In this document: in pieces, positions 1 to 64,000 of the stretch
How positions within the stretch are numbered: the first letter of the stretch is position 1
How the letters are laid out: each line of letters opens with the position of its first letter
Source of the DNA: a virus
Direction: 5' to 3' (one strand)
Virus record (IMG/VR): IMGVR_UViG_3300047557_002158
Location: 4,045-68,044 of that record
DNA length: 64,000 nt
Program-made: the position numbers and the translations under genes
The notes under the pieces: generated by a model
Told to the model about the DNA's origin: nothing
The model's input: only the letters and a program-made list of their open reading frames with translations
Database searches by the model: none

Positions 1-894
1 AGTCCAGAATATTACTGGAAAATAATTGAACACCTGGATGAAATCGGTAGTGAGGCTGGCATATCATTTACCAGTAACCTGTGGCCATTCTATAAGAATC
101 CTAAAAAATGGGCCAAACTATTTACACATCCTCGCATGGGTATTACAACCAGTTTTCAATATGGTGGTGGTAGACTTAAAGGTGACTTGACAGAATTCAG
201 TGAAGAAGATTTTTGGAACGTCAGTGATATGATGCTGGACGTTGTTGGTTATCGTCCAGATTTCATAAGTGTTATCACTAAGGAGAATGAACATCTAGCC
301 ATCAAGAACGTTGAACTGGCCAAGAAAATGGATGTGGAATGTAAATTGAACTATGCGTTCAGTAGTGGACCTCCGGTAAAATTCAAAAACATTATCATGG
401 GACAACAGGGGCAACCATATTTACTGGCAGATATTTACAAAATATATATTGAAATATGGAAAAAAGATTTGACGCAGTGGGAATATAACACAAAACAGAT
501 GGTCAAAAGATTGATTGGCCATACAACAACTTGTCCACAAAATAGAAACTGTGATGAAAGCATTCGAACATTACAACCTAGTGGCGATTATTACAGTTGC
601 GGTGCATTTGGTGATGATAAAATCTATCAAATAGATTTCGAAAAAGAAATGTCAGGTGAAAAAATATTTCCTTTGAAATTTCAACCAGAAATACAAAGTC
701 TTAAACAATCCTGTTTCACCTGTCCAATGTTTCAAATTTGTAATGGTTGCAAGAAGACAATTAAGGATTTAAAAGATCATGACTTGGTGGAAGAACATTG
801 TTCAAAAATGAAACTATTGGCACCAGACATTATTGAATCTAATGGTTTGACGGGTGCTTTAGAACTCACACCATATGTTAGAGAATATACATGA
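1..894 (+). CDS. Radical SAM protein with SPASM-like C-terminal Fe-S domain (5' truncated by window edge)
   Basis: Frame is open from base 1 (SPEYYWKII...). C-terminal Cys pattern CPQNRNC...YSCG...CFTCPMFQICNGC...HC is SPASM-like. The CxxxCxxC motif would lie upstream of the window. Confidence 0.75.
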   Translation, partial: SPEYYWKIIEHLDEIGSEAGISFTSNLWPFYKNPKKWAKLFTHPRMGITTSFQYGGGRLKGDLTEFSEEDFWNVSDMMLDVVGYRPDFISVITKENEHLAIKNVELAKKMDVECKLNYAFSSGPPVKFKNIIMGQQGQPYLLADIYKIYIEIWKKDLTQWEYNTKQMVKRLIGHTTTCPQNRNCDESIRTLQPSGDYYSCGAFGDDKIYQIDFEKEMSGEKIFPLKFQPEIQSLKQSCFTCPMFQICNGCKKTIKDLKDHDLVEEHCSKMKLLAPDIIESNGLTGALELTPYVREYT

Positions 895-1799
895 ATGTTT
901 CTATTAATCCAAGTTACTTCTGCAATTTCAGATGTGACTTTTGTTATCTGACAGAAAAGCAATTATCAGACCAGAAGAAAATAGAATTAGAAAAACTGGA
1001 TGAATTATTATCACAAATACCAAACATAGAACATGTTGATCTATACGGTGGTGAAATAGGTGCACTGAAAAAAGATTACTTTTATGGATTGAAAAATACA
1101 ATACGAAAACATTATAGTGGTAAAATTAATATTAATACCAATTATTCCATGTTGCACGATGGATTCTATGAAGATGATTTCTACCTAAGTGTTAGTTATG
1201 ATTGGGAAGCCAGAGAAAAGTCTGACAGGGTTTACCAGAACATGTTGTTAAGTCCAGTGCCTTTGGCCGTATTGGTCCTAACCAGTCCTAAAGTGTTACG
1301 GATGAATGTTGATGATCTTATATTGTCAATGAACATGTGTAGTGGTGTGAGAAGTGTGGAAATAAAACCTTACAGCACCAACCAGGCAAATCAACATCTC
1401 GTCACACACAAAGACTTTGAGGAGTTTGTTAAAAAGTGGATTGAAAGCCCAATACAAAAAAACTTTGAATTCATTAATGAATATTATATTGAAGATGTTT
1501 TGGATGGTAGTCGAAACGCATTCAGTGATGACCACATCTACATCACACCAAATGGTAAGTTCGCAGTGTTGGAATTTGATTTAAATGACAATGAATATTT
1601 CTTGGAACTGGATAGTTGGAACGATTATGTGAAATGGACACAAAAAGAAAAACGAAACAACGTCAGTGATATCTGTAGAAGTTGTGAATTCTATGGCAAA
1701 TGTCTGACTGAGCACTATCGTTATGTCAAGGATCTAAATAATGGTTGCAATGGTTATAAATTTTTAATAGAGTGGTATCGTGACAGAATGGAAAATTAG
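891..1799 (+). CDS. Radical SAM protein with C-terminal Cys cluster
   Basis: CNFRCDFC (CxxxCxxC), LYGGE motif, NTN strand, C-terminal CRSCEFYGKC...GC. Confidence 0.9.
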   Translation: MNVSINPSYFCNFRCDFCYLTEKQLSDQKKIELEKLDELLSQIPNIEHVDLYGGEIGALKKDYFYGLKNTIRKHYSGKININTNYSMLHDGFYEDDFYLSVSYDWEAREKSDRVYQNMLLSPVPLAVLVLTSPKVLRMNVDDLILSMNMCSGVRSVEIKPYSTNQANQHLVTHKDFEEFVKKWIESPIQKNFEFINEYYIEDVLDGSRNAFSDDHIYITPNGKFAVLEFDLNDNEYFLELDSWNDYVKWTQKEKRNNVSDICRSCEFYGKCLTEHYRYVKDLNNGCNGYKFLIEWYRDRMEN

Positions 1800-2178
1800 A
1801 CAAGAAATTTATTATAGACTCAATACTGATTTTGATGATGATCTGAAAACCAAAAAGGTTGAGATTTCGGATGATATTGTCAACAATGCGGTACGATATT
1901 TCAATGATCGTAATATTGGATGGATATATCCAGCAAAAAGTTATATGGTCGGAATATGTTATTCACGTTGGTTGTCAGAATATTTTGGTGGCGAACCACT
2001 GTCTTATTTAAAAGATCAATCTTTACTTTACAACAATGATCCTTATTTTCAAACATATGATCAGGACAAAAAAGTTTATGATCAAATATTGTTAAAAATT
2101 AATCACTGGAAATTTGATGAAACAATCGGCCTAGTTCCAGATGTTAAGAAGTATTTTATGGAAGAATTTATGTTATGA
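1780..2178 (+). CDS. Hypothetical protein coupled to the radical SAM genes
   Basis: 132-aa ORF overlapping both neighbours. Confidence 0.75.
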   Translation: MTEWKIRQEIYYRLNTDFDDDLKTKKVEISDDIVNNAVRYFNDRNIGWIYPAKSYMVGICYSRWLSEYFGGEPLSYLKDQSLLYNNDPYFQTYDQDKKVYDQILLKINHWKFDETIGLVPDVKKYFMEEFML

Positions 2179-2756
2179 TTCAAAATTTATGGCCAACACC
2201 CTTTTTAAAAACGAATTTTCCAGAAAAAATAAATAACGATTTGTCCAATCATTTATTTTTAAAATATGATTTTTTTAACAATGTGGGTCCAGATGCAATT
2301 GCAACCGAGTCAAGAAATATTTTCGATGATAAATCAAAAATAATAAAAATTTTCAAAGATCAAATTGTAATACCACTATTCGATACTTTTTTAAAAGAAT
2401 CGCTGAATAAAGATTTGTCCTTTTGGAAAGGATATGCACTTAAAGGATGGTTAACTGGTTCGGGTAAAAATTATTCTTCGGAATTTCATAATCATAGAGG
2501 ATCATCACTCTCTGCCATATTTTATTTGTTATGTGACGATGTGGATGTAGGTGGAAATATTCATTTTACGGACCCAAGACAAAATTCAAATCGAGGATAT
2601 GACATGAATTTTATTTCTTGGTTTGAAAATTATACCTTTGTTCCGAAAAGTGGTGATGCAGTTGTTTTTCCTAGTTTTTTGTATCATTATGTTTCAACCT
2701 ATAAAGGAAACATAAGATTGGTTTTACCTGTGGATCTTTTTTTGTTCAACAATTAA
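2175..2756 (+). CDS. Putative 2OG-Fe(II) oxygenase (phage TIGR02466-like)
   Basis: HNH...LSAIFYL...GGNIHFTDPR...PKSGDAVVFPSFLYHYV...R pattern. Confidence 0.85.
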   Translation: MIQNLWPTPFLKTNFPEKINNDLSNHLFLKYDFFNNVGPDAIATESRNIFDDKSKIIKIFKDQIVIPLFDTFLKESLNKDLSFWKGYALKGWLTGSGKNYSSEFHNHRGSSLSAIFYLLCDDVDVGGNIHFTDPRQNSNRGYDMNFISWFENYTFVPKSGDAVVFPSFLYHYVSTYKGNIRLVLPVDLFLFNN

Positions 2757-2805
2757 ACTTCGAAAAGCAAAAAATATCCTAAATATCTTAGTGTTTTTTG
2801 AACAT

Positions 2806-2813
2806 GATAAATA
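2806..2813 (+). promoter_or_regulatory. T4-type late promoter (GATAAATA)
   Basis: TATAAATA-like element in the gap before the structural island; gp55 is encoded in the window. Confidence 0.55.
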
Positions 2814-2846
2814 CCATTATTATAATAAAAAAGGTAAAGATTAATC

Positions 2847-3185
2847 ATGGCAGCAGGATATCAAGAACTATTTATAGAACAGGGGGTCGATTTTTCAACC
2901 TCCATTACCTTGGATAATCCAGATAATGAGCCCTTTGATCTAACTGGCTTTGAAGCGAAAAGTCAGATAAGAAAATCCTATTATTCCAACAATGCATCAG
3001 CTCAATTCACCATCAGTATTGGAACTCCAGCTAATGGTACGATAAGTATGGCTTTAAGTTCAGCAAACACAGCAAATTTAGCTTCAGGTAGATATGTTTA
3101 TGATGTAGTTATTAGAAAAAACAATCAGATTACAAGAGTTTTGGAAGGAATTGTTAATATCGTACCGCAAGTTACTAAATTTTAA
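2847..3185 (+). CDS. Virion structural protein (Ig-like/BppU-N-like baseplate-associated)
   Basis: IEQGVDF...FDLTG...SQIRKSY...GRYVYDV...RVLEGIVNI pattern common in T4-like phages. Confidence 0.6.
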   Translation: MAAGYQELFIEQGVDFSTSITLDNPDNEPFDLTGFEAKSQIRKSYYSNNASAQFTISIGTPANGTISMALSSANTANLASGRYVYDVVIRKNNQITRVLEGIVNIVPQVTKF

Positions 3186-3194
3186 AGGACAAAA

Positions 3195-3731
3195 ATGCCT
3201 ACGGTAACAGTTTCACAACCTTCGATAATCAAAGTTAAGATTGATAGTCAACAAAGTAAAGTCAGCACTATCAATTATGCACCAAAATCACTAAAAAGCG
3301 ATTCTGATGTTGACATGACTGGTGCTTTGACCGGTGATGTTCTGGTCTATAACGCAAGTACACAAATTTTTAGTACAAAACGTATAGGATCAGCAACGCC
3401 GGTGACGGGTGCTTTAGTACCAACCAGTACAAGAGCATTCGATATTGGTACAACAACACGAAGATTTAGAAGTATTTATTTGTCCGGTAATACCATTGAT
3501 ATGGACGGAACACAGTTAAAAGCTGATGCCGCAAATGGTACACTATCATTCAGTGCAGCTCCGACACCGGAATTTCCAAATCCAATTGCAATTTTAATAA
3601 CTCCGCAAGGAGGTTTTGCACCAGTTCAAACAGTGGCAGGTGAAATACCCCCATCAACAAATATACAAAGCATTATTGCAAATACTGCAACATATCTTCA
3701 ATTCACTGGCGGTGATGCGGGTTTCTTTTAA
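3195..3731 (+). CDS. Tail-fibre-associated protein, C-terminal DAGFF
   Basis: DVD...GDVLVYN repeat and FDIGTTTRRFRSIYLSG fibre motif. Confidence 0.6.
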   Translation: MPTVTVSQPSIIKVKIDSQQSKVSTINYAPKSLKSDSDVDMTGALTGDVLVYNASTQIFSTKRIGSATPVTGALVPTSTRAFDIGTTTRRFRSIYLSGNTIDMDGTQLKADAANGTLSFSAAPTPEFPNPIAILITPQGGFAPVQTVAGEIPPSTNIQSIIANTATYLQFTGGDAGFF

Positions 3732-3956
3732 ATGTCAAATACAGTCATACAGATATTAAGATCATATGCAAACACCATACCACCATCTTTGGCGGACGGT
3801 GAATTAGCATATTCTTTTGCGGCCAATGCGTTATACATTGGAGACCAATATGGTAATATTATAACAATTGGTGGATCAGCTTTTGCGGCAAATGTTACTG
3901 TTGCTGTTGCAAATGTATCTATTGAAACTTTGAATGCGGACGGTGGCGAATTTTAA
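3732..3956 (+). CDS. Small fibre adaptor (fibre N-terminal domain plus C-terminal DGGEF)
   Basis: MSNTVIQILRS...PPSLADGELAY N-terminus shared with 3992 and 7081. Confidence 0.65.
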   Translation: MSNTVIQILRSYANTIPPSLADGELAYSFAANALYIGDQYGNIITIGGSAFAANVTVAVANVSIETLNADGGEF

Positions 3957-3991
3957 TAAATAACGTTATAGCTTAATAATAAGGACAAGAA

Positions 3992-6373
3992 ATGGCTAAT
4001 ACTTCAATCAGAATTAAACGTTCTACCGGAACAAGTTCACCAGCAAATTTGTTATCCGGTGAATTTGCTTATTCCTACCTATCAAATACACTGTTTATTG
4101 GTACTTCGGATGGTACTTCCACATTAAATGTTGGTGGTCAGTATTATACCAGTCAAGTAGATCAAGCAACAGATGCTGCTACCGCACTTAAATTGGTTCG
4201 TAGAGATGCAGGTGGTAATGCTTCTTTCAACTATGTTTTTGCAAATATTGTTGGTACTATTATTGGAAATGCAAATAGTGCCACACAATTATTGAACGCA
4301 AGAGATTTCAGTATTAGTGGTGGCGACATTTCTGCATCAGCCGTTTCTTTTGATGGTACACAAAATGTAACACTAAATGCTTCATTAAATGCAGTTCCTG
4401 GTTTAGTTTCTGGTGTTTATGGTGGTACAACAGCAATTCCTGTTGTAACTGTTGCTGCAAATGGTCGTGTGATGGCTATTTCCAATACGACCATTTCCAC
4501 CTCATTTGATATAAAAGGTGACACAGGAACAGATACAGTTAATGGTGGTGATACAATAACATTTGTTGGTGGTGATGGTATTACCACCGCAGTTACAGAC
4601 AATACAGTTTCATTTGCAGTAGATACTACAGTTTTCCGTTCAAATACTGCAATGACCAAACAACTGGTTGACGGAGATGTTCAAATTTCCGGTAACTTGA
4701 CAGTTCTTGGTACAGAAACAATCATTAATGTTCAGACACTAAACATTTCTGATCCATTATTAATTTTAGCTGGTAACAATCAAACATCCGACATTGTTGA
4801 TATTGGTTTTGTTGGACACTACAATGATGGTGCAAATAGACATGCTGGTGTTTTCCGTCATGCAGGTACCAAAGAGTTCTATGTTTTTGATAATTATGGC
4901 ACAGAACTTTCTTCAAATAACACAATTGATGTTGCAAACAATACTTTCCGTGTTGCAACTCTTAATGCAAATATCAAGTCTCAATTTGCAAATGTAACTA
5001 CAGCAAATGTTGGTACAATTAACTCTAGTAGTGCAAATCTAACAAACTTAACTCTTGGTACTGCATTAGGAGTACCTAGTGGTGGCACAGGTGCAGCATC
5101 ATTCACTAGTGGTGCAATTATAATTGGTAATGGAACAAGTGCATTAACAACACTTGCTAACAGCACATACACCGCAACAGGTACTGGCGCACAAAATAAT
5201 ACAGTTACATCTGTGACCGTTGATGCCTACGGCCGTGTAACTGCTGCAACATTCCAAGCAATCTCTGGATTGACTGTTGGTCAAGGTGGTACGGGTGTTT
5301 CTTCATTCACAGCTGGTCAAATCTTGATTGGTGATGGTGCAGATGGCATCAAACAACTTGCAAATACTGGCACCGCTGGAACATACGGAAATGCAAACAC
5401 AATTCCAGTAGTTACAACTGATGTTTATGGTAGAGTTTCTGGTGTTACAAATACTGCAATCGCAATAGATGCATCACAAGTATCTTCTGGTCTATTACCA
5501 ATAAGCAGAGGCGGTACCAATAACGACACCTTCACCTCTGGTGCAGCAATATTCTTTGATGGTACCAAATTTGCGACACTTGCAAATACTGGTACTGCTG
5601 GAACATATGGTAGTTCAACACAAATTCCAGTCATTACAACTGATGCATACGGCAGAGTTTCTAATGTCACAACTGCCACAGTAAGCACTCCAGAACTTGC
5701 TAATGGATCTTACTATCTAGCAATTTCTTCTACTGACGGTACCGTTTCTTCAAATGGCGCAGGATTCTTGTTGAAGAATGGTGCAAGAATTAAAGATACA
5801 GCAGGTGATGCTGTTGCATTCGGTCAAAATGCCGGTGCATTATCTCAAGGCGGCCAAGCAGTTGCGATTGGTGATTCTGCTGGTTACAACACACAAGGTG
5901 ACTTTGCAGTTGCAATAGGTTACGGCGCAGGTAATCAAAATCAAAGTCAAGTAGCTGTCGCTATCGGTTTGAATGCCGGTATGGTTAGCCAAGGATACAA
6001 TGGTATCGCAATCGGTAATTCAGCAGGTTCTTCAAATCAAGGAACAGGCGCAATCGCCTTGGGTTATTCCTCAGGTGGTGCTGGAGGAAACTACTCAGTC
6101 GCAATTGGTTATCAAGCGGCTTCAGGAAATACAAGTTCAATTGGTGCAAATGCTATCGCATTAGGTTATAAAGCTGGTTACGAATCTGCATTTGCAGGAA
6201 GTATTATATTGAATGCTTCTGGAAACAATTTGAGTTCAGCTGCAGCAGGCCTGTATATTGATCCAGTTCGTTACACTAACGCCCAAGATTCTACATATGA
6301 TGGTCTGATGTTCTATAATTCAAGTACAAAAGAAGTTCGTTATTCATATGCATTAGACGGAGGTTCATTCTAA
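3992..6373 (+). CDS. Tail fibre protein
   Basis: IRIKRS...L.GE.AY N-terminus, repeated GTYG...IPV.T.D.YGRV fibre units, YadA-like AVAIG repeats, ends LDGGSF. Confidence 0.85.
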   Translation: MANTSIRIKRSTGTSSPANLLSGEFAYSYLSNTLFIGTSDGTSTLNVGGQYYTSQVDQATDAATALKLVRRDAGGNASFNYVFANIVGTIIGNANSATQLLNARDFSISGGDISASAVSFDGTQNVTLNASLNAVPGLVSGVYGGTTAIPVVTVAANGRVMAISNTTISTSFDIKGDTGTDTVNGGDTITFVGGDGITTAVTDNTVSFAVDTTVFRSNTAMTKQLVDGDVQISGNLTVLGTETIINVQTLNISDPLLILAGNNQTSDIVDIGFVGHYNDGANRHAGVFRHAGTKEFYVFDNYGTELSSNNTIDVANNTFRVATLNANIKSQFANVTTANVGTINSSSANLTNLTLGTALGVPSGGTGAASFTSGAIIIGNGTSALTTLANSTYTATGTGAQNNTVTSVTVDAYGRVTAATFQAISGLTVGQGGTGVSSFTAGQILIGDGADGIKQLANTGTAGTYGNANTIPVVTTDVYGRVSGVTNTAIAIDASQVSSGLLPISRGGTNNDTFTSGAAIFFDGTKFATLANTGTAGTYGSSTQIPVITTDAYGRVSNVTTATVSTPELANGSYYLAISSTDGTVSSNGAGFLLKNGARIKDTAGDAVAFGQNAGALSQGGQAVAIGDSAGYNTQGDFAVAIGYGAGNQNQSQVAVAIGLNAGMVSQGYNGIAIGNSAGSSNQGTGAIALGYSSGGAGGNYSVAIGYQAASGNTSSIGANAIALGYKAGYESAFAGSIILNASGNNLSSAAAGLYIDPVRYTNAQDSTYDGLMFYNSSTKEVRYSYALDGGSF

Positions 6374-6416
6374 CTTGAATATATAATGTAACATTTCTTT
6401 ATAATAGGAGTTTGAA

Positions 6417-7076
6417 ATGGCAAATGAAAAATATATTAATCACTATGTTGATATTTTAACAGGCACTCTGACAGATACAATTCTCAAGAGTGTTTCCATG
6501 CAGGCTAATGCTAGAATCACTGATGAGGTTATCAAAGAACAAACGGAAAAAATTGAAAAATTAACTACGTCTTTGAATCAAAAACAAGAACAAGTTAATC
6601 AATTAAATTCCCAAAAAGCTTCTAATGAAAATACCGTCATCAATGATTTGAATACAAGGATTTTACAAAAAGATTCTGAATTGAATAGATTGTTGAACGA
6701 ATTAAATGAATTGAAAAGCAAATATCGAGATTATGATTCGATAAAAAATCAGGCAACACATGTCGATACATTTAAAAATGAATTGATTAAAACACGCGAA
6801 GAAGTAAATAAAGTTCGTGATGAATATGAGAAAAAAATTGTTTCTTTACAAAAAGAAAATGATGATAAAGTTAATGTGATAAAGAAAAATCATGAGTCTG
6901 AAAAACAAGATTTGACACAAAAAATTAATGAGTTGACCACTAAAATTGATTATTTGCAATTACCTCCTGCCAAAAGAAAAAAAATTGATGAGCTAAATAA
7001 AGAGGTAACCACACCAGTTATTTCGAATGTACTGGTTGGAACAAATAGCTTAGTCGAAGATGGTGGAACTTTTTAA
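6417..7076 (+). CDS. Coiled-coil protein ending DGGTF
   Basis: Strong GGAG RBS, charged heptad-rich sequence. Confidence 0.7.
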   Translation: MANEKYINHYVDILTGTLTDTILKSVSMQANARITDEVIKEQTEKIEKLTTSLNQKQEQVNQLNSQKASNENTVINDLNTRILQKDSELNRLLNELNELKSKYRDYDSIKNQATHVDTFKNELIKTREEVNKVRDEYEKKIVSLQKENDDKVNVIKKNHESEKQDLTQKINELTTKIDYLQLPPAKRKKIDELNKEVTTPVISNVLVGTNSLVEDGGTF

Positions 7077-7080
7077 ATAA

Positions 7081-10000
7081 ATGTCAAATACATCAATACA
7101 GTTAAAGAAATCAGGACAAACTGGCAATACACCATCAAACTTAGCATTTGGTGAGATTGCCATCAACTACGCCGATGGTAAACTGTATTACAAAGATGAT
7201 ACTGGTTCAATAGATTTCATTTCTAACCAGTCTTCATTCGACACCATCAACGCAAATAACTCACTGATACTTGCTACTGGTGTTTCAGATACTCTCTCTT
7301 TTGTTGCCGGTAATAATATATCGATCAATACAAATACCACAACAAAAACAATCACAATCAATTCTACCGCAGGAAATGACGCCTACGCTAGAGACACAGC
7401 CAATGCAGCTTTTCAAAAGGCTAATAATGCACTCGCAAATACTAATGGTGCAACTTTTGGTGGCGATTTAAATGTTACTGGAAAACTTAGTGTAATTGCT
7501 TCTTCTGGTGATGAAGGTGGTGAAATATTTTTAGCACAAGCACAAAGTAATACCACATTGTCTGGTGGTATTACAATTGATTCGTATCAAAATAAAATAA
7601 GATTTTTTGAACAAGGTGGATCGGCTCGAGGTGCTTACATAGATTTAACTGAATGTGTTGGTGGCGCAGGCACAAACCTTTTAAATCCTGGAGCTACACC
7701 AGATAGTACGGCTAGAGCTACTGCAAATGCTGCATTTTTACAAGCCAATGCAGCTTATAGTTCACAAAACACAACAGGCACATATGCTAACTCAGCTTAC
7801 AATCAAGCTAATACCGCAACAACAAATGCAGCTACAGCTGATTCAAAAGCAGTAACAGCTGGCTCATACGCAAATTCGGCATTCTTAGTAGCGAATACAG
7901 CTGACGACAAGGCAATAACAGCTGGCTCATATGCAAACTCGGCATTTAATCAAGCCAATACCGCTACCAATAATGCAGCTGGATCTTCCTTGTATGCTAA
8001 TGCAGCTTTTGTTCATGCTAATGCTGCATTTAATGCAGCGAATACTGCCGGCGGTGGATCCGGTAACGCTGCTTTCATTTTTAGTGGCACCAGTAATGTA
8101 TATTTTGCAACAGCTAATGGAAACATTGTAGCAAATGTTGGCGGTAATACTATTGCAACAGTTACAAATACAGGCATTCAAATTGCTGGCGGTGATTTGG
8201 CTGGTGCAAATAATATTTACGCCAATAATTTTATTTCAAACAACACCATTACAATTTCTGGTTCTGGTGGCGATATATCTGGCGCAAATAATATTACTGG
8301 CAATAACATAATTGCAGCCAATGGAATTGTTGCGGCTGGATTAAATGTAGTACCACATTTACAAAGTGCATTTACGGCAGCCAATACTCCAAGTCATGTA
8401 GCCAATTCTGCGGCAATATATGCTAATGGAGCATTCACCAAAGCAAATACTGATGTTACTGATATCAATATTACATCTGGAACTTTTGGTAACTCAACTC
8501 ATATTCCGGTTGTTACTGTTTCGGCTAATGGTAGAATTAACACTATAAGCACAGTAGCAGCAACTGGAGGGGGCGGTGGTTCAGGTAATGCATCCTTTAT
8601 TTCTAGTGGTACAAGTAATGTATATTTCACATCAGCGAACGGAAGCATTTTAGCAAATGTTGATGGCAATACAATTGCAACAGTTACAAATACTGGAATT
8701 TTAATGTCCGGTGCTGAAGGTGATTTATCTGGTGCAAATAATGTATACGCAAATACATTCATAGCTAATACTAGAATTAGAGTTGCTGGTACCGGCGGCG
8801 ATATTTCTGGTGCAAATAATATTACTGCAAATACATTCACAGTTAACAATACTATTGTAATATCAGGATCTGGTGGTGATATATCTGGTGCATCCAATAT
8901 TACTGGCAACAACATAATCGCAGCGAACGGTGTAACTGTTGCTGGATTAAATGTAGTACCACATTTACAAAGTGCATTTTTGGTTGCAAACACACCGAGT
9001 CATGTGGCCAACTCAGCAGCATTATATGCTAATGGTGCATTCATACAAGCCAATACTGCAACCAATAATGCAGCTGGAGCTTCTTTGTATGCTAATGGTG
9101 CATTCATACAAGCCAATACTGCTACCAATAATGCAGCTGGAGCTTCTCTATATGCTAATGCAGCTTTTGCTCACGCGAATGCAGCATTTAATGCGGCCAA
9201 TACCGGTGGAGGCGGCGGATCCGGTAACGCTTCATTCATTTTTAGTGGCACAAGTAACGTTTTCTTTGCAACAGCCAATGGAAACATTGTAGCAAATGTT
9301 GGTGGAAATACAATTGCGACTGTTACCAACACTGGCATTCAAATGGCTGGTTCTGAAGGTGATTTATCTGGTGCAAATAATGTATACGCAAATACATTTA
9401 TAGCTAATACAAAAATCACAATTGGCACCGGTATCGGTGGTAATATATTTGGTGCAAACAATATTTACGCTAATACGTTTATTGCTAATACCAGAATTAG
9501 GGTTGATGGTACCGGTGGTGATATATCTGGTGCAAATAATATTACTGGCAATAACATAATTGCAGCCAATGGAATTGTTGCGGCTGGATTAAATGTTGTA
9601 ACACATTTACAGAGTGCATTTACCGCAGCCAATACACCAAGTCATGTGGCCAATTCAGCAGCACTCTATGCTAATGCAGCATTCTTGGCTGCAAACACAC
9701 CAAGTCATGTGGCCAATTCAGCAGCAATCTATGCTAATGGTGCTTTTATACAAGCCAATACCGCTACCAATAATTCTGCTGGAGCTTCTCTGTATGCTAA
9801 TGGTGCTTTTATACAAGCCAATACTGCTACCAATAATGCAGCTGGTGCTTCCTTGTATGCTAATGGTGCATTCATACAAGCCAATACTGCTACCAATAAT
9901 GCAGCTGGTGCTTCCTTGTATGCAAATGGTGCGTTCATACAAGCCAATGCTGCATATACCAGAGCTAACAACTCTTTAAATGCTAATACCGGTGGTACTG

Positions 10001-10725
10001 TAACAGGAAATGTAACAGTTACTGGATTTACAAATTTGGGAAATGTAGGTAATGTCATTATTACTGGCGGTGTTGCAAATCATGTGTTGAGAACTGATGG
10101 CGCAGGCAATCTTTCTTGGGTCGCGCAAACTGGAGGAGGCGGTGGCACCACAGATCAATTTGCTAGAGACACAGCTAACGCAGCATTCACTCAAGCAAAT
10201 TCTGCATTCACTCAAGCAAATACAGGAGGCAGTTTTACATCTCTTACAGTTGATAAATTTACAGGTGATGGAAGTACCACATCATTCACGTTAAGTACAA
10301 TACCATCAAATGAAAACGATACAATTGTAAACATCGAAGGTGTATTACAATTACATTCTTCTTATAATGTTTCAAATTCTATTATAACTTTTGATGGCGC
10401 ACCAGCAAATGGTGTTACAGTGGAAGTTATAACTTTAGGCATTAGAAGTGCAAGTGGTATTACAACAGATAATTTTGTTGGAAACGGAAATACCAACGTA
10501 TTTACATTAAGTACAACACCACCAAATAAAAATTCAACAACAGTAAATTATAATGGTGTTATCTTACTAAGATCAGACTATTCCATTTCTGGTGCAAACT
10601 TGATACTGGATAGCGCACCAGCAAATGGCGCATCTATTGAAGTAACAACTCTTGGTGATGTATCGGTTTCATCATCAATTTCATCAGCTAGATCATTAGG
10701 TTATTCATTAATTTTTGGAGGATAA
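7081..10725 (+). CDS. Long repetitive tail fibre protein
   Basis: IQLKKS...GEIAIN N-terminus, many AN.AF..AN repeats, GGDISGANNI repeats, two C-terminal GDG.T..FTL domains. Confidence 0.85.
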   Translation: MSNTSIQLKKSGQTGNTPSNLAFGEIAINYADGKLYYKDDTGSIDFISNQSSFDTINANNSLILATGVSDTLSFVAGNNISINTNTTTKTITINSTAGNDAYARDTANAAFQKANNALANTNGATFGGDLNVTGKLSVIASSGDEGGEIFLAQAQSNTTLSGGITIDSYQNKIRFFEQGGSARGAYIDLTECVGGAGTNLLNPGATPDSTARATANAAFLQANAAYSSQNTTGTYANSAYNQANTATTNAATADSKAVTAGSYANSAFLVANTADDKAITAGSYANSAFNQANTATNNAAGSSLYANAAFVHANAAFNAANTAGGGSGNAAFIFSGTSNVYFATANGNIVANVGGNTIATVTNTGIQIAGGDLAGANNIYANNFISNNTITISGSGGDISGANNITGNNIIAANGIVAAGLNVVPHLQSAFTAANTPSHVANSAAIYANGAFTKANTDVTDINITSGTFGNSTHIPVVTVSANGRINTISTVAATGGGGGSGNASFISSGTSNVYFTSANGSILANVDGNTIATVTNTGILMSGAEGDLSGANNVYANTFIANTRIRVAGTGGDISGANNITANTFTVNNTIVISGSGGDISGASNITGNNIIAANGVTVAGLNVVPHLQSAFLVANTPSHVANSAALYANGAFIQANTATNNAAGASLYANGAFIQANTATNNAAGASLYANAAFAHANAAFNAANTGGGGGSGNASFIFSGTSNVFFATANGNIVANVGGNTIATVTNTGIQMAGSEGDLSGANNVYANTFIANTKITIGTGIGGNIFGANNIYANTFIANTRIRVDGTGGDISGANNITGNNIIAANGIVAAGLNVVTHLQSAFTAANTPSHVANSAALYANAAFLAANTPSHVANSAAIYANGAFIQANTATNNSAGASLYANGAFIQANTATNNAAGASLYANGAFIQANTATNNAAGASLYANGAFIQANAAYTRANNSLNANTGGTVTGNVTVTGFTNLGNVGNVIITGGVANHVLRTDGAGNLSWVAQTGGGGGTTDQFARDTANAAFTQANSAFTQANTGGSFTSLTVDKFTGDGSTTSFTLSTIPSNENDTIVNIEGVLQLHSSYNVSNSIITFDGAPANGVTVEVITLGIRSASGITTDNFVGNGNTNVFTLSTTPPNKNSTTVNYNGVILLRSDYSISGANLILDSAPANGASIEVTTLGDVSVSSSISSARSLGYSLIFGG
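9730..9948 (+). repeat. 63-bp tandem repeat (YANGAFIQANTATNNAAGASL, about 3.5 copies) in the fibre gene
   Basis: Units start at 9730, 9793, 9856 and 9919; further copies near 9025-9170. Confidence 0.9.
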
Positions 10726-10726
10726 A

Positions 10727-11098
10727 ATGGCAGCACCAAATTTAATTGGAGCAACAAATATATATGGAAAAATAACTGCTGCAAATTTAACATCTAATAC
10801 AGCAACCACTGTTTTAAACAATGCATCAAATTCGGGAAAATGTTTAAAAATAAATACACTAAACGTTTCGAATTACACGAACACCGCAGCATTTATAACA
10901 ATAGGTTGGTATAATGCAGCAAACATTGGAGGAACACAACATGCAATCGTAAGTGCTGTTTCTGTTCCAGCAAACAGCACACTAAACGTTATTGATAAAA
11001 CCAGTCAATATTATCTGGAAGAAAATCAAAGTTTAGGTGCAATTGCTAGTCCTGCAAATTCATTGTCGGTCACATGTAGTTATGAGGATATAAGTTAA
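10727..11098 (+). CDS. Conserved small virion protein
   Basis: ATG at 10727 after GGAGG; MAAPN...YLEE...SYEDIS type seen in fibre islands. Confidence 0.7.
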   Translation: MAAPNLIGATNIYGKITAANLTSNTATTVLNNASNSGKCLKINTLNVSNYTNTAAFITIGWYNAANIGGTQHAIVSAVSVPANSTLNVIDKTSQYYLEENQSLGAIASPANSLSVTCSYEDIS

Positions 11099-11099
11099 C

Positions 11100-12059
11100 A
11101 TGCCCAAAAGATATTTTGGTGGTGTCGTAAGTGCATCAAGACCAGTAGCAAATACTTCTTCAGCTTCCGCATTTTTCAACATAACTGAACAATTACAGCT
11201 GTATCAACTTGGTAGCTGGCCACAAGCAGGAAGACCACCCATTTTAGAATATCTTTTGGTCGCAGGAGGAGGTGCCGGTGGTTATACCACAGCTACTATT
11301 GGTAATGCTGGTGCCGGCGGTGGCGCCGGCGGTTTTGTTACATCAAATAATTTAATCACACCAATTTCAACAATTACGATTACTATTGGTGCAGGTGGAA
11401 CAAGTACATTATCAAGTTCCGCAAATGGATCAAATAGTACAATATCAGCTACGGGCATAACCACATTAACAGCTTTAGGTGGTGGCGCCGGTGGATATGG
11501 TGCAGGATCAAACTTAAATTCTCAACCAGGTAGGGCCGGCGGATCTGGCGGCGGCGGTGTCGGTCAATATCCCGGTGGTTCAGGTTTACAACCAACATCA
11601 AATTCAGGTGGTTTTGGAAACAATGGTGGTACAGGCAATAACAATGCTGCTGGCGGCGGCGGTGCTGGTGCTGCCGGCGGCAACACAGGACAAGCTGGAT
11701 CAGGCGGCATAGGTAGAATTTGGCCTTCTGATTCTAACACCTATTATGCAGGCGGCGGTGGTGCCGGCGCATATGGTACTAATACACCAGGAGTGGGAGG
11801 TGCCGGCGGTGGCGGCGCCGGCCGAGCAGCAAGTGTTAATGGAGATGCAGGAACAGTCAACACCGGCGGTGGCGGTGGTGGAGGCGGCAGCGCTGGAGCT
11901 CAGCTTACAACTGGAGGTTCTGGCGGATCAGGCATTGCAATCATAAGATATCCAGTCAATTATTCAAATGCGGCAAATACAACTGGTTCTCCAACACTTT
12001 CCACTGATGCCAATTATAGATATTATACTTTCACTGGTTCGGGCTCAATTACTTTTTAA
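11100..12059 (+). CDS. Glycine-rich adhesin-like protein (paralogue 1)
   Basis: EYLLVAGGGAGG...GSGIAIIRY...YTFTGSGSITF. Confidence 0.8.
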   Translation: MPKRYFGGVVSASRPVANTSSASAFFNITEQLQLYQLGSWPQAGRPPILEYLLVAGGGAGGYTTATIGNAGAGGGAGGFVTSNNLITPISTITITIGAGGTSTLSSSANGSNSTISATGITTLTALGGGAGGYGAGSNLNSQPGRAGGSGGGGVGQYPGGSGLQPTSNSGGFGNNGGTGNNNAAGGGGAGAAGGNTGQAGSGGIGRIWPSDSNTYYAGGGGAGAYGTNTPGVGGAGGGGAGRAASVNGDAGTVNTGGGGGGGGSAGAQLTTGGSGGSGIAIIRYPVNYSNAANTTGSPTLSTDANYRYYTFTGSGSITF

Positions 12060-12115
12060 TCAAAATGCATTCATAAATATTTTTAGAAAAATCATGTGAC
12101 ACAAACAGGACAAAA

Positions 12116-15100
12116 ATGTCAATTACTTTAATAAAACCGTATAATTTAGATACAACAGCAAATTACACATTCAATCAAATAGTAGCAAGTTCTGCTATTA
12201 TTAATGGTAATGATATTTCTTCTGGTGGTGGCCCAAAAATAACAAACATACAAGTTACAGATAGTTCTTACAATGTTTTGGACGATACTGCTGTAAGCAT
12301 ATCTGGTGGTTATATAAAAATAACTGGAACAGGTTTTGCTTCTGCTTGCCAAGTTTTAATTAATAACACTCCAGCCACATCAACAACTTTTGTAAGCGCA
12401 ACAGAAGTTAGAGCACAAGTTCCTGCAACTGCTGCTGGAACATATGTTGTGTATTTGGTAAATACAGATGGCGGCGTTGCTATCAGAGTTAATGGTATTA
12501 CATTTAGTGGAACACCTACTTGGTCAACATCAAGTACACTTCCATCAGGTGGTGTAGATATATCAATTCAATTAGTTGCAACAGGTGATGGCACAGTTAC
12601 ATACTCTTTGGCTGCAGGAAGCAGTTTACCAACTGGCGTAACACTTTCAAGTAGTGGTTTGTTGAGTGGAACTGTAACTGGAATAACAGGAGAAACAACA
12701 TACAGTTTTACTATAATTGCAATAGACTCAGAATTACAGGATAGTCCTAGAACATTTAGTATTACAGTCACATTTTCGGATACAAATTTTCCTTATGTGA
12801 CTACTTTGTTCAGTGCGAACACCGCAACTTTACCATACGACAGTGATGCCAGCAACAATAGCTTTGTGATAACACCAAATGGTGATGCTAGACCCAATAA
12901 TTTTAATCCTTATACACCTGGTTATTATAGTAATTATTTTGATGGTACTGGGGATTATTTAACACTTCCCACCAGTCAAGCAGCTTTGCAACCTGGATCT
13001 GGAGATTTCACAATAGAATTTTGGTACTATACTTCAACTACACCATCGAATTATATAAATTTATTTTCTTATAACTCAACCGGTGATGCTTTACGACTAT
13101 TCCTTTATACTACAAATGCCTTACAATTATGGACTGGTGCAACACAAACTATAGTATCAGCAAATGATGTACATGTTGCTAATAGATGGAATCATGTAGC
13201 TATAGCAAGAGTTGGTACCACAATTACAATGTACATGAATGGAACAAGTATTGGCACAGCAACCAATAGTACAAATTATGTAGGCAATTTAAATATTGCG
13301 TTTGAAAGTGGGCAACTAGCATTTACAGGTTACATTAGCAATTTTAGAGTTGTCAAAGGCACAGCACTTTATACCTCAGCGTTTACTCCACCTACAACAC
13401 CATTAACCGCAGTATCCAACACCAGTTTATTAACCTGCCAATCCAATCGTTTTATAGACACATCAAATAATTCTTTTACCATCACAAGAAATGGTGATGT
13501 TAAAGTCGAAGGATTTGATCCATTTGTGCCGGCCGCGGAATTTGCAGCCCGTGGTAGCACATACTTTGATGGTACTGGGGATTATTTGACTATTGCTGAC
13601 ACTGCAAATATTCAACCTGGAACAGGTGATTGCACATGGGAAGCATGGATATACCCATTGAGTTTACCCAGTGCAGGTAACTATAAAACTTTGTGGGCAC
13701 AAAGAAATAACAGCGATGAAGAAGGTGGAGCAGCAATAGTCTTTAATAGTTCAGGTAATTACCAGTATTTTATTGCAAACGCAGCAGCCAATGCCTGGCA
13801 GGTAAGTGGTGGTAGTACAGGATTCAGTGTACTCTTAAATCAATGGCAACATGTGGCATTAGTAAGATCAGGTAACACTATGACAATGTACCTCAATGGT
13901 GTCGCAGGGACCACGGCTAGTGTATCAACAGGTGCTATTGGAACTAGCGGTAATCTTACGTTGATGGCAGGTGCAACCAACGGTATACAAACCGTAGACG
14001 GATACATGAGCAACTTTAGATTTGTAAAAGGTACCGCAGTATATACCTCAACATTTACCCCATCAACTTCACCCTTAACCGCAGTAGCCAACACCAATTT
14101 ATTGACATGTCAAACCAATCAACCTGACAATAACAACATTTTCATAGACAACAGTACGAACAACTTCTTAGTAACAAGAAACGGTAATACCACGCAGGGA
14201 ACATTCAGTCCATATGGTGCATTATGGAGTAATTACTTTGATGGTACTGGAGATTGTTTAAGTCTTTCTAATAGTGCTATGACATTAGGAAGTGGTGATT
14301 TCACAATAGAAATGTGGGTTTATTTAAATGCTCTACCAACCAGCAATGATTGGCCAGGTGCATTTAATAATTGTGCATCACTAGTTAGTGTTGGTACATT
14401 AAACGCGGCCGATGGATTCAACTGTATAATCGGTAGCACCCAAATGTTCTGCCAAAATAATGACACTAAGTATGGTACGGCATTGCATGGCATGGTTGTC
14501 GGTACGTGGTATCATTTAGCTTATGTGAGAAGTGGAAACACCATATATTTTTATGTGAACGGTGTACAAAAAGGCAGTGTAGCCTTTACTGGTTCTATTG
14601 GCACTGGAGCATTTACTTGGATTGGGTGTGAGTCCGGTCAAGGTGCATACATAAATGGTTATATGAGTAACGTTAGAGTTGTAAAAGGCACAGCACTCTA
14701 TACCACAACATTTACTCCATCCACTTCACCATTAACAGCAGTAGCCAATACCAGTTTACTGACTTGCACAGACAACAGATTCATCGATGATAGTCCAAAT
14801 AACTTTACCATCACAAGAAGCGGTGATGTAAGCGTACAAAGATTTAGTCCTTTTAGTCCACAAACCGCAAATACTTTTTACAGTGGTTATTTTGATGGTG
14901 ATGGTGATTCTTTAACTGTTCCGGCAAGCACTGCATTCAGTTTTGGAACAGCTGACTTTACTGTAGAATGCTGGGTGTATTATCCCTCTATATCCAATAC
15001 TAATGGAAAAATGGTAATTGATGCACGGCCAACAAGCACAAACGGAAGTTATTGGAATATGGGTGCTGGTAGCACAGGTATAATGGCGTTTACTACTATG

Positions 15101-16726
15101 ACCGTAAGTGGTACCACAGTTTCCGACACGGTGGCTAGACCAAATCAATGGGTTCATTATGCTGCAACCAGATCAGGTACAAACCTTAGATTATTTGCCA
15201 ACGGCACACTAGTGGCTTCGGCCATAGACTCATCAAATATATCATCCAGCGGTTTACGCATAGGCACAAATGCTTTTTCTGGTGCAGCCACTGACACTTT
15301 TTGGTTAGGATATATTTCTAATGTACGAATAATCAAAGGCACAGCACTTTACACCTCAACATTTACTCCATCCACTTCACCATTAACCGCAGTATCTAAT
15401 ACCAGTTTATTAACCTGTCAAAGTGCAACTTTTATAGATAATTCAACTAATAACTTTACTATCACGGTTAATGGTAATTCTAGACCAACCACAGTTGCAC
15501 CATTCACATCAAATACAACAACAGGAGTTGATTACTCACCAAGTGTATATGGTGGCAGTATGTATTTTGATGGCACTGGAGATTATTTGTCATGTAGTAA
15601 TTCGGCTTTAGCAATGGGAACCGGATCATTTACATGGGAAGCATGGATATACTGGACAACAGGTTCTGGATACAGACAAATATTTTCAACTAGAACCACA
15701 AACGGATCATCAACTGCACAGGGCAGTTTAGCTTTAGTTGCAACCACTAACTATCTAGTATGGTATACTAATGCTGCTATAATAACTACAAGTGTTGCAG
15801 TACCATCTAATACATGGGCACACATTGCTGTAGTGCGAAATGGAACATCACTCGTCTTATATCTAAATGGCATAAACGTGGGTAGCGCAACAAACAGTGA
15901 CAATTTGACTGCTAGTGTGTTTAGTATTGGTGCAAACAACGATGGTAGTGAACCGTTTGCGGGATATATTTCAAATGTCAGAGTAATTAGAGGTCAAGCA
16001 ATATATACCTCAAACTTTGCACCCCCTACTGCACCATTAACCGCAGTCAGAAACACCAGTTTATTATTAAACGGCACCAGTGCTGGCATCTATGACAGTT
16101 CAATGATGAATAACTATGAAACTGTAGGTAATACTAGCTTAGTAACAAATATAGAAAAGTATGGTAATAGTAGTTTATATTTTGATGGCACTGGTGATTA
16201 TATGTTAGTTGCGCCTAATGTTAATTTAGAGTTTGGATCTGGTGACTTTACTATTGAGTTTTGGTTATACCGAGTTGGCAGTGGAAGAATGGCTTTATAC
16301 CACGGTAGTTTCGGAACCGACTGGAGTGTTGGTATAGATATATCAAGCGTAAGCCCGAATACAAGTAACACCATTGGTATCTGGGCTAGCAGTAACGGTA
16401 CATCATGGAATTTGATCAATGCCGATAGTGGTGGTAATGGTATAGGTACTATTGCAGTGGCACAAAATACATGGACTCATATTGCTTATGTTCGCAATGG
16501 TACAACTTGGATGTCCTTTATCAATGGTGTAAGAGATAGAAATATAACTGGAGTTAGCGGTTCTATTGTTAATCGTGCAACTTCGCAAAAAGCCATTGGT
16601 GCATGGTTCTCAGACCCTTCTATGGCTAAGATAAATGGTTACATTAATGACTTCCGTATAACAAAAGGAATAGCTCGTTATACTGCCAACTTCACGCCAT
16701 CTTCATTACCATTTAATCCAAGGTAA
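12116..16726 (+). CDS. Large virion protein with IPT/Ig-like domains and six LamG (concanavalin A-like) domains
   Basis: Six YFDG.GD...FT.E.W...W.H.A..R.G...GYISN.R repeats; CATAAATA late promoter at 12072. Confidence 0.88.
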   Translation: MSITLIKPYNLDTTANYTFNQIVASSAIINGNDISSGGGPKITNIQVTDSSYNVLDDTAVSISGGYIKITGTGFASACQVLINNTPATSTTFVSATEVRAQVPATAAGTYVVYLVNTDGGVAIRVNGITFSGTPTWSTSSTLPSGGVDISIQLVATGDGTVTYSLAAGSSLPTGVTLSSSGLLSGTVTGITGETTYSFTIIAIDSELQDSPRTFSITVTFSDTNFPYVTTLFSANTATLPYDSDASNNSFVITPNGDARPNNFNPYTPGYYSNYFDGTGDYLTLPTSQAALQPGSGDFTIEFWYYTSTTPSNYINLFSYNSTGDALRLFLYTTNALQLWTGATQTIVSANDVHVANRWNHVAIARVGTTITMYMNGTSIGTATNSTNYVGNLNIAFESGQLAFTGYISNFRVVKGTALYTSAFTPPTTPLTAVSNTSLLTCQSNRFIDTSNNSFTITRNGDVKVEGFDPFVPAAEFAARGSTYFDGTGDYLTIADTANIQPGTGDCTWEAWIYPLSLPSAGNYKTLWAQRNNSDEEGGAAIVFNSSGNYQYFIANAAANAWQVSGGSTGFSVLLNQWQHVALVRSGNTMTMYLNGVAGTTASVSTGAIGTSGNLTLMAGATNGIQTVDGYMSNFRFVKGTAVYTSTFTPSTSPLTAVANTNLLTCQTNQPDNNNIFIDNSTNNFLVTRNGNTTQGTFSPYGALWSNYFDGTGDCLSLSNSAMTLGSGDFTIEMWVYLNALPTSNDWPGAFNNCASLVSVGTLNAADGFNCIIGSTQMFCQNNDTKYGTALHGMVVGTWYHLAYVRSGNTIYFYVNGVQKGSVAFTGSIGTGAFTWIGCESGQGAYINGYMSNVRVVKGTALYTTTFTPSTSPLTAVANTSLLTCTDNRFIDDSPNNFTITRSGDVSVQRFSPFSPQTANTFYSGYFDGDGDSLTVPASTAFSFGTADFTVECWVYYPSISNTNGKMVIDARPTSTNGSYWNMGAGSTGIMAFTTMTVSGTTVSDTVARPNQWVHYAATRSGTNLRLFANGTLVASAIDSSNISSSGLRIGTNAFSGAATDTFWLGYISNVRIIKGTALYTSTFTPSTSPLTAVSNTSLLTCQSATFIDNSTNNFTITVNGNSRPTTVAPFTSNTTTGVDYSPSVYGGSMYFDGTGDYLSCSNSALAMGTGSFTWEAWIYWTTGSGYRQIFSTRTTNGSSTAQGSLALVATTNYLVWYTNAAIITTSVAVPSNTWAHIAVVRNGTSLVLYLNGINVGSATNSDNLTASVFSIGANNDGSEPFAGYISNVRVIRGQAIYTSNFAPPTAPLTAVRNTSLLLNGTSAGIYDSSMMNNYETVGNTSLVTNIEKYGNSSLYFDGTGDYMLVAPNVNLEFGSGDFTIEFWLYRVGSGRMALYHGSFGTDWSVGIDISSVSPNTSNTIGIWASSNGTSWNLINADSGGNGIGTIAVAQNTWTHIAYVRNGTTWMSFINGVRDRNITGVSGSIVNRATSQKAIGAWFSDPSMAKINGYINDFRITKGIARYTANFTPSSLPFNPR

Positions 16727-16731
16727 AAAAA

Positions 16732-17568
16732 ATGCCCATATCATTAGGATCCGGAGTAAGATTAGGAGCTGGTGTTAGAATTTCTAGCCCTGTTATTCCA
16801 TTAGAAATTGAATACTTAATTGTTGCTGGTGGCGGCGGTGGTGCATCAGAAGGAAGCTACGTTGGAGCCGGTGGTGGCGGCGCCGGTGGTTTGTTATTAG
16901 GATCTGGTACTAGTTTCAGTAAAGGAGTTGCCTACACGATTACCATCGGTGCCGGTGGTGCAGGTCGAACAGGTGTACAAGGAGTTGGCTTTCAGGGAGG
17001 AAATACTAGCATAATAGGGTCTGACGTTTCAATTACTTCGGTCGGCGGCGGCGCTGGAGGCCGAGGTCCTAATACAGCTGGTAACGGAGGTTCGGGCGGT
17101 GGAACTGCTGGCAATTCGGGAACAGTGGGTAAAGGTGTTTACCCCGGATCAACTTTCATCAGTGCTGCTAGACAAGGTTATGATGGCGGCCTAGGAACTG
17201 GAACATACGGCGGAACATCATGTACAGGTGGAGGAGGCGGCGGTTCAGCAGGAGTTGGTGTTAATATCACTGGTGGTGCAGGAACTGCAAGTTCGATCAG
17301 TGGAGCTTCTGTAACTTATGCAGCCGGCGGTAACGGAGGCGAGCCTTACGCTGGTGGTAGCAGTTCGGCAGCAAATAATACTGGTAATGGCGGAGCAGGT
17401 GCCGGTGGCCTCTCTAACACCAGCGGAAGTGGAGGATCTGGCGTAGTAATTATAAGATATGCCGATACTTTTGCTGCAGCGGCTAACACCACAGGTAGTC
17501 CAACAGTTAATGTTTCTGGTGGTTATAGAATATATACTTTCACTGGTTCAGGTTCAATTACATTTTAA
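16732..17568 (+). CDS. Glycine-rich adhesin-like protein (paralogue 2)
   Basis: EYLIVAGGGGG and the same C-terminus as 11100. Confidence 0.8.
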   Translation: MPISLGSGVRLGAGVRISSPVIPLEIEYLIVAGGGGGASEGSYVGAGGGGAGGLLLGSGTSFSKGVAYTITIGAGGAGRTGVQGVGFQGGNTSIIGSDVSITSVGGGAGGRGPNTAGNGGSGGGTAGNSGTVGKGVYPGSTFISAARQGYDGGLGTGTYGGTSCTGGGGGGSAGVGVNITGGAGTASSISGASVTYAAGGNGGEPYAGGSSSAANNTGNGGAGAGGLSNTSGSGGSGVVIIRYADTFAAAANTTGSPTVNVSGGYRIYTFTGSGSITF

Positions 17569-17580
17569 AAAGAGAAAGCT

Positions 17581-18465
17581 ATGCCATTAGAAATAGGAGC
17601 TGGGGTAACATTTGGTTCGGGAATTGAAATTTTAATGCCGACCCCGGTGGTTTTTTCAGTTGAATATCTAGTAGTAGCCGGTGGCGCTAGTGGAGCTTGG
17701 AGTACAGATACTGTTGGAACTGGCGGCGGCGGTGCCGGCGGACTCTTATCTAATACACAAACAGTAAGTTCTGGCACTACTTATACTGTAGTTGTTGGTG
17801 CCGGTGGTGCGACTCAAACATCAACTAATTCACCAGGCAATAATGGAAGTAATTCAAGTTTTGATATTATAACTTCTTATGGTGGTGGTGGCGGAGGATT
17901 TTGGACTGATACTGCTGCAAATGGTGGTGCTCGAAATGGTGGATCAGGCGGCGGCCGAGCTTCATCTACAACCAACGCAACACATATTGGCCGAGGAGTT
18001 TATCCTGGATCTTCATACATAGATGCTCCTAGACAAGGTTATGATGGTGGTAATGGCGCAGGAACCGGTCCAGTAGGTCAAGCTTCAACCTCTGGCGGCG
18101 GCGGTGGTGGTGCCGGCGGAGCTGGCGGTAACTCACAATTTAGAGACATTGGTGGTTCGGGAGGTGTTGGTGTAAATAGTTCAATAACAGGAACAACAGT
18201 TACTTATGCAACAGGTGGCACAGGCGGCACAAGATATATTAGTCCTGGTGGAGGTACTCCTGTTGCCGGAGCAGTAAATACAGGTAACGGTGGCGGCGGC
18301 GGCAATGGTAATAATATTGGAGCCGCTGGCGGTTCAGGTATAGTTGTACTAAGATATGCCGATACTTTTGCTGCAGCTGCCAACACTACAGGAAGCCCAA
18401 CAGTTACAGTTTCTGGTGGTTACAGAATATATAAATTTACAGGTTCTGGTTCAATTACATTTTAA
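17581..18465 (+). CDS. Glycine-rich adhesin-like protein (paralogue 3)
   Basis: EYLVVAGG and conserved C-terminus. Confidence 0.8.
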   Translation: MPLEIGAGVTFGSGIEILMPTPVVFSVEYLVVAGGASGAWSTDTVGTGGGGAGGLLSNTQTVSSGTTYTVVVGAGGATQTSTNSPGNNGSNSSFDIITSYGGGGGGFWTDTAANGGARNGGSGGGRASSTTNATHIGRGVYPGSSYIDAPRQGYDGGNGAGTGPVGQASTSGGGGGGAGGAGGNSQFRDIGGSGGVGVNSSITGTTVTYATGGTGGTRYISPGGGTPVAGAVNTGNGGGGGNGNNIGAAGGSGIVVLRYADTFAAAANTTGSPTVTVSGGYRIYKFTGSGSITF

Positions 18466-18476
18466 AGAAAAAATAA

Positions 18477-19307
18477 ATGGGAATTAATATAGGCACAGGA
18501 ATTCGTATTGGTGGTGGATTAAGATTTAATAACCTTTTAACGTTTCCAACAGTTTCTTCAGTTGAATATTTAATCGCAGCCGGTGGCGGTGGTGGTGGTG
18601 GACATTTTGGTGGCGGTGGCGGTGCTGGTGGTTTGTTAACAGGAAATGTTTCCGTTAGTAGCGCCACACAATATACAGTGACAGTTGGCGCTGGAGGAAC
18701 AGCTGGCCCAACTTATCCAAGCTCTTCGACCGGCGGCAATGGAGGCAACTCATCATTTTCCGTTTTTGGTACCACAGCTATTGGCGGTGGTGGTGGCGGT
18801 ACCCGCATAAATGTAAATAATGGTTGGGTCGGCCAAAACGGAGGTTCTGGTGGCGGCGGAGGAAACGAAAATGGTACCACTGCTGGTACAGGTACATCTG
18901 GCCAAGGAAATAATGGCGGCGCCGGATATAATGGCGGTGCAGATTCTGCTGGTGGAGGTGGTGGAGGTGCAAGTTCCGCTGGCGGTGCAGCAAGTTTTCA
19001 AACGGGAGGAGCCGCAGGTAATGGTACTTCTTCATCCATATCAAGTTCTTCAGTGGTTTATTCCAAAGGCGGTAGCGGTGCATCAGGATCAGTTCGTGGC
19101 ACCAGTGGCGGTGGAGTAAATACTGGTGGTGGCGGTGCAGGTTCTCAAGCAAATGCCGGTGGTGATGCAGGAAGTTCAGGTGTTGTCATCATAAGATATC
19201 CAGATTCTTTTGCTGCAGCTGCCAACACTACAGGCAGTCCAACCATCACAGTTTCTGGTGGTTATAGAATATATAGATTTACTGGTTCAGGTTCAATTAC
19301 ATTTTAA
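18477..19307 (+). CDS. Glycine-rich adhesin-like protein (paralogue 4)
   Basis: EYLIAAGGGGG and conserved C-terminus. Confidence 0.8.
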   Translation: MGINIGTGIRIGGGLRFNNLLTFPTVSSVEYLIAAGGGGGGGHFGGGGGAGGLLTGNVSVSSATQYTVTVGAGGTAGPTYPSSSTGGNGGNSSFSVFGTTAIGGGGGGTRINVNNGWVGQNGGSGGGGGNENGTTAGTGTSGQGNNGGAGYNGGADSAGGGGGGASSAGGAASFQTGGAAGNGTSSSISSSSVVYSKGGSGASGSVRGTSGGGVNTGGGGAGSQANAGGDAGSSGVVIIRYPDSFAAAANTTGSPTITVSGGYRIYRFTGSGSITF

Positions 19308-19327
19308 ATATTTTTCTATTAATCAAT

Positions 19328-20164
19328 ATGAGCATTACTTTTAACACAGGCATCAATATACAAGGCGGAATAATCTTTGATTATGCGTCTGATATTGCGC
19401 CGCCAGCTGTGGGTCAAGTAGAATTTACAACAGCTAATACTTACACATGGACAGCTCCTTCTGGCGTTACTAGCGTTTGTGTTGTATGTGTTGGTGGCGG
19501 TGCTGGTGGCCGCTATGGAGCCGGCGGCGGTGGATTAGGTTGGAAGAATAATATTACAGTAGTTCCTGGACAAAATTATACAGTGGTTGTTGGAACAGGC
19601 GGTTCAGAAAATGTTGATGGTGGTAACAGTTATTTTATAAATGTTTCAACAGTAGCTGGATTAGGAGGGCAAAGACCTGCTGGCGGTGGTTATGTTGGTG
19701 ACGGCGGCGGTAACGGAGGACAAGGATATAATCCAGCACCAAGTTATGGTGGTGGCGGAGGTGGCGCCGGTGGTTATTCAGGCAATGGCGGTGATGGCGG
19801 CGCAACTTCAGGCGGTGGTTTTGGTGTCGGCGGCACTGGCGGCAACGGAGCCGGTGGCGGTGGCGGTGGTGGCGGAGGACCAGGAGGCGCAGGTAATACC
19901 TATGGTGCCGCCGGCGGCGGAGTCGGCATATATGGCCAAGGATCCAATGGCGCTGGTGGAACTGGTGTGAATTTAGGTTCTGGAACTCCTGGTCAAGGAG
20001 GTTCTGGTGGCACAGCAGGTTCAGGAACAACTGGCGGTTCTTATGGCGGTGGCGGCGGAACAGGTCGTTATAATGAATATGGTGGTCCTGGTGGCAGTGG
20101 AGCTGTTCGTATAATTTGGGGTCCCGGTAGAGCTTTTCCTTCTACTATGACAAGTAACATGTAA
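19328..20164 (+). CDS. Glycine-rich adhesin-like protein (variant, paralogue 5)
   Basis: YTWTAPSGVTSVCVVCVGGG...GAVRIIWG. Confidence 0.8.
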   Translation: MSITFNTGINIQGGIIFDYASDIAPPAVGQVEFTTANTYTWTAPSGVTSVCVVCVGGGAGGRYGAGGGGLGWKNNITVVPGQNYTVVVGTGGSENVDGGNSYFINVSTVAGLGGQRPAGGGYVGDGGGNGGQGYNPAPSYGGGGGGAGGYSGNGGDGGATSGGGFGVGGTGGNGAGGGGGGGGGPGGAGNTYGAAGGGVGIYGQGSNGAGGTGVNLGSGTPGQGGSGGTAGSGTTGGSYGGGGGTGRYNEYGGPGGSGAVRIIWGPGRAFPSTMTSNM

Positions 20165-20183
20165 AAAATAAATGGAGTTTTAA

Positions 20184-20549
20184 ATGGCACATTTTGCACA
20201 ATTAGATGAGAACAATATTGTTCAACAAGTGATTGTAGTTAACAATGAAGAATTGTTAGATGAAAACGGCGTTGAGCAGGAAGAAAGAGGTATTACTTTT
20301 TGTCAATCACTTTTAGGTGGCAATTGGAAGCAAACTAGTTACAATGGAAATATCAGAAAGAATTATGCAGGTGCAGGTTATACTTACGATGCACAAAGAG
20401 ATGCTTTCATTCCACCAAAACCTTTTAATTCTTGGTTGTTAAACGAAACAACTTGTTTGTGGGAAGCACCGGTGCCTCATCCAAATGATGGCAAAATGTA
20501 TATGTGGAATGAAGAAAATGTTGCATGGGAAGAAATTGTAGAGGAATAA
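20184..20549 (+). CDS. Conserved phage protein usually adjacent to Gly-rich fibre genes
   Basis: MAHFAQLDENN...WKQTSYN...RKNYAG.GYTYD..RDAFIPPKP. Confidence 0.75.
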   Translation: MAHFAQLDENNIVQQVIVVNNEELLDENGVEQEERGITFCQSLLGGNWKQTSYNGNIRKNYAGAGYTYDAQRDAFIPPKPFNSWLLNETTCLWEAPVPHPNDGKMYMWNEENVAWEEIVEE

Positions 20550-20550
20550 A

Positions 20551-21039
20551 ATGCCATTAACAGTAATTAGACCATCAAGCATATCTAATACGGAAACATT
20601 TACATTTAATTCGGTAAATATTTCTGGTAATTTGATTGTTTCTTCTACAGCGATTGATGCAAATTCCGTAACTTTAGCTCTTAGTCAATCAAACGCAGCA
20701 TACACACAAGCAAATACTGGTGTGTTTAATATGTTGCAATCAGGTGAATTAACAATAACAACAGGAACATCCAGATGGTGGGCACCCTTTAATTTACAAA
20801 TTACAAATATTAAATCCAGGTTAAGAACAGCTGCTGACGATATAGTTACAATAAACATCAATAAAAACAATTCTTTGGCCAAATCTTTTACTTTTTCCGC
20901 AAGTTCAAATACTACCACAATAACATCACCTTACTTTTCAATGAATGAAAATGACTATCTAACTGTTGATGTTACAACTATTGGAACTTCGGTGAAGGGA
21001 ACTGATTTGTACATACAGTTCTTTTATTCTAAAACATAA
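20551..21039 (+). CDS. Hypothetical virion protein
   Basis: N-terminus resembles that of 12116; beta-rich C-terminal domain. Confidence 0.65.
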   Translation: MPLTVIRPSSISNTETFTFNSVNISGNLIVSSTAIDANSVTLALSQSNAAYTQANTGVFNMLQSGELTITTGTSRWWAPFNLQITNIKSRLRTAADDIVTININKNNSLAKSFTFSASSNTTTITSPYFSMNENDYLTVDVTTIGTSVKGTDLYIQFFYSKT

Positions 21040-21060
21040 ATATTATTCTAGGAGATTAAA

Positions 21061-21270
21061 ATGGAAATGGAATTTACAATTAATGCAAATGAAAAAACCA
21101 CCAACTATAAAGTTGTTTTGGAAGGTAAAACCGCAAATTTTTTTGAAATTGATGAAGAACAAAACCAAATCTCAATTTGCAGTCAACCATGGAAACCAAA
21201 TCCTGATGGAACAACAAGCGACTGGTTAAGTGCAGAAGAAGCCGCCGAATGGTTTCAAAATAGATCCTAA
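21061..21270 (+). CDS. Hypothetical protein
   Basis: AGGAG RBS, late promoter CATAAATA at 21035. Confidence 0.7.
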   Translation: MEMEFTINANEKTTNYKVVLEGKTANFFEIDEEQNQISICSQPWKPNPDGTTSDWLSAEEAAEWFQNRS

Positions 21271-21281
21271 TAGGAGAAAAA

Positions 21282-23138
21282 ATGGCTAAAATTAAAAATG
21301 CTGGAAGACAAGATGTTATTTGCGTTCTGGAAAATCCAACACCCGGAGCAAATCTAATTTACATTGAAGGTGAAGGTTATAATTTAACTACTTTAGCACC
21401 AATTTTCAATGCTGATGCATATATGAGATTTGGTTATCCAGCATCTAATTATGAAGGATTTAATTGGTCTTTTCAAAAAGGGCTCAATGGCAGCGGCGAG
21501 CAGGCTAGATTAGGTTCAGATTCATGGTCATTGGCTTTAACAAAAGAATGTGCTGGATGTATACAAGATACTTATGGAGATACTAATAATCCCGTAACAA
21601 ATGTTAGTTTGTTACACATGCTTTCTTTAGATTCAAATGTAATTGCTGCACCTGTTCAGAGATTGACGAGCAATAACAACTTCTTAAATATTTGGACCGC
21701 ATCGACTAGCCAGCACAATTTCAGTTCACAAAAAGTTTGGTACAATGTTCCCGGACCCTCACATCTTTGGCCTGTGACAAATCAAGTCGAAAATTACCAG
21801 TTTTCGAATGGTTTTTCTCATCCCAAACTTGTTACAGTTAGAGAGGGTAATACAGATTGGGTTTCTTGTCTTCATATGAATCATACTCAATCCGGTGAAG
21901 GCCAAGGCCGCGGTGCGCTAGGTAGGAATAGCTTTTCGAATTGGTCTACATCAAATCAAACAAGAGGAACAAACGAAAGGCAATATTATACCATACAATA
22001 TATCGGACAATCAGGACAAAACGGAAGACCGATATATTTATACAATTACATGCTAAATGATTTTACACAAACTATCACAAGACATAATGTAAATGATAAC
22101 AATTTTACGGATTTGTATAATTTTACAACAACTCCTTCGGCCGGAGGAACATCAGCTGGTGGTTCTAGATTAGGAACATCCATAGCTTTAAATGCATCAA
22201 GAATGGCATCACACACCTTTACTGATCCGACAGTAGCTAACGGTGTATGCTTTTTTGTTCCTTACTTAGACACAAATTTAAATTATCATCCAATGGTAAT
22301 TCATTGGAATAGATCAAATGATGTCTTTACAAGAAGTACTAACACTTCAATAACTGGTGCAAATAGTAGTACAATGTGGACTTCTGCTAGAGCAGGCCAA
22401 GATGGTGCATCTCTTTCTGCTACTGTTTATTGGAATGAAACTTTTACTAATGGTGGAAACAGATACTTAACATTAATGCATTTATGTGGATATTATCTAG
22501 TTCACGATACGGCACCTTCAGCAAGAGTATTTTTAACATATCTTGTTGACCCAACAAATCCAAGAAATTTAACATATCACAGTTCTGTAACGATACCATC
22601 AACACCAAGGCAAGCAGTTTTCTTAAATGATGCTCGAACTCTACTTGGTGTAATTACAGCTAATATTTTATATATTTACTCTTGGAATAACACCAATGGA
22701 TGGGTATTGACTTCAACAATAAACGAACAAATTTTCAACTTGGGCAGAGATTCTACCGATAGAATATGGGCTACATCAGCTATAGGTGGATCAATAGGCG
22801 AAGGACGTTTTCAAGGATCACAGACAGGATTACAATATCATGGTGATATTCATGTCATAACACCATCTATTCCAGTTAGAATAACGATAACAACAGCGAA
22901 TTCAACATATGATTATGTTGGCACAACAATTAGCACAACAGCAAACGTAAGTGCTTATAATGTCACCAATCAAAGAATTGCAACACAGGTTAACTTGAAT
23001 ATTGAGGGCTCAACAATAACATTTACTGGAGGTGCAAATACCACAACAATAAATACTTCAACTACAGGTGAGACATCTGTGCCCATCAATATAGTTGGAT
23101 CTGGATTAAGCGATATTGTAGCTAACATTGTGATATAA
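21282..23138 (+). CDS. Hypothetical beta-rich virion protein
   Basis: 618-aa ORF, AGGAG RBS, Thr/Asn/Ser rich. Confidence 0.7.
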   Translation: MAKIKNAGRQDVICVLENPTPGANLIYIEGEGYNLTTLAPIFNADAYMRFGYPASNYEGFNWSFQKGLNGSGEQARLGSDSWSLALTKECAGCIQDTYGDTNNPVTNVSLLHMLSLDSNVIAAPVQRLTSNNNFLNIWTASTSQHNFSSQKVWYNVPGPSHLWPVTNQVENYQFSNGFSHPKLVTVREGNTDWVSCLHMNHTQSGEGQGRGALGRNSFSNWSTSNQTRGTNERQYYTIQYIGQSGQNGRPIYLYNYMLNDFTQTITRHNVNDNNFTDLYNFTTTPSAGGTSAGGSRLGTSIALNASRMASHTFTDPTVANGVCFFVPYLDTNLNYHPMVIHWNRSNDVFTRSTNTSITGANSSTMWTSARAGQDGASLSATVYWNETFTNGGNRYLTLMHLCGYYLVHDTAPSARVFLTYLVDPTNPRNLTYHSSVTIPSTPRQAVFLNDARTLLGVITANILYIYSWNNTNGWVLTSTINEQIFNLGRDSTDRIWATSAIGGSIGEGRFQGSQTGLQYHGDIHVITPSIPVRITITTANSTYDYVGTTISTTANVSAYNVTNQRIATQVNLNIEGSTITFTGGANTTTINTSTTGETSVPINIVGSGLSDIVANIVI

Positions 23139-23139
23139 A

Positions 23140-24273
23140 ATGGGAACACGAATTACTGTTGCTTCCTCTCAACAAAATAAGTTCAATTACTCTGAAAGAC
23201 TTGGGATTATCACAACCAATTCTTTCAGAGAGTTTAAAATACCCAACAATATACAATTAGATTTTGGAAGATACACATTAAGTAGCAATAATTTGTCTAT
23301 CGGTACAACAATAGTATTAGGTGGAAACTCAGTTGTTGCTAATGGAGGTTTTCTAGAAACATCATCCAATACTTCACTGACTTTACCTGGAGCATTTACA
23401 ATTGAAGTTTGGTCTAGAGTTTCATCTTCACAATTTCAGCAAACCATTTTTGAATTGGGAACATTCAATAATGGAATTTTATATCGAGTGGGAACAGGTG
23501 GTAATGGTGTTTATATAAACGGTAGTTCTCCCACTGTAACAGTTCCGCAAAATTTTGGATTATGGAATCATTTGGCCATTTGTAGAGATGCCAGCAATAA
23601 TCTTGCTATATTTTTCAATGGCAGCAGAGTTTCGATTGGTTCTTTTTCCGGATCAATTAATTCAGCTGGTGATCCAATAAGAATTGGTGGTTCTCGGCAC
23701 ACATCTGGACAATTTTTTTATGGAAACATTTCTCAATGCAGAATTGTAAAAGGATCAACAGTATACGATCCATTACAAAATATAATTACTGTACCAACAT
23801 CACCATTGACGGCTATTTCCAATACATCTGTTTTGTTGTGTCAAGCAGCTTCAACATTAACTGATTTAGGTCCAAACAACTTGACAATTACAACCGGTGG
23901 AACAGCACCAATAGTTTCAAGTGACGATCCATTTCAAAATTCATTAAGCTCGGTTGGTAGAATTGTTGGTTTTGCAAACGGATATTTTGAATCAACTTCA
24001 CACAATGCAAATACAATTTACACCAAATCAATAACAGAAAATGCTAGACTTTCAGTAAAAACAACAAGAACTGTATACACAAATGATTTGATACTAGATA
24101 AAAATATAGAGAGATTAACTGTTCAAACAAACATTGGAAGTGTGCCTTATAATTATAGACAATTAGTTATTAATTCTGGTAATTACAATACAATACAAAC
24201 CAGAAAAGCTGTGCCATCAAACATTACAATTGGTGGAGGTGGACCCTCAGGACCAAATCAGATTTGGTTCTAA
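23140..24273 (+). CDS. LamG-domain virion protein
   Basis: FTIEVW...WNHLAICR...GNISQCRIVKG. Confidence 0.8.
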   Translation: MGTRITVASSQQNKFNYSERLGIITTNSFREFKIPNNIQLDFGRYTLSSNNLSIGTTIVLGGNSVVANGGFLETSSNTSLTLPGAFTIEVWSRVSSSQFQQTIFELGTFNNGILYRVGTGGNGVYINGSSPTVTVPQNFGLWNHLAICRDASNNLAIFFNGSRVSIGSFSGSINSAGDPIRIGGSRHTSGQFFYGNISQCRIVKGSTVYDPLQNIITVPTSPLTAISNTSVLLCQAASTLTDLGPNNLTITTGGTAPIVSSDDPFQNSLSSVGRIVGFANGYFESTSHNANTIYTKSITENARLSVKTTRTVYTNDLILDKNIERLTVQTNIGSVPYNYRQLVINSGNYNTIQTRKAVPSNITIGGGGPSGPNQIWF

Positions 24274-24307
24274 AACTAAATAATCCAACATACTAAAAGA
24301 ATTTAAA

Positions 24308-25081
24308 ATGTCCACAATAACAACAAGAACAGCTTTCAAAGAATATTGCCTAAGAAGACTAGGTTTTCCAGTCATTGAAATCAATGTTGATGATGATCAA
24401 GTGGAAGATCGTATCGATGATGCTTTGCAATATTGGCAAGATTATCACTTTGATGGATTACAAAAAGTTTTTTACATCAAACAACTTGATCAAAACGACA
24501 TTAATAATCGATATCTTGATATATCTCAGGCAAGAGATTCTTCAAACAACGCACTAGAAATTACTGGTATAACCAGAATATTTCCTTTGTATGATTCTTC
24601 TGCTCAGGTCAATATGTTTGATTTGAGATATCAATTGCGTCTTAATGAATTGTATGATTTTACCTCGGCATCATACATAAATTATACATTGACTATGCAG
24701 CATTTGCGTTCTTTGGAATTATTGTTTACTGGTGAAGTACCAATTCGTTTTCAAAGACACATGCAAAGATTATACATTGATTGGGCATGGGGTAGTTCAC
24801 AGGCTCCAGTAGGCACAACTGTAATTGCCGAGTGTTATGCGGTTATTGATCCTACGGCCTATGGTAAAGTATGGGAAGATCGTTGGTTGAAACAATACGC
24901 AACAGCTTTAATCAAAAGATCATGGGGAAATAACTTGAAAAAGTTTTCAGACATACAATTACCTGGTGGCGTAAAGTTGAACGGCGACAAGATTTATATG
25001 GAAGCCGAAACAGAAATAAAGGCACTTGAAGAAGATATGGAAAAAAATTACGGCGGCGTTCTAGAATTTTTCATGAACTAA
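24308..25081 (+). CDS. gp13: Neck protein gp13
   Basis: YCLRRLGFPVIEINVDDDQVEDRIDDALQY; QLPGGVKLNG; synteny. Confidence 0.92.
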   Translation: MSTITTRTAFKEYCLRRLGFPVIEINVDDDQVEDRIDDALQYWQDYHFDGLQKVFYIKQLDQNDINNRYLDISQARDSSNNALEITGITRIFPLYDSSAQVNMFDLRYQLRLNELYDFTSASYINYTLTMQHLRSLELLFTGEVPIRFQRHMQRLYIDWAWGSSQAPVGTTVIAECYAVIDPTAYGKVWEDRWLKQYATALIKRSWGNNLKKFSDIQLPGGVKLNGDKIYMEAETEIKALEEDMEKNYGGVLEFFMN

Positions 25082-25082
25082 T

Positions 25083-25640
25083 ATGAAACACAAACATCAT
25101 ATAATTCCAAAACACATGGGGGGAACAGATGATCCTTCGAATTTAATTGAGCTCACTGTTGAAGAACATGCCGAAGCTCACCGTCTTCTATGGGAAAAAT
25201 ATGGTAATTGGCAAGATAATGTTGCTTGGAAAGCTTTAAGTGGACATATTGGTAAAGAAGATATTATTCACATGATTCATAAGAATATGAATAAAGGCAG
25301 AATACCTTCATTGGAAACCAGAGAAAAAATGGCGATTGCTAAAAGAGGAAAAAAAATATCCAAAGAACACGCAGAAGCCTTACATAATGGTAGAAAAAAT
25401 TCAAAAAATAGTGAAGAACATTTAAAAATATTATCAAATGTGAACAAAGGCAAAAAAATATCCGAAGAACAAATAAAAAAATCAATTGAAACAAGAAGAA
25501 AAAATAATGATACTTCTAAAATCTCAAGTATAGCCGGAAAAGCAAGCGCTGAAAAATATAAAAATGATCCTATCCGTCAACAAGCACACTCACAAAGAAT
25601 GAAAAAATGGTGGGATGAAAGAAGAAAGGTAGGAACCTAA
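25083..25640 (+). mobile_element. Free-standing HNH homing endonuclease with NUMOD3-like repeats
   Basis: HKHHIIPKHMGGTDDPSNLIELTVEEHAEAH; ETREKM..AKRGK repeats; inserted between gp13 and gp14. Confidence 0.88.
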
Positions 25641-25641
25641 A

Positions 25642-26526
25642 ATTGCGACCTCGGTGTATTTTAATAACTACAACTCCACCGCAGAACAAAGAGTTGTTGA
25701 GGATCTGATTGTTGAATCAATCAAGATCATGGGTACTGATGCATACTATCTGCCTAATGATAATGATCTGGCAAGAGACATTCTTTTTGGTGAAGATCCG
25801 GTTAAGAAATTCAAATCAGCATTTCCTGTTGAATTTTATTTGTCTACCGCACTTGAATATACTGGTGAAAGAGAATTCTTTTCAAAGTTTGGTCTGGAAA
25901 TAAAGAACAATGTAAATGTAATTATTTCCAAAAGATCGTTTTCACAAAGAGTTCCACAAAATATATTTACAAGACCACGCGAAGGGGATTTGATATATGT
26001 TCCTTTTCTAAACGGAACTGGAGAATTATATGAGATTAAGTTCGTTGATCAAACAAAAGACTTCTTTACTTTAGGAAGAAAAATACCATTTTTCTACGAA
26101 TTGCAATTGGAGAAATTCAAATACTCTCAAGAAATTATCGATACTGGTGTTGAAGATATTGATGATGCTGTAACACAATCAGCATACACAATCGATTTAA
26201 ATGTTGCGAACAATGGCACAGGACAATATGTTTCTAAAGAAATTGTGTTTCAATCTACAGATCAAACACAAAATAATGCAACAGCTATTGGTATTGTTCA
26301 AGAATGGAATAAAACAAACAATGTACTTTCAATTACCAATATCACAGGTGAGTTTGATGACAACGTTATAATTATTGGTGCTTCAAGTAATGCAAGATAC
26401 ACATTGACTACATATGATCCATTGAAGGATTCTTCCAGAAATTCAACATATGATAATCAATATATCGATAATCAAGCAAATAGTATTATTGATATTTCAG
26501 AAATTAATCCTTTTGGATCACTATAA
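25642..26526 (+). CDS. gp14: Neck protein gp14 (probable ATT start at 25642, alternative GTG at 25654)
   Basis: EQRVVEDLIVESIKIMG.D.YYLP; RPREGDLIY; EINPFG C-terminus. Confidence 0.9.
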   Translation: MATSVYFNNYNSTAEQRVVEDLIVESIKIMGTDAYYLPNDNDLARDILFGEDPVKKFKSAFPVEFYLSTALEYTGEREFFSKFGLEIKNNVNVIISKRSFSQRVPQNIFTRPREGDLIYVPFLNGTGELYEIKFVDQTKDFFTLGRKIPFFYELQLEKFKYSQEIIDTGVEDIDDAVTQSAYTIDLNVANNGTGQYVSKEIVFQSTDQTQNNATAIGIVQEWNKTNNVLSITNITGEFDDNVIIIGASSNARYTLTTYDPLKDSSRNSTYDNQYIDNQANSIIDISEINPFGSL

Positions 26527-27551
26527 TGTCAGTACCAGTATACAATCGGATCATCAGAAAACTAATTATCGGATTTGGTAATCTGTTCGATAATATAACT
26601 TTGGTTAGATACAATCCAGATAACACAGAGTCTGAGCGTGTCTTGGTGCCCATTGCATACGCACCAAAAGAAAGATATGTATTAAGATTAGAAGATGATT
26701 CTAATTTAGATAAAAAAGTTCAAATAGCATTGCCTAGAATGTCATTTGAAATGACTGCAATGGATTATGATACATCCAGAAAATTAAATACAAATACAAA
26801 GAACTTTGCACAAACGGCATCTGGATTATTATCGCAATATAATCCGGTACCATACAATTTTGATTTCAATCTATATCTTTACACCAGAAATATTGAAGAT
26901 GCACATCAAATAATTGAACATATTATACCATTCTTCACACCAGATTATACAATTAAATTGAATCTGATACCTGAGATGAATGCTATTCGTGAAATACCAA
27001 TCATACTAAACAAAGCCAGTCACGAAATAATTTATGAAGGTCCTAGAGAACAAGAAACCAGAATGATTATCTGGACTTTGAGTTTTACAGTCAAAGGTTT
27101 TATTTTTGGTAAACAATCTTCAGCTAATATAATTAAGCATTCAATAACTTCATTATACAATTTAAATTCTACAAATGATGTTATTTCATTTACATTGAAT
27201 CCAGCAACAGGTTCTGGTGTCTATGGTGTGGGAGATACAGTATATCAAGGATATTCGTTTGGAACGGCAACAGCAACCGCAACTGTTGTGGAGTGGATAA
27301 AATCATTAAATATTTTAAAACTCACCGATATTAAAGGTGACTTCACTTCTTCGACACCAATTATTTCATTGCAAACAAATGCAAGTTATAGCTATACCGC
27401 ATATAGTCCAGAACCATTCAAGTATGCACAAATTGATGTTGCTGCTGTAACGTTCGATAGTACTATATATACTATGGATAACACAACTGGTGATATTAGA
27501 ATGAGTTTAAACGCGAACAGTTATTCAACATTAGTAAGAGAGAACATCTAA
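26526..27551 (+). CDS. gp15: Tail sheath stabiliser/terminator gp15
   Basis: IRKLIIGFGNLF; VPIAYAPKE; LPRMSFE; PVPYNFDF. Confidence 0.92.
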   Translation: MSVPVYNRIIRKLIIGFGNLFDNITLVRYNPDNTESERVLVPIAYAPKERYVLRLEDDSNLDKKVQIALPRMSFEMTAMDYDTSRKLNTNTKNFAQTASGLLSQYNPVPYNFDFNLYLYTRNIEDAHQIIEHIIPFFTPDYTIKLNLIPEMNAIREIPIILNKASHEIIYEGPREQETRMIIWTLSFTVKGFIFGKQSSANIIKHSITSLYNLNSTNDVISFTLNPATGSGVYGVGDTVYQGYSFGTATATATVVEWIKSLNILKLTDIKGDFTSSTPIISLQTNASYSYTAYSPEPFKYAQIDVAAVTFDSTIYTMDNTTGDIRMSLNANSYSTLVRENI

Positions 27552-27552
27552 A

Positions 27553-28395
27553 ATGGCACAAGAAACAATCAATATTGGATCAACTCCTAATGATGGCACA
27601 GGTGACTCATTAAGAGTCGCTGGTCAAAAAATAAACAATAATTTTACACAATTATTTAATGTATCACCAACAAATGATACTTTAGCTAGAATGAGAGCTA
27701 ATGCTGCTTTTGATGCAGCCAATACAAAAGTTTCAAAAGCTGGTGACACAATAACAGGTGAAATATTTTTTATTAATAATGCCAACAATACAACACAAAA
27801 CACAAAAATAGGAAATATTTTTGATTCCACTGGCATAGATGTTTATGCTGAAGGACAAAATGAATTTGCTCAATTAAATTGGTCCAATTCAAATTTTATG
27901 ATTGTCGATAGTCAGGGTGTTACTGCTGTGACAGCAAATTCATCTACAGAATTAAAAGATCAACCTGATTTACTTGCGTATATAGTTAGAATAAACAACA
28001 ATAACTGGTCATTTAATAGTAATGGTGTAATTACCCTTTTTAATGCGTCTACGGGAAATTCAGCAATTTTTGCGCCTGGATATAGAAATACAATATTGAT
28101 AGATTCCACTCGTTATGATGCATCAAATACAGATGATATTATTTTTTGCGATCCTAATGCCGCCGGTGCAAACATTGTTGTTAATCTTTCTGCGAATGTT
28201 GGTATTGGTAAATCTTTTACTATAAAAAATATAAATCCTGGAGGACATAGTGTTAATGTAACTGGAACACAACGTCCGTTTCCTTACATAGAAGATCCTG
28301 CAACTGGTCAGTTTGAAACTAGAATTATTATATCAAACACAGGAGAAACACGCACTTGGGTATTTAATTCTGGAGTTTATAGATACATCGGTTAA
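27553..28395 (+). CDS. Fibre/baseplate protein with T4 gp9/gp10-like N-terminus
   Basis: INIGSTPNDGTGDSLR.AG.KINNNF. Confidence 0.75.
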   Translation: MAQETINIGSTPNDGTGDSLRVAGQKINNNFTQLFNVSPTNDTLARMRANAAFDAANTKVSKAGDTITGEIFFINNANNTTQNTKIGNIFDSTGIDVYAEGQNEFAQLNWSNSNFMIVDSQGVTAVTANSSTELKDQPDLLAYIVRINNNNWSFNSNGVITLFNASTGNSAIFAPGYRNTILIDSTRYDASNTDDIIFCDPNAAGANIVVNLSANVGIGKSFTIKNINPGGHSVNVTGTQRPFPYIEDPATGQFETRIIISNTGETRTWVFNSGVYRYIG

Positions 28396-28397
28396 AA

Positions 28398-28814
28398 ATG
28401 AATACATTTGATAAAAACATGGAAAAAATATTCGATGTTACACCCGTCGAGCAAAAAAAATTTGAATTGACAAAATCAAAAGAATCAAATGAAAATCTTG
28501 ATTTAAAACAAGATTTGAATGATGCTTATCAACAGTCAAAAGAAAATCTTCAAGACCTTATAGATCAAGGCAAAGAAGCAATGGATGAAATTCTTGAGAT
28601 TGCAAAAGCAGGTCAACATCCTAGAGCATTTGAGGTTTACGGAACTCTACTAAAAAATGTTGTAGAAGCAAACCGAGAACTACTGTCAATTCAAAAACAA
28701 ATGAGAGATATTGAGGGTAAGAAAAAAGAAGGCGATACAAAAATTGACAAAGCCATTTTTGTAGGATCCACGGCTGAATTGAACAAGTTACTCAAAGGTA
28801 ATGATGGAAGCTAA
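28398..28814 (+). CDS. gp16: Terminase small subunit gp16
   Basis: HPRAFEV; FVGSTAEL; directly before gp17. Confidence 0.9.
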   Translation: MNTFDKNMEKIFDVTPVEQKKFELTKSKESNENLDLKQDLNDAYQQSKENLQDLIDQGKEAMDEILEIAKAGQHPRAFEVYGTLLKNVVEANRELLSIQKQMRDIEGKKKEGDTKIDKAIFVGSTAELNKLLKGNDGS

Positions 28815-30480
28815 AGACAGTTACAGAGATAATCCGCTTCTGAAAAAAGCCGGCGTTAAAATCGAATACACTCAAGAACAAGTTGATGAGTATATAAAAT
28901 GTGCAAAAGATCCAGTTTATTTTGCAGAAAATTATATTAAGATTGTTAACGTTGATCAAGGCTTAATGAAGTTTAAAATGTGGCCATTTCAAAAAGAAAT
29001 GATCCGCGTTTATCACAAGAATCGATTCTCCATCACCAAATGCCCTCGTCAGGTTGGTAAAACCACAACTTCTGTTGCATATCTTTTGTGGTTAACATTA
29101 TTTTCAGACACACAAAATGTCGCAGTTTTGGCTAACAAAGGTTCTTTAGCCAGAGACATTCTTGCAAAATACCAGTTAGCTTATGAAAATTTACCCATGT
29201 TTTTACAACAAGGTGTGATGGTTTGGAACAAGGGTAATGTTGAACTAGAAAACGGATCTAAAATTATTGCTGCTTCAACATCTAGTTCTGCAATTCGTGG
29301 TGGTGCTTTTAACTGTGTATTCTTGGACGAATTCGCATTCGTGCCAAACAACATTGCTGAGGAATTCTTCAACTCTGTTTACCCCGTAATTTCTTCAGGT
29401 AAAACAACCAAAATTATTATTGTTTCCACTCCAAATGGCATGAATCTATTTTACAAATTATGGATGGATGCAATCAATAAGAAAAACAATTACAAAACAT
29501 TTGAAATACATTGGTCTATGGTGCCAGGACGCGATGAAGCCTGGAAAGAAGAAACAATTAGAAATACATCCGAACGACAATTCAGACAAGAATTTGAAAC
29601 AGAATTCTTGGGTTCATCAAATACTCTGATTTCTGGTTATAAATTACAGTCATTGGTCTATCGTGATCCAATGGCAACACATGAATTACTCAAAATATAT
29701 GAAATGCCAGTTAAGGAATCTGATGGTGCAAAGTCGGATCATCTGTATTGTATATGTGTCGATGTATCTGAAGGTAAAAACCTAGACAGTTCTGCATTTC
29801 AAGTCATAGATATTTCTCAAACTCCATATAAACAAGTTGCGGCATACGCAAGTTCATCGATAACTCCTATATTATTTCCGACCGTTATCTATAATGCGGC
29901 AAGAATGTACAATGATGCGTATGTTTTGGTAGAAATTAATAACAATCCACAGGTTGCAGACTCTTTACATGCAGATTTCGAATACGAAAACTTGTGGAAA
30001 ATTTATACAGGCAATAAAAAACCACAACAATTAAGTGCTGGTTTTGCTCGTGGTGTACAGATGGGTTTGAAAATGTCACCTCAAGTTAAAGCTATTGGCT
30101 GTTCAAACCTGAAAACATTAATTGAAGGTGACAAACTGGAAATATGCGATTTTGATACTTATTCAGAACTGACAACATTTGAACAACAAAAAAATTCATT
30201 CAAAGCCGCGGAAGGCGCGAATGATGATCTTGTAATGTGTTTGGTTATGTTTGCGTGGGTTTCTACACAACAATACTTTAAAGAAATCGTCAACCACGAC
30301 ATACGCAAGCAAATACAATTGGAAAAAATGAATCAAATTGAAGAAGATGTTCTTCCTGCTCCAATTATGGATGACGGTTTGCAACATGATTTTGAAATAA
30401 CTGGCGGAGATATATGGGAAGTTGCAAACGGAGGAGATGTTTACTCAGGTTTTATCAAGAAGATGACAGAAAGATTATAA
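28801..30480 (+). CDS. gp17: Terminase large subunit gp17
   Basis: PRQVGKTT Walker A, FLDEFAF Walker B, STPNG, DDLVM. Confidence 0.97.
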   Translation: MMEAKDSYRDNPLLKKAGVKIEYTQEQVDEYIKCAKDPVYFAENYIKIVNVDQGLMKFKMWPFQKEMIRVYHKNRFSITKCPRQVGKTTTSVAYLLWLTLFSDTQNVAVLANKGSLARDILAKYQLAYENLPMFLQQGVMVWNKGNVELENGSKIIAASTSSSAIRGGAFNCVFLDEFAFVPNNIAEEFFNSVYPVISSGKTTKIIIVSTPNGMNLFYKLWMDAINKKNNYKTFEIHWSMVPGRDEAWKEETIRNTSERQFRQEFETEFLGSSNTLISGYKLQSLVYRDPMATHELLKIYEMPVKESDGAKSDHLYCICVDVSEGKNLDSSAFQVIDISQTPYKQVAAYASSSITPILFPTVIYNAARMYNDAYVLVEINNNPQVADSLHADFEYENLWKIYTGNKKPQQLSAGFARGVQMGLKMSPQVKAIGCSNLKTLIEGDKLEICDFDTYSELTTFEQQKNSFKAAEGANDDLVMCLVMFAWVSTQQYFKEIVNHDIRKQIQLEKMNQIEEDVLPAPIMDDGLQHDFEITGGDIWEVANGGDVYSGFIKKMTERL

Positions 30481-30491
30481 AACCTACCTTA

Positions 30492-30499
30492 CATAAATA
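30492..30499 (+). promoter_or_regulatory. T4-type late promoter (CATAAATA)
   Basis: Upstream of gp18. Confidence 0.7.
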
Positions 30500-30554
30500 T
30501 TCTTTATGGTACACTAACTGCCAAAAGAACACATAATAATTCAAGGAGAAAAAA

Positions 30555-32240
30555 ATGGCATTTCAAATCTCTCCAGGCGTACAAGTTTCTGAAGTTGATC
30601 TAACAACCGTAATTCCTTCAGTTCTTACCACGGCCGGTGCATTTGTTGGAACATTTAAATGGGGTCCAGCAGATAAGATAAAATTAATCGACAACGAAAT
30701 TAATTTGGTAAAAACTTTCGGCAAACCAGATACAACTTCAGCAGTGTCTTTCTTTACTGCTGCAAACTTTTTGGCTTACGGAAACAATTTAAGCCTAGTT
30801 CGTGCTGTTGGATCTTCTGCTATGAATGCATCTGCAAACACAGCAGTTCTAATTAAAAACGAAGATATATTTCAAGCGTCATATCTAAACACAAATAACG
30901 CAAACACATATGGTGGATTCGTTGCAAGATATCCAGGTACATTAGGAAACGCAATTAAAGTTTCAGTGTGTGCAAATTCCGCAACATATTCAACTTGGAC
31001 ATACAAATCGTACTTTCCTTCTGCACCAGGAACATCCGACTACGCAAGTTCCGTTGGTGGTTCAAATGACGAAATGCATATTATTGTTATTGATGATACA
31101 GGTGAAATTTCAGGTTCGGCTGGATCAGTTTTAGAAACTTTTGCATTCGTTTCTAAAGCGTCCGATGCGGCAGTAAATGGACAATCTAATTATTACAAAC
31201 AAGTGATTTTTGATCAATCAAGTTTTGTTTTTGCAACAAGTCCTGTTGATTACACGAATACAAATTCAACTTGGGATCAAACCGCAGCAGGCACATCATT
31301 TGCAAGACCCGCAACAATCGTTACATTGTCATTATCTGGAGGAGTTGATAGTTCTCCTTCTGCGTCCAATGTGCAAAGTGGATTCGACTTATTTGCAAAC
31401 AAAGATTCAACAGACATTTCTCTTGTTTTGACTGGTGATTCTTCTGTTGCAACACAACAATATGTCATAGATAACATTGTAAATTCTCGTAAGGATTGCG
31501 TGGCTTTTGTTTCACCTAGATATTCTGATGTTGTTAATCAAGCAGGAAGTGAAACCACAAACATTCAATCTTGGTTGACAAGTTTGGGTAGATCATCTTC
31601 ATATGTCGTTGCAGACTCTGGATGGAAATACCAGTTTGACAAATACAACAATGTCTATCGTTGGATACCACTAAATGCAGACATTGCTGGATTGTGTGTC
31701 TTTACAGATTCTATTCGTGACCCTTGGTTCTCTCCTGCTGGATTGAGCCGTGGTGCAATTAAAAATTCAATTAAATTGGCATGGAATCCTAGCAAAACTT
31801 TCCGTGATACATTGTATGCAGCTGGCGTAAATCCAGTTGTATCTTTCCCTGGTCAAGGAACAGTTCTGTTTGGAGATAAAACACTACAATCTAAACCATC
31901 TGCATTTGATCGTATTAATGTGCGTAGATTGTTTATCACATTGGAGAAAGCAATTTCTCAAGCTGCTCAATTCTCATTGTTTGAATTGAATGATGAGTTT
32001 ACTCGCGCTCAGTTTGTATCATTAATTACTCCATTCTTGCGTGATGTACAAGGACGCCGTGGTATTGTAGATTTCAAAGTTGTTTGTGACACCACAAATA
32101 ACACACCACAAGTTATTGATGGTAATCAATTTGTTGGTGATATCTACATTAAGCCTGCTCGTTCAATCAACTATATTCAATTGAATTTTGTTGCTGTTGC
32201 AACTGGTGTTGACTTCAACACAATCGTTGGTGCAGCGTAA
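30555..32240 (+). CDS. gp18: Tail sheath protein gp18
   Basis: SPGVQVSEVDLT; PWFSPAG; FDRINVRRLF; IKPARSINYIQLNF. Confidence 0.97.
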   Translation: MAFQISPGVQVSEVDLTTVIPSVLTTAGAFVGTFKWGPADKIKLIDNEINLVKTFGKPDTTSAVSFFTAANFLAYGNNLSLVRAVGSSAMNASANTAVLIKNEDIFQASYLNTNNANTYGGFVARYPGTLGNAIKVSVCANSATYSTWTYKSYFPSAPGTSDYASSVGGSNDEMHIIVIDDTGEISGSAGSVLETFAFVSKASDAAVNGQSNYYKQVIFDQSSFVFATSPVDYTNTNSTWDQTAAGTSFARPATIVTLSLSGGVDSSPSASNVQSGFDLFANKDSTDISLVLTGDSSVATQQYVIDNIVNSRKDCVAFVSPRYSDVVNQAGSETTNIQSWLTSLGRSSSYVVADSGWKYQFDKYNNVYRWIPLNADIAGLCVFTDSIRDPWFSPAGLSRGAIKNSIKLAWNPSKTFRDTLYAAGVNPVVSFPGQGTVLFGDKTLQSKPSAFDRINVRRLFITLEKAISQAAQFSLFELNDEFTRAQFVSLITPFLRDVQGRRGIVDFKVVCDTTNNTPQVIDGNQFVGDIYIKPARSINYIQLNFVAVATGVDFNTIVGAA

Positions 32241-32267
32241 TAAATAAAACGATAACAGGAGAAAACA

Positions 32268-32810
32268 ATGGCATTCAATGTAGCAGAATTTAGAGCAAAC
32301 ATGATTGGGGACGGAGCCCGTCCTAATCTGTTCTCTGTATCATTAACATTTCCTTCGATAGCTCAGAATGGAATTGCAGCTTCTCAGAAGACAACCTTTA
32401 TGGCTAAAGCTGCACAACTACCTGGTTCTACTGTTGGTAATGTACCAGTTTTTTATTTTGGTCGTGAACTAAAGGTTGCAGGTAACAGAAGTTTTCCTGA
32501 TTGGACAATTACCGTTATCAACGATGAAGACTTCTTGATTCGTAATTCCATGGAAACATGGTTGAACGCAATCAACGGACACTCAAGCAATCTTCGTAGT
32601 CCTGCGGCTAGAAATGTAAATGGTTATTCAGTTGACGCTCGGGTAACTCAATTCGGTAAAACTGGAGAAGAATTGAAAACGTACAGATTTGTTGGTATGT
32701 TTCCATTAGATGTTTCTCCAATCGATTTGGACTGGGGTTCAAATGATACGATTGAAGAATATGCAATCACTTTTGCTTACCAATGGTGGGAAGCAGAGAC
32801 AACTACTTGA
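32268..32810 (+). CDS. gp19: Tail tube protein gp19
   Basis: GARPNLF; GRELKVAG.R.F.DWTITVINDEDF; IEEY.ITFAYQWW. Confidence 0.96.
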   Translation: MAFNVAEFRANMIGDGARPNLFSVSLTFPSIAQNGIAASQKTTFMAKAAQLPGSTVGNVPVFYFGRELKVAGNRSFPDWTITVINDEDFLIRNSMETWLNAINGHSSNLRSPAARNVNGYSVDARVTQFGKTGEELKTYRFVGMFPLDVSPIDLDWGSNDTIEEYAITFAYQWWEAETTT

Positions 32811-32815
32811 TGAAT

Positions 32816-32835
32816 ATGGGGGAATTTTCCCCCAT
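32816..32835 (+). terminator. Hairpin after gp19 (terminator or processing site)
   Basis: ATGGGGGAA/TTCCCCCAT inverted repeat, weak U tract. Confidence 0.5.
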
Positions 32836-32864
32836 TATGATTTTGTAATTAACTTTAAAAAAAT

Positions 32865-34574
32865 ATGGCTAACTTAAATAAATTTTCACTTTTTGGTTTC
32901 ACGATATCCCGTGATAAACAAGAATTGGAGCAAGCTGTTCAACAGTCTTTTGCGCCGCCGGCAGCGGACGATGGCGCATTAACTATTACATCTGCTGCTT
33001 ATTATGGAACTTATGTTGATCTAGATGGTACTGCAAAAAATGAAGTAGAACTAATTTCTAGATATCGTGAAATGGCTATGCAGCCAGAAATTGAATCTGC
33101 AATAGATGACATAGTTAATGAAGCTATTTGCCAAGATGATGATGGTAAAACTATTGATATTGTTCTGGATAATTTAAATCAACCAGACAAAATCAAAAAA
33201 GCAATTAAGGCAGAATTTAATACTATACTTAAATTGTTGAATTATAACAATATGTCACAAGATATTTTCCGTAGATATTATATTGACGGAAGAATGTTTT
33301 ATCACATTATTATTGACAAAGGTAATCCTCAAGAAGGTATTAAAGAATTACGTTATATAGATCCAAGAAAACTGAGAAAGGTTCGTGAGATTAAAAAACG
33401 TAAAGATGAAACAACTGGTGTAGAAACTATGGATGTAATTAATGAATATTACATCTATAACGATAAGATAGTTACTGGCAGTTCTTCCAATTATGGTCCT
33501 GTCGGCATAAGAATTACAACTGACTCTATTATTTCTGTTGTATCCGGTTTAATGGATTCTCGCCGTGCGGTCGTTCTGAGTTATCTACATAAAGCAATTA
33601 AGCCTCTAAATCAATTACGTATGATAGAGGATGCAACGGTTATATACCGTATTTCAAGAGCACCTGAACGCCGTATCTTTTACATTGATGTTGGTAATTT
33701 ACCTAAGCTCAAAGCAGAACAGTATCTTCGTGATATCATGATCAAGTATAAGAACAAACTTGTCTATGATGCACAGACAGGTGAAGTTCGTGATGATCGT
33801 AAATTCCTTTCAATGATGGAAGACTTCTGGTTACCTCGCCGTGAAGGTGGTAAGGGCACAGAAATTACCACACTGCCCGGTGGTCAGAACTTAGGTGAAC
33901 TGGAAGATGTTAAGTATTTCGAAAAGAAATTGTACAAGTCTTTGAATGTACCAATTTCTAGATTAGAACCAAATGAAGGATTTTCTATTGGTAGAGTTGC
34001 AGAAGTCACAAGAGATGAATTGAAGTTTTCTAAATTTGTCGACCGTATGCGTAATCGTTTCTCTGATGTTTTCGACCAGGCTTTAAGAGTGCAATGTGTA
34101 TTAAAAGGAATTTGCACAGCAGAGGAATGGGAAATATTCAAAGAAAATATTTATTATGATTTCATTAAAGATAATAATTTTTCTGAATTAAAAGAAGCAG
34201 AGTTAATGAAAGAAAGACTTGGATTGCTGGCATCAATTGATGCTTATACAGGTCGTTATTTCTCGCAAGCATGGATTCAGCGCAATGTACTTCGTATGAA
34301 TGACGATGACATTGCAGAAATGACAGAAGAAATCAATAAAGAAAAACAAGAAGGTTTAGGTTTACCAACTGAAATTACAAATGCCGTTGCACAACAACAA
34401 ATGATGGGTGATGTACAGACACAACAAATGGCACAACAGGCAGAGATACAACAAGATGCACAACCGGCACCAAACAAAAATGGTGGTTCAAAACCTAAGC
34501 CAAAATCAAAAACGACAACAGCTGATCTTAGTTTAGAAAACACAATGTTCACTAAACTAAAACGAATTCTATAA
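32865..34574 (+). CDS. gp20: Portal protein gp20
   Basis: YRISRAPERRIFYIDVGNLPK; EDFWLPRREGGKGTEITTLPGGQNLG. Confidence 0.98.
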   Translation: MANLNKFSLFGFTISRDKQELEQAVQQSFAPPAADDGALTITSAAYYGTYVDLDGTAKNEVELISRYREMAMQPEIESAIDDIVNEAICQDDDGKTIDIVLDNLNQPDKIKKAIKAEFNTILKLLNYNNMSQDIFRRYYIDGRMFYHIIIDKGNPQEGIKELRYIDPRKLRKVREIKKRKDETTGVETMDVINEYYIYNDKIVTGSSSNYGPVGIRITTDSIISVVSGLMDSRRAVVLSYLHKAIKPLNQLRMIEDATVIYRISRAPERRIFYIDVGNLPKLKAEQYLRDIMIKYKNKLVYDAQTGEVRDDRKFLSMMEDFWLPRREGGKGTEITTLPGGQNLGELEDVKYFEKKLYKSLNVPISRLEPNEGFSIGRVAEVTRDELKFSKFVDRMRNRFSDVFDQALRVQCVLKGICTAEEWEIFKENIYYDFIKDNNFSELKEAELMKERLGLLASIDAYTGRYFSQAWIQRNVLRMNDDDIAEMTEEINKEKQEGLGLPTEITNAVAQQQMMGDVQTQQMAQQAEIQQDAQPAPNKNGGSKPKPKSKTTTADLSLENTMFTKLKRIL

Positions 34575-34577
34575 ATA
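34570..34577 (+). promoter_or_regulatory. T4 late promoter TATAAATA
   Basis: Exact consensus. Confidence 0.75.
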
Positions 34578-34596
34578 AATTTATTTGGAGAAAATT

Positions 34597-34821
34597 ATGA
34601 GTGATGTTACTAGAGCTATTATAAATCATATTGAAAACGATGACGCTGTAGGTATGCGTGATGCATTCTATAATGAATTACAAAATAGAGTTATGCAGCA
34701 TATTGAAAATCACAAAGCAGTTGTTGCACAAAATTTAATTGTAAATCCAGAAACTGTTGAAGCTGAAGAAGATACAGAAAATGATGTGGAAAATAATGAG
34801 CCTGAAACATCACCTCAATAA
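34597..34821 (+). CDS. Small acidic prohead core protein (gp67-like)
   Basis: Position after portal, acidic tail, GGAG RBS. Confidence 0.6.
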   Translation: MSDVTRAIINHIENDDAVGMRDAFYNELQNRVMQHIENHKAVVAQNLIVNPETVEAEEDTENDVENNEPETSPQ

Positions 34822-34832
34822 TAGGATAAAAA

Positions 34833-35372
34833 ATGGCAAATAAATTCACTTATCAGGTATTAAAAGACGACACACAAACTGCTGTTATTAAATTAACAGG
34901 AGATTTTGATGGAACCGGCCAAGAAAGCAATAACGCTAGAATAGCTGCAAATAGTCTTTACGGAGCATTAGATGCAAACAATGTTCCTTTGAGATCGGCT
35001 CTGAGCGTAAGCAACACAGCAAAACCATATTATGGTTTGACCATCAATAGAATTTGGTATATTACAGACACAGGTGAAGGTGATGTTCAATTGTATTGGG
35101 CAAACACTTCTGGAAATCCTGTTAATGGTGTTCCTATTGTATTCTTACATGGCAATGGTGAATATGATGCTGGCGGAAGTTGGATCACAATTCAAAATCC
35201 TACAGTAACAGCAAACAATAACGGAGACATTGCATTAATAACTCGCGGCCAAGCTGCAAATGATTCTTATACTATTATCTTGGAATTGCGTAAAGACAAT
35301 GCACACTATCAGCGTGGTCAGTTCAATGATCCTGCTGCATTCAATTATCCACCATATGGAGTTACTCCATGA
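34833..35372 (+). CDS. Hypothetical virion protein
   Basis: 179-aa ORF between portal and protease. Confidence 0.7.
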   Translation: MANKFTYQVLKDDTQTAVIKLTGDFDGTGQESNNARIAANSLYGALDANNVPLRSALSVSNTAKPYYGLTINRIWYITDTGEGDVQLYWANTSGNPVNGVPIVFLHGNGEYDAGGSWITIQNPTVTANNNGDIALITRGQAANDSYTIILELRKDNAHYQRGQFNDPAAFNYPPYGVTP

Positions 35373-36013
35373 AATTAATTACAGAAGTCACAGAAACCAT
35401 CAGTTGTATTTCAGAAGAAAAGGATGGAAAGAAAAGTCTTTTCATCGAAGGTCCATTTCTTCAATCAGAACTGGTGAACAAGAATGGAAGAAAATATCTG
35501 AGAGAAACAATGCAAAAAGAAGTATCCAGATATACTGAGAATTACATTAATAAAAATCGTGCCTTTGGTGAGCTGGGTCATCCAGATACACCAACAATCA
35601 ATCTAGACAGAGTTTCACATTTGACTGTTTCTCTGCGTCAAGAAGGTAATGATTGGATAGGCAAAGCAAAAATTCTTGACACACCAATGGGTACCATTGT
35701 TAAGAATCTACTTGAAGGAGGCGCACAAATAGGTGTTTCTTCTAGAGGCATGGGTTCACTTAAAAATGTTAATGGTATCAATATTGTTCAAGATGATTTT
35801 CATCTAGCCACAGCGGCAGATATTGTAGCAGATCCGTCTGCACCCGGAGCTTTCGTTCAGGGTATTATGGAAAACAAAGAATGGATGATTGTAAATGGAG
35901 TATGGACTGAAGTTCACAATGAGCAAGCAAAGCGAGAAATTCGTAAAGCTACTCGTAAAGAAATTGAAGAAGTAAGTCTTAAAATATTTGAAACATTCAT
36001 CAAAAAACTTTAA
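35369..36013 (+). CDS. gp21: Prohead protease gp21
   Basis: AFGELGHP; GVSSRGMGS; DIVADPSAP. Confidence 0.97.
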   Translation: MKLITEVTETISCISEEKDGKKSLFIEGPFLQSELVNKNGRKYLRETMQKEVSRYTENYINKNRAFGELGHPDTPTINLDRVSHLTVSLRQEGNDWIGKAKILDTPMGTIVKNLLEGGAQIGVSSRGMGSLKNVNGINIVQDDFHLATAADIVADPSAPGAFVQGIMENKEWMIVNGVWTEVHNEQAKREIRKATRKEIEEVSLKIFETFIKKL

Positions 36014-36014
36014 T

Positions 36015-36022
36015 TATAAATA
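36015..36022 (+). promoter_or_regulatory. T4 late promoter TATAAATA
   Basis: Exact consensus upstream of gp22. Confidence 0.8.
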
Positions 36023-36051
36023 TCCAATATAAAACCAAGGAGATTCTCAAA

Positions 36052-37359
36052 ATGGGAAAATTAAATCTGACAGATGCCGCTAAAGCAATTTTAAGTGAAG
36101 ATGCAAAATCAATGTTTGCTTCCAACGTTGCTAACAAGATGGGCATGAGAGGACAAGATCAACATAAGCACGGTCAAGTTGGCCAAGACAAGCTAACTAC
36201 TGATGTTGCTTATGGAACAAAAGATGCTGGAAAAGTTGGTGACTCTCCAGAAAAAGATGGTGACCAAAATCCAGATTACACAAAAGGTACACCTACAGCA
36301 ACTCCTCCAGGTGCAAAACCACCTGTTGGCGCTGAAGGAGCACATCACCTAGATGCTGATAAAGATCAGCAATCTAAAGGTCGTGGCGATTTGGCACCAA
36401 CTCAGGCGCCAGCTACAGACTATTCTGCTATTCGTGACCGTATCAAAGCTAGATTGGCAACACAAATGTTCCAAACTAATCCAGGTGCAATTGCTCCATA
36501 TGTTCCAGAAGAAGTTGAGTCTGACGAAGAAGTAGTGGCCGAAGAAAAAGAAAAAGAAGAAGGTCACGAAGATGAAAAGCAAGACAAAGCTTTGTTCAAG
36601 AAAATGTTCAAGAAAGAAACTGCTAAGAAAAAAATGAAAGAAGACATTGAAGCACTAGTTGCTGGTGAAAATCTTTCAGAAGAATTTGTTCAAAAAGCAT
36701 CTACAATTTTTGAAGCCGCAGTTATTACACGCGCTGAAGAAATGATGGCAGAAGCCGAAGAAGCTATCTTTGAAGAATTCGAAGTTGCAGTTGAAGAAAT
36801 CAAAGAAGAACTAGCTTCTAAGTTGGATGATTATATCAACTATATGGCAGAAGAATGGTTCAAGGAAAATCAACTTGCTGTTGAACAAGGTCTACGTGCA
36901 GAAATCGTTGAAGACTTTATGCAAGGTCTACGCGATCTATTTGCAGAACACTACATCGATATTCCAGAAGACAAGGTTGATATCGTTGGTGAATTGACCA
37001 ACAAAGTAGAAGAACTTGAAGAAGCTCTAAATGAACAGATCAAGTATTCTATGAATGTTCACAAAGAATTAAAAGAATCTAAAAAAATTGAGGCTATACA
37101 TGCAGTATGTGAAGGCCTAACACAAACTCAAGTAGAGAAACTGAAAACACTTGCAGAAAGTGTAGAGTTTACCGATGAGGAAGAATTTACTTCCAAATTG
37201 GAAACATTGAAAGAATCATATTTCAAGACTCCAGTAAAAGCTACAGACAGTTTAAATGAGGAAGTTCAAATTGAAGAAGACAAGAAACCTGCTACAAGTT
37301 TCGCAGATCCTTCAATCGAACAATACGCAAAAGTCATTTCAAAAACCCTGGTAAAATAA
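36052..37359 (+). CDS. gp22: Prohead scaffold protein gp22
   Basis: LSEEF..KASTIFEAAV; LDDYINY..EEW..EN; KLETLKESYF. Confidence 0.93.
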   Translation: MGKLNLTDAAKAILSEDAKSMFASNVANKMGMRGQDQHKHGQVGQDKLTTDVAYGTKDAGKVGDSPEKDGDQNPDYTKGTPTATPPGAKPPVGAEGAHHLDADKDQQSKGRGDLAPTQAPATDYSAIRDRIKARLATQMFQTNPGAIAPYVPEEVESDEEVVAEEKEKEEGHEDEKQDKALFKKMFKKETAKKKMKEDIEALVAGENLSEEFVQKASTIFEAAVITRAEEMMAEAEEAIFEEFEVAVEEIKEELASKLDDYINYMAEEWFKENQLAVEQGLRAEIVEDFMQGLRDLFAEHYIDIPEDKVDIVGELTNKVEELEEALNEQIKYSMNVHKELKESKKIEAIHAVCEGLTQTQVEKLKTLAESVEFTDEEEFTSKLETLKESYFKTPVKATDSLNEEVQIEEDKKPATSFADPSIEQYAKVISKTLVK

Positions 37360-37400
37360 ATAAAATTTACCACAGTTAGATACTAACAAGGAGATAATAA

Positions 37401-38741
37401 ATGTTTCTATCTGAAGAACTACAAAAGAAATGGCAACCAGTTTTGGAGCATCCAGAACTAGAAGCCATCAAGGACCCTTATAAAAAGGCTGTTACTGCAC
37501 TCGTATTGGAAAACCAACAACGCGAAATGTCAGCAGCTGCTCAGCAACTTAACGAAGCTACAGCAGCAGCTCCAACCAACGTTGCAGGTGGCGTACAGAA
37601 CTATGATCCTATCTTGATCAGTTTGGTTCGCCGTGCATTGCCTAACTTGATTGCTTATGACGTTGCAGGCGTTCAGCCAATGACAGGCCCAACCGGCTTG
37701 ATCTTTGCAATGCGTGCTCGTTATAACACTCAATCTGGTGCACCAAGCAATACTAACGAAGCATTCTACAACGAAGCCAATACCATTTTCTCTGGTACTG
37801 GTTCTTCTGCGAATCCATATGGCTTCCAAGGTAACAACACAACTGATATCAAGACAAATCCAATTAGCGATTTGACTGCTAACAGTTATTCTACTGGTAT
37901 TGGTTTGCCAACTTCTGTTGCTGAACAATTGGGTGCAGATGGTTCACCTGCGTTCCAGCAAATGGCATTCAGTATTGAGAAGGTTACTGTTACCGCTCAA
38001 AGCCGTGCATTGAAAGCTGAATACTCTCTAGAACTTGCACAAGACTTGAAAGCAGTTCATGGTCTTGATGCAGAAACAGAATTGTCAAACATTCTGTCTA
38101 CTGAGATTCTTGCTGAAATCAACCGCGAAGTTATTCGTACCATTTACACATGTGCTGTTCCAGGCGCACAGTTTGGTACAACCACAGCAGGTACATTTGA
38201 CCTAGACACCGACTCTAACGGTCGTTGGTCTGTTGAACGTTTCAAAGGTTTGATTTTCCAAATCGAACGCGATGCTAACGTTATTGCTAAGCAGACTCGT
38301 CGTGGTAAAGGTAACGTCATGATCGTTTCTTCTGACGTTGCTTCTGCTATGGCAATGGCTGGTGTTCTACAGTACACACCTAACCTACAAGCTGACCTAC
38401 AAGTAGACGACACTGGTAACACCTTTGCTGGTCTATTGCATGGTCGTATCAAGGTTTACATTGACCCATACTTTGGTGGTTACACCGCTAACCAAGAGTT
38501 GGTTACAATTGGTTACAAAGGTACATCACCATATGATGCAGGTATTTTCTACTGCCCATACGTTCCTCTACAGATGGTTCGTGCAGTTGACCAGTTCACA
38601 TTCCAACCAAAAATTGGATTCAAGACACGTTACGGCATGGTTGCAAACCCATTCGCAACTGGCTTAACATCTGGCAACGGTGCATTGAACGCTCGTAGCA
38701 ACGTTTACTATCGCATCTTTGGTGTTAAGAACCTAATGTGA
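37401..38741 (+). CDS. gp23: Major capsid protein gp23
   Basis: GVQPMTGPTGLIFAMR; SRALKAEYSLELAQDLKAVHGLDAE; FQPKIGFKTRYG. Confidence 0.99.
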   Translation: MFLSEELQKKWQPVLEHPELEAIKDPYKKAVTALVLENQQREMSAAAQQLNEATAAAPTNVAGGVQNYDPILISLVRRALPNLIAYDVAGVQPMTGPTGLIFAMRARYNTQSGAPSNTNEAFYNEANTIFSGTGSSANPYGFQGNNTTDIKTNPISDLTANSYSTGIGLPTSVAEQLGADGSPAFQQMAFSIEKVTVTAQSRALKAEYSLELAQDLKAVHGLDAETELSNILSTEILAEINREVIRTIYTCAVPGAQFGTTTAGTFDLDTDSNGRWSVERFKGLIFQIERDANVIAKQTRRGKGNVMIVSSDVASAMAMAGVLQYTPNLQADLQVDDTGNTFAGLLHGRIKVYIDPYFGGYTANQELVTIGYKGTSPYDAGIFYCPYVPLQMVRAVDQFTFQPKIGFKTRYGMVANPFATGLTSGNGALNARSNVYYRIFGVKNLM

Positions 38742-38769
38742 TATCAAACCACCGTAGAGTGGTACTTTA

Positions 38770-38796
38770 AAGGGACACTTCGGTGTCCCTTTTTTT
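38770..38796 (+). terminator. Rho-independent terminator after gp23
   Basis: AGGGACAC-TTCG-GTGTCCCT followed by a T run. Confidence 0.92.
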
Positions 38797-38828
38797 ATGG
38801 CTCCTAAATACCAATACAGGAGATTTTG

Positions 38829-39341
38829 ATGACTGCACTAAACAGAAACCCAGAAAATTTAAATTTTTTTCAACCAACCAAGTTTCTACTGACATTTAGT
38901 AGAATGTCTACTGTCCAGTACTTCTTGCAAGAAATAAACATTCCTGGCGTCTCCTTGGGTGAGGTGGACGTTGTTACACCATTTCTAGACATGTACTTGC
39001 CTGGCACAAAACTTAAATACGAAGCATTAGATATTTCTTTTGCAATCGATGAAGAATTGGAATCTTGGAAGTCTTTGTACAATTGGTTCACTTCTATTGC
39101 AGACCCGGAAGGTTTTGAAGGACGTTCCAGAAATAGAGAAATACAGAGAAACAAAAATCTCTCCGATGCAACATTAACTGTATTAAGTGCATTAAACAAT
39201 CCAATTCTCAGAATAGAATTCAAAAATATATTCCCACTGACAATGAGTGATCTGCAATTAGATACCAAAGCATCAGCAGAAACCATCATCAGTTGCAAAG
39301 CCACATTTAGGTACGAATCATACAAATATTTGACACTTTAA
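38829..39341 (+). CDS. gp3: Tail completion protein gp3
   Basis: NIPGVSLG; SDATLTVLSALNNP; synteny; late promoter CCTAAATA at 38803. Confidence 0.88.
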   Translation: MTALNRNPENLNFFQPTKFLLTFSRMSTVQYFLQEINIPGVSLGEVDVVTPFLDMYLPGTKLKYEALDISFAIDEELESWKSLYNWFTSIADPEGFEGRSRNREIQRNKNLSDATLTVLSALNNPILRIEFKNIFPLTMSDLQLDTKASAETIISCKATFRYESYKYLTL

Positions 39342-39358
39342 TTTTATTATGTTATACT
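39330..39358 (+). promoter_or_regulatory. Sigma70-type early promoter for uvsY-uvsW
   Basis: TTGACA-17-TATACT with extended TG. Confidence 0.8.
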
Positions 39359-39388
39359 GTCTTTGTTTGCAAAGACGATTATTAATTT

Positions 39389-39823
39389 ATGGAAAAACTT
39401 GAAAAAATTTTAGAGATGTGGCAATCAGATTCAATTATAGACCAGACAGAACCTGGCAGAGAACTGGTACGCATTCCATCATTGCACAGTAAATATTTAA
39501 ACATACTGACAAATCATAGAATTGCCAGTAAAAGAGCGCATTTCGAATATATGAAAATGCGTAAAATCAAACTTGAATATTTTTCTGGTAAACTTTCGAA
39601 AGATGAATTGGAAAAATATGGTTGGGAACAATTCCCATTTACATTGAAGGCTGAAATAAACACCTACATGGAAGCAGATTTGGATTTGATTAAATTTTTG
39701 GAGAAAAAATCATATCACGATGAAGCAATTTCAGTTGTTGAAGCAATTATAAATGAACTTAAGCAAAGAACTTGGCAGTTAAGATCATTTATTGATTATG
39801 AAAAATTTATAAATGGACAGTGA
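39389..39823 (+). CDS. uvsY: Recombination mediator UvsY
   Basis: IPSLHSKYL; EYFSGK; synteny with uvsW. Confidence 0.9.
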   Translation: MEKLEKILEMWQSDSIIDQTEPGRELVRIPSLHSKYLNILTNHRIASKRAHFEYMKMRKIKLEYFSGKLSKDELEKYGWEQFPFTLKAEINTYMEADLDLIKFLEKKSYHDEAISVVEAIINELKQRTWQLRSFIDYEKFINGQ

Positions 39824-41318
39824 TTTAACAACAAAAGACATAACTTTAAAGAAGATAAACGAAGTTTATGTGAGATTCATTGCAGAGAAACATATTCTGA
39901 AAGAAGCTTCAGAGTATTTTACTTTCTTTGTTCCTGGCCACAAGTTTATTCCTGCCTTCAGAAATAAAATATGGGACGGAAAAATAAGATTACTAAACCT
40001 GCAAACACAAAACATATATATTGGATTAATTGACTACATCAAAGATTTTGCAGACGAACGCGGTTATACAATTGATCTAGAAGACAACGATACCGAAGAT
40101 GAATATTCCGTATATCATGCAAATAAGTTTTTTGAATCTCTAAACTTACATTCTAACAATCAAAAAATATCTGTCAGAGATCACCAACAAAGAGCCTTTA
40201 TACATGCAATGCAAAAACGCAGAGCATTATTACTTTCTCCAACGGCTTCTGGTAAATCTTTGATCATTTACTTGTTGATAAGGCAATTATTAGATTATCA
40301 AAACCTAAGAGGATTAATAATTGTTCCCACAACATCTTTGGTTGAACAGTTGTATTCGGATTTTGCAGACTATTCCAGTCACAATGGTTTCGATGTTTCA
40401 GAAAATGTGCATAGAATATATCAGGGTAAAGAAAAAGTTTCTGATAAATCAGTAATTATATCGACATGGCAATCATTATATCAGATGCCAGCCGAATATT
40501 TTCAACAGTTTGATTACATTATAGGTGATGAGGCACACCTTTTCAAAGCACAATCTTTGACAACAATATTGACCTCTTGTACCAAAACAAAATATAGAAT
40601 AGGTCTTACTGGCACTTTAGATGGCACCAAAACTCACAAGTTGGTATTGGAGGGTTTGTTTGGACCTGTTAATAAGGTAATTACAACAAAAGAATTGATA
40701 GATAATAAACAGCTTTCATCTTTCAATATTAAATGTTTGGTGCTTAAATATACAAAAGAAGATTGTCAGTTTATAAAGGGAAAAACATATCAAGAAGAAC
40801 TGGAGTTTCTGGTAACATCAGAGAGAAGAAACAAATTTATAAGAAATTTGACAATCAGTTTAAACAAAAATACTTTGGTATTGTTTCAACTTGTTGAAAA
40901 ACAAGGAAAAATTCTTTATGAAATGATAAAAGAAAAGGCAAACGGTCGACAAGTATTTTTTGTTTATGGTGGTGTAGAAACAGAAGACAGAGAAAAAATA
41001 CGATCCATTATGGAGAAAGAAAATGACGCAATCATTGTGGCCTCTTTTGGTACCTTTAGTACTGGTATTAATATACGTAATCTTCACAATATTATTTTTG
41101 CGAGCCCTTCAAAAAGCCGAATCAGAAACTTACAAAGTATCGGAAGAGGACTGCGACAATCAAGCGGAAAAGAACAAGCAACACTCTACGATATTGCAGA
41201 CGACCTCAGAACAGGAAAAACAATGAACTTCACACTTCAACACTTCATTGAACGGGTGAACATATATACTGAGGAGAAGTTCCCTTTCAAGTTGTATAAC
41301 ATAGAGTTAAAATCATGA
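39813..41318 (+). CDS. uvsW: DNA helicase UvsW
   Basis: SPTASGKS, DEAH, LQSIGRGLR. Confidence 0.96.
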   Translation: MDSDLTTKDITLKKINEVYVRFIAEKHILKEASEYFTFFVPGHKFIPAFRNKIWDGKIRLLNLQTQNIYIGLIDYIKDFADERGYTIDLEDNDTEDEYSVYHANKFFESLNLHSNNQKISVRDHQQRAFIHAMQKRRALLLSPTASGKSLIIYLLIRQLLDYQNLRGLIIVPTTSLVEQLYSDFADYSSHNGFDVSENVHRIYQGKEKVSDKSVIISTWQSLYQMPAEYFQQFDYIIGDEAHLFKAQSLTTILTSCTKTKYRIGLTGTLDGTKTHKLVLEGLFGPVNKVITTKELIDNKQLSSFNIKCLVLKYTKEDCQFIKGKTYQEELEFLVTSERRNKFIRNLTISLNKNTLVLFQLVEKQGKILYEMIKEKANGRQVFFVYGGVETEDREKIRSIMEKENDAIIVASFGTFSTGINIRNLHNIIFASPSKSRIRNLQSIGRGLRQSSGKEQATLYDIADDLRTGKTMNFTLQHFIERVNIYTEEKFPFKLYNIELKS

Positions 41319-41680
41319 GCGTATCTATCATTAGATTAAAAGATGGTACAGATTTAATCTGTAACCTTTTCGGTGATGAATATGATAAGGATATATGTCA
41401 CATATCCGATCCAATGATGTTTGAAATTAGGGGTATGGGTCTTATATTGCAACACTGGATGCCAGTGGGAATCATAAAGAGTAATTCAACGAAATTAAAT
41501 ACAAATGATATTCTTTGTGTATTTGAACCAAGCAATGAAATAGTTGATCACTATAATGGAATGGTAGAAAAGATGAATAATATGTCAATGAATCAAAAGG
41601 AAAATATTAATGAGAATGAAATAGGACAATTAATGGAAGCTATATCTGAGTTACAAGCTAAAGATACTATAGTACATTAA
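41315..41680 (+). CDS. Conserved hypothetical protein between uvsW and gp55
   Basis: IRLKDGTDLIC N-terminus; synteny. Confidence 0.7.
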   Translation: MSVSIIRLKDGTDLICNLFGDEYDKDICHISDPMMFEIRGMGLILQHWMPVGIIKSNSTKLNTNDILCVFEPSNEIVDHYNGMVEKMNNMSMNQKENINENEIGQLMEAISELQAKDTIVH

Positions 41681-41700
41681 TTTTCTGGGGCTACATTGCG

Positions 41701-41729
41701 ATTGTAGATCCTGTCAAGCATTTTGTCAA
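41701..41729 (-). promoter_or_regulatory. Antisense sigma70-type promoter upstream of gp55
   Basis: Minus strand TTGACA (41729-41724), 17 bp, TACAAT (41706-41701). Confidence 0.55.
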
Positions 41730-41751
41730 CACTTTTTATGGTATATTTGAA

Positions 41752-42294
41752 ATGAGCAAACAAAAACATTATATAAACAATGAAGATTTTCTGAGAGCTT
41801 TGGTGGATTACAAAACCAAATGCATAGAAGCCGAAAAAAATAACTTTCCAAAACCAAACATACCCAATTATATTGGTGAATGTTGGATGAAAATTGCCGA
41901 AGGTCTTTCCCACAAGCCAAACTTTATCAATTACACATACCGCGATGAAATGATATCCGATGGTATTGAAAATTGCTTGATGTATTTCGACAATTTTAAT
42001 CCTGAGGTATCCAAAAATCCATTTGCTTATTTCACGCAAATCATATACTACGCATTTCTCCGTAGAATTCAAAAAGAAAAGAAACAACTGTACATAAAGT
42101 ACAAAAGTACCGAACAAATTGGTGTTTTGGATGAATTTGAAATGATGGACTTTGAAGATGGTACCAGTAAACAATTTGAACTATATGATAATATAGCCGA
42201 GTTTATTGAGAACTATGAAGAAACAAAGAAAAACAAAAAGGCAGAAAAGGGAACGGCTAAAAAACCGAAAGGTTTAGAAAAATTTATGGAGTAA
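41752..42294 (+). CDS. gp55: Late transcription sigma factor gp55
   Basis: HYINNEDF; YIGEC..KIAEGLS.KPNF..YTYRDEMISDGIENC; NPFAYFTQI. Confidence 0.97.
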   Translation: MSKQKHYINNEDFLRALVDYKTKCIEAEKNNFPKPNIPNYIGECWMKIAEGLSHKPNFINYTYRDEMISDGIENCLMYFDNFNPEVSKNPFAYFTQIIYYAFLRRIQKEKKQLYIKYKSTEQIGVLDEFEMMDFEDGTSKQFELYDNIAEFIENYEETKKNKKAEKGTAKKPKGLEKFME

Positions 42295-42297
42295 ATT

Positions 42298-42780
42298 ATG
42301 GCAAATAATTATGCTGGAGCAATATCAGGTCAATATAGAGGACCTCATAAAATTGGATTTACTTGTTCTTGTTTTGATTTATTTCATGCAGGACATGTAA
42401 TGATGTTGAGAGAAGCAAAAGAACAATGTGACTATCTGATTGTTGGGTTACAAACTGATCCAACTCTCGACAGAGAATGGAAAAACAAACCAATACAATC
42501 CGTTTTTGAAAGATATGTTCAGTTGAAGGCTTGCAGTTATGTTGATGAAATTATACCATACGCAACGGAAAAAGAATTGATGGACATATTGACTTCTTAT
42601 CACATTGATGTTAGAATCATTGGAGAAGAATACCGAGATAAACAATTCACTGGACATAATTTACCAATGAGTGTTTATTTCAATAGCAGAAAACACAGTT
42701 TTTCAACCACAGAATTAAGACAGAGAGTGTTGAACGAACAAACAAAGAAACCAAAAGTGGTGCCTGATCTAAAGGAATAA
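42298..42780 (+). CDS. Cytidylyltransferase (TagD/glycerol-3-phosphate CTase-like)
   Basis: FDLFHAGH HxGH motif; R.HSFSTTELR. Confidence 0.88.
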   Translation: MANNYAGAISGQYRGPHKIGFTCSCFDLFHAGHVMMLREAKEQCDYLIVGLQTDPTLDREWKNKPIQSVFERYVQLKACSYVDEIIPYATEKELMDILTSYHIDVRIIGEEYRDKQFTGHNLPMSVYFNSRKHSFSTTELRQRVLNEQTKKPKVVPDLKE

Positions 42781-42784
42781 TATA

Positions 42785-43852
42785 GTGAAAGTTGCGTTAA
42801 TAACCGATCAACATTTCGGTGCAAGGAATGATTCAAATCATTTTTTGGATTTTTATGAAAAATTTTATGGTGAAATATTCTTTCCAACTTTAGAGAAAGA
42901 AAATATTAGTACGGTATTAATACTTGGTGACACATTCGACAGAAGAAAATATGTGAATTTCTTTTCACTCAAACGCACCAAAGAAATGTTTTTTGATGAA
43001 CTGAAAGAGAGAAACATTACTGTTTGGATGCTTGCTGGTAATCATGATACCTATTACAAGAATACCAATGAAGTTAATTCAGTTGATCTTCTATTGCGTG
43101 AATATGACAATGTAACTGTATTGGATAAACCCAGTACAATCTATGTTGACAAACATCCAATATGCATGATACCATGGATTTGTGTTGATAATTATGATGA
43201 TTGCATTTCAATGATAAATGATACTGAGGCAAAATATTGTATGGGTCATTTTGAAATTGATGGGTTTGCAATGTACAGAGGTATGCCAAGTGAAGGTGGT
43301 TTGAATAGGTCACTGTTCAGAAAATTTAATCTGACATTTAGTGGCCATTACCACCACAAGTCATATGCAGACAGTATTCATTATCTTGGTAATCCTTACG
43401 AATTAACTTGGCAAGATTACAATGATGACAGAGGATTCCACATTTTTGATTTGAGTACGGAAGACTTGACATTCATAAAGAATCCGTTTAAGATGTTTCA
43501 TCGAATTGTTTATGATGATAAAGCAGAATCAATTAAAGAAATTGATGGCAAAGATTTAACATCATATACAAACACCTATGTCAAAGTGGTTGTAATCAAC
43601 AAAACAAACCCTTATTTGTTTGACAAATTCATGAATAATCTTTATAATGTAAATCCAATCGACATTACTATTGCAGAAGATTTTACTGATCTCTCGGAAA
43701 GTGGTGGTGAAAACTTAGTTGATGAAGCTGAAGACACACTAACGATACTCAACAAATATGTTGATTCAATCAGTGAAGAAAACATTAACAATGATAGATT
43801 GAAAATTTTATTGAAAGAACTCTATATTGAGGCATTGAATACTGAAAAATGA
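42785..43852 (+). CDS. gp47: Recombination endonuclease gp47 (Mre11/SbcD-like)
   Basis: TDQHFG, GDTFD, GNHD, SGHYH. Confidence 0.95.
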   Translation: MKVALITDQHFGARNDSNHFLDFYEKFYGEIFFPTLEKENISTVLILGDTFDRRKYVNFFSLKRTKEMFFDELKERNITVWMLAGNHDTYYKNTNEVNSVDLLLREYDNVTVLDKPSTIYVDKHPICMIPWICVDNYDDCISMINDTEAKYCMGHFEIDGFAMYRGMPSEGGLNRSLFRKFNLTFSGHYHHKSYADSIHYLGNPYELTWQDYNDDRGFHIFDLSTEDLTFIKNPFKMFHRIVYDDKAESIKEIDGKDLTSYTNTYVKVVVINKTNPYLFDKFMNNLYNVNPIDITIAEDFTDLSESGGENLVDEAEDTLTILNKYVDSISEENINNDRLKILLKELYIEALNTEK

Positions 43853-45567
43853 TTTTATTTCAAAAAGTTCGTTGGAAAAATTTTCTTTCAACGGGTAATG
43901 CATTTACTGAAATTGTACTGAATCGGTCAAACAATACGCTTATCATTGGTCAAAATGGTGCCGGTAAATCCACCATTCTTGATGCTTTGTGTTTTGGTTT
44001 GTTTGGTAAACCTTTTCGTAAAATAAATAAGCCACAATTACTGAATTCTATTAACAACAAAGAAGCACAGGTTGAAATAGAATTTAAAATTGGTCAAAAA
44101 CAATATAAAGTTGTAAGAGGTATAAAACCAAATACCTTTGAAATATATTGTAACAATGTTTTATTGAACCAAGATGCGGCTGCAAAAGACTACCAAGAAG
44201 TCTTAGAGAATCAAATTCTCAAATTAAATTACAAGTCTTTCACGCAAGTCGTCATTCTTGGTTCAGCCTCATTCGTTCCTTTCATGCAGCTTTCTGCTGC
44301 TGACCGCAGGACAATTATCGAAGACCTACTCGATATACAAATCTTTTCGTCAATGAATTCGGTGGTCAAAGATAAACTTTCCTCACTGAAAGAAGAAATT
44401 AGTAAGGTCAAATATTCCATTTCTTTAACTAAAGAGAAAATTGACCTGCAACTTCAAAATATTGAAGATCACAAGAAACTCAATGACGAAGAAATTGCCA
44501 AAAAACAAACCGAAATCGAAACATCAAAACAACAAGTCATAAACATTACAAAGTCTGTAGGGTTAATTTCAAAGCATGTTGATGTTTTGGTATCAAAAGT
44601 TGGTGATAAGAAAGAAAAATTAGAAAAAAAATCCAAAAGTTTGTTGCAAATAAAAGGTAAAATTGAAACAAACATTGATAGAAATCAAAAAGACATAGAT
44701 TTTTATGAGGATAATCATGACTGTCCAACTTGCAAACAAGCTATTACACCTGACTGGAAACAATCTCAAGTCACCGAAAAAACTCAAAAAATTGATGCAC
44801 AAAAAAAGGGTCTTGAGGAAGTTGAGGATGAACTTAAAAAAATAACAGGTGAATTGAAATCAATATCCGATATTGTTAAACATATCAATGAACACAATAA
44901 CGAAATCACCAAGCACAATGCAACAATACTTGCAATCAATGGTTATATTACCAAATTGAATCAAGAAATAACCGAACTTTCAAATAAAAAGCTTTCATCA
45001 CAGGATGGTAATTCAAAGTTGAGAGATTTGAAAACTGATCTTCACATGTTAAATGAATCATATGAAGAATTGGTTGATTTGAAACACTATAATGAATTTG
45101 CTGGAACATTATTGAAAGATACTGGTATCAAAACCAAAATTATCAAACAGTATTTGCCCATAATGAACAAGTTAATTAACAAGTACCTCACAGCAATGGA
45201 CTTTTTTGTTAACTTTAACATTGATGAAAACTTCAATGAAACAATTAAGAGTAGACATAGAGATGAATTTTCATATGCAAATTTCTCTGAAGGAGAAAAA
45301 ATGCGTATCGATTTGGCTCTTTTGTTTACATGGCGTCAAATAGCTAAACTCAAAAATTCAACAAATACCAATCTACTCATTTTGGATGAAGTATTTGATT
45401 CCAGTTTAGATACAGTTGGTACTGAAGAATTTTTAAAACTTATGCATGAGATGGGATCGGAAACAAATATATTTGTTATTTCCCATAAAGGTGATCAGTT
45501 ATTTGATAAGTTTAAATCAGTAATTAAATTTCAAAAGAAAAACAACTTCTCACAGGTGGTAAAATGA
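43849..45567 (+). CDS. gp46: Recombination ATPase gp46 (Rad50/SbcC-like)
   Basis: GQNGAGKS, CPTC hook, FSEGEK, LDEVFD. Confidence 0.96.
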   Translation: MILFQKVRWKNFLSTGNAFTEIVLNRSNNTLIIGQNGAGKSTILDALCFGLFGKPFRKINKPQLLNSINNKEAQVEIEFKIGQKQYKVVRGIKPNTFEIYCNNVLLNQDAAAKDYQEVLENQILKLNYKSFTQVVILGSASFVPFMQLSAADRRTIIEDLLDIQIFSSMNSVVKDKLSSLKEEISKVKYSISLTKEKIDLQLQNIEDHKKLNDEEIAKKQTEIETSKQQVINITKSVGLISKHVDVLVSKVGDKKEKLEKKSKSLLQIKGKIETNIDRNQKDIDFYEDNHDCPTCKQAITPDWKQSQVTEKTQKIDAQKKGLEEVEDELKKITGELKSISDIVKHINEHNNEITKHNATILAINGYITKLNQEITELSNKKLSSQDGNSKLRDLKTDLHMLNESYEELVDLKHYNEFAGTLLKDTGIKTKIIKQYLPIMNKLINKYLTAMDFFVNFNIDENFNETIKSRHRDEFSYANFSEGEKMRIDLALLFTWRQIAKLKNSTNTNLLILDEVFDSSLDTVGTEEFLKLMHEMGSETNIFVISHKGDQLFDKFKSVIKFQKKNNFSQVVK

Positions 45568-46175
45568 CAGATGATAGCATTGTTTTATACGACACAAATG
45601 AAAAAGCAAAAATTGCAAATCCAAGTTATGTAAAAACTTTTGATTTGGCACCGGTGACAAGTATGCTTTTGTATACTAGGTTGCCAGAATTTGATTTTAC
45701 AAAGCCTCCTGTGAATCCAATGGAGTTTGCATCATCATTGGTCGAAACATGTAAAAAATATAATGGTATAGGTTTATCGGCAAATCAATGTGGATTTACA
45801 CATAGAGTATTCGTAATGGGAACCGGTGATGAATTCATTGCGTGTTTTAATCCTAAGGTTTTATCCACAGAAGGTGAATCACACATGCCAGAAGGATGTT
45901 TATCTTTTCCTCTGTTGGAATTAAAAATTACCAGACCTAAGAAAATTACGGTATCTTACCAAGATTTTAATGGACAAGAACATACCAAAACATTTGAGGG
46001 TTTAACCGCAAGATGTTTTCTTCATGAGCTTGACCACATGGACGGAATCGTGTATACTACTAAAGCAAAGCCCTTAGCTTTGGAGTTTGGTATGAAAAAA
46101 ATGAAAAAACTGGGTCAACGAATCAATAAAGCGATTAAATCTGGAAGAATTAAACCTGAAGACGTTATCAAATAA
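45564..46175 (+). CDS. def: Peptide deformylase
   Basis: GIGLSANQ, EGCLS, HELDH motifs. Confidence 0.95.
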   Translation: MTDDSIVLYDTNEKAKIANPSYVKTFDLAPVTSMLLYTRLPEFDFTKPPVNPMEFASSLVETCKKYNGIGLSANQCGFTHRVFVMGTGDEFIACFNPKVLSTEGESHMPEGCLSFPLLELKITRPKKITVSYQDFNGQEHTKTFEGLTARCFLHELDHMDGIVYTTKAKPLALEFGMKKMKKLGQRINKAIKSGRIKPEDVIK

Positions 46176-47440
46176 TGCCTAAGAAAATACCCGATATTGA
46201 AGAACAATGGAAATTATGGCAAACAAAAAATGAGCCAGAAAAATTCCAGCATATCGATAGTGAAGAACTAAAGAATGATTTAATTAATGATTTGTCCGTC
46301 AAGTCACAAATGGATGTTCGTGAATACACTCTATATCAGAAGTGGTGTGAAGTACATGAAAAGTTTCCCACAAGAGAAATTTCAACCCTATTGGGAAATG
46401 AAATACAATTGGTAGATGTATCACAATCCAAAACTATCGATCAAATAAAATCCAATATTTGGTCACCAAAAGATTCTGATGATTATTTGAATTTGAAACC
46501 AAAGTTGATTCTGTCTAATGGCCCACTGGCAGATAGATGGAATACATTACGCACTTTTTCTTCTACAATGAAGAACAATTCAAACATTGGCAGAAATCTA
46601 TATTATACTGTTATTGATGAAGTTACAGAAAAATATCTTGGCGTTATCTGTATTTCATCCGACTTTCTTGATTTGACACCTAGAGATCAACATATTGGCT
46701 GGCCAAAAGATATCAAAACAACCGGCAATATGATTAATCATACGGCAATTGGATCAACGATTGTTCCTCTACAACCACTCGGATTTAATTATATGGGTGG
46801 AAAGTTGTTGGCTTTGTTATGTCTTTCTGATACAGTACAAAATGATTGGAGAAAACAATATGGAGATGTTCTTGTTGGCGTTACTACTACTAGTCTTTAT
46901 GGTAACACAAAGTCCAATGGCTTATCACAGTACGATGGTTTGGAATACTGGAACAAGATGGGTTTTAGTTCCGGCTCAGTTGCTTTCGATCCCAATAGAG
47001 ATATACTTAATCGCATCTATAATTGGGTAAAAGAAAATCACACTCGACATTACTTTGAATGGTGGGAAGCTAAAAAACCTAATGGACTTCCGTACAAACG
47101 CGACCATAAAAATAGAACATTACACTTTGCATATAGCAAATTAAAAATACCAAAAACACTGGTGAAATGTGCTCACCAACGCGGTATCTATTTTTCTCCG
47201 TTATACAACAACACTTCTGAATTTTTGCGAAAAGAAATTACAGAAGATAAATTAATTAAATCTTTTGATACCAGTACCGAATCTCTGGTGAATATTTGGA
47301 AAACCAAATATGCCAAAGGTCGTATATCAATGTTAAAGAAGAAGAACAATGTTTCATATGAAACTTTATTCTACGATGATTTGATATACCTTTCTTGGGA
47401 AGAAACCAAGAACAAATATCTTCCACAAGTTGGCAGATAA
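46175..47440 (+). CDS. DUF4338/Druantia DruA-like protein
   Basis: GGKLLALLC...GVTTTSLYG...SQYDG...MGFSSG, recalled as DruA/DUF4338-like. Confidence 0.6.
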   Translation: MPKKIPDIEEQWKLWQTKNEPEKFQHIDSEELKNDLINDLSVKSQMDVREYTLYQKWCEVHEKFPTREISTLLGNEIQLVDVSQSKTIDQIKSNIWSPKDSDDYLNLKPKLILSNGPLADRWNTLRTFSSTMKNNSNIGRNLYYTVIDEVTEKYLGVICISSDFLDLTPRDQHIGWPKDIKTTGNMINHTAIGSTIVPLQPLGFNYMGGKLLALLCLSDTVQNDWRKQYGDVLVGVTTTSLYGNTKSNGLSQYDGLEYWNKMGFSSGSVAFDPNRDILNRIYNWVKENHTRHYFEWWEAKKPNGLPYKRDHKNRTLHFAYSKLKIPKTLVKCAHQRGIYFSPLYNNTSEFLRKEITEDKLIKSFDTSTESLVNIWKTKYAKGRISMLKKKNNVSYETLFYDDLIYLSWEETKNKYLPQVGR

Positions 47441-47462
47441 GTCAAGTGTACCGCCAAAATGC

Positions 47463-47491
47463 TTGACATAGTTACTATATAATAGTATACT
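47463..47491 (+). promoter_or_regulatory. Sigma70-type early promoter
   Basis: TTGACA-17-TATACT. Confidence 0.8.
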
Positions 47492-47545
47492 ACTGATACT
47501 TGCAAATGCAAGATATTGTTTTTAACTTATTATTAGGAGTTTGAT

Positions 47546-47815
47546 ATGACTAAAGTATCCGCAAAACAACGTATCCTCAATTTCTTGACTAAGAAAGAAG
47601 GATACAACACTCTTTCAACCGCACAAGCTCGTGCTCGTTTTGGCATTCAAAATGTTGCAGCTCGTATCGATGAGCTTCGGCAAGAAGGCCACTGCATTTA
47701 CACCAACACAAAGCGCCGTGCTGATGGTAGCAAAGTCTCTGTTTACCGCCTCGGCACCCCAACCAAAGCTATGGTTAAGGCTGCTTTGAAGTCTGGTTAC
47801 AGCTTTTCTGCTTAA
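47546..47815 (+). CDS. Small winged helix-turn-helix DNA-binding protein
   Basis: ARARFGIQNVAARIDELRQEGH.I; basic; own promoter and terminator. Confidence 0.75.
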   Translation: MTKVSAKQRILNFLTKKEGYNTLSTAQARARFGIQNVAARIDELRQEGHCIYTNTKRRADGSKVSVYRLGTPTKAMVKAALKSGYSFSA

Positions 47816-47829
47816 TTTTAATTAAGCTT

Positions 47830-47865
47830 AGGGGAGATTACCTTTAATGGTTCTCCCCTTTTTTT
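47830..47865 (+). terminator. Rho-independent terminator
   Basis: AGGGGAGA...TCTCCCCT plus T run. Confidence 0.85.
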
Positions 47866-47880
47866 ATACTTGGAGAGCAA

Positions 47881-48699
47881 ATGGAAATTTCAATTAAAAA
47901 AGAAGACTTACAGAAAAAAAGTTTGTTTGTGGCCACACCAATGTATGGTGGTATGAACCATGGACTTTATGCAAAAGCCTGCCTTGATTTGCAAGCGCTT
48001 TGTGTTCAATACGGAGTATCAGTTAAATTTTCATTTCTTTTCAATGAATCTTTAATTACAAGAGCCCGTAATTATCTCGTAGATGAATTTCTACACCGTT
48101 CAGACTGTACACATCTATTGTTTATCGATTCCGATATTCATTTTGAACCACGCGATGTGATTGCACTTTTGGCTTTGGACAAAGATGTAATTGGTGGTCC
48201 TTATCCAAAGAAAGCTATCAAGTGGAGGTCTGTTAAGAAAGCTCTAGAAAAAAATCCAGCTATGGAACCACAATTGCTGGAAAAAGTAACTGGAGATTTT
48301 GTTTTTAATCCAGTAAAAGGTACAGAAAAATTTACTGTAACCGAACCACTAGAAGTTTTGGAAATCGGAACTGGTTTTATGTTAGTGAAACGCGAAGTAT
48401 TCAGTAGAATGGAAGAAGCGTATCCAATGATTCGGTACAAACCAGATCATGTTGGCCAAGCACACTTTGATGGTTCAAGATACATTCATGCATTCTTTGA
48501 TACTGTGATTGATACAAAAGATTCTATCACAGGTGGTGGTTCTGAACGATATCTATCTGAAGATTATATGTTCTGTCAAATGTGGCGTAAAATCGGAGGT
48601 CAAATTTGGTTGTGTCCTTGGATGAAAACTTCACACATTGGAACATATCATTTCCAAGGTGATATGCCAGCTGTCGCAAACTTTGTTGGAGAAATGTGA
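47881..48699 (+). CDS. GT-A fold glycosyltransferase-like protein
   Basis: VATPMYGG, ESLITRARN, LLFIDSDI (DxD), GTGFML, LSEDY.FC. Confidence 0.8.
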   Translation: MEISIKKEDLQKKSLFVATPMYGGMNHGLYAKACLDLQALCVQYGVSVKFSFLFNESLITRARNYLVDEFLHRSDCTHLLFIDSDIHFEPRDVIALLALDKDVIGGPYPKKAIKWRSVKKALEKNPAMEPQLLEKVTGDFVFNPVKGTEKFTVTEPLEVLEIGTGFMLVKREVFSRMEEAYPMIRYKPDHVGQAHFDGSRYIHAFFDTVIDTKDSITGGGSERYLSEDYMFCQMWRKIGGQIWLCPWMKTSHIGTYHFQGDMPAVANFVGEM

Positions 48700-49370
48700 T
48701 GATTGTTGGTGTTGTCGGATTCATTGGATCAGGCAAAGGAACTGTTGGTGAAATTTTAGTTGAACTAGGGTTTCACCAATTAAGTTTTGCATCCGCGGTA
48801 AAAGATGTGGCATCATCTATGTTTGGATGGCCAAGATATTTACTTGAAGGCGACACGGAAGAATCAAGAAGTTTCAGGGAAAAACCAGATACTTTTTGGT
48901 CCGATTCTCTTGAAAGGGAATTCACACCAAGATTAGCTCTACAATTATTGGGCACAGAAGTTGGTAGAAATGTGTTTCATGAAAATTTTTGGATTATCAA
49001 AATGAGGCACAATGTTATTTCAATGCGAAAAAGCGGCATCGAAAATTTTGTAGTTACCGATGTTAGATTTCCAAATGAGATTGCATACATTCAACAAGAA
49101 GGCGGTATACTTATTGAGGTACAAAGAGGTGTTCAACCGCATTGGTTTGATATCGCAATAAAAGCCAACAAAGGTGATATGAAAGCCGAAAAGTTTCTAA
49201 GAGACAATAACATACACGAATCTGAATGGAAATGGATTGGATCACAAAGAGATCATTGCATAGTAAATAATGGCACAATTGATAACTTGAAAGAAAAAGT
49301 TATAAAATGCTTGACACCATATTATGGTCATAATATAATGAAAGAAATGAAAGAAGGAGTATTAACATGA
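48699..49370 (+). CDS. gp1: Deoxynucleoside monophosphate kinase (gp1-like)
   Basis: GFIGSGKGT, TPRLALQLLGTE, TDVRFPNE, HESE. Confidence 0.9.
   Translation: MIVGVVGFIGSGKGTVGEILVELGFHQLSFASAVKDVASSMFGWPRYLLEGDTEESRSFREKPDTFWSDSLEREFTPRLALQLLGTEVGRNVFHENFWIIKMRHNVISMRKSGIENFVVTDVRFPNEIAYIQQEGGILIEVQRGVQPHWFDIAIKANKGDMKAEKFLRDNNIHESEWKWIGSQRDHCIVNNGTIDNLKEKVIKCLTPYYGHNIMKEMKEGVLT
49311..49339 (+). promoter_or_regulatory. Sigma70-type early promoter for gp45
   Basis: TTGACA-17-TATAAT exact consensus. Confidence 0.85.
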
Positions 49371-50038
49371 AACTTTCAGAGAACACTCTGGCAGTATTGA
49401 AAAATTTTGTTACCATCAATAGTAATATTGAATTCAAGAAAGGAACAAAATTAACCACAATCGCACCAACAAAAACTGTTTTGGCAAAAGCCAATATTAC
49501 AGATGATTTTCCTCAAGATTTTTGTATTCATGATTTAAATCAGTTTCTATCAATCTTTAATGTAAACAAGGATTGTGAAATTAGTTTTGATGATAGGCAT
49601 GTTTTCTTTAAATCAAACAAGACCAAAACATCATATCGAACAGCAAATAGAAATACCATTGTAACACCACCAGATAAAGAGCTAACACTACCTTCTTCTG
49701 ATGTTTCGTTTACACTTTCGGCTGATGATTTGCAAACAATTATCAAAAATGCAAACCTATTGCAATCAAACCATGTATCAATCAAAAGTGAAGGTGATGT
49801 AATTTACATCGATGCGTGTAATGAAGACGATGATTCTGCACACGTTGCTTCAACAGAAATTGCAACTGGTAATGGCAAAAAATTTAAAGCTGTGTTTCTA
49901 ACAGAGAACTTGAAGATGATGCCTGGTTCCTACGAAGTTACAATTTCTTTTAAGGGTATTTCACATTTCAAATCCGTCAACGGTGACATTGAATATTGGA
50001 TTGCTATTGAAACTAAACACTCAAAATTTGGAGAATAA
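49367..50038 (+). CDS. gp45: Sliding clamp gp45
   Basis: MKLSENTLAVLKNF..IN; F.IHDLNQFL; YWIAIE. Confidence 0.95.
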   Translation: MKLSENTLAVLKNFVTINSNIEFKKGTKLTTIAPTKTVLAKANITDDFPQDFCIHDLNQFLSIFNVNKDCEISFDDRHVFFKSNKTKTSYRTANRNTIVTPPDKELTLPSSDVSFTLSADDLQTIIKNANLLQSNHVSIKSEGDVIYIDACNEDDDSAHVASTEIATGNGKKFKAVFLTENLKMMPGSYEVTISFKGISHFKSVNGDIEYWIAIETKHSKFGE

Positions 50039-50039
50039 A

Positions 50040-50228
50040 ATGATTTATGTCACAGACGCAAAAAACAAAAGTAAGATTGCAATCAACCCAGACCATGTAG
50101 TTTTAGTTGGTACTGTAGGTGATGGGGAATTTGCAAATAAAACGGTGATTGCACTTCCAAACGGACAAATTATTGTTGACGAAATTGATTATGAAGTTGT
50201 TGGATTAATCAATGGATACAAAAAATAA
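50040..50228 (+). CDS. Hypothetical protein
   Basis: ATG at 50040 after GGAG; IAINPDHVV motif. Confidence 0.65.
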   Translation: MIYVTDAKNKSKIAINPDHVVLVGTVGDGEFANKTVIALPNGQIIVDEIDYEVVGLINGYKK

Positions 50229-50568
50229 TTCTCGTAGAAACTTTGCAAAAAGCCTTGGTCTAGCCGGGCTTTTTGTCGCTGGTATTGCTGGTTATAAAGA
50301 AGTCAAAGAAAGAATTGTTTACAAACAAGATGAACTTCCTACTGTTGATTTGGAAAAACAACTTGAAGGTAAACCGGTTCTTCAACTGCAAGCAACATAT
50401 GGTGAAGAATTGCCGGAACAATTGCTTTCTAGTCAAAATGGAAAATATTATTATTTCTCAGGTCCGAAATATAAACCTGGCACAGAAAAAAATATTAAAG
50501 TAAATATTGTACCCGGTCCTGATGGTAAACTTTACGTCAAAGAGAATGACACCTGGCGTAAAATCTGA
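50212..50568 (+). CDS. Hypothetical protein with twin-arginine (Tat)-like N-terminus
   Basis: SRRNFAK followed by hydrophobic LGLAGLFVAGIAG. Confidence 0.65.
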   Translation: MDTKNNSRRNFAKSLGLAGLFVAGIAGYKEVKERIVYKQDELPTVDLEKQLEGKPVLQLQATYGEELPEQLLSSQNGKYYYFSGPKYKPGTEKNIKVNIVPGPDGKLYVKENDTWRKI

Positions 50569-50600
50569 TACAATGAATTTTTATATTATGGAGAATGTGA

Positions 50601-51533
50601 ATGTTAAACCATGTATTGTGGGTAGAAAAGTATCGCCCCCATAAAATTGAAGAATGTATTCTTAACGACACACTGAAGAAAACATTTCAGGAATTCGTAA
50701 ACAAAAAAGAAGTACCAAACTTATTGCTTGCTGGCACCGCAGGCGTTGGTAAAACAACCGTTGCTCGAGCAATGTGTGAAGAAATTGGTTGTGACTATAT
50801 CATGATCAATGGTTCTGATGACCGTGGTATTTCAACTATTCAGAATCAAGTTAAAAACTATGCCACCTCAATGAGTCTTTCTGGTGGCCGCAAAGTTGTG
50901 ATTCTAGATGAGGCAGATAATCTAACTGCCGATGCACAAAAAGCCTTGCGGGGAATGATGGAAGAAGTTTCCTTGAACTGTTCTTTCATCTTCACATGTA
51001 ACTTTAAAAACAAAATCCTGGACGCAATCCATTCGCGTTGTACTGTTGTTGACTTTAGACCAAATGGTTCTAAAGTAAAGATGGCCGCAGCCTTCTTCAA
51101 AAGAGTGGAATATATTCTCAAAGAAGAAAGTGTGGAATATGATAAAGAAGTTGTTGCGGGATTGATCACGAAACATTTTCCAGACAATCGCAGGATTCTA
51201 AATGAATTGCAAAGATATAGTGCCGGTGGTGTAATCGACAAAGGCATTCTTTCCGCTGTATCCGATATTCAACTCGGTGAATTGACAAAGGCACTTCAAA
51301 ATAAAGACTTTGCATCTGCTCGCAAATGGGTCATTAATAATTTGGATAATGATGCAGCCAGAATTTTCCGCAGTCTATATGACACATTGTATGAACACCT
51401 GAAACCCAATTCTGTTCCACAACTGGTATTGATTCTTGCAAAATACCAATATCAATCCGCTTTTGTTGCAGATCACGAAATCAATCTGATGGCTTGTTTG
51501 ACAGAAATCATGGTGGAGTGTGAGTTCAAATGA
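50601..51533 (+). CDS. gp44: Clamp loader large subunit gp44
   Basis: LWVEKYRP, GTAGVGKTT, ILDEAD, HSRC. Confidence 0.96.
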   Translation: MLNHVLWVEKYRPHKIEECILNDTLKKTFQEFVNKKEVPNLLLAGTAGVGKTTVARAMCEEIGCDYIMINGSDDRGISTIQNQVKNYATSMSLSGGRKVVILDEADNLTADAQKALRGMMEEVSLNCSFIFTCNFKNKILDAIHSRCTVVDFRPNGSKVKMAAAFFKRVEYILKEESVEYDKEVVAGLITKHFPDNRRILNELQRYSAGGVIDKGILSAVSDIQLGELTKALQNKDFASARKWVINNLDNDAARIFRSLYDTLYEHLKPNSVPQLVLILAKYQYQSAFVADHEINLMACLTEIMVECEFK

Positions 51534-51904
51534 CGCCGTTTGAATATGTGGACTTAATCCTTCATAAGAAAAAACAGGAAGAAAACCTAGACTTCAAGGA
51601 TTACGCACCTTTTATTGTCAATCGATCACTGTCATATCATGTGGATTGCATATTGTATGCACAAGAAATGAATCTTTATCCACAGCTGGATAAAGATATG
51701 CAATACCACTATCTTCTAAATAGTATCAGGCCTATGAAACGGAAGTTTGCTCCGTGGCAAAAGGCCGTCAAGGACAAAGATATAGAATGCGTTAAGGAGT
51801 TTTTTGGTTATTCAAATCGAAAAGCCTTGGAAGCACTCCGTATCCTTACTGATGATCAAATCGCTGAAATAAAAATAAAAACTGATAAAGGCGGAGTGAA
51901 ATGA
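51530..51904 (+). CDS. gp62: Clamp loader small subunit gp62
   Basis: YAPFIVNRSLS; FFGYSNRKALEALRIL. Confidence 0.93.
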   Translation: MTPFEYVDLILHKKKQEENLDFKDYAPFIVNRSLSYHVDCILYAQEMNLYPQLDKDMQYHYLLNSIRPMKRKFAPWQKAVKDKDIECVKEFFGYSNRKALEALRILTDDQIAEIKIKTDKGGVK

Positions 51905-52308
51905 TTGAAATAAAAAATTTAGTGGAAGTAAAATTAAATGAACAGGATGATTTTTTAAAGGTTCGTGAAACTCTAACACGGATTGGTGTCGCATCAAAAA
52001 AAGAAAAAACACTATATCAATCTTGTCATATTCTACATAAGCGCGGTCAATATTACGTGGTTCATTTCAAAGAATTGTTTGCATTGGACGGAAAGCCAAC
52101 AGACATAACAGATAATGATTTATCTAGAAGAAATGCAATCGTAAATTTATTGGAAGATTGGGGATTGGTTACTATTGTTGATAAGAAACAAACAGAAACT
52201 CCAACTCCTATTTTTCTTTCGCAGATTAAAATAATCTCACATAAAGACAAAAATGAATGGAAGCTAATTCCGAAATACCAAATTGGTAAAAAAGGAAATT
52301 CTGCTTGA
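51901..52308 (+). CDS. regA: Translational repressor RegA
   Basis: DDFLKVRETLTRIGVAS; LYQSCHILHKRG.YY.VHFKELF. Confidence 0.97.
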   Translation: MIEIKNLVEVKLNEQDDFLKVRETLTRIGVASKKEKTLYQSCHILHKRGQYYVVHFKELFALDGKPTDITDNDLSRRNAIVNLLEDWGLVTIVDKKQTETPTPIFLSQIKIISHKDKNEWKLIPKYQIGKKGNSA

Positions 52309-52334
52309 CAAATTCATATAAATAAAGATATAAT
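52305..52334 (+). promoter_or_regulatory. Nested early (TTGACA-18-TATAAT) and late (TATAAATA, 52317-52324) promoters
   Basis: Both consensus elements read directly. Confidence 0.75.
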
Positions 52335-52447
52335 CCTAGTCCCCTCGGGATGGGAGCAGCAATCGGTGAGGGCTGTATAATCCAGAAGCCGGCCAATGCC
52401 TTCGGGGTTGGTAAAATTCATTAACTCGCTTACTAAAGGAGAATCAA
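52335..52447 (+). ncRNA. Structured GC-rich leader of the small ORF-hsp20 operon
   Basis: GC-rich island with hairpins including CCAATGCC-TTCG-GGGTTGG. Confidence 0.45.
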
Positions 52448-52672
52448 ATGATTCACATGGTAGATACTTTCATCGACACCGTTCAAGGTGCGAAAACAAG
52501 TTTCGTTAATACATTTGTATACAACGAAGAACTTAAAAAACCCCTTCAATCTTATATTAATGCACAAACAACTTTTGCAAAAAAAGTTGCACAAGAAAGC
52601 TTTAGTTTTTTCACCGCTGTTGGTCTTGCTGCCAATGCATTCGATGTGAAAAAAGCTTTTTCTGTTAAATGA
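52448..52672 (+). CDS. Small amphipathic helical protein (possibly phasin-like)
   Basis: AAGGAG RBS; DTFIDTVQGAK.SFVNTFV...INAQT.FAK. Confidence 0.6.
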   Translation: MIHMVDTFIDTVQGAKTSFVNTFVYNEELKKPLQSYINAQTTFAKKVAQESFSFFTAVGLAANAFDVKKAFSVK

Positions 52673-52682
52673 GGAGGGAACT

Positions 52683-53117
52683 ATGACAAACATTAATTTA
52701 TTTGACTTTCATAAACTTGATCCTTTTGCTGTAGGTTTTGGTGATATGTTTAAAGAATTACAAGACATGTCCAAGAAATACGCAAACACTTATCCTCCTT
52801 ACAACATCAAACAAGTAAAAGAAAACAAATACCTGATTGAAGTTGCTGTTGCAGGATTCGGAAAATCGGATATTGAAGTTACACTTGAAGGTAACAAATT
52901 GATCATTAAAGGAAATTCCGGTAAATCAGAATCCGAAGGCGATGTATTCCTACACAAAGGAATTGCTAATCGAAACTTTACTCACGAATTTAAATTGGCA
53001 GATAAGATTGAGATTAAAGAAGCCGAATTGGTAAATGGTATGTTGAAAATTTGGCTTGAGAATATGGTAAAAGCTCAAGATTTTGTCAAGAAAATTTCGT
53101 TGAAGGAACAAGTTTAA
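52683..53117 (+). CDS. hsp20: Small heat shock protein Hsp20 (IbpA-like)
   Basis: YPPYNI, IEVAVAGF, LHKGIANRNF, A.LVNGML.I. Confidence 0.95.
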   Translation: MTNINLFDFHKLDPFAVGFGDMFKELQDMSKKYANTYPPYNIKQVKENKYLIEVAVAGFGKSDIEVTLEGNKLIIKGNSGKSESEGDVFLHKGIANRNFTHEFKLADKIEIKEAELVNGMLKIWLENMVKAQDFVKKISLKEQV

Positions 53118-53124
53118 ATTCCCA

Positions 53125-53162
53125 GAGGGGTTCTTGACAGAGCCCCTTTCTTTTGATATAAT
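53125..53162 (+). terminator. Terminator hairpin overlapping a sigma70 promoter
   Basis: GGGGTTCT...AGAGCCCC plus T run; TTGACA (53134-39) in the loop, 17 bp, TG-n-TATAAT (53157-62). Confidence 0.8.
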
Positions 53163-53171
53163 TCATTTATT

Positions 53172-53369
53172 ATGAAAACTTTAAACAAACCAATTTACAA
53201 AAAAGTGCGTACACGAACCAATGGTGAAGTGTACTATACCAATCAAGTTTGGCCACCAAAAGAAATTGATGGCGTAATGTTTTTGCCTGTGGTAAAAGAT
53301 GTGCCATCAACGGAGAAAAAACAAAATTTACATTATGTTCGTAAAGATAGTTTGGAGTTCGTGAAGTGA
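53172..53369 (+). CDS. Hypothetical protein
   Basis: 65-aa ORF right after a consensus promoter. Confidence 0.65.
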   Translation: MKTLNKPIYKKVRTRTNGEVYYTNQVWPPKEIDGVMFLPVVKDVPSTEKKQNLHYVRKDSLEFVK

Positions 53370-53569
53370 TTTTAAATGATATCAGTAAAAATGCTTTGTT
53401 GAGCCGTGAATATTTTGATCCAAAAAATAATGATCATTTAGACATAGCCAGAAAATTTTTCACTACAAATAAATGGGAAAACACTTGCCCCTTTTTCTTG
53501 GAATGGCCATACATTACTGTTCCTGATATGATTAAAGATAAAATTACCAGATATTTTTTGTTTGAATAA
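53366..53569 (+). CDS. Hypothetical protein
   Basis: GTGA overlap, GGAG RBS; W...CPFFLEWPY. Confidence 0.7.
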   Translation: MILNDISKNALLSREYFDPKNNDHLDIARKFFTTNKWENTCPFFLEWPYITVPDMIKDKITRYFLFE

Positions 53570-53586
53570 CTATAAAAAGGAAAAAC

Positions 53587-54036
53587 ATGTCAGTTACTTT
53601 AAAGAACCTAGAGAGTGCATTGGCTGGTGAGTCAATGGCACACATCAAATATCGTTATTTTGCGAAGATTGCTCGTGAAGAAGGATTCGAAGATGTTGCA
53701 AAACACTTTGAACATACCGCTGATCAAGAAATTAAACATGCATGGGGTCATTTGGAATTGTTGATTGGTAAACCAACAACAAAAGAATGCCTCGAAAAAG
53801 CAATTGCTGGTGAGACTTATGAATACACTGAAATGTATCCACAATTCGAAGCCATTGCTATTCGTGAAGGTGAATTACAAGCAGCTAAAGAAGCACAAGA
53901 ACAAACACAGGAGTCAAAACTTCATGCAGAACAGTTTAAAAAAGTCCTTGCATTGGCTGAGAAGCGTTTCACTGCTCTTAAAAAAGTGGAAGAAAGACAC
54001 GCCAATGCTTACAAAGATGTATTAAGGAGTCTATAA
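53587..54036 (+). CDS. Rubrerythrin (ferritin-like di-iron domain only)
   Basis: NLESALAGES.AH.KY.YFA..AREEG; E..H motifs; GETYEY..MYP. Confidence 0.93.
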   Translation: MSVTLKNLESALAGESMAHIKYRYFAKIAREEGFEDVAKHFEHTADQEIKHAWGHLELLIGKPTTKECLEKAIAGETYEYTEMYPQFEAIAIREGELQAAKEAQEQTQESKLHAEQFKKVLALAEKRFTALKKVEERHANAYKDVLRSL

Positions 54037-54173
54037 TGTCCGAAAAAGTTTACGTTTGTATAGTTTGTGGACATGTTCACGATGAGGAAACTGAAGGTGT
54101 TTGGGAAAATCTACCTGAAGATTTCACTTGTCCTGAATGTGGTGTTGGAAAAAATGAATACGAAACTATTTAA
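54036..54173 (+). CDS. Rubredoxin (45 aa, missing from the ORF track)
   Basis: MSEKVYVCIVCGHVHDE...WENLPEDFTCPECGVGKNEY; AAGGAG RBS; TAATG coupling to rubrerythrin. Confidence 0.93.
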   Translation: MSEKVYVCIVCGHVHDEETEGVWENLPEDFTCPECGVGKNEYETI

Positions 54174-54664
54174 GATTTCGTTAAAAACTGCCACCCAATT
54201 TTGAAACCAATGTAGAGAAAAAATACAACCATGAGAAAAATTGCACCAGCTAAAAAATCTTCTGCCATTTTTTCTCTACGTTTTGCTACTTGTTTTATTC
54301 TTTCTAGTTCAGCAGCGTTACGCTCTTTGATTAGGCGTGTTCGTTCACGCAGCATGTCTTCCCAAACATCTGCGTTGCCACTATAAATTAATAGTTCTTT
54401 GAGTTCTTTTTCGGCATCCCTCAGTCTTTTCGAATTCATTGCAATTTCTAAAGCAACAGCACTTAATTCACTATCACTTTTACCGACATTATCACCTTTT
54501 AATTTTACTGAAGCAGTATGTACTTTGTCGGATGAATTGAAAAACTTTACAAACTCACCAGTTAAAGAATTGATATCTTTACCTAGAGCTATAGCCTTTT
54601 TAATATTGTTAACTGAAGATTGAGCCACACTAAAAGCGATGCCGATTGTTACAGGATCAATCAT
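54170..54664 (-). CDS. Hypothetical protein with C-terminal transmembrane helix
   Basis: MIDPVTIG N-terminus, coiled coil, hydrophobic C-terminus; minus-strand late promoter CCTAAATA at 54670-54677. Confidence 0.75.
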   Translation of the reverse strand: MIDPVTIGIAFSVAQSSVNNIKKAIALGKDINSLTGEFVKFFNSSDKVHTASVKLKGDNVGKSDSELSAVALEIAMNSKRLRDAEKELKELLIYSGNADVWEDMLRERTRLIKERNAAELERIKQVAKRREKMAEDFLAGAIFLMVVFFLYIGFKIGWQFLTKS

Positions 54665-54684
54665 ATAATTATTTAGGATGTGAA

Positions 54685-55128
54685 ATGAAAGAAAAGTTTA
54701 TTGGTGCATACATGAAAACGGCTGAGGTATTTGCTGAATTATCCTCGGCTCGTAGGCTTCATGTTGGTGCTATCGTGGTCAAAGATGATCGTATCATCTC
54801 TATTGGTTACAATGGTATGCCTTCTGGATGGGATAATAATTGTGAAGATGTAGTCATACCGACCTTACCTTATCTACAAGGTGATGAACCTACTTTGAAA
54901 ACTAAACCTGAGGTGCTTCATGCTGAAACAAATGCAATTGCAAAGTTGGCTAAAAATGGCGATTCTTCTAATGGTGCCGTATTGTTTGTTACTCATGCTC
55001 CTTGTCTGGATTGTGCCAAACTTGTTTATCAAAGCGGCATCAATTCTGTGTATTATCGCAATGCTTACCGTGATGAAAGTGGTATACGATTCTTGGAAAA
55101 GGCAGGAGTCTCGGTGAACAAAGTATAA
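54685..55128 (+). CDS. cd: dCMP deaminase
   Basis: IGYNG, HAETNAI, PCLDC zinc motifs. Confidence 0.93.
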   Translation: MKEKFIGAYMKTAEVFAELSSARRLHVGAIVVKDDRIISIGYNGMPSGWDNNCEDVVIPTLPYLQGDEPTLKTKPEVLHAETNAIAKLAKNGDSSNGAVLFVTHAPCLDCAKLVYQSGINSVYYRNAYRDESGIRFLEKAGVSVNKV

Positions 55129-55202
55129 TTTCATAATGTAAAAAAATAAATTATTGATTGATTCTAAATAAGTTTGGAGTAGTTTGCAAACAGGAGACAA
55201 AG

Positions 55203-55706
55203 ATGCGAATAAAAATAGCGAATTGTCCAGATAAAGACTTCAAACCTTTTGTTGAAAGGGCTGCTCTATTTTTTGCAAAAGAATTGATATCAAATACAAA
55301 AATAAGAAATAATTGCGTAACCAAAATTCGATTCGATGCCAAACTAAAAGAGTATGGTTACGCAAGTGTTGAAGATTACAATACGAAAAAAGAACCTAGA
55401 AGTTTTTTGATTGAAGTTCATCCTGGAATAGGACCAAGAAAGATACTAGCTACAATAGCTCATGAGATGGTACACATCAAACAATTCATCTATAAAGAAA
55501 CAGATGATAATTTGTTGTCTTGGAAAGGAAAAACAATCAGTTCAGATGTAGATTATTGGGATCAACCTTGGGAAATAGATGCACATGGTCGTGAAGTTGG
55601 TTTGTTAACCAAATTTGCAATTGGTGAAGTTTTATGGGAAGTGTTTGATGAGTTTAAAAATCCTAACTTACCTATTGTATCTGTTCCAATTAAATGGAAA
55701 AAATAA
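55203..55706 (+). CDS. Putative zinc metallopeptidase
   Basis: TIAHEMVHIKQ (HExxH), PWEIDA; CAGGAG RBS. Confidence 0.75.
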   Translation: MRIKIANCPDKDFKPFVERAALFFAKELISNTKIRNNCVTKIRFDAKLKEYGYASVEDYNTKKEPRSFLIEVHPGIGPRKILATIAHEMVHIKQFIYKETDDNLLSWKGKTISSDVDYWDQPWEIDAHGREVGLLTKFAIGEVLWEVFDEFKNPNLPIVSVPIKWKK

Positions 55707-55735
55707 TTGACAAAACGCCTATATACCTTTATAAT
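55707..55735 (+). promoter_or_regulatory. Sigma70 consensus promoter
   Basis: TTGACA-17-TATAAT. Confidence 0.85.
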
Positions 55736-55756
55736 TTAATTTTTTGGAGAAATTCT

Positions 55757-55864
55757 GTGTTGCACATATCGAAGCCCGTTCTATTAACATGCGAGTATCG
55801 CACACCATTTATTGGTAGCGATAATCAGTCATGGGTGAGCGGAAAAGGGGTATGTGGAACCTGA
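55757..55864 (+). CDS. Putative 35-aa peptide (not in ORF track)
   Basis: GGAG RBS then GTG; MLHISKPVLLTCEYRTPFIGSDNQSWVSGKGVCGT; lies between promoter and terminator. Confidence 0.45.
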   Translation: MLHISKPVLLTCEYRTPFIGSDNQSWVSGKGVCGT

Positions 55865-55894
55865 TAGAATCTAAAAGTAAATAAAAAGTTTCAC

Positions 55895-55926
55895 AAACCC
55901 CAGACCTAAAAAATCTGGGGTTTTTT
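55895..55926 (+). terminator. Rho-independent terminator
   Basis: AAACCCCAGA...TCTGGGGTTT plus T run. Confidence 0.85.
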
Positions 55927-56010
55927 GTTGTAATCTTACAACGTGTGTATTGACAAAGAAAAAATTTCTGATATAATACGCAACTGTTCTTTAAAAAGTT
56001 AAGTGTAATT
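55927..56010 (+). promoter_or_regulatory. tRNA array promoter 1: palindrome, sigma70 promoter, boxA-like block
   Basis: GTTGTAATCTTACAAC; TTGACA-16-TATAAT; TGTTCTTTAAAAAGTTAAGTGTAATT. Confidence 0.8.
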
Positions 56011-56012
56011 AA

Positions 56013-56086
56013 TCCCGGATTGTGTAGTGGTAGCACAGCAGACTTTGACTCTGTTAGTATAAGTTCGATTCTTATTCCGGGTGCCA
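56013..56086 (+). tRNA. trnQ: tRNA-Gln(TTG)
   Basis: GCAGA-CTTTGAC-TCTGT anticodon arm, GTTCGA, CCA. Confidence 0.92.
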
Positions 56087-56180
56087 TATTAAAGCATGTT
56101 ATAGTGACGCATGAGCAGGTCATTAACTTCCGCTGGTTACGTCAATCGTAAGTGGGTGAAGGTAATATGCTTTAATATGG
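56084..56180 (+). ncRNA. Stem-closed structured RNA element A
   Basis: 18-bp terminal inverted repeat 56084-56101/56163-56180 (one G-U). Confidence 0.55.
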
Positions 56181-56199
56181 TAATATAAGGAGATGTACA

Positions 56200-56658
56200 A
56201 TGAAAAAAATTGTATTGTCTATATTATTGTGTATGCCATTGTTTGCAAATGCATGTAAAGGTTATGTAATAGGTTTTAAAGGTTTGAATGAATCTTTTAA
56301 TTCTGTTGCGTTTCAAAAATACGCGGATCGTTTAGGTTATTGTGGTAAATCTTTTTCCTGGTTTCAAGATAAAGAAGCATTACAGTACATTCAAACACTA
56401 AAGAAACCATATCGCCTTTATGGTTTTAGTAGAGGCGCACAGACAGTTTCGGATGTGTTAAAACAAACGAAAACAAAACCTGAATATGTTTTAACAATCG
56501 GTGCATACAAAACAACAAATGTAAATTTTGATAAACATCGTGTTCGTTATGATAACTTCTTTGATCAATCTGGTGTTGGTCAGAAAAGTCCAGGAGTATT
56601 TTTCAATGTATCTCATGCGGATATAGAAAAAGAAGTAAGTGAATTTTTGATAGAATAA
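56200..56658 (+). CDS. Secreted small alpha/beta-hydrolase-like protein
   Basis: Signal peptide MKKIVLSILLCMPLFANA; GFSRG nucleophile elbow. Confidence 0.65.
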   Translation: MKKIVLSILLCMPLFANACKGYVIGFKGLNESFNSVAFQKYADRLGYCGKSFSWFQDKEALQYIQTLKKPYRLYGFSRGAQTVSDVLKQTKTKPEYVLTIGAYKTTNVNFDKHRVRYDNFFDQSGVGQKSPGVFFNVSHADIEKEVSEFLIE

Positions 56659-56659
56659 T

Positions 56660-56751
56660 GGAAGCGTGCCAGAGCCCGGTTTATTGGAACAGTCTTGAAA
56701 ACTGTCGTGTCAGAAATGGCACCGTGAGTTCGAATCTCACCGCTTCCACCA
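56660..56751 (+). tRNA. trnS: tRNA-Ser(TGA)
   Basis: ACAGT-CTTGAAA-ACTGT, long variable arm, CCA. Confidence 0.93.
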
Positions 56752-56767
56752 ATTTTAGGAGTTTAAA

Positions 56768-57343
56768 ATGCCAGCAGTGTTTCTTGTAAGTGACACACAC
56801 TTTGGTCATGCTGGTGTGTGCCGGTTTCTTCGTGAAGATGGAACAAAACTTAGGCCATGGGATTCACCAGAAGAAATGGATGAAGCAATGGTTAAAATGT
56901 GGAACGAAACAGTTCGTCCAAATGATAAAGTTTACCATCTTGGCGATGTTGTGATCAATCGTAAAGCTCTAAGTATTTTACATAGGCTTAACGGTGATAA
57001 AATTCTGATTCGTGGCAATCATGATATCTTTAAACTTGAGGATTATACTCGACACTTTAGAGATATTCGTGGTTACCATGTGATGAACGGGATGATTCTT
57101 TCACACATCCCTGTCCATGAAGAAAGCCTTGGAAGGTTTGGTACAAACATTCACGGTCATTTACACGCTAATCGTGTCATGAAAGTGGACGAGTATGGCA
57201 CTTCATGGATTGATCCACGTTACCATTGTATTTGCGTTGAGCAAACTGATTTCCGCCCTATATTGTTTGAAGATGTGTTGAAGCGTATCAGAGAAGAAGG
57301 TGGTGGTATCGGTTTCCGTAATGGTAACGGTCCAGCAATGTGA
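56768..57343 (+). CDS. Calcineurin-like metallophosphoesterase
   Basis: SDTHFGH, HLGD, GNHD, HGHLH. Confidence 0.92.
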   Translation: MPAVFLVSDTHFGHAGVCRFLREDGTKLRPWDSPEEMDEAMVKMWNETVRPNDKVYHLGDVVINRKALSILHRLNGDKILIRGNHDIFKLEDYTRHFRDIRGYHVMNGMILSHIPVHEESLGRFGTNIHGHLHANRVMKVDEYGTSWIDPRYHCICVEQTDFRPILFEDVLKRIREEGGGIGFRNGNGPAM

Positions 57344-57347
57344 AAGA

Positions 57348-57439
57348 GGTGAGGTGCCTGAGAGGCCTAAAGGAGCGGTTTGCTAAACCGTCGATTCACG
57401 AAAGTGGGTCCGTGGGTTCGAATCCCACCCTCACCACCA
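57348..57439 (+). tRNA. trnS: tRNA-Ser(GCT)
   Basis: GCGGT-TTGCTAA-ACCGT, long variable arm, CCA. Confidence 0.93.
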
Positions 57440-57459
57440 TTTATTTTGAAAGGTAAATT

Positions 57460-57648
57460 ATGCGAGTTAAAACTGATAAAAATTTTAAGATGGCTAAAAC
57501 GACCAAACGGTTGTTGACACTTCTTCCTTTTAAGGATGAAGAACAGCGTACAGCATTTAAACATGCTATGATTGATGCACAAGTTTTGGGCAACATTGTT
57601 CCAAAAACTGTAAAAGATAAAAACTTGAGGGAAGTTGAAGCTGATTAA
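57460..57648 (+). CDS. Hypothetical basic protein
   Basis: 62 aa, AAGGT RBS, fills the gap between tRNAs. Confidence 0.65.
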   Translation: MRVKTDKNFKMAKTTKRLLTLLPFKDEEQRTAFKHAMIDAQVLGNIVPKTVKDKNLREVEAD

Positions 57649-57738
57649 CCCGCCGTAGCTCAGGGAGAGCAGGGGGTCTTATAAGCCCTTAATCTAGATA
57701 AGGTCCAGGATGTGGTTCGACTCCACACGGCGGGACCA
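57649..57738 (+). tRNA. trnI: tRNA-Ile(TAT) with long variable region
   Basis: CCCGCCG/CGGCGGG acceptor, CTTATAA loop, about 21-nt variable region, CCA. Confidence 0.8.
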
Positions 57739-57740
57739 AT

Positions 57741-57818
57741 GTGGGTGTGGCGGAGTGGTCCAACGCAACAGTCTGCAAAACTGTAAAGCCGTCAGTTCAA
57801 ATCTGACCACCCACTCCA
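57741..57818 (+). tRNA. trnC: tRNA-Cys(GCA)
   Basis: ACAGT-CTGCAAA-ACTGT, U73, CCA. Confidence 0.92.
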
Positions 57819-57824
57819 AATATT

Positions 57825-57908
57825 GTTGTTGTTCTACAACACACTGGTTGACAAAAATACCAGTTCGTGTAGAATACAATCTTGTTCTTTAAAAAGTTAA
57901 GTGTAATT
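57825..57908 (+). promoter_or_regulatory. tRNA array promoter 2: palindrome, sigma70 promoter, boxA-like block
   Basis: GTTGTTGTTCTACAAC; TTGACA-16-TAGAAT; identical 26-nt TGTTCTTTAAAAAGTTAAGTGTAATT. Confidence 0.8.
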
Positions 57909-57912
57909 TTGT

Positions 57913-57988
57913 GGACCTATCGTCTAACGGTTAGGACGCTGCCCTTTCAAGGCGGAAACGTGGGGTTCGATTCCCCCTAGGTCTACCA
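57913..57988 (+). tRNA. trnE: tRNA-Glu(TTC)
   Basis: CTGCC-CTTTCAA-GGCGG, CCA. Confidence 0.92.
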
Positions 57989-58135
57989 TTTGTTTAGTGT
58001 TATCAAGGTATCGCATATGGACGCATATGCTATGCGGGCCTAATCTGCCGGAAACAGGTCCTGAGATAACTGCATCGGCTTTGGAGAGGAAGCACCTCAC
58101 TCCTAAATTTGCACGATAACACTAAACAAATGGTA
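57984..58135 (+). ncRNA. Stem-closed structured RNA element B
   Basis: Perfect 21-bp terminal inverted repeat 57984-58004/58115-58135; internal hairpins. Confidence 0.6.
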
Positions 58136-58141
58136 ATTTGT

Positions 58142-58215
58142 GGGGGTATAACTTAGTGGTAAAGTATCCGGCTTTTAACCGGAAAACCAGAGTTCAATTC
58201 TCTGTGCCCCTACCA
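58142..58215 (+). tRNA. trnK: tRNA-Lys(TTT)
   Basis: TCCGG-CTTTTAA-CCGGA, CCA. Confidence 0.92.
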
Positions 58216-58292
58216 AAGTTTTGGGAGAATCGCTGCGAAGCGTATTCTTAAACGACCTGTAGAACTCCCAGGCGTCCCGTAGTTAGTATTTT

Positions 58293-58385
58293 GGAGGTCT
58301 TGATGCTATGGCGTGTGCATCCCCGGACTGTAAATCCGGTCCCTCGTGGTAAACATTCGCGGTTCGACTCCGTGGACCTCCACCA
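58293..58385 (+). tRNA. trnY: tRNA-Tyr(GTA)
   Basis: CCGGA-CTGTAAA-TCCGG, variable arm, CCA. Confidence 0.9.
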
Positions 58386-58625
58386 GAACGTGCCGATTCG
58401 TCACCGGCTAGTCTGACCCAGACGATGAGAAGTGGTTTGATACCCACGGGTGGTTCTGAGGCGAAGAAGCCTCACAGTAGAAATACTGCGGTCTAACCAA
58501 ACCGGCGCTGGCAATGCGAGAATCCTCTTTGGTCGTGAAGCTGATGGAGCTGTGTGTGATGGATAGTTCAAAAAACTATCTTGATGCAGTATATGGACAG
58601 CCGCAGAGAGGAAGCAACTAATTTT
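58386..58625 (+). ncRNA. About 240-nt multi-helix RNA of unknown class
   Basis: GC-rich, no credible ORF, at least six helices including a GAAA tetraloop. Confidence 0.6.
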
Positions 58626-58700
58626 GGTTCCAAAGTGTTCATGGACGCACGTATGCCTGTCACGCATAAAGAAGGGGATCGTTACCCCTTGGAACCGCCA
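58626..58700 (+). tRNA. trnD: tRNA-Asp(GTC)
   Basis: TATGC-CTGTCAC-GCATA; atypical T loop ATCGTTA; CCA. Confidence 0.9.
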
Positions 58701-58704
58701 AGAT

Positions 58705-58740
58705 TATAAATAAGATTAACAAAAAGGAGTTAATCTTATG
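58705..58740 (+). promoter_or_regulatory. Late promoter plus start-codon-sequestering hairpin of the HNH gene
   Basis: TATAAATA 58705-12; ATAAGATTAAC/GTTAATCTTAT 11-bp stem covering the ATG. Confidence 0.75.
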
Positions 58741-59070
58741 AAAAAGTGTAAATGGCACTTGTGTCAAAAAGAAACAGAAAAAACATATTGTTCAGTTAAA
58801 TGTAAAAATAAACAATCGGTGCAAAATCGAAGAAAAAATATAAAAGAGAGGTCTATAAATTATAAAGGTGGTCGTTGTGAAAATTGCGGTTATTCTAAAT
58901 GTAACGAAGCTTTAGAATTTCATCACAGAGACCCAAACGAAAAAGATTTTGGTTTATCTGCTCATGGCATCACACGTTCATGGGAAAAGGTAAAACAAGA
59001 ATTGGATAAATGTATTCTTTTATGTGCAAATTGCCATAGAGAAGAACATTTTTTAACAAAGTTAATTTGA
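58738..59070 (+). mobile_element. HNH endonuclease (putative homing endonuclease) inside the tRNA array
   Basis: CENCGY...LEFHH.DP...CILLCANCHREEH; N-terminal Cys motif YCSVKC. Confidence 0.88.
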
Positions 59071-59077
59071 ATTTTAT

Positions 59078-59154
59078 TCCCCAGTAGCTCAGTCGGTAGT
59101 AGCGTCTGCCTGTTAAGCAGAAGGTCCGTGGATCGTGCCCACGCTGGGGAGCCA
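59078..59154 (+). tRNA. trnN: tRNA-Asn(GTT)
   Basis: TCTGC-CTGTTAA-GCAGA, CCA. Confidence 0.92.
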
Positions 59155-59160
59155 TACAAT

Positions 59161-59237
59161 GCCCTCTTACTCCAATTGGTAGAGAGGACGGTCTTAGAAG
59201 CCGTAAAGTCTCAGTTCGAATCTGAGAGAGGGCACCA
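59161..59237 (+). tRNA. trnL: tRNA-Leu(TAG) lacking a long variable arm
   Basis: ACGGT-CTTAGAA-GCCGT, 5-nt variable loop, 77 nt. Confidence 0.85.
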
Positions 59238-59243
59238 TATTAC

Positions 59244-59318
59244 ACCCTTGTAGCTCAGAGGCAGAGCACCGTCTTGATAAGGCGTAGGCCGACATTTCGA
59301 AACTGTCCAAGGGTACCA
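59244..59318 (+). tRNA. trnI: tRNA-Ile(GAT)
   Basis: TTGATAA loop, ACCCTTG/CAAGGGT acceptor, CCA. Confidence 0.88.
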
Positions 59319-59370
59319 AACAACTCGCCTTGACTGATGGCGTAGAGAAGGATAAGTAATCAGTCAAATT

Positions 59371-59445
59371 GGGCTGTTAGTGCTAATGGGAACACATCTG
59401 GTTTGCAACCAGAAATTGAGAGTTCGATTCTCTCACGGTCCACCA
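59371..59445 (+). tRNA. trnA: tRNA-Ala(TGC)
   Basis: TCTGG-TTTGCAA-CCAGA, G3-U70 pair. Confidence 0.92.
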
Positions 59446-59451
59446 AATTTC

Positions 59452-59527
59452 GCTCCTGAAGCATTGCTGGCGATGCGCCGGATTTGTAACCCGGAGATAG
59501 TCTGTTCGATTCAGACCGGGAGCACCA
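59452..59527 (+). tRNA. trnT: tRNA-Thr(TGT)
   Basis: TTTGTAA loop, CCA. Confidence 0.88.
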
Positions 59528-59534
59528 ATTTTTT

Positions 59535-59610
59535 CTCCGATTAGCGTAGCCTGGTAGCGCCCCTGCTTTGGGAGCAGGTAGCGGGGGTTCGAATCCCTCA
59601 TCGGAGACCA
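59535..59610 (+). tRNA. trnP: tRNA-Pro(TGG)
   Basis: CCTGC-TTTGGGA-GCAGG, CCA. Confidence 0.93.
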
Positions 59611-59614
59611 ATAT

Positions 59615-59689
59615 GGTTGTATGACGTAGACGGATGCGTACCGCCCTCATAAGGCGAGGAGGTTGGATCGTTACCAACTACAACCACCA
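59615..59689 (+). tRNA. trnM: tRNA-Met(CAT), probably elongator
   Basis: CTCATAA loop, GGTTGTA/TACAACC acceptor, atypical T loop. Confidence 0.8.
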
Positions 59690-59691
59690 CA

Positions 59692-59766
59692 CGGTCTTTA
59701 GTTCAACGGATAGAATAATAGGCTACGAACCTATAGATGGGGATTCGATTTCCTCAGGACCGGCCA
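59692..59766 (+). tRNA. trnR: tRNA-Arg(ACG)
   Basis: ATAGG-CTACGAA-CCTAT, CCA. Confidence 0.9.
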
Positions 59767-59771
59767 AAAAT

Positions 59772-59845
59772 ATCTCGGTAGTGTAACGGCAGCACCATGG
59801 TCTCCAAAACCATTAGTGAGGGTTCGAATCCTTCCCGGGATGCCA
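59772..59845 (+). tRNA. trnW: tRNA-Trp(CCA)
   Basis: ATGGT-CTCCAAA-ACCAT, CCA. Confidence 0.92.
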
Positions 59846-59871
59846 GTATAAGTAATAGAAAGTAGGTTAAT

Positions 59872-60342
59872 ATGTTCAACAAAAAAATTGATCTTGAAGA
59901 AGTAAAAGCCTTTGTAGAGAATTGTGGTCCAGATACCAAAATTTATCTTGGCTGTGATTCTGAAAAAGTCAAAGTGAACGGTGTGTGGTATGCTGATTAC
60001 ATTACTGCTGTTGTTGTTCATATTGACAGTAAACATGGTTGTAAAATTTTTGGTCAGATTGAAAGAGAAAGGGATTTCGATCAACAAAAAAATAAACCTA
60101 GGTTGCGTTTGATGACGGAAGTTTATAAGGTTGCAGATATGTACCTAAGTCTTTCGGCAATCATAGCAAATGATATTGAAGTGCATCTTGACATTAACCC
60201 AGATATGATGCATAATTCAAGCATTGTTGTTAACGAAGCGATTGGCTACATAAAGGGTATGTGTAATGTTGTGCCTCTAGTGAAACCAAAAGCATTTGCA
60301 GCATCTTATGCGGCTGATAGACTGAAAAGTTTTGCAGCATAA
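59872..60342 (+). CDS. RNase H-like YkuK (DUF458) family protein
   Basis: IYLGCDS, RLMTEV, EVHLDIN, KPKAFAASYAAD. Confidence 0.82.
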   Translation: MFNKKIDLEEVKAFVENCGPDTKIYLGCDSEKVKVNGVWYADYITAVVVHIDSKHGCKIFGQIERERDFDQQKNKPRLRLMTEVYKVADMYLSLSAIIANDIEVHLDINPDMMHNSSIVVNEAIGYIKGMCNVVPLVKPKAFAASYAADRLKSFAA

Positions 60343-60349
60343 GTAAAAA

Positions 60350-60423
60350 GCGGGATTAGTTTAATGGTAAAACTACAGATTTCCAATCTGTTGTTGACAG
60401 TTCGATTCTGTCATCCCGCTCCA
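60350..60423 (+). tRNA. trnG: tRNA-Gly(TCC)
   Basis: ACAGA-TTTCCAA-TCTGT, U73, CCA. Confidence 0.92.
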
Positions 60424-60496
60424 TATAAAAGCACATTATCTCAGTTTCCTCATCACAAGGGTTGAGGCGAGATTAACAATAGTGTGCTTCTATATG
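60422..60496 (+). ncRNA. Stem-closed structured RNA element C
   Basis: 18-bp terminal inverted repeat 60422-60439/60479-60496 (one G-U, one mismatch); arm similar to element A. Confidence 0.5.
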
Positions 60497-60502
60497 TCTC
60501 TT

Positions 60503-60576
60503 GCGGGATTGGTTTAATGGTAAAACGAAACCTTGCCAAGGTTTAGTCAACAGTTCGATTCTGTTATCCCGCTCCA
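60503..60576 (+). tRNA. trnG: tRNA-Gly(GCC)
   Basis: AAACC-TTGCCAA-GGTTT, CCA. Confidence 0.92.
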
Positions 60577-60577
60577 T

Positions 60578-60653
60578 GGAGTTATTAGTGTAGTGGACTG
60601 CACCCCATGTTGTGACCGTGGTAGTATGAGTTCGATCCTCATATAACTCCCCA
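60578..60653 (+). tRNA. trnH: tRNA-His(GTG)
   Basis: CCATG-TTGTGAC-CGTGG, G-1:C73. Confidence 0.9.
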
Positions 60654-60657
60654 GAAT

Positions 60658-60731
60658 AGCCCGTTAGTTTAATGGTAGAACCCCGCCCTTACAAGACGGT
60701 CACGGCAGTTCGATTCTGTCACGGGCTACCA
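60658..60731 (+). tRNA. trnV: tRNA-Val(TAC)
   Basis: CTTACAA loop, CCA. Confidence 0.9.
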
Positions 60732-60734
60732 ATC

Positions 60735-60808
60735 GCTCTTATAGGTAAATGGCATACCGCATCCTTGGTAAGGATGTATCCCAAGTTCGATTCTTGGTAA
60801 GAGCACCA
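60735..60808 (+). tRNA. trnT: tRNA-Thr(GGT)
   Basis: CATCC-TTGGTAA-GGATG, CCA. Confidence 0.9.
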
Positions 60809-60810
60809 AT

Positions 60811-60887
60811 GCCGCTATGGTGAAGGTGGTCCTCACGTTGGTCTGAAGAACCAAAGAACCTAGTTCGATTCTCAGGTGGCGGCACCA
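60811..60887 (+). tRNA. trnF: tRNA-Phe(GAA)
   Basis: TTGGT-CTGAAGA-ACCAA, bulged T stem, CCA. Confidence 0.85.
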
Positions 60888-60899
60888 AAAGGAGTTTAT

Positions 60900-61094
60900 A
60901 TGTACATTTCTTCTATTCAAACATACACGGACATATATTTTGATATGATTCGTACAACAGAAAGAAAAACCATATCTAATGATAATGGTGAGAAGGTCAA
61001 AGAAATATTAGATTTTTCTTATCGTCCTTACACACATAATGGTCAATTAAATTCGACTGCACAAACAGGTCAAATTATTGATATAATGGCGTAA
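60900..61094 (+). CDS. Hypothetical protein
   Basis: ATG at 60900 after AAGGAG; ends GQIIDIMA. Confidence 0.65.
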   Translation: MYISSIQTYTDIYFDMIRTTERKTISNDNGEKVKEILDFSYRPYTHNGQLNSTAQTGQIIDIMA

Positions 61095-61171
61095 GCCCCG
61101 GTGACGGAATTGGTATACGTGTTTGACTCAAAATCAAAATTTTAGGAGTTCGACTCTCCTCTGGGGCACCA
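61095..61171 (+). tRNA. trnL: tRNA-Leu(CAA) lacking a long variable arm
   Basis: TTTGA-CTCAAAA-TCAAA, Leu-type D arm, 5-nt variable loop. Confidence 0.87.
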
Positions 61172-61172
61172 C

Positions 61173-61201
61173 TTGACAAATTACACTTAACTTTGTATAA
61201 T
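61173..61201 (+). promoter_or_regulatory. Sigma70 consensus promoter for the last tRNAs
   Basis: TTGACA-17-TATAAT. Confidence 0.85.
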
Positions 61202-61210
61202 ATCTCTATT

Positions 61211-61293
61211 GCGGGTGTGGTGGAATGGTAGACACAGGAGACTTAAAATCTCCCGCCTTAAGCGTGTGGGTTCGACTCCCGCCACCCGCACCA
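61211..61293 (+). tRNA. trnL: tRNA-Leu(TAA)
   Basis: GGAGA-CTTAAAA-TCTCC, variable arm present. Confidence 0.94.
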
Positions 61294-61297
61294 AAAA

Positions 61298-61373
<76 letters not shown>

Positions 61374-61375
61374 AT

Positions 61376-61450
61376 CCGGCTATCGTATAATGGATAATAC
61401 AAGGGTCTTCTAAGCCTTGAATGTGGGTTCGATTCCTGCTAGCCGGGCCA
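61376..61450 (+). tRNA. trnR: tRNA-Arg(TCT)
   Basis: AGGGT-CTTCTAA-GCCTT, CCA. Confidence 0.9.
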
Positions 61451-61463
61451 TAATAAATACTGT

Positions 61464-61536
61464 AGCGGGTTGGTGAAAAGGTATCACAGTGGGCTCATAA
61501 TCCTCAGTTCCGGTTCGACTCCGTGGCCCGCAACCA
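61464..61536 (+). tRNA. trnfM: Initiator-type tRNA-fMet(CAT), possibly degenerate
   Basis: Unpaired 1:72, GGG-CTCATAA, CCCGCAACCA end; imperfect anticodon and T stems. Confidence 0.7.
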
Positions 61537-61538
61537 CT

Positions 61539-62192
61539 TTATTTGTTATTCAATGGATTGTCCAGTGCCTTCTGGATTTTTGTATCCACTTCTTTCTTGA
61601 GAGCATCCACATCTCTCTTAACATCTCTTTTCATAGTATCAACTTCTCTAGCAATTTCTCTTTTGCTGGTGTCAACTTCTTTGGTTATTTCCCTACGTGC
61701 ATCAGCAACTTCTTTACGAATCGCATTCACTTCAGCTCTTGCTTTTTCTAAATCTTCACGAATATCTTTTCGTGCTTGACGCATTTCTTGCTCTGTTTCA
61801 CGCTGAGCCGTTTTCACACTTCGTTCAATTTGTTCAGTAACAGATTCATTTCTGCGAATATCATTCTTCAAATCATTCTTAATGTCTCTTGTGTAATCTG
61901 AAGTCTTTGCACTGTTTTCTTCAATAACGGCCAATCGTTTGTCAAATTCCGATAAATCTGGTGCAACATATTCTGCAATTTTCTTTTTCATTCCAATGTA
62001 ATCTTTATATACCTCAAACGCACCATATAATCCACCAAGAACTGATGACACGATGGTGGCAGCCACCATCAGTTTTGCTGGAGTGAATTCATATCCACCA
62101 ATACTGATAACGGTATCTTTACTTGCATACTTCTTAACTGCCGCTTCAGCTTCATCAATCTTTTTATTTACGTCTTTGATTTCTTCTGACAT
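61539..62192 (-). CDS. Membrane-anchored coiled-coil protein
   Basis: One hydrophobic helix, long charged helical repeats, ends ALDNPLNNK. Confidence 0.8.
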   Translation of the reverse strand: MSEEIKDVNKKIDEAEAAVKKYASKDTVISIGGYEFTPAKLMVAATIVSSVLGGLYGAFEVYKDYIGMKKKIAEYVAPDLSEFDKRLAVIEENSAKTSDYTRDIKNDLKNDIRRNESVTEQIERSVKTAQRETEQEMRQARKDIREDLEKARAEVNAIRKEVADARREITKEVDTSKREIAREVDTMKRDVKRDVDALKKEVDTKIQKALDNPLNNK

Positions 62193-62193
62193 T

Positions 62194-63762
62194 TTACTTC
62201 CTATATTGTTGATCTACCATTTGTTGGTGTAATCTATCCGATGATAGTTGCCTTAATGCTCTAACATTATCTACTGTTGATTGATTTTTATAGATTTCAT
62301 CAGGTTTGTATAACTGACCATCCTTGAGTGCTAAACTAAGATAAGCACTAAATCCTGGCGGGTTAACTGCCATGGAGGATATGTCAACATTACCAGCCAG
62401 TTCATTTGGCTGTACATTGCTTTTAACTGTTTCTGTTTTTTGTTCTGCTTGTGTATTTTCTATTGGCAATCTTTGTTGCATTGCCATGTTAACAGGATTA
62501 TCATTTGCATTTAAATTGGATTGTTGAATTTGTTCGATTTGAATATCTCTAAATTCATTTCTAAAAGTCATCGATGCAGTAACTGTTATCTCATTACTCA
62601 TTAAAGAATAATCAACTCTACCCATCGGCGTATTAGAATTAACTACACTTGTATTAGATGAAGAAATTGATTGCTGCTGTTGTGCGTCATTATTTCTTTG
62701 TATATTATTAATTGCCATATTCGTTTGTTCTTGTGCATTTGCAATTGCAGTTGAAACTTCTTGTAGTGCATTTGATACGGCGGCACTTTGAACTGCTCTA
62801 TCGTTAGCTTGAACCTGTCTCACAACACTCATTATCAAACCCATATTTGGTGTTGATTTATTTTTTTCATCCGATTCTTGTTTTTGCGATTCTTTAACAG
62901 ATTGTGGTATATTATCTGGCGCACTAATTGTTCCGGTTGTTGAAACTTGAACACCGCCAGCATCAACAGAAATAGTTGTTGGTTGAACATCAGAAGTTGC
63001 CGGCAAAGATGTGGTAGATATTGTAACTGTACCTATTGTCGTTGTTATAGGTGTTGAATTTTTACTAATAGCATCCAAATAACCAGGACAACTTGGTGAA
63101 CTTAAAACATTCACTGAACAAGGATCAACAGAATATTTTAAACTAAAACTTATATTATAAATTTCTGGTCCATATGGACCTGCCCAACCATTATTATCAC
63201 GACCGATAAAACCATATCTGACATTACTTAAATTACTGACTGTGAGTGGTGTTGTGAATGTTTCACTGTAATTAAAATTAGTCCAGTTAAAGAGATAATT
63301 TAAATTGTAATTTTTATTGTATGCAACATTATTAGAAGTGTCATAGAATGTTACATATGCATTTAATTGATCAACCCTACCATCATCCCAACCATTACCA
63401 TTTTTTGCGGTAAAGCCAAAGTTATATCCTTTTACAACTAAACCTGTTCCTGAATTTGGTAAAACATTTGATATAGCTTGAACTTGATGTAAATCAGTTA
63501 ATCCAAAAGAAAAATTAATATTATTTCCTGGACGTACAATTGGATTTGGGCCACAATAACCAATCAAACCCCAAGCCCAACAACTCAATTCATTTTGATA
63601 TACACCATTCACCCAAGAGGATGGTCCACCATAAGGCGTATTGTTAACAATATTGCCTGTTGTATATGTTTGTGTCGGATCTAGTATCTGTGCGTTACTT
63701 GAAAAGCTTGTGAACAAGCACACCAAGGAAACTGCCGATACCAATCTTTGTATAAGTGTCAT
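62194..63762 (-). CDS. Large secreted/envelope protein of unknown function
   Basis: Signal peptide, beta-rich N-terminal domain, DPC...SPSCPGY motif, low-complexity linker, HQQMVDQQY end. Confidence 0.75.
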   Translation of the reverse strand: MTLIQRLVSAVSLVCLFTSFSSNAQILDPTQTYTTGNIVNNTPYGGPSSWVNGVYQNELSCWAWGLIGYCGPNPIVRPGNNINFSFGLTDLHQVQAISNVLPNSGTGLVVKGYNFGFTAKNGNGWDDGRVDQLNAYVTFYDTSNNVAYNKNYNLNYLFNWTNFNYSETFTTPLTVSNLSNVRYGFIGRDNNGWAGPYGPEIYNISFSLKYSVDPCSVNVLSSPSCPGYLDAISKNSTPITTTIGTVTISTTSLPATSDVQPTTISVDAGGVQVSTTGTISAPDNIPQSVKESQKQESDEKNKSTPNMGLIMSVVRQVQANDRAVQSAAVSNALQEVSTAIANAQEQTNMAINNIQRNNDAQQQQSISSSNTSVVNSNTPMGRVDYSLMSNEITVTASMTFRNEFRDIQIEQIQQSNLNANDNPVNMAMQQRLPIENTQAEQKTETVKSNVQPNELAGNVDISSMAVNPPGFSAYLSLALKDGQLYKPDEIYKNQSTVDNVRALRQLSSDRLHQQMVDQQYRK

Positions 63763-64000
63763 CTTTTCTTTCTTTTATTGGCGCTGGAATTTTATTTGGG
63801 TTGGATTCCCAGGATGCTTTGGCAGCATCACCAATTTTTCCTTCATATGGACATGGAGTGCCAGCCGCCATCATTGCATCCCAAACTCTGCGGTCTTGAC
63901 ACATGGTAGCAACAGCAGCCACTTTCATACCCATATCATAAAGAGTTTTAGACAATTTTAATCTTTCGCAATTTTCATCACGAACGGTTGTGCCTGTAGA
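63695..64000 (-). CDS. Cys-containing envelope protein (5' truncated by window edge)
   Basis: Frame open to the edge: DENCERLKLSKTLYDMGMKVAAVATMCQD...GTPCPYEG, C-terminal hydrophobic segment. Confidence 0.75.
   Translation of the reverse strand, partial: STGTTVRDENCERLKLSKTLYDMGMKVAAVATMCQDRRVWDAMMAAGTPCPYEGKIGDAAKASWESNPNKIPAPIKERKDDTYTKIGIGSFLGVLVHKLFK

What the first reader, a model, noticed from the sequence alone, without database searches (positions are those of the whole stretch)
1..2756. Phage operon with two radical SAM/SPASM-like enzymes, an unknown protein and a 2OG-Fe(II) oxygenase next to the fibre island
Seen: four overlapping ORFs. One has CxxxCxxC plus GGE, both large ORFs have Cys-rich C-terminal tails, and the last has the oxygenase pattern. 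Known: SPASM-type radical SAM enzymes mostly modify peptides or proteins (RiPP maturases, anaerobic sulfatase maturases). Inference: this is a phage-encoded peptide/protein modification system. The substrate could be a small precursor upstream of the window or the virion fibres encoded directly downstream, and the 132-aa ORF could be a substrate-recognition partner. The cluster start is outside the window.
Basis: partly seen in the sequence, partly recalled or inferred. Interest (0 to 1): 0.8.

Follow-up and report, generated by a model that had tools for sequence, protein, structure and literature searches.

The report
Phage radical-SAM cassette maturing Cys-His-tailed protein
These four genes are the back half of a gene cassette found almost only in viruses, in which iron-sulfur "radical SAM" enzymes and iron oxygenases sit around one small protein with a fixed Cys-His-rich tail that they most likely modify; I found no paper that describes this.

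Summary
Window 1-2756 has four translationally coupled + strand ORFs:
- the C-terminal 297 aa of a 356-aa radical SAM/SPASM enzyme
- a 302-aa radical SAM enzyme with only one auxiliary Cys set
- a 132-aa orphan protein
- a PF13759 2OG-Fe(II) oxygenase

They form the 3' half of a roughly 10-kb collinear cassette that runs off the window and off the contig. Its order is JmjC-like cupin, rSAM, a ~190-aa protein, two orphan proteins, then three more rSAM orthologue groups interleaved with 2OG oxygenases, then the 132-aa protein.

The ~190-aa protein ends in (Cys-His-x-x)x3-Arg-x-Arg-Arg in 78 of 78 complete IMG/VR copies. It has no other Cys or His in the six copies I checked. In 54 of 65 loci a T4-late-promoter-like TATAAATA lies upstream of it.

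All four core rSAM groups occur in 49-51 of 51 fully covered loci, and the order is collinear in 48 of 48. Among cultured phages the cassette is in 12, from unrelated lineages.

The 132-aa protein occurs naturally fused to the 302-aa rSAM.

Best reading: a RiPP-like protein maturation system whose substrate is the Cys-His tail, not the fibres. The chemistry and the role of the product are unknown. Earlier agents of this scan found the same cassette on other DNA. I found no paper describing it.

The parts
1..894 (+). C-terminal 297 aa of a 356-aa radical SAM/SPASM enzyme ('rSAM356'; full gene L006:3868-4938, starting 177 nt before the window). It is the most conserved enzyme of the cassette.
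   Evidence: PF04055 43.7 bits on the full protein. DynA 1.2e-12 and anSME 2.5e-12 align over the full length; TIGR04085 SPASM scores 26.1, cut-off 27. phrog_1802 9.6e-60. The best solved relative is anSME 4k37, E 1e-4, with both the core and the SPASM part aligned. There are 8 invariant C-terminal Cys plus C173. Identity is 57-64% in 15 of 15 phage records. At least 1445 homologues have E<=1e-10.
891..1799 (+). 302-aa radical SAM enzyme ('rSAM302') with CxxxCxxC, GGE and a single four-Cys auxiliary set (partial SPASM or twitch-like).
   Evidence: PF04055 30.9 bits, cut-off 29.5. phrog_1802 5.7e-34. Invariant C11, C15, C18 and C262, C265, C271, C286. Orthologues are 46-56% identical in RSL2, Atu_ph07, DT01 and Phosso. 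Present in 49 of 51 fully covered IMG/VR loci.
1780..2178 (+). 132-aa orphan protein ('unk132', phrog_20737), the accessory partner of rSAM302. Mostly helical, with no recognisable fold.
   Evidence: phrog_20737 2.3e-51. No Pfam match above cut-off and no NCBIfam match. 211 cluster representatives have E<=1e-3. Natural rSAM302-unk132 fusions: P0121, P0176, P0218, P0244, P0267, P0262 and L083:18128-19474. It begins within 20 nt of the rSAM302 end in 43 of 48 loci. Invariant D20, P51, K53, Y61, Y93, Y100, E129. Model pLDDT is 95.9.
2175..2756 (+). 193-aa 2OG-Fe(II) oxygenase ('2OGc193', PF13759 type), the last gene of the cassette.
   Evidence: PF13759 3e-10, 40.8 bits, cut-off 27. phrog_81 1.7e-22. 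TIGR02466 is below its cut-off. Conserved H105-x-H107, H171 and R181 in 42 orthologues. Present in 47 of 51 loci.

Best explanation
The four ORFs are the distal half of a virus-borne, RiPP-like protein maturation cassette.

Gene order, from the close relative L007/L016 and from L015+L006: JmjC-like cupin; rSAM-SPASM ('rSAM4'); a ~190-aa substrate protein; orphan grp7 (phrog_20767); orphan unk345; 2OG oxygenase; rSAM334; 2OG oxygenase with an extra N-domain; rSAM356; rSAM302; unk132; 2OG oxygenase.

The substrate is a folded alpha/beta protein. Its low-confidence (probably disordered) C-terminal 16 residues read C-H-[AST]-S-C-H-x-[SNA]-C-H-x-[SNA]-R-[GS]-R-R-COOH.

Inferred mechanism: the rSAM enzymes use 5'-deoxyadenosyl radicals to abstract hydrogen atoms in this tail and install cross-links. 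These could be Cys thioethers of the sactionine or ranthionine type, and/or His-to-C-beta cyclophane links across each H-x-S triplet. The cupin and the 2OG oxygenases would add hydroxylations. rSAM302 would work as a complex with unk132, as HxsC does with HxsD.

The product stays a protein, because the cassette contains no recognisable protease. It is made late from its own promoter and probably enters, or acts with, the particle.

Shown here: the gene set, its conservation, the invariant tail and the fusion. Inferred: who modifies what, the chemistry, and the fate of the product.
For: 1. The cassette extends upstream. L006 holds unk345, two PF13640 oxygenases and a third rSAM.

2. The cassette is conserved together. 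Orthologues of rSAM334, rSAM356, rSAM302 and unk132 occur in RSL2, Atu_ph07, DT01, Phosso and the IMG/VR loci. unk132 and rSAM356 hit the same 15 of 50,697 phage records.

3. Co-occurrence in loci seeded on the tail protein. In the 51 loci with at least 10.4 kb after its start, the counts are: rSAM4 51, grp7 51, rSAM334 51, rSAM356 51, rSAM302 49, unk132 48, 2OGc 47, unk345 49. Order and strand are the same in 48 of 48.

4. The tail protein is present in every lineage examined.

5. The tail motif is fixed. 78 of 78 complete genes end CH..CH..CH..R.RR-stop, with ten invariant positions. 98 of 120 database homologues match the strict CHxS form. In the six copies for which I printed positions, all Cys and His lie in the tail.

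6. The tail protein models as a folded domain at high confidence, with the last 12 residues (178-189, most of the 16-residue motif) below pLDDT 50.

7. TATAAATA lies within 300 nt upstream of the tail-protein gene in 54 of 65 distinct loci. The background is 146 of 3860 windows, and the count is 0 for six of nine other cassette genes.

8. The enzyme families act on peptides or proteins:
- rSAM4: PapB 1.3e-12, anSME 2.5e-11, SPASM 35 bits (cut-off 27), HxsB 3.2e-9
- rSAM356: DynA and anSME
- cupin: JmjC_2 1.5e-9
- weak match to the YhhC cyclophane-peptide oxygenase, 0.0037

9. rSAM302-unk132 fusions exist.

10. Precedents in print. HXS: rSAM HxsB/HxsC plus the small HxsD mature the HxS-repeat protein HxsA (PMC13128918; abstract and sections 9-10 read). 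CrpC installs thioethers on the protein CrpA (PMC13692751; abstract read).

11. The family is virus-restricted. There was 1 hit in 185,579 species genomes, on a 113-kb MAG contig.
Against: - No experiment or mass-spectrometry datum links any of these enzymes to the tail.
- The substrate gene is not on this contig. Its presence in this phage is inferred from L015 (a 60-nt gap inside grp7) and from P0001 and P0307 each reporting a longest contig of 126,073 bp.
- None of the rSAMs has an RRE domain, and every equivalog model scores far below its cut-off. The enzyme class does not fix the substrate.
- A tail whose only Cys and His residues are these would also make a good metal or Fe-S ligand set rather than a substrate.
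- Eight or more enzymes for a 16-residue tail is a lot. Some of them may act on other targets.
- The TATAAATA motif often lies about 176-200 nt upstream, inside the rSAM4 coding sequence. Coding constraint could contribute to its conservation.
- Virion residence rests on my own CDS count in Atu_ph07 and on a supplement I could not open.
Confidence: 0.65

Rival explanations
1. The enzymes modify the tail fibres or baseplate proteins encoded beside the cassette. The Cys-His-tailed protein would be just another structural protein.
For: In this phage group the cassette sits inside the fibre and baseplate region. L015 has baseplate-wedge-like and fibre-like genes upstream (phrog_719, phrog_19602). 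An LtfC-like gene and fibres lie downstream. LtfC-like follows the cassette in 26 of 51 loci. The N-domain of the 372-aa oxygenase weakly matches a short-tail-fibre PHROG (7.9e-5). In DT01 and Atu_ph07 large structural genes are close by.
Against: The window has no CH..CH motif and no ORF over 60 aa ending R.RR in any of six frames. rSAM356 is 57-64% identical in phages as different as a Chiangmaivirus of 224 kb, a Polybotosvirus of 490 kb and this T4-like phage. Of the proteins I compared, the only non-enzyme ones shared by those lineages lie inside the cassette. I did not compare their fibre proteins directly. In Atu_ph07 the cassette is followed by small ORFs, not fibres.
Confidence: 0.08
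2. The Cys-His-tailed protein is not the substrate. It is a metal or Fe-S donor or scaffold that serves the many iron enzymes of the cassette. The true substrate would be a small molecule, a nucleotide or a host macromolecule.
For: The tail's three Cys at CxxxCxxxC spacing and three His are classic metal ligands. The cassette holds at least 4 rSAMs with up to three clusters each, plus at least 4 Fe(II) enzymes. There is no RRE and no protease. The very high conservation of rSAM356 fits a universal substrate. Weak N-terminal matches to MoaA, NrdG, QueE and viperin models exist.
Against: Ser-13 and the three terminal Arg are as invariant as the Cys and His (78 of 78), which metal binding alone does not explain. 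The body has no likeness to any solved fold, known Fe-S scaffolds included (Foldseek no hit at E<=0.001, best VIA Z 3.7). A private late-promoter-like motif suggests stoichiometric rather than catalytic amounts. The full-length family matches are to peptide or protein maturases.
Confidence: 0.15
3. The cassette is a phage-borne counterpart of the bacterial HXS defence. The matured HxS-repeat protein would act at the cell envelope to block DNA entry of competing phages (superinfection exclusion) and would not be a particle component.
For: The substrate carries three H-x-S triplets and a basic end. Several rSAMs and a small partner bound to one of them are present. The Hxs models give weak hits: HxsB 3.2e-9, and HxsC 1.8e-6 and 9.8e-4. 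In HXS the modified HxS array binds DNA (PMC13128918, section 9 read).
Against: The tail protein and unk132 match no NCBIfam family, including whatever HxsA or HxsD models that library holds. HxsB and HxsC scores are an order of magnitude below their cut-offs. The N-terminus of the tail protein (P0307, L007 and L011 copies) has no hydrophobic signal-like stretch, and no peptidoglycan-binding domain was detected. Late-promoter-like control and a position among structural genes fit a particle protein better than an early exclusion factor.
Confidence: 0.07

Closest known systems
HXS antiphage system (HxsA/HxsB/HxsC/HxsD; Li et al., Nat Commun 2026, PMC13128918; abstract and sections 9-10 read)
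   Same: A full-size protein, not a short peptide, carries His-x-Ser repeats. It is matured by more than one radical SAM enzyme, and one of those enzymes works with a small dedicated partner protein. The residues next to the repeats are basic.
   Different: HXS is bacterial and, per the paper, 99.7% Pseudomonadota. This cassette is viral, with 1 hit in 185,579 species genomes. HXS has two rSAMs and no oxygenases. This cassette has four or more rSAM groups plus a cupin and 2OG oxygenases. Here the repeats are C-H-x-S at the extreme C-terminus followed by R-x-R-R. The HxsB and HxsC models score far below their cut-offs, and the tail protein and unk132 match no NCBIfam family. No signal peptide or peptidoglycan-binding domain is present.
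CrpA/CrpC of Methanococcus voltae (Dieter et al., ACS Bio Med Chem Au 2026, PMC13692751; abstract read)
   Same: A SPASM radical SAM enzyme with three [4Fe-4S] clusters installs thioether (ranthionine) cross-links on a Cys-rich protein encoded beside it.
   Different: Crp is archaeal, uses a single enzyme that has an RRE, and its substrate is Cys-rich throughout. Here three Cys are confined to a 16-residue tail, no RRE was detected, and there are many more enzymes. I did not run a homology test against CrpC.
Anaerobic sulfatase-maturating enzyme (anSME, PDB 4k36-4k39; TIGR03942)
   Same: It is the closest solved relative of rSAM356. Both the radical SAM core and the SPASM part align. It is an RRE-less SPASM enzyme that acts on a Cys or Ser of a full-size protein, and it aligns over its full length with rSAM356 and rSAM4.
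   Different: Scores are 43-47 bits against a cut-off of 349. The substrate motif C/S-x-P/A-x-R (recalled) is absent from the tail, and no sulfatase is encoded nearby.
Triceptide / three-residue cyclophane RiPP pathways (YhhB/YhhC, HaaB, HtkB; PMC11499958, listing and abstract seen)
   Same: rSAM/SPASM enzymes cross-link an aromatic or His side chain to the C-beta of the residue two positions on, in repeated three-residue motifs, and a 2OG-Fe(II) oxygenase can tailor the product. The H-x-S triplets here have that format. Weak hits exist to YhhB (1.3e-6) and YhhC (0.0037).
   Different: Those substrates are short peptides with leaders and proteases, and they are bacterial. All scores here are far below the cut-offs. 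The Cys before each His has no counterpart in those systems.

Membership tests
Radical SAM superfamily (PF04055) | CxxxCxxC cluster motif and a score at or above the Pfam gathering cut-off | tested here: met
   rSAM302 scores 30.9 bits against 29.5, with C11, C15, C18 and GGE at 53-55. Full-length rSAM356 scores 43.7 bits, with C11, C15, C18. The window copy of rSAM356 lacks the motif because the gene starts before base 1.
SPASM domain (TIGR04085) | Seven or eight Cys C-terminal set for two auxiliary [4Fe-4S] clusters, and a score at or above 27 bits | tested here: inconclusive
   rSAM356 has 8 invariant C-terminal Cys but scores 25.6-26.1 bits, just under the cut-off of 27. The upstream rSAM4 passes at 35.0 bits. 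rSAM302 has only 4 conserved C-terminal Cys and no SPASM hit, so it is not a full SPASM protein.
Anaerobic sulfatase maturase (TIGR03942) | Equivalog score at or above 349 | tested here: not met
   46.6 bits for rSAM356, 43.3 for rSAM4 and 15.1 for rSAM302.
HXS system (HxsA, HxsB, HxsC, HxsD) | HxsB and HxsC equivalog scores (370 and 268 bits), an HxsA-type effector and an HxsD partner | tested here: not met
   HxsB 36.0 bits. HxsC 27.1 and 18.1 bits. No NCBIfam family matches the tail protein or unk132. Only the formal feature of H-x-S repeats in the substrate is shared.
   MoaA scores 20-26 bits against cut-offs of 231-325. NrdG2 scores 23-24 against 131. QueE scores 18.7 against 260. All cover only about the first 60-120 residues; the one exception is rSAM4, whose 22-bit MoaA match spans residues 9-265. 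Peptide-maturase models align over the full length.
2OG-FeII_Oxy_5 (PF13759) and TIGR02466 | Score at or above the cut-off | tested here: met
   PF13759 scores 40.8 bits against 27, so this is met. TIGR02466 scores 32.6 against 62.5, so it is not met at NCBI's level. Conserved H105-x-H107, H171 and R181.
RiPP biosynthetic gene cluster (canonical) | A short precursor with leader and core, an RRE or leader-binding domain, and a leader protease or exporter | tested here: not met
   The substrate candidate is a folded 189-aa protein. No RRE, protease or transporter family was found in any cassette protein scanned. It works like a RiPP pathway but is better called protein maturation.

The most novel reading that the evidence does not exclude
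Large phages run their own multi-enzyme radical-SAM and oxygenase pathway to build a multiply cross-linked, hydroxylated Cys-His macrocyclic 'warhead' on the C-terminus of a late particle protein. The warhead may bind metal or DNA. This would be the first radical-SAM post-translational modification of a virion component. It would involve chemistry on a C-H-x-S repeat that no characterised enzyme performs, and it would mirror on the phage side the bacterial HXS system that gates DNA entry.
Probability: 0.35. Interest if true: 0.9.

Novelty: new variant of a known kind. Interest (0 to 1): 0.78.

Why it matters
Radical SAM/SPASM maturation is known for bacterial and archaeal peptides and for a few proteins (sulfatases, QhpC, HxsA, CrpA). 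Here the whole pathway is carried by viruses.

- It is abundant. There are at least 1445 homologues of one enzyme and 806 of the tail protein in metagenome data.
- It moves between phage lineages that differ greatly in host, taxonomy and genome size.
- It is centred on a new substrate family with an invariant 16-residue tail.
- It includes four orphan protein families.

If the inference holds, it opens new enzymology on a defined, short and easily synthesised substrate. It also asks what a chemically rebuilt Cys-His tail does for a phage, whether in particle assembly, DNA ejection, metal handling or competition. Finally, it gives a function to a block of 'radical SAM / Fe-S oxidoreductase / 2OG oxygenase / hypothetical' annotations in jumbo phages used for biocontrol.

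Tried and rejected
- Megablast of window 1-2800 against 50,697 phage records gave no match. tblastn of P0307 against the same records also gave no match. The homologues in cultured phages were found only with a profile.

- Fold searches found nothing. For unk132: Foldseek against PDB gave no hit at E<=0.001; VIA wide gave a best Z of 4.2, rmsd 2.9 over 81 residues (ORC winged-helix region, not above noise); BFVD returned only the RSL2 orthologue. For the tail protein: Foldseek gave none and the best VIA Z was 3.7.

- Profile searches of grp7, unk345, unk132 and the tail protein against PDB sequences gave nothing below E 0.69.

- The ESM Atlas gave no usable hit for unk132 and only a 0.75 lead for grp7.

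- Complex prediction with rSAM302 + unk132 + tail protein (partner) returned 'no answer', score 0.01. This is neither for nor against binding.

- DNA hypermodification was considered and set aside. Among the cassette proteins scanned I saw no methyltransferase, glycosyltransferase, kinase or TET-like gene.

- A heme-type CxxxCH reading of the tail was considered, from recalled knowledge only. I did not pursue it, because the protein shows no export signal.

- Virion residence of the Atu_ph07 homologue could not be confirmed. The main text of PMC6102473 names virion clusters 'CDS 170-215' and lists no single proteins. Supplementary Table S5 is closed. My count from gp141 (lysin) makes the homologue CDS 170, but that count is my own.

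- Searches behind the claim 'not in print':
  - 'radical SAM' + 'jumbo phage': 9 papers, 3 opened (passages around the term only), annotation lists only
  - 'radical SAM' + bacteriophage + SPASM + '2OG-Fe': 0 papers
  - 'radical SAM' + SPASM + phage + 'tail fiber': 3 papers, unrelated by title and abstract start, none opened
  - 'His-Xaa-Ser': 8 papers
  - 'phage-encoded' + 'radical SAM' + RiPP: 5 papers, none on this by title and abstract start, none opened
  Subscription journals are not covered.


Full report
**What is in the window.** One search confirms four + strand ORFs: 1..894 (5'-open), 891..1799, 1780..2178 and 2175..2756. They overlap by 4, 20 and 4 nt, which is the layout of a translationally coupled operon. 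G+C content (0.33-0.35) does not differ from the neighbouring DNA.

- ORF 891..1799 has CxxxCxxC at residues 11-18 and GGE at 53-55. It passes Pfam Radical_SAM.
- ORF 2175..2756 passes PF13759 2OG-FeII_Oxy_5 but not TIGR02466.
- The 132-aa ORF has no Pfam match above cut-off and no NCBIfam family. It is a full-length member of phrog_20737.
- Both large ORFs belong to phrog_1802.

The rest of the window encodes portal, major head, sheath, terminase and gp46-like proteins of T4 type. This is therefore a T4-like myovirus. CheckV rates the 68-kb record 41% complete.

**The cluster continues upstream.** The window is G000:C1:4045-68044. The 4 kb before it (L006) hold:
- the missing N-terminus of the first enzyme (356 aa in all, with CxxxCxxC at 11-18)
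- a third radical SAM enzyme (334 aa)
- two paralogous PF13640 oxygenases (209 and 372 aa, 40% identical)
- an orphan of 345 aa
- at the very first bases of the contig, the last 32 codons of yet another gene

Conserved-Cys counts across orthologues are:
- 3 + C173 + 8 for the 356-aa enzyme
- 3 + 6-7 for the 334-aa enzyme
- 3 + 4 for the 302-aa enzyme

The other has a reduced, single-cluster-type tail.

The closest solved protein to the 356-aa enzyme is the anaerobic sulfatase maturase 4k37, with both the core and the SPASM part aligned (E 1e-4). The best curated models are DynA and anSME over the full length. MoaA, NrdG, QueE and viperin models match only about the first 60-120 residues, and all scores are far below the cut-offs.

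**Conservation.** The 132-aa protein and the 356-aa enzyme each hit the same 15 of 50,697 phage records, which are 12 distinct phages:
- the RSL2/RSF1/FLC/SURPRISE13/RsoM3USA group of Ralstonia and Burkholderia jumbo phages
- Agrobacterium phage Atu_ph07
- Sinorhizobium phage Phosso
- Pseudomonas phage pPa_SNUABM_DT01

The enzyme is 57-64% identical across these lineages, while the 132-aa protein is 32-45% identical. BLASTP of all ORFs shows separate orthologue groups for each of the three rSAMs and for the 132-aa protein in every lineage. It also shows further shared groups upstream.

The close relative L007 (94% identical in the 356-aa enzyme) shows the whole order: JmjC_2/cupin (PF08007 1.5e-9); a fourth rSAM with a SPASM domain above cut-off, whose best model is PapB; a 190-aa protein; grp7 (phrog_20767); then the genes seen in L006.

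The papers on FLC6, RP12/RP31 and S13 only list these genes as radical SAM, Fe-S oxidoreductase, 2OG oxygenase and cupin, and give no function. I read only the passages around the term.

**The candidate substrate.** When I printed the non-enzyme proteins of all lineages, the protein after the fourth rSAM ended the same way in L007, L011, RSL2 ORF068, Atu_ph07, DT01 and Phosso: three Cys-His-x-Ser units followed by Arg-x-Arg-Arg and the stop codon.
- It has 806 database homologues. Of the best 120, 98 end in the strict form. In the six for which I printed positions, every Cys and His lies in the tail.
- A profile of the aquatic members finds the four jumbo-phage homologues at E 5e-19 to 4e-11, so the body is homologous as well.
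- Seeding IMG/VR with this family gave 99 relatives, of which 80 loci were kept.
- Of the 78 loci with a complete 3' end, all 78 end CH..CH..CH..R.RR-stop. C-16, H-15, S-13, C-12, H-11, C-8, H-7, R-4, R-2 and R-1 are invariant.
- The AlphaFold model (pLDDT 81) has a confident alpha/beta body. Most of the motif (residues 178-189) is below pLDDT 50.
- No solved fold resembles the body.

**Co-occurrence at scale.** I counted hits in the 51 loci that reach at least 10.4 kb past the start of the tail-protein gene (tblastn E<1e-6):

| Component | Loci with a hit (of 51) |
|---|---|
| rSAM4 | 51 |
| grp7 | 51 |
| rSAM334 | 51 |
| rSAM356 | 51 |
| rSAM302 | 49 |
| unk345 | 49 |
| unk132 | 48 |
| 2OGc | 47 |
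| cupin | 35 |
| LtfC-like | 26 |

- The cupin is divergent, so 35 is a lower bound.
- In L082, L084 and L089 the missing rSAM302 and unk132 would lie near or beyond the locus end, by the hit positions printed.
- Order and strand are identical in 48 of 48 loci that have all seven core genes.
- rSAM4 is present in 75 of 75 loci with at least 1.6 kb upstream.
- In 185,579 species genomes the family was found once, on a 113-kb contig of a MAG. The family is essentially viral.

**This phage.**
- The contig starts at residue 208 of grp7.
- L015, a 41,680-bp IMG/VR contig, ends at residue 187 of grp7. It carries a tail protein 100% identical to P0307.
- P0307 and P0001 (the exact 356-aa enzyme of this window) are each recorded with a longest contig of 126,073 bp.

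I therefore take L015 as the left neighbour, across a gap of about 60 nt. This is an inference and not an assembly. Upstream of the cassette L015 encodes baseplate-wedge-like and fibre-like proteins. The cassette is thus embedded in the fibre region on both sides.

**Expression signal.** The octamer TATAAATA is the T4 late-promoter consensus as I recall it.
- It lies on the coding strand within 300 nt upstream of the tail-protein gene in 54 of 65 distinct loci.
- The background is 146 of 3860 300-nt windows.
- For the other cassette genes the counts are 0 of 41-62 for six genes, 7 of 59 for rSAM334, and 1 each for unk132 and 2OGc.
- It sits either about 34 nt or about 176-200 nt before the start. 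The latter position is inside the rSAM4 coding sequence, so coding constraint may add to its conservation.

I read it as a private late promoter for a protein needed in larger amounts than the enzymes.

**The 132-aa protein.**
- It has 211 cluster representatives.
- I fetched eleven of the longer hits, all of 224 aa or more. Six are fusions with an rSAM302-type enzyme in front. Five of those have their own CxxxCxxC, and the sixth is N-terminally cut. The other five carry C-terminal extensions instead.
- One IMG/VR locus has a 448-aa fusion in place (L083).
- In 43 of 48 loci the gene starts within 20 nt of the end of rSAM302.
- The model is very confident (pLDDT 95.9). It matches nothing solved and only its RSL2 orthologue among viral models.
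- Seven residues are invariant in 55 sequences.

It is therefore a dedicated partner, or a detachable domain, of rSAM302. Whether it recognises the substrate is open. The one complex prediction gave no answer (listed under Tried and rejected).

**Mechanism.**
- Shown: the gene set, its linkage, the invariant tail, the fusion and the family assignments.
- Inferred: the tail is the substrate. The rSAMs install cross-links on it, either thioethers from the three Cys, as PapB, CrpC and QhpD-type enzymes do, or His-to-C-beta links across each H-x-S triplet, as His-cyclophane synthases do. The JmjC-like cupin and the P4H-like and PF13759 oxygenases then hydroxylate it. My recollection is that JmjC_2 members hydroxylate His and Arg in ribosomal proteins.

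The invariance of Ser-13 and of the three Arg, equal to that of the Cys and His, argues for enzyme recognition of the whole tail rather than plain metal binding. The high conservation of rSAM356 matches the invariance of the tail, and does not fit lineage-specific fibres as substrate. Nothing in the window carries a similar motif.

**Comparison with known systems.** The nearest described system is the bacterial HXS defence (PMC13128918; abstract and sections 9-10 read). There the rSAMs HxsB and HxsC, the latter bound to the small HxsD, mature HxsA. HxsA has five HxS repeats, and one SHRSS motif gains +8 Da. I reached this paper through my own search before I looked at earlier notes.

The phage cassette is not a member of HXS. 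The Hxs models score far below their cut-offs, and the tail protein and unk132 match no NCBIfam family.

CrpC/CrpA (PMC13692751, abstract read) shows that SPASM enzymes can put thioethers on a whole protein.

**Earlier notes of this scan.** Searches show that other agents met the same cassette on other genomes and read it the same way. They add that a relative of the tail protein is in Atu_ph07 particles. I could not verify that. The main text gives only 'CDS 170-215' as a virion cluster. My count from gp141 puts the homologue at CDS 170, and the supplement is closed.

**Verdict.** Confidence is about 0.97 that the four ORFs belong to this conserved cassette, 0.65 that the Cys-His tail is its substrate, and about 0.4 that the product is a particle component.

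Noticed in passing
L006:2734-3852 (just upstream of the window): The 372-aa oxygenase has an extra ~160-aa N-terminal domain that weakly matches a 'short tail fiber protein' PHROG (phrog_4527, 7.9e-5, residues 10-116). Its C-terminal half is a 40%-identical paralogue of the 209-aa oxygenase two genes before it.
   Followed up: no
L015 (IMG/VR contig of 41,680 bp) and the first bases of this contig: L015 ends at residue 187 and this contig starts at residue 208 of the same grp7 gene. The two records are probably fragments of one genome, split by about 60 nt.
   Followed up: partly
L095 (genome contigs, MAG labelled Marinovum sp., 113-kb contig): This is the only hit of the tail-protein family in 185,579 species genomes. 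The contig is probably a phage binned into a MAG. If the binning reflects a real association, it hints at a roseobacter host.
   Followed up: no
L014 (Pseudomonas phage pPa_SNUABM_DT01) and several IMG/VR loci such as L023, L029, L053: The number of enzymes varies. DT01 has six annotated rSAM genes. In many IMG/VR loci 2-5 kb of extra genes lie between rSAM334 and rSAM356 (positions). The tail keeps the same 16 residues throughout.
   Followed up: no
L013 (Agrobacterium phage Atu_ph07): Here the 132-aa gene is separated from rSAM302 by about 5 kb of small ORFs and lies on the opposite strand. The usual tight coupling is therefore not obligatory.
   Followed up: no
I did not examine them beyond finding that none carries a CH..CH motif.
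   Followed up: no

What the first reader, a model, noticed from the sequence alone, without database searches (positions are those of the whole stretch)
56084..60496. Family of stem-closed RNA cassettes whose long stems begin in the CCA end of a tRNA
Seen: three non-coding inserts after tRNA-Gln (56084-56180, 18 bp), tRNA-Glu (57984-58135, perfect 21 bp) and tRNA-Gly (60422-60496, 18 bp). Each is bounded by a long inverted repeat whose left arm includes the tRNA CCA or CA. Arms A and C are related (CCATATTAAAGCATGTTAT vs CCATATAAAAGCACATTAT), the deviations are mostly G-U (RNA-level selection), and the enclosed GC-richer cargo differs and has its own hairpins. A and B follow the first tRNA after each boxA promoter. 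Inference: RNase III-type processing stems that release distinct small RNAs, as rRNAs are released from rrn transcripts, or miniature tRNA-targeting mobile elements. I cannot assign them to any RNA family I know.
Basis: partly seen in the sequence, partly recalled or inferred. Interest (0 to 1): 0.75.

Follow-up and report, generated by a model that had tools for sequence, protein, structure and literature searches.

The report
Clamp-stem RNA cassettes behind phage tRNAs
Three small non-coding modules in the tRNA operon of an uncultured T4-like lake phage are each clamped by a roughly 20-base-pair RNA stem that starts on the CCA end of the tRNA in front; they belong to a large, uncatalogued phage-only family with swappable interiors that is probably cut out of the transcript by a double-strand-specific RNase, and what the freed small RNAs do is unknown.

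Summary
All three inserts are stem-closed and each stem starts in the CCA of tRNA-Gln, tRNA-Glu or tRNA-Gly. They are members of a family. In 88 related IMG/VR loci, 88 of 1149 tRNA 3' ends carry such a stem of 17 or more pairs, against 4 of 1056 random places. The helix runs from C74 for about 20 bp, is kept by compensatory changes (14 of 21 pairs; 0 of 500 shuffles reach it), and its deviations are mostly G-U on the transcribed strand. Cargo A (43 or more viral contigs) and cargo B (96 or more) are conserved, covarying RNAs. Cargo C is an orphan. The same cargo sits behind different tRNAs. Elements favour the first tRNA after a boxA-like leader (31 of 42 against 44 of 1105). I found no Rfam family, no paper, no cultured phage and no real cellular genome with it. 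The best reading is an RNase III-type processing stalk that frees the tRNA and a small RNA; this is untested. A transposon reading is not supported. This scan had already noted the same family on other phage DNA.

The parts
55950..55977 (+). Promoter-like site P1 (12 of 12 consensus letters, TG extension) that heads the first tRNA unit
55985..56009 (+). 25-nt boxA-like leader block, identical to 57883-57907. It makes up nearly the whole 5' leader of tRNA-Gln
   Evidence: Read. The motif is associated with elements in relatives
56013..56086 (+). tRNA-Gln(UUG). Its G73 and CCA (56083-56086) are in the left arm of element A
56082..56182 (+). Element A. The clamp stem is 56082-56104 / 56160-56182 (core repeat 56084-56101 / 56163-56180). 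It encloses a 59-nt two-hairpin cargo. The ribosome-binding site of ORF 56200-56658 follows within 10 nt
57848..57875 (+). Promoter-like site P2 (11 of 12) that heads the second tRNA unit
   Evidence: An RNA-library contig begins at 57882
57883..57907 (+). Second copy of the 25-nt boxA-like leader block
57913..57988 (+). tRNA-Glu(UUC). Its last five nucleotides, TACCA, form the start of the left arm of element B
57984..58135 (+). Element B. A perfect 21-bp clamp (57984-58004 / 58115-58135) encloses a 110-nt multi-helix RNA. tRNA-Lys starts 6 nt after it, at 58142
60188..60216 (+). Promoter-like site (11 of 12) inside ORF 59872-60342, upstream of tRNA-Gly(UCC). No boxA block follows it. Whether it is used is unknown
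60350..60423 (+). tRNA-Gly(UCC). Its terminal CA is in the left arm of element C
60422..60496 (+). Element C. The clamp is 60422-60439 / 60479-60496 (17 of 18 pairs, A.C at stem position 7). It encloses a 39-nt hairpin cargo with no relative found. tRNA-Gly(GCC) starts 6 nt after it, at 60503

Best explanation
Each insert is an RNA cassette in the polycistronic tRNA transcript of a T4-like phage. A constant, AU-rich helix of about 20-22 bp forms between the tRNA's own (N73)CCA plus the next ~17 nt and a complementary 3' arm. The helix holds a variable, GC-richer small RNA at its tip.

I think the helix is a processing stalk. A double-strand-specific endonuclease, most likely the host's RNase III because the phages carry none, cuts it near its middle. 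This separates the tRNA from what follows. It leaves a short AU-rich 3' tail that exonucleases trim back to CCA, and it releases the cargo capped by a half stem. Where a tRNA follows, RNase P sets the other end a few nucleotides past the 3' arm.

The cassette is modular. The stem is the working part for processing, while the cargoes are independent small RNAs of unknown function that are exchanged between sites and phages, probably by recombination through the shared arms.

Shown: the structure, its selection at RNA level, its anchoring on CCA, its modularity, its restriction to phage tRNA arrays, and its link to promoter-proximal tRNAs.

Inferred: cleavage, the enzyme, release and stability of the cargo, and the exchange mechanism.
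For: Structure and excess over chance: (88 of 1149 against 4 of 1056).

Register. Over 71 unique elements (3 of them tRNA-Lys(CUU) artefacts), pairing starts at the first C of CCA in 69 of 71, holds to position 19, and collapses at position 20 (15 of 71 paired). The arm length mode is 20-22 (47 of 78; range 17-26). That is two turns of A-form RNA, the size class of RNase III substrates (my knowledge).

RNA-level selection. In 48 elements with unrelated cargo, 90.6% of cells pair against 79.5% in shuffles (0 of 500 reach it). 14 of 21 pairs change on both sides. Slid registers pair at 29-50%. At positions 0-17 there are 93 G-U cells against 23 A.C/C.A cells, and 17 of those 23 are at position 7.

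Need for an endonuclease. The 3' arm ends 0-9 nt before the next tRNA, or overlaps its first 2-3 nt, in 34 of 85 elements. After RNase P cuts there, a 3' exonuclease would meet a 20-bp helix (inference).

The stem works without cargo, and cargo exists without the long stem. One 17-bp hairpin has a 3-nt loop (L077). Cargo A also occurs with only a 6-7-bp stem in tandem arrays.

The cargoes are real RNAs. A has 8 of 35 pairs compensatory in 13 sequences. B has 22 of 40 in 66 sequences.

Precedent. [quoted passage not shown] I saw this title in the reference lists of PMC5371410 and PMC6511841, and the site is listed as intergenic rimP-metY in PMC5371410 (passages). In my fold that hairpin starts at A76 of metY.

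Restriction to tRNA arrays. In four complete relatives and this contig, all paired arm motifs lie in the tRNA cluster.
Against: I have no cleavage data. The four RNA libraries that hold the stretch are kept as contigs, which cannot show ends. One contig (X2 record 14, 57882-58127, no differences) runs uncut from the start of unit 2 through tRNA-Glu into the 3' arm of B. So uncut precursor, or contaminating DNA, exists.

No RNase III domain (PF14622) was found in 5 large relatives, 4 of them complete, and the host is unknown.

The arms are more conserved in sequence than pairing requires. The distal 13 bp of the B stem never vary in 66 sequences, and the commonest arm type recurs behind 10 or more tRNA species. 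This hints at a sequence-specific partner or a DNA-level role that RNase III does not explain.

Position 7 is unpaired in 19 of 48 elements, and a mismatch could weaken cutting.

RNase III antideterminant rules were not tested.
Confidence: 0.55

Rival explanations
1. Protective clamp, not a cut site. The long stem only shields a stable small RNA from exonucleases. The ends are made by single-strand or tRNA-specific enzymes: an RNase Z/BN-type or RNase E-type cut at the tRNA 3' end, and RNase P at the next tRNA. The released RNA would keep the whole stem.
For: Pairing starts exactly at C74 in 69 of 71 elements. That is where a cut after the discriminator would leave a flush hairpin. The next tRNA follows the 3' arm within 0-9 nt in 34 of 85 elements. 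T4's own tRNA-operon RNAs, species 1 and 2, are made without such a stalk (PMC2330249 passage).
Against: A protective stem need not be a uniform 20-22 bp, nor exist without cargo (L077). A CCA buried in a helix is a poor substrate for known 3' tRNA enzymes (my knowledge). Cargo A survives with a 6-7-bp stem in tandem arrays.
Confidence: 0.17
2. DNA-level shuffling modules. The shared arms are mainly short homologies that let T4-type recombination swap small genes in the tRNA region, as proposed for PeSL motifs. The RNA hairpin would be a tolerated by-product.
For: The same arms carry about 58 unrelated cargo clusters among about 90 elements. Cargo A sits behind tRNA-Gln (23), tRNA-Lys (4) and tRNA-Val (1). 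At the orthologous site between tRNA-Gln and the same downstream ORF, nine loci hold eight cargo clusters and two loci are empty. PeSL papers: PMC2839356 and PMC4122927 (search listing and start of abstracts only).
Against: This does not explain the G-U excess on one strand, the compensatory changes, the exact CCA register or the constant helix length. It is compatible with the best explanation rather than exclusive of it.
Confidence: 0.12
3. Regulatory hairpin of the operon head. Together with the boxA-like leader, the stem acts on transcription (a nut- or put-like antitermination signal) or gates maturation of the first tRNA by hiding its CCA.
For: 31 of 42 tRNAs that come first after a boxA-like motif carry an element, against 44 of 1105 others. 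For tRNA-Gln the figures are 17 of 18 against 2 of 21.
Against: 44 elements are not promoter-proximal. tRNA-Lys is never first and still has 14 of 32. Tandem arrays exist. The leader shows no complementarity to the arms beyond shuffles. The loci are relatives, so part of the association is shared descent.
Confidence: 0.08
4. Miniature inverted-repeat transposable element, or other selfish DNA, that inserts at tRNA 3' ends.
For: There are terminal inverted repeats and variable presence at a given tRNA. The same element sits behind different tRNAs.
Against: There is no target-site duplication at the window junctions or at filled against empty sites. No transposase was seen. All copies are co-oriented with the tRNAs. 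The G-U asymmetry and covariation are RNA-level. Copies are confined to tRNA arrays in complete genomes. The interiors are conserved structured RNAs.
Confidence: 0.05

Closest known systems
RNase III hairpin between tRNA metY and rimP in the E. coli metY-nusA-infB operon (Regnier and Grunberg-Manago 1989; title seen in reference lists of PMC5371410 and PMC6511841, and passages of PMC5371410)
   Same: It follows the first gene of the operon, which is a tRNA, and is a long hairpin cut by RNase III that frees the tRNA from the downstream RNA. In my fold the hairpin starts at A76 of the tRNA. This is like element A, which lies between tRNA-Gln and an ORF.
   Different: It is a single irregular hairpin, not a repeated family. 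It has no constant 20-bp stem, no interchangeable structured cargo, and is not placed between tRNAs.
RNase III processing stalks of stable-RNA operons (the stems that bracket 16S and 23S rRNA) and phage T7 early sites such as R1.1 (recalled; not read here)
   Same: A helix of about two turns is formed by sequences that flank a stable RNA in a boxA-headed polycistronic transcript. Cutting it releases the enclosed RNA.
   Different: Here the 5' strand of the stalk is the CCA end of a tRNA. The enclosed RNAs are 20-180 nt and of about 58 unrelated kinds in one sample. Cleavage has not been shown.
Phage T4 species 1 and species 2 RNAs (rnaC, rnaD) in the T4 tRNA gene cluster
   Same: They are small stable non-tRNA RNAs of unknown function, co-transcribed with phage tRNAs (annotation; PMC2330249 passage).
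   Different: There is no clamp. Folds of rnaD and rnaC with their flanks show no long closing stem that starts in the upstream CCA. rnaC ends in a T-arm-like hairpin. None of the 65 tRNA ends in T4, Melnitz, Mosig, DLP_6 and S-SKS1 has a CCA-anchored stem above background.
PeSL motifs of T4-type phages (PMC2839356, PMC4122927; listing and start of abstracts only)
   Same: They are conserved short stem-loop-containing motifs in T4-type genomes, proposed to mediate modular gene shuffling.
   Different: By their titles and abstracts, PeSLs are promoter-plus-stem-loop or terminator motifs that flank protein genes in hyperplastic regions. The present stems flank small RNAs, start on tRNA CCA and show RNA-level covariation.
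Intervening segment of permuted two-piece tmRNA genes (Rfam RF04321)
   Same: A CCA-ended tRNA-like piece is followed by a segment that is removed from the precursor.
   Different: There is only a chance-level match (57961-58047, 18.2 bits against a gathering score of 47, E 1.4). It covers the T arm and CCA of tRNA-Glu.

Membership tests
RNase III substrate (processing stalk) | Regular double helix of about 20-22 bp (two turns) | tested here: met
   Pairing runs from C74 to position 19 and fails at position 20. Arm length mode is 20-22, in 47 of 78 elements. B is a perfect 21 bp.
RNase III substrate (processing stalk) | Cleavage of both strands with a 2-nt 3' overhang, dependent on RNase III | not testable with these tools
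   Only assembled contigs of RNA libraries were available. They cannot show ends.
RNase III substrate (processing stalk) | An RNase III is present in the phage or the host | tested here: inconclusive
   PF14622 was found in 0 of 5 large relatives, 4 of them complete. The control rang in 8 of 14 genomes. The host is unknown.
RNase III substrate (processing stalk) | No antideterminant base pairs in the proximal and distal boxes | not tested
   The rules are known for the E. coli enzyme only (recalled). The host enzyme is unknown.
Any Rfam 15 family | Match at or above the family's gathering score | tested here: not met
   Only tRNA matches reach gathering. With E up to 10, nothing lies on the three cargoes except a chance-level tmRNA_permuted hit that overlaps tRNA-Glu.
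MITE / DNA transposon | Terminal inverted repeats | tested here: met
MITE / DNA transposon | Target-site duplication flanking the repeats | tested here: not met
   The flanks of A, B and C show no direct repeat. Filled and empty tRNA-Gln sites differ by the element alone, without a clear duplication.
MITE / DNA transposon | Copies in either orientation and spread over the genome | tested here: not met
   All copies are co-oriented with the tRNAs. Paired arm motifs occur only in the tRNA cluster of 4 complete genomes and this contig.
T4 species 1 / species 2 type stable RNA | Non-tRNA RNA co-transcribed in the phage tRNA cluster | tested here: met
   Position between tRNAs on one strand behind promoter-like sites. 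An RNA-library contig bridges tRNA-Glu and B.
T4 species 1 / species 2 type stable RNA | Sequence or fold like rnaC or rnaD | tested here: not met
   No phage-record match to the elements. The T4 RNAs lack the clamp.
PeSL shuffling motif | Promoter plus stem-loop that flanks protein genes | tested here: not met
   No promoter-like site lies inside A, B or C. The enclosed sequence is non-coding structured RNA.

The most novel reading that the evidence does not exclude
The clamp is a dedicated phage platform for small-RNA genes, a kind of RNA cassette system. One constant, sequence-specific stem, welded to the CCA of promoter-proximal and high-demand tRNAs (Gln, Glu, Lys), serves two roles. At RNA level it is the signal that releases the cargo. 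At DNA level it is the homology through which phages trade cargoes. The hundreds of fast-turning-over cargoes would be effectors aimed at the host (decoys, sponges or anti-defence RNAs) rather than processing debris. The invariance of parts of the stem would then reflect a still unknown protein partner.
Probability: 0.2. Interest if true: 0.85.

Novelty: new variant of a known kind. Interest (0 to 1): 0.7.

Why it matters
If the stems are cut as proposed, these phages solve tRNA 3' maturation and small-RNA production with one reusable module. Their tRNA arrays would then hide a large, unannotated reservoir of small structured RNAs. In one sample of 88 loci I counted about 58 cargo kinds. Two of the window's cargoes alone occur in at least 43 and at least 96 viral contigs.

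This would be a natural counterpart of engineered tRNA-scaffold and tRNA-spacer arrays used to express RNAs. It would also give a simple handle, the arm motif, for mining phage small RNAs from metagenomes.

Two links are new and unexplained: the link to the first tRNA after a boxA-like leader, and the link to tRNA-Gln, tRNA-Glu and tRNA-Lys. Both are testable.

No cultured phage with the module was found, which limits experiments to heterologous expression for now.

Tried and rejected
Phage records (INPHARED). The 5-kb region gave no near match. In distant mode only tRNAs, an HNH gene and the phosphoesterase matched. Element C at E up to 10 gave three chance hits. So I found no cultured phage with the arm sequence.

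Structural analogues in cultured T4-like phages. None of 65 tRNA ends in T4, Melnitz, Mosig, DLP_6 and S-SKS1 exceeds 13 pairs.

Cellular genomes. The cargo B motif gave 0 stretches. The arm motif gave 120 or more stretches, as expected by chance for a degenerate 17-mer. Of the 80 held, only 2 have a partner arm, and both are contigs under 2 kb binned into freshwater MAGs (L256 behind tRNA-Lys, and L328). I read these as mis-binned phage fragments.

Cargo C. There was no exact 18-mer match in IMG/VR and no blastn-short hit in 215 loci, 1.9 Mb.

Phage-encoded RNase III. None was found in 5 relatives. PF00636 and dsRBD families were not searched.

Leader-arm pairing, on the model of rRNA leader and spacer. 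It was not better than shuffles: 253, 260, 279 and 64 of 300 shuffles did as well.

RNA libraries. A and C have next to no contig cover, which says nothing. The contig that covers tRNA-Glu plus B ends at 58127, inside the 3' arm. It is one contig in one run, so I do not count it as an end. Another contig (X1 record 2, 56722-57957, 13 differences) crosses P2, so DNA or read-through is present in these libraries.

T4 rnaC and rnaD as relatives: rejected.

Permuted tmRNA: chance-level only.

Coding reading. The mechanical ORFs over the inserts (56020-56151, 57997-58119, 60364-60465) start inside tRNAs or cross stems. The alignments show indels and paired changes, not codon patterns.

Literature. 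Five searches listed no paper that describes CCA-anchored stems or cassettes in phage tRNA arrays. One preprint of possible relevance (a genome-language-model mining of non-coding elements, listed) could not be opened. Supplements were not consulted.

Rows dropped.
- One search kept 3 tRNA-Lys(CUU) rows that are artefacts; the stem there belongs to the next tRNA-Lys(UUU).
- drop six stems that enclose tRNA-His.
- Alignment A3 holds 48 of the 68 genuine unique elements (those up to 135 nt). Two rows in it (L024, L027) have another arm type and align badly.
- A2 leaves out 2 of 67 references (a truncated one and a false one) and adds the window.
- A1 uses the 13 unique sequences up to 110 nt out of 36 stem-bearing matches.

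Full report
WHAT THE DNA IS. The window is 64 kb of a 68-kb IMG/VR virus contig (CheckV 41%). Its large ORFs match the T4-type portal, major head protein, tail sheath, terminase and gp46-like nuclease families. The closest cultured relatives by major capsid protein (about 65% identity) are Methylophilales phage Melnitz and Pelagibacter phage Mosig. Positions 56013-61536 hold 29 tRNA genes, all on the + strand. They are interleaved with a metallophosphoesterase, an HNH-like ORF and a PF04308 RNase H-like ORF.

THE OBSERVATION.
- B has arms 57984-58004 / 58115-58135, a perfect 21 bp.
- A has arms 56084-56101 / 56163-56180, 18 nt at 94%. With G-U pairs it reaches 22 pairs.
- C has 17 of 18 pairs.

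All three fold far better than shuffles (z -7.3, -5.7 and -5.2). They fold together with an intact cloverleaf. The tRNAs end at 56086, 57988 and 60423, so the stems begin in (N73)CCA for A and B, and in CA for C. Both tRNA-Gln and tRNA-Glu are the first gene behind a promoter-like site and an identical 25-nt boxA-like block. No Rfam 15 family matches the inserts, either at gathering score or at E up to 10.

A FAMILY, NOT THREE ODDITIES. The phosphoesterase gene in the array fetched 80 related IMG/VR loci, and more than 599 exist. An arm pattern fetched 7 more.

I then looked for the best stem anchored within a few nucleotides of each tRNA end, allowing one mismatch and G-U pairs. Of 1149 tRNA 3' ends in these loci plus the window, 88 have a stem of 17 or more pairs. 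The figure for random places is 4 of 1056.

Put in register on CCA, 71 unique elements (3 are artefacts of tRNA-Lys(CUU)) show the following:
- C74-G in 69 of 71 and C75-G in 71 of 71.
- Pairing holds through position 19 and collapses at position 20.
- The discriminator is paired in 59 of 71 (46 A-U, 13 G-U).

Arm length peaks at 20-22 (47 of 78).

I made a formal count on 48 elements with unrelated interiors (alignment A3) and the structure I named from the columns:
- 90.6% of cells are paired, against 79.5% in shuffles (0 of 500 reach it).
- 14 of 21 pairs have changes on both sides.
- Slid registers pair at 29-50%.

Non-Watson-Crick cells at positions 0-17 are G-U in 93 cases and A.C or C.A in 23, and 17 of those 23 are at position 7. 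That asymmetry means the pairing is selected on the transcribed strand. These rows are relatives, so cell counts overstate independent events. The several arm types with different sequence but the same register and length are the stronger argument.

THE INTERIORS. Arms are 31% G+C and cargo is 48%. Among about 90 elements, the cargo falls into about 58 similarity clusters (after leaving out six stems that in fact enclose tRNA-His).

The window's cargoes differ in standing.

Cargo A:
- It is a 59-nt two-hairpin RNA. An exact 17-mer from it occurs in 43 IMG/VR stretches.
- In the 36 matches with an enclosing stem, it follows tRNA-Gln 23 times, tRNA-Lys 4 times and tRNA-Val once.
- In several contigs it sits second in a tandem array with only a 6-7-bp stem.
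- Its first hairpin covaries, and 8 of 35 pairs change on both sides in 13 sequences.
- Between close relatives the clamp itself shows G-C to A-U exchanges (column 13/91).

Cargo B:
- It is a 110-nt multi-helix RNA found in 96 stretches.
- 51 copies directly follow tRNA-Glu and about 42 follow another element.
- In 66 sequences, 22 of 40 predicted pairs change on both sides.
- The proximal part of its clamp covaries. It reads CCATTT with AAATGG where a tRNA precedes, and GGTATTA with TAATATC where another element precedes.
- The distal 13 bp never vary.

Cargo C has no relative in IMG/VR by exact 18-mer or in 215 loci by blastn-short.

The stem can also stand alone: L077 is a 17-bp hairpin with a 3-nt loop.

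WHERE THE MODULE OCCURS.
- In four complete relatives (160-214 kb) and this contig, the paired arm motifs all lie inside the tRNA cluster. Only two single one-mismatch hits lie elsewhere, no more than the reversed-pattern control gives.
In the 116 loci held, 130 of 142 motif hits have a partner arm.
- These make 116 distinct elements. 75 of them start on the CCA of a called tRNA: Lys 38, Gln 9, Glu 8, Leu(UAG) 6 and others 14. A further 36 lie within 500 nt of a tRNA.
- In 185,579 cellular species genomes the same motif is a chance word. Only 2 of 80 held matches have a partner arm, and both are on contigs under 2 kb in freshwater MAGs. Cargo B is absent.
- Cultured phages lack it by sequence and by structure (0 of 65 tRNA ends).
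- T4's species 1 and 2 RNAs share only the co-transcription with tRNAs and have no clamp.

POSITION RULES. 31 of 42 tRNAs that come first after a boxA-like motif carry an element, against 44 of 1105 others. By tRNA species:
- tRNA-Gln: 17 of 18 when first, 2 of 21 otherwise.
- tRNA-Glu: 13 of 13 when first, 16 of 37 otherwise.
- tRNA-Lys(UUU): never first, yet 14 of 32.
- The three together: 62 of 121, against 13 of 1026 for all other tRNAs.

The site between tRNA-Gln and one conserved downstream ORF holds eight different cargo clusters in nine loci and is empty in two. So the place is kept while the content turns over. The leader does not pair with the arms.

When a tRNA follows, it follows at once. 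The gap is -3 to 9 nt in 34 of 85 elements, and 6 nt for B and C in the window.

HOW IT MOST LIKELY WORKS.
- After RNase P cuts at the next tRNA, the upstream tRNA would end in a 20-bp helix that 3' exonucleases cannot cross. An endonuclease is therefore needed (inference).
- A regular, AU-rich helix of two turns is the classic substrate of RNase III (my knowledge).
- The often-mismatched position 7 and the near-invariant A-U pairs 8 and 9 lie at the middle of the -2..19 helix, where a dimeric RNase III would cut (inference).
- E. coli offers a direct precedent in the hairpin after tRNA metY. In my fold that hairpin starts at A76.
- The phages carry no RNase III domain (0 of 5), so the enzyme would be the host's.

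I put this reading at 0.55.

Points against it:
- There are no end data.
- One RNA-library contig runs uncut from 57882, the expected start of unit 2, to 58127.
- The stems are more conserved in sequence than RNase III needs.

Rivals are a purely protective clamp, DNA-level shuffling homology (compatible with the main reading), an operon-head regulatory hairpin, and a MITE. The MITE fails on target duplications, orientation, genome spread and RNA-level covariation.

COMPARISON AND NOVELTY. By mechanism this would be a variant of RNase III processing stalks. As a family it is not in Rfam, and five literature searches found nothing on it. What is new is the constant stem welded to CCA, the interchangeable conserved cargoes, the restriction to uncultured phage tRNA arrays, and the bias to boxA-proximal tRNAs and to Gln, Glu and Lys.

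Earlier notes of this scan describe the same family on other phage contigs and reach a similar reading. I formed my reading before opening them. They are not independent evidence.

Noticed in passing
window 58386-58625: A 240-nt structured spacer lies between tRNA-Tyr and tRNA-Asp. RNA-library contigs cover it (X1 record 3, 58218-58521, then runs into adapter letters; X4 record 25, 58406-702, depth 23.5). Parts of it recur in 23 of 215 loci.
   Followed up: partly
window 55707-55930: A perfect promoter-like site (55707-55735) is followed by about 190 nt of non-coding sequence that ends in a GC hairpin plus a T run just before P1. The stretch is related in 13 other loci. It is a candidate stand-alone small RNA.
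   Followed up: partly
window 55985-56009 and 57883-57907: An identical 25-nt boxA-like block forms almost the whole 5' leader of both tRNA units. An RNA-library contig starts at 57882, one base before the second copy.
   Followed up: partly
relatives L028:3984-4160, L040, L013, L048, L038, L039 (after tRNA-Lys): tRNA-His is enclosed by a 20-22-bp stem made of its acceptor stem extended by leader-trailer pairing. This is a different kind of long stem around a whole tRNA.
   Followed up: no
88 loci and an independent IMG/VR sample: Clamp stems sit overwhelmingly behind tRNA-Gln(UUG), tRNA-Glu(UUC) and tRNA-Lys(UUU): 62 of 121 against 13 of 1026, and 55 of 75. By my recall these are the three tRNAs with a 2-thiolated wobble U. 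The reason is unknown.
   Followed up: partly
window 58293-58385 and 58626-58700: ARAGORN calls tRNA-Tyr and tRNA-Asp here. The Rfam tRNA model does not report them, even at E up to 10; Tyr gets only a weak tRNA-Sec hit.
   Followed up: no
window 58216-58292 and 59319-59370: Two further short spacers lie between tRNAs. One is 77 nt, near-identical in 5 loci. The other is 52 nt with a 20-nt imperfect inverted repeat (I3), related in 10 loci. Neither is CCA-anchored.
   Followed up: partly
L251 (E. coli K-12 3318000-3318320): In a plain minimum-free-energy fold, the known RNase III hairpin downstream of tRNA metY begins at the terminal A of the tRNA's CCA.
   Followed up: partly
L256 (1478 nt) and L328 (1803 nt), GTDB genome contigs: Two tiny contigs binned into freshwater MAGs (labelled Ca. 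Planktophila and Bacteroidetes) carry a complete clamp element, one of them behind tRNA-Lys. They are probably phage fragments mis-binned into cellular genomes.
   Followed up: partly

What the first reader, a model, noticed from the sequence alone, without database searches (positions are those of the whole stretch)
58386..58625. About 240-nt highly structured orphan RNA between tRNA-Tyr and tRNA-Asp
Seen: helices GCCG/CGGC (58392-408) and GTCTG/CAGAC (58411-23); a junction closed by TGGTT/AACCA (58451-99) holding TGAGGC/GCCTCA and CAGTA-GAAA-TACTG; and a long arm TCCTCT/AGAGGA (58523-612) containing GATAGTT/AACTATC. It would be released by processing of the flanking tRNAs. It lacks tmRNA and RNase P hallmark sequences. 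Known: T4 encodes stable non-tRNA species in its tRNA cluster, and large phage ncRNAs often sit by tRNAs. Inference: a new phage ncRNA class, perhaps a ribozyme or protein decoy.
Basis: partly seen in the sequence, partly recalled or inferred. Interest (0 to 1): 0.72.

Follow-up and report, generated by a model that had tools for sequence, protein, structure and literature searches.

The report
Uncatalogued folded RNA in phage tRNA array
The 240 bases between tRNA-Tyr and tRNA-Asp of this uncultured T4-like lake phage are a real gene for an intricately knotted non-coding RNA that many other lake phages carry among their tRNA genes; it matches no catalogued RNA and its job is still unknown.

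Summary
Confirmed and extended. The proof is comparative. I collected 86 distinct copies from uncultured phage contigs. My 49-pair structure is paired in 97.4% of cells, against 36-44% when the partners are slid. 29 pairs show changes on both sides.

The fold has:
- a 5' domain of five hairpins tied by three loop-to-strand or loop-to-loop pseudoknots;
- a 3' arm with a conserved internal loop and a kink-turn signature in 63 of 86 copies.

Its TGGTT/AACCA helix is a pseudoknot with a hairpin it missed.

Context: 48 of 85 copies start within 3 nt of a same-strand tRNA's 3' end. There is one copy per genome in 5 of 5 large genomes.

No match was found in Rfam 15, in GenBank phages or to T4 rnaC/rnaD. 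Close relatives lack it. RNA-library contigs carry it.

Function is unknown. My best guess is a trans-acting binding RNA released by tRNA processing. Earlier agents of this scan found the same family on other DNA.

The parts
58293..58385 (+). upstream tRNA-Tyr(GUA) with encoded CCA; its 3' end abuts the RNA gene
   Evidence: ARAGORN. 48 of 85 family copies start within 3 nt of a same-strand tRNA's 3' end.
58386..58391 (+). 5' leader GAACGT; C4 and T6 are invariant and G5 nearly so; no partner identified
   Evidence: Invariant columns in A2. Also kept in variants B, C and D.
58392..58408 (+). P1 hairpin (GCCG/CGGC); its loop GTCA 58400-03 forms PK3
   Evidence: All 4 pairs show changes on both sides; 100% paired.
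58411..58423 (+). P2 hairpin (GTCT/AGAC) with loop GACCC; ACCC 58416-19 forms PK1
   Evidence: 3 of 4 pairs show double changes.
58424..58431 (+). J2/3 GATGAGAA, a near-invariant purine-rich joiner
   Evidence: Part of it was fixed by the pattern used, but it is also kept in the 16 copies found through proteins.
58432..58447 (+). P3 hairpin (GTGGT/CCCAC); its loop TGAT 58438-41 forms PK3 with the P1 loop
   Evidence: P3: 3 of 5 pairs show double changes. PK3 pair 16:58 is GC 39, AU 31, GU 11, other 5.
58448..58455 (+). Bridging strand GGGTGGTT: GGGT pairs with the P2 loop (PK1) and GGT(T) pairs with (A)ACC of the P4 loop (PK2)
   Evidence: PK1 covaries in L127 and in variant D (16 of 16 readable copies are complementary: 11 U-A, 4 U-G, 1 C-G). 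PK2 is invariant in 86 of 86, so covariation cannot test it.
58456..58488 (+). Optional insertion: hairpin TGAGGC/GCCTCA and hairpin CAGTA-GAAA-TACTG
   Evidence: Absent from 58 distinct 5' domains and present in a minority of copies with varying sequence, often with a GAAA loop.
58489..58504 (+). P4 hairpin (CGGT/ACCG), loop CTAACCAA holding the invariant ACC
   Evidence: 2 of the 3 counted pairs show double changes. Coordinates.
58506..58518 (+). P5 hairpin (CGC/GCG) with conserved 7-nt loop TGGCAAT
   Evidence: Pair 158:166 is CG 60, UA 26. The last loop base covaries with the last base of J5/6 (UA 78, CG 8).
58519..58522 (+). J5/6 AGAA linking the two domains
58523..58612 (+). 3' arm: P6 TCCTCT/AGAGGA; P7a CG 58534-35/58602-03 with bulge TGAA; P7b GCTG/CAGC 58540-43/58598-601; conserved internal loop ATGGA / ATATGGA; P8 GCTGTG/TGCAGT 58549-54/58585-90
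   Evidence: Helices 9-12 are 94.6-100% paired, with 13 pairs showing double changes. Coordinates.
58555..58584 (+). Kink-turn signature (bulge TGT 58555-57, GA 58558-59 opposite GA 58583-84, T-T, G-T) leading to apical hairpin P9 GATAGTT/AACTATC
   Evidence: 63 of 86 copies have a 3-nt bulge followed by GA, opposite GA next to P8; 49 of 86 have the fuller motif. The motif definition is recalled from the k-turn literature.
58613..58625 (+). 3' tail with invariant AGC (AGCA in 85 of 86), then a U-rich run up to the next tRNA
   Evidence: A204, G205 and C206 are present in 86 of 86 and A207 in 85 of 86. 28 of 85 copies end within 3 nt of the next tRNA.
58626..58700 (+). downstream tRNA-Asp(GUC); RNase P cleavage at its 5' end would set the RNA's 3' end
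   Evidence: ARAGORN and Rfam tRNA at 39.1 bits. The processing step is inferred.

Best explanation
Window 58386-58625 (+) is an intact single-copy gene for a stable non-coding RNA. It belongs to an uncatalogued family restricted to uncultured, mostly large T4-like freshwater phages. The gene is transcribed as part of the tRNA array. The RNA is cut free by the enzymes that mature the flanking tRNAs: RNase P at its 3' side, and the tRNA 3'-end endonuclease just after the CCA at its 5' side. It folds into a compact body: five short hairpins locked by three pseudoknots, joined to a long arm that carries a conserved internal loop and a kink-turn. About 40 unpaired nucleotides are invariant, which points to a precise binding surface or pocket. 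I think it most likely works in trans as a binding RNA, that is, a decoy or scaffold for a host factor of the tRNA/translation machinery or of a defence system, and that it is an accessory, host-specific gene. Shown: the gene, the family, the fold, the strand and the context. Inferred: the processing. Guessed: the function. My sub-odds are 0.95 for a real structured ncRNA gene, 0.75 for release by tRNA processing, and 0.35 for a trans-acting binder or decoy.
For: Family: nhmmer found homologues in 16 of 160 related viral loci. An HMM gave 121 hits in 277 loci and 85 distinct full-length copies.

Fold: 49 pairs are 97.4% paired, against 36-44% when slid. 29 pairs have double changes, and 0 of 500 shuffles reach the covariation score.

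Strand: 359 G-U cells against 53 A-C cells.

Non-coding: no alignment-anchored frame is open in more than 11 of 86 copies.

Context: 48 of 85 copies start within 3 nt of a same-strand tRNA, 28 of 85 end within 3 nt of one, and 123 of 123 flanking tRNAs are on the same strand. Copies away from tRNAs have their own promoter-like sites: L180 scores 10 of 12 hexamer matches and L222 11 of 12.

Copy number: one copy in each of 5 of 5 large genomes, two of them at least 99% complete.

RNA libraries: contigs with at most 2 differences cover 58396-58533 and 58504-58662 in run X15 and 58218-58521 in run X16.

Accessory nature: it is absent from the tRNA arrays of the five closest relatives fetched.

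Analogy: in a T4-like phage evolved on a semi-permissive host, the only convergent SNP lay in rnaD, a tRNA-cluster RNA of unknown role (PMC12685909, passages seen).
Against: No discrete transcript with mapped ends was seen. The RNA-library evidence consists of assembled contigs, which may come from DNA carry-over. One contig (X16, 58218-58521) runs uncut across the tRNA-Tyr/RNA junction. The single-sequence fold is not better than shuffles. No partner is known: no gene family occurs near more than 26 of 86 copies, and there is no L7Ae-type kink-turn protein in 5 of 5 genomes. Close relatives do without the RNA. The window copy departs from the family consensus in the conserved internal loop (ATGGA/ATATGGA instead of GTGGAG/ATAATTA). 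The block GACCC...GATRAGAAGTG was fixed by my search pattern, so its invariance is overstated in A2.
Confidence: 0.55

Rival explanations
1. It is a ribozyme. It is either self-cleaving at one of its tRNA-abutting boundaries, or a trans-acting catalyst on tRNA ends or another RNA.
For: It has a compact multi-pseudoknot core with many invariant unpaired purines. An optional peripheral hairpin with a GAAA loop looks like a fold stabiliser. The 5' end sits exactly at the tRNA 3' end in 48 of 85 copies. This level of junction conservation is typical of ribozymes and aptamers (general knowledge).
Against: No ribozyme family of Rfam 15 matches at E<=10 or E<=5. The topology does not fit the classes that cleave at their own 5' edge (comparison from memory). 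One RNA-library contig crosses the 5' junction uncut. Tight packing next to tRNAs is normal for any gene in a phage tRNA array.
Confidence: 0.15
2. It acts in cis on the tRNA operon. It could be a processing or punctuation module that organises cleavage of the polycistron, or an antitermination or stability element for the array.
For: It lies inside tRNA arrays on the same strand in 74 of 85 copies (a tRNA within 400 nt). Many copies without an ARAGORN-called tRNA upstream follow a tRNA-like element ending in CCA.
Against: It is single-copy and at variable positions in arrays of 20-30 tRNAs. Some copies stand alone behind their own promoter-like site with no tRNA within 400 nt (L180, L222, L163). 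Arrays of close relatives work without it. The fold is far more elaborate than known spacers.
Confidence: 0.1
3. It is a small-molecule or ion sensing aptamer working in trans.
For: Its size, kink-turn, pseudoknots and conserved internal loops resemble large riboswitch aptamers (the comparison is recalled).
Against: No riboswitch family matches. There is no expression platform and no downstream ORF.
Confidence: 0.07
4. It is not a functional RNA. It could be chance structure, decayed tRNA genes, a minus-strand ORF (58401-58667, 88 aa) or a DNA-level signal.
For: The MFE z-score is only -1.14. A long minus-strand ORF exists in the window. The family consensus holds a TATAAT box in the internal loop.
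Against: Compensatory changes occur in 29 pairs. The G-U asymmetry favours the plus strand. No conserved open frame exists. The window copy lacks the TATAAT box yet keeps the fold. ARAGORN and the Rfam tRNA model see no tRNA in it.
Confidence: 0.03

Closest known systems
Phage T4 small stable RNAs rnaC (species 1, 139 nt) and rnaD (species 2, 119 nt)
   Same: They are non-tRNA stable RNAs encoded on the same strand in the tRNA cluster of a T4-type phage, directly after a tRNA. Their function is unknown (PMC3014915, passage seen). A host-adaptation SNP was reported in rnaD of a T4-like phage (PMC12685909, passages seen).
   Different: No sequence or structure similarity was found. nhmmer with filters off found nothing at E<=10. 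The 5'-domain covariance model scores at most 6.1 bits on the T4 region, and that on the wrong strand. T4 rnaC carries a tRNA-like T arm (read); this RNA does not.
GOLLD and ROOL large ornate RNAs
   Same: They are complex, pseudoknotted RNAs of unknown function, often phage or prophage borne and next to tRNA genes. GOLLD was first found in lake metagenomes (PMC12286853, abstract seen; the rest is recalled).
   Different: They are several times longer. No Rfam match to either was found at E<=10. Oligomer formation was not testable here.
Phage-encoded tmRNA in tRNA arrays
   Same: It is a non-tRNA structured RNA with pseudoknots that sits in phage tRNA arrays. One contig (L279) carries both a tmRNA and this RNA.
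   Different: ARAGORN and Rfam find no tmRNA features in the element: no tRNA-like acceptor or T arm and no tag reading frame.
Kink-turn-containing folded RNAs (several riboswitch aptamers, archaeal RNase P, box C/D RNAs)
   Same: The local motif matches: a regular stem, a 3-nt bulge, then tandem G-A/A-G, U-U and G-C or G-U pairs (window 58549-58590).
   Different: Only the motif is shared. No family match was found, and no L7Ae-type protein is encoded in 5 of 5 genomes.

Membership tests
Any Rfam 15 family | Covariance-model score at or above the gathering threshold | tested here: not met
   There is no hit on 58386-58625 at gathering score or at E<=10. None falls on canonical copies in 5 loci at E<=5; the weak sX4 and permuted-tmRNA hits in L181 lean on the adjacent tRNA.
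tmRNA | tRNA-like domain plus tag ORF | tested here: not met
   ARAGORN reports no tmRNA in the window. Rfam gives no hit on the element.
RNase P RNA | Match to a bacterial or archaeal RNase P model; P4 core | tested here: not met
   No RNase P family appears at E<=10. Absence of the hallmark sequence was judged by eye against recalled motifs.
T4 rnaC / rnaD | Sequence or structure homology to the T4 genes | tested here: not met
   nhmmer --max gave no hit. Model R1 with filters off scored at most 6.1 bits on the T4 region.
T4 rnaC / rnaD | Location: same strand, inside the tRNA cluster, abutting a tRNA | tested here: met
Self-cleaving ribozymes (hammerhead, hairpin, HDV-like, twister, pistol, hatchet, glmS) | Match to the family model | tested here: not met
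   None is listed at E<=10 or E<=5. Short resemblances to hairpin-ribozyme loop strands are recalled only.
Self-cleaving ribozymes | Site-specific self-cleavage | not testable with these tools
   This needs an in vitro assay. The contigs cannot show RNA ends.
T-box leader | Stem I with specifier loop, and an antiterminator with a CCA-binding bulge upstream of a gene | tested here: not met
   There is no T-box hit and no downstream ORF. The GGGTGGT strand is paired within the RNA.
Y RNA-like (YrlA) | Match to RF02553; tRNA-like module plus Ro-binding stem | tested here: not met
   The only weak YrlA hits (25.8 and 19.8 bits against a gathering score of 69) lie on tRNAs of L208, not on its copy of the element at 1111-1326.
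Kink-turn motif | Canonical stem, 3-nt bulge, tandem sheared G-A pairs | tested here: met
   The sequence signature is present in 63 of 86 copies, including the window. The geometry itself is not testable here.
New family (this report) | 5' CGU, P1-P5, PK1-PK3, 3' arm, AGCA tail | tested here: met
   The window scores 71.4 bits, E 3.4e-16, with the 5'-domain model built without it. It aligns over its full length in A2.

The most novel reading that the evidence does not exclude
The RNA is a new class of natural catalytic or ligand-binding RNA carried by phages. One possibility is a trans-acting ribozyme that works on tRNA 3' ends or on a host RNA. It would be delivered in stoichiometry with the phage's own tRNAs because it is cut from the same precursor.
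Probability: 0.12. Interest if true: 0.9.

Novelty: new variant of a known kind. Interest (0 to 1): 0.62.

Why it matters
Non-tRNA stable RNAs in phage tRNA clusters have been known since T4, but their role has never been explained (PMC3014915). This family is abundant and phage-only, and it has a fold as constrained as a riboswitch or ribozyme core. It therefore offers a well-defined, testable model for what such RNAs do. The defined helices, pseudoknots and invariant loops give direct targets for mutagenesis and probing. If the RNA proves to be a decoy against a host defence, or a catalyst, it would add a new RNA-based tool to phage-host conflict. If not, it is still a family that belongs in the RNA catalogues so that tRNA-array spacers stop being annotated as empty.

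Tried and rejected
- **Exact 37-base scan.** A scan of viral contigs with a window stretch found nothing.
- **GenBank phages.** blastn of the window region hit only the tRNAs. blastn of a canonical copy found no match in 50,697 records.
- **Species genomes.** A scan of 185,579 species genomes with a two-block motif gave 1 stretch. It is a 23-kb contig of a Haliscomenobacter MAG that looks like phage DNA, with a tRNA array and a tmRNA. This is too little to name a host.
- **Long-range helix from RNAalifold.** It proposed 5' CGT pairing with ACG. I dropped this because the window-type copies lack the ACG. That ACG instead covaries with the 3' tail as an extension of P6 (CG 72, UA 14).
- **Partner gene.** Clustering 1562 ORFs within 4 kb of 86 copies gave no family in more than 26 loci. 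The top families were a metallophosphatase, an RNase H-like protein (PF04308) and dCMP deaminase, plus antisense artefacts over tRNAs.
- **L7Ae family.** It was found in 0 of 5 large genomes, while the control genomes gave hits.
- **Minus-strand ORF.** Rejected.
- **Gap in RNA-library cover.** In the four RNA runs laid, the bins 58720-59006 over the HNH ORF had no cover, while the tRNAs and the element did. Depth figures (for example 432 in X17 over 58474-58514) sum contigs of relatives and do not measure expression.
- **Possible processing site.** An adapter-like loose end at 58521 in X16 might mark a site between the two domains, or plain fragmentation. This is undecided.
- **Literature.** Searches found no description of this family. 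PMC10690425 lists 8495 candidate structured RNAs from IMG/VR (passages seen). Its tables are supplements that I could not open, so the family may be listed there under a number.
- **Recalled resemblances.** These were a T-box-like GGGTGGTA, hairpin-ribozyme-like loop strands, an exposed GGAG as a Shine-Dalgarno or RegB-type site, and a TATAAT box. They were leads only. The Rfam tests were negative and the rest were not tested.

Full report
**What is in the window.** The window is part of a 68-kb IMG/VR virus record, estimated 41% complete. It encodes a T4-type structural and replication module: large terminase, tail sheath, portal, scaffold, major head protein, helicase and an SbcC-like nuclease. 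ARAGORN finds 29 tRNA genes at 56013-61536, all on the plus strand. The finding fills the whole gap between tRNA-Tyr (58293-58385, CCA encoded) and tRNA-Asp (58626-58700). Taken alone, the sequence does not fold better than dinucleotide shuffles (z -1.14 on plus, -1.65 on minus). So the single-sequence observation is real but is not, by itself, more than chance.

**Relatives.** I pulled 160 loci from related viral contigs through two proteins of the tRNA region: an RNase H-like PF04308 protein and a metallophosphatase.
- nhmmer with the 240 bases hit 16 of the 160 loci. A covariance model later found the same 16.
- In every hit the match lay in a tRNA array, on the tRNA strand, and between different tRNA pairs.
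- An HMM confirmed 121 hits in 277 loci and 85 distinct full-length copies of 175-275 nt, median 210.
- 48 of 85 start within 3 nt of a same-strand tRNA's 3' end. 28 of 85 end within 3 nt of the next tRNA. 22 do both. 74 have a tRNA within 400 nt. All 123 flanking tRNAs are on the same strand.
- Several copies without a called tRNA upstream follow a tRNA-like element ending in CCA. A few stand behind a strong promoter-like site (L180, L222, L163).
- Each of five large genomes, two of them at least 99% complete, holds exactly one copy.

**The fold.** RNAalifold on 14 sequences predicted 41 pairs, 24 with compensatory changes. On 86 distinct sequences (A2) I specified the structure by hand and counted it.
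- 49 pairs are 97.4% paired, against 35.6-43.8% when the partners are slid by 1-3 columns.
- 29 pairs have changes on both sides, covering 602 such cells.
- No shuffle of 500 reaches the covariation score (a first version is).

The 5' domain runs as follows:
- an invariant CGU;
- P1;
- UA;
- P2 with loop GACCC;
- the joiner GAUGAGAA;
- P3;
- the strand GGGUGGU;
- P4, with ACC in its loop;
- P5, with loop UGGCAAU;
- AGAA.

Three pseudoknots tie the 5' domain together:
- **PK1** joins the P2 loop (ACCC) to GGGU. It covaries in L127. In a separate subfamily, 16 of 16 readable copies are complementary: 11 U-A, 4 U-G and 1 C-G.
- **PK2** joins GGU to the ACC of the P4 loop. It is invariant, so covariation cannot test it. 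In the subfamily that lacks P4, a GGU and an ACC form the arms of a plain hairpin, which is consistent but not proof.
- **PK3** joins the P1 loop to the P3 loop. Its first pair is GC 39, AU 31, GU 11, other 5.

A mutual-information scan added further contacts:
- a pair extending P6;
- a pair between the 5' side of P6 and the 3' tail (CG 72, UA 14);
- a lone U-A to C-G covariation between the last P5-loop base and the last base of AGAA (78 and 8).

The 3' arm is P6, P7a with a 4-nt purine bulge, P7b, a conserved asymmetric internal loop, and P8. In 63 of 86 copies, the window included, a kink-turn signature and a variable apical hairpin follow. An invariant AGCA follows the arm.

G-U pairs outnumber A-C cells by 359 to 53, so the plus strand is the RNA. 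No reading frame anchored to the alignment is open in more than 11 of 86 copies. The 88-aa minus-strand ORF of the window is therefore a chance frame.

**How the window copy compares.**
- It has all the elements (coordinates).
- It scores 71.4 bits with a 5'-domain model built without it.
- The window belongs to a minority subtype with a continuous P6.
- Its internal loop is altered (ATGGA/ATATGGA instead of GTGGAG/ATAATTA), but it keeps the invariant GGAG.

**What it is not.**
- Rfam 15 gives nothing on the element at gathering score or at E<=10, and nothing on canonical copies at E<=5. ARAGORN sees no tmRNA.
- T4's rnaC and rnaD occupy the same kind of place but show no similarity by nhmmer with filters off or by the covariance model with filters off.
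- No GenBank phage record holds it.
- Among 185,579 species genomes, the two-block motif found one stretch, on a phage-like MAG contig that also carries a tmRNA.
- Variants exist with the same 5' core but other 3' parts: types B, C and D.

**Expression.** Twenty listed sequencing runs from 13 studies of freshwater or aquatic metagenomes hold part of the stretch. Six of them are RNA libraries. I laid four RNA runs.
- Contigs with at most 2 differences cover 58396-58533 and 58504-58662 in X15.
- A contig with 1 difference covers 58218-58521 in X16.
- Contigs of relatives cover the conserved core in X17 and X18.

These are assembled contigs. They show presence in RNA libraries of several studies, but not ends, strand or level. 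DNA carry-over cannot be excluded. The X16 contig crosses the tRNA-Tyr junction uncut.

**Distribution.** The five contigs closest by the RNase H-like protein (78-92% identity) have no copy. L004 has a 27-tRNA array in which the Tyr-Asp slot holds 249 unrelated bases. The gene is therefore accessory and patchy. No neighbouring protein family is shared by more than 26 of 86 loci. No L7Ae-type protein is encoded in five genomes.

**How it probably works.**
- Shown: a conserved, single-copy, plus-strand, non-coding gene with a rigidly constrained multi-pseudoknot fold. It sits so that its ends coincide with tRNA ends.
- Inferred from what is known of bacterial and T4 tRNA operon maturation: RNase P cutting at the downstream tRNA, and the 3'-end endonuclease cutting after the upstream CCA, release it as a stable RNA in step with the phage tRNAs. 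Where no tRNA is near, its own promoter does the job.
- Guessed: the many invariant unpaired purines, the kink-turn and the optional GAAA hairpin point to a precise three-dimensional surface. That fits a binding RNA (decoy or scaffold), a ribozyme or an aptamer.

I favour a trans-acting binder of a host factor (0.35) for three reasons. The gene is accessory and patchy among close relatives. No phage partner gene tracks it. The nearest analogue in T4-type phages was the only site of convergent change when a phage adapted to a semi-permissive host (PMC12685909, passages seen). Ribozyme (0.15), a cis role in the operon (0.10) and an aptamer (0.07) remain open.

**Novelty.** The family is absent from Rfam 15, from GenBank phages and from the papers my five searches reached. 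Earlier agents of this scan met the same family on other genomes and also left its function open. This report adds:
- the kink-turn;
- explicit tests of all three pseudoknots;
- the subfamilies with other 3' domains;
- the stand-alone promoter-driven copies;
- the absence from close relatives;
- the RNA-library contigs.

As a kind of thing, a non-tRNA stable RNA in a phage tRNA cluster, it has precedents. As a family and a fold it is new.

Noticed in passing
window 57989-58141: The 153-nt spacer between tRNA-Glu and tRNA-Lys is bounded by a long perfect inverted repeat whose left arm begins in the tRNA's CCA end (read). An earlier first-stage note on this window (e1-6182015) lists three such stem-closed cassettes.
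   Followed up: no
window 58738-59070: A small ORF (110 aa) sits inside the tRNA array, between tRNA-Asp and tRNA-Asn. It has a weak HNH endonuclease match (18 bits, below the 21.4 cut-off). It is probably a homing endonuclease, like segB in the T4 tRNA cluster. It is not conserved next to the RNA.
   Followed up: partly
L004 3227-3475: In a close relative, the same tRNA-Tyr to tRNA-Asp slot holds 249 bases with no detectable similarity to this family. This could be a different RNA gene in the same place.
   Followed up: no
L161 about 5712-5783, and L109, L112, L258, L208, L254 upstream of their copies: Elements of about 70 nt that ARAGORN does not call as tRNAs, but which end in an acceptor-like stem plus CCA or CCC, lie directly before the RNA. 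They could be tRNA mimics serving as processing handles.
   Followed up: no
L279 2244-2649: The only hit in species genomes is a 23-kb contig binned to a Haliscomenobacter MAG. It carries a tRNA array, a permuted tmRNA (ARAGORN) and the RNA directly after tRNA-Asp. It is probably phage DNA and is a weak host hint at best.
   Followed up: partly
L003 125-201: A close relative's array holds a tRNA with anticodon UUA, called tRNA-Stop by ARAGORN. It is a possible ochre suppressor.
   Followed up: no
window 59872-60342: A PF04308 RNase H-like protein (E 2.3e-16) is embedded in the tRNA array. Relatives of it lie in at least 300 viral stretches. Its role there is unknown.
   Followed up: partly
window 57649-57738 and 58293-58385: tRNA-Ile(UAU) is 90 nt and tRNA-Tyr is 93 nt. 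The general Rfam tRNA model does not list the tRNA-Tyr; only tRNA-Sec scores, at 29 bits, below threshold.
   Followed up: no
A2 columns about 312-317 (family consensus; not in the window copy): The conserved 3' strand of the internal loop reads TATAAT, the sigma-70 -10 consensus. I treat it as an RNA-level feature because it lies in a covarying arm and no -35 is conserved. A DNA-level role was not tested.
   Followed up: no
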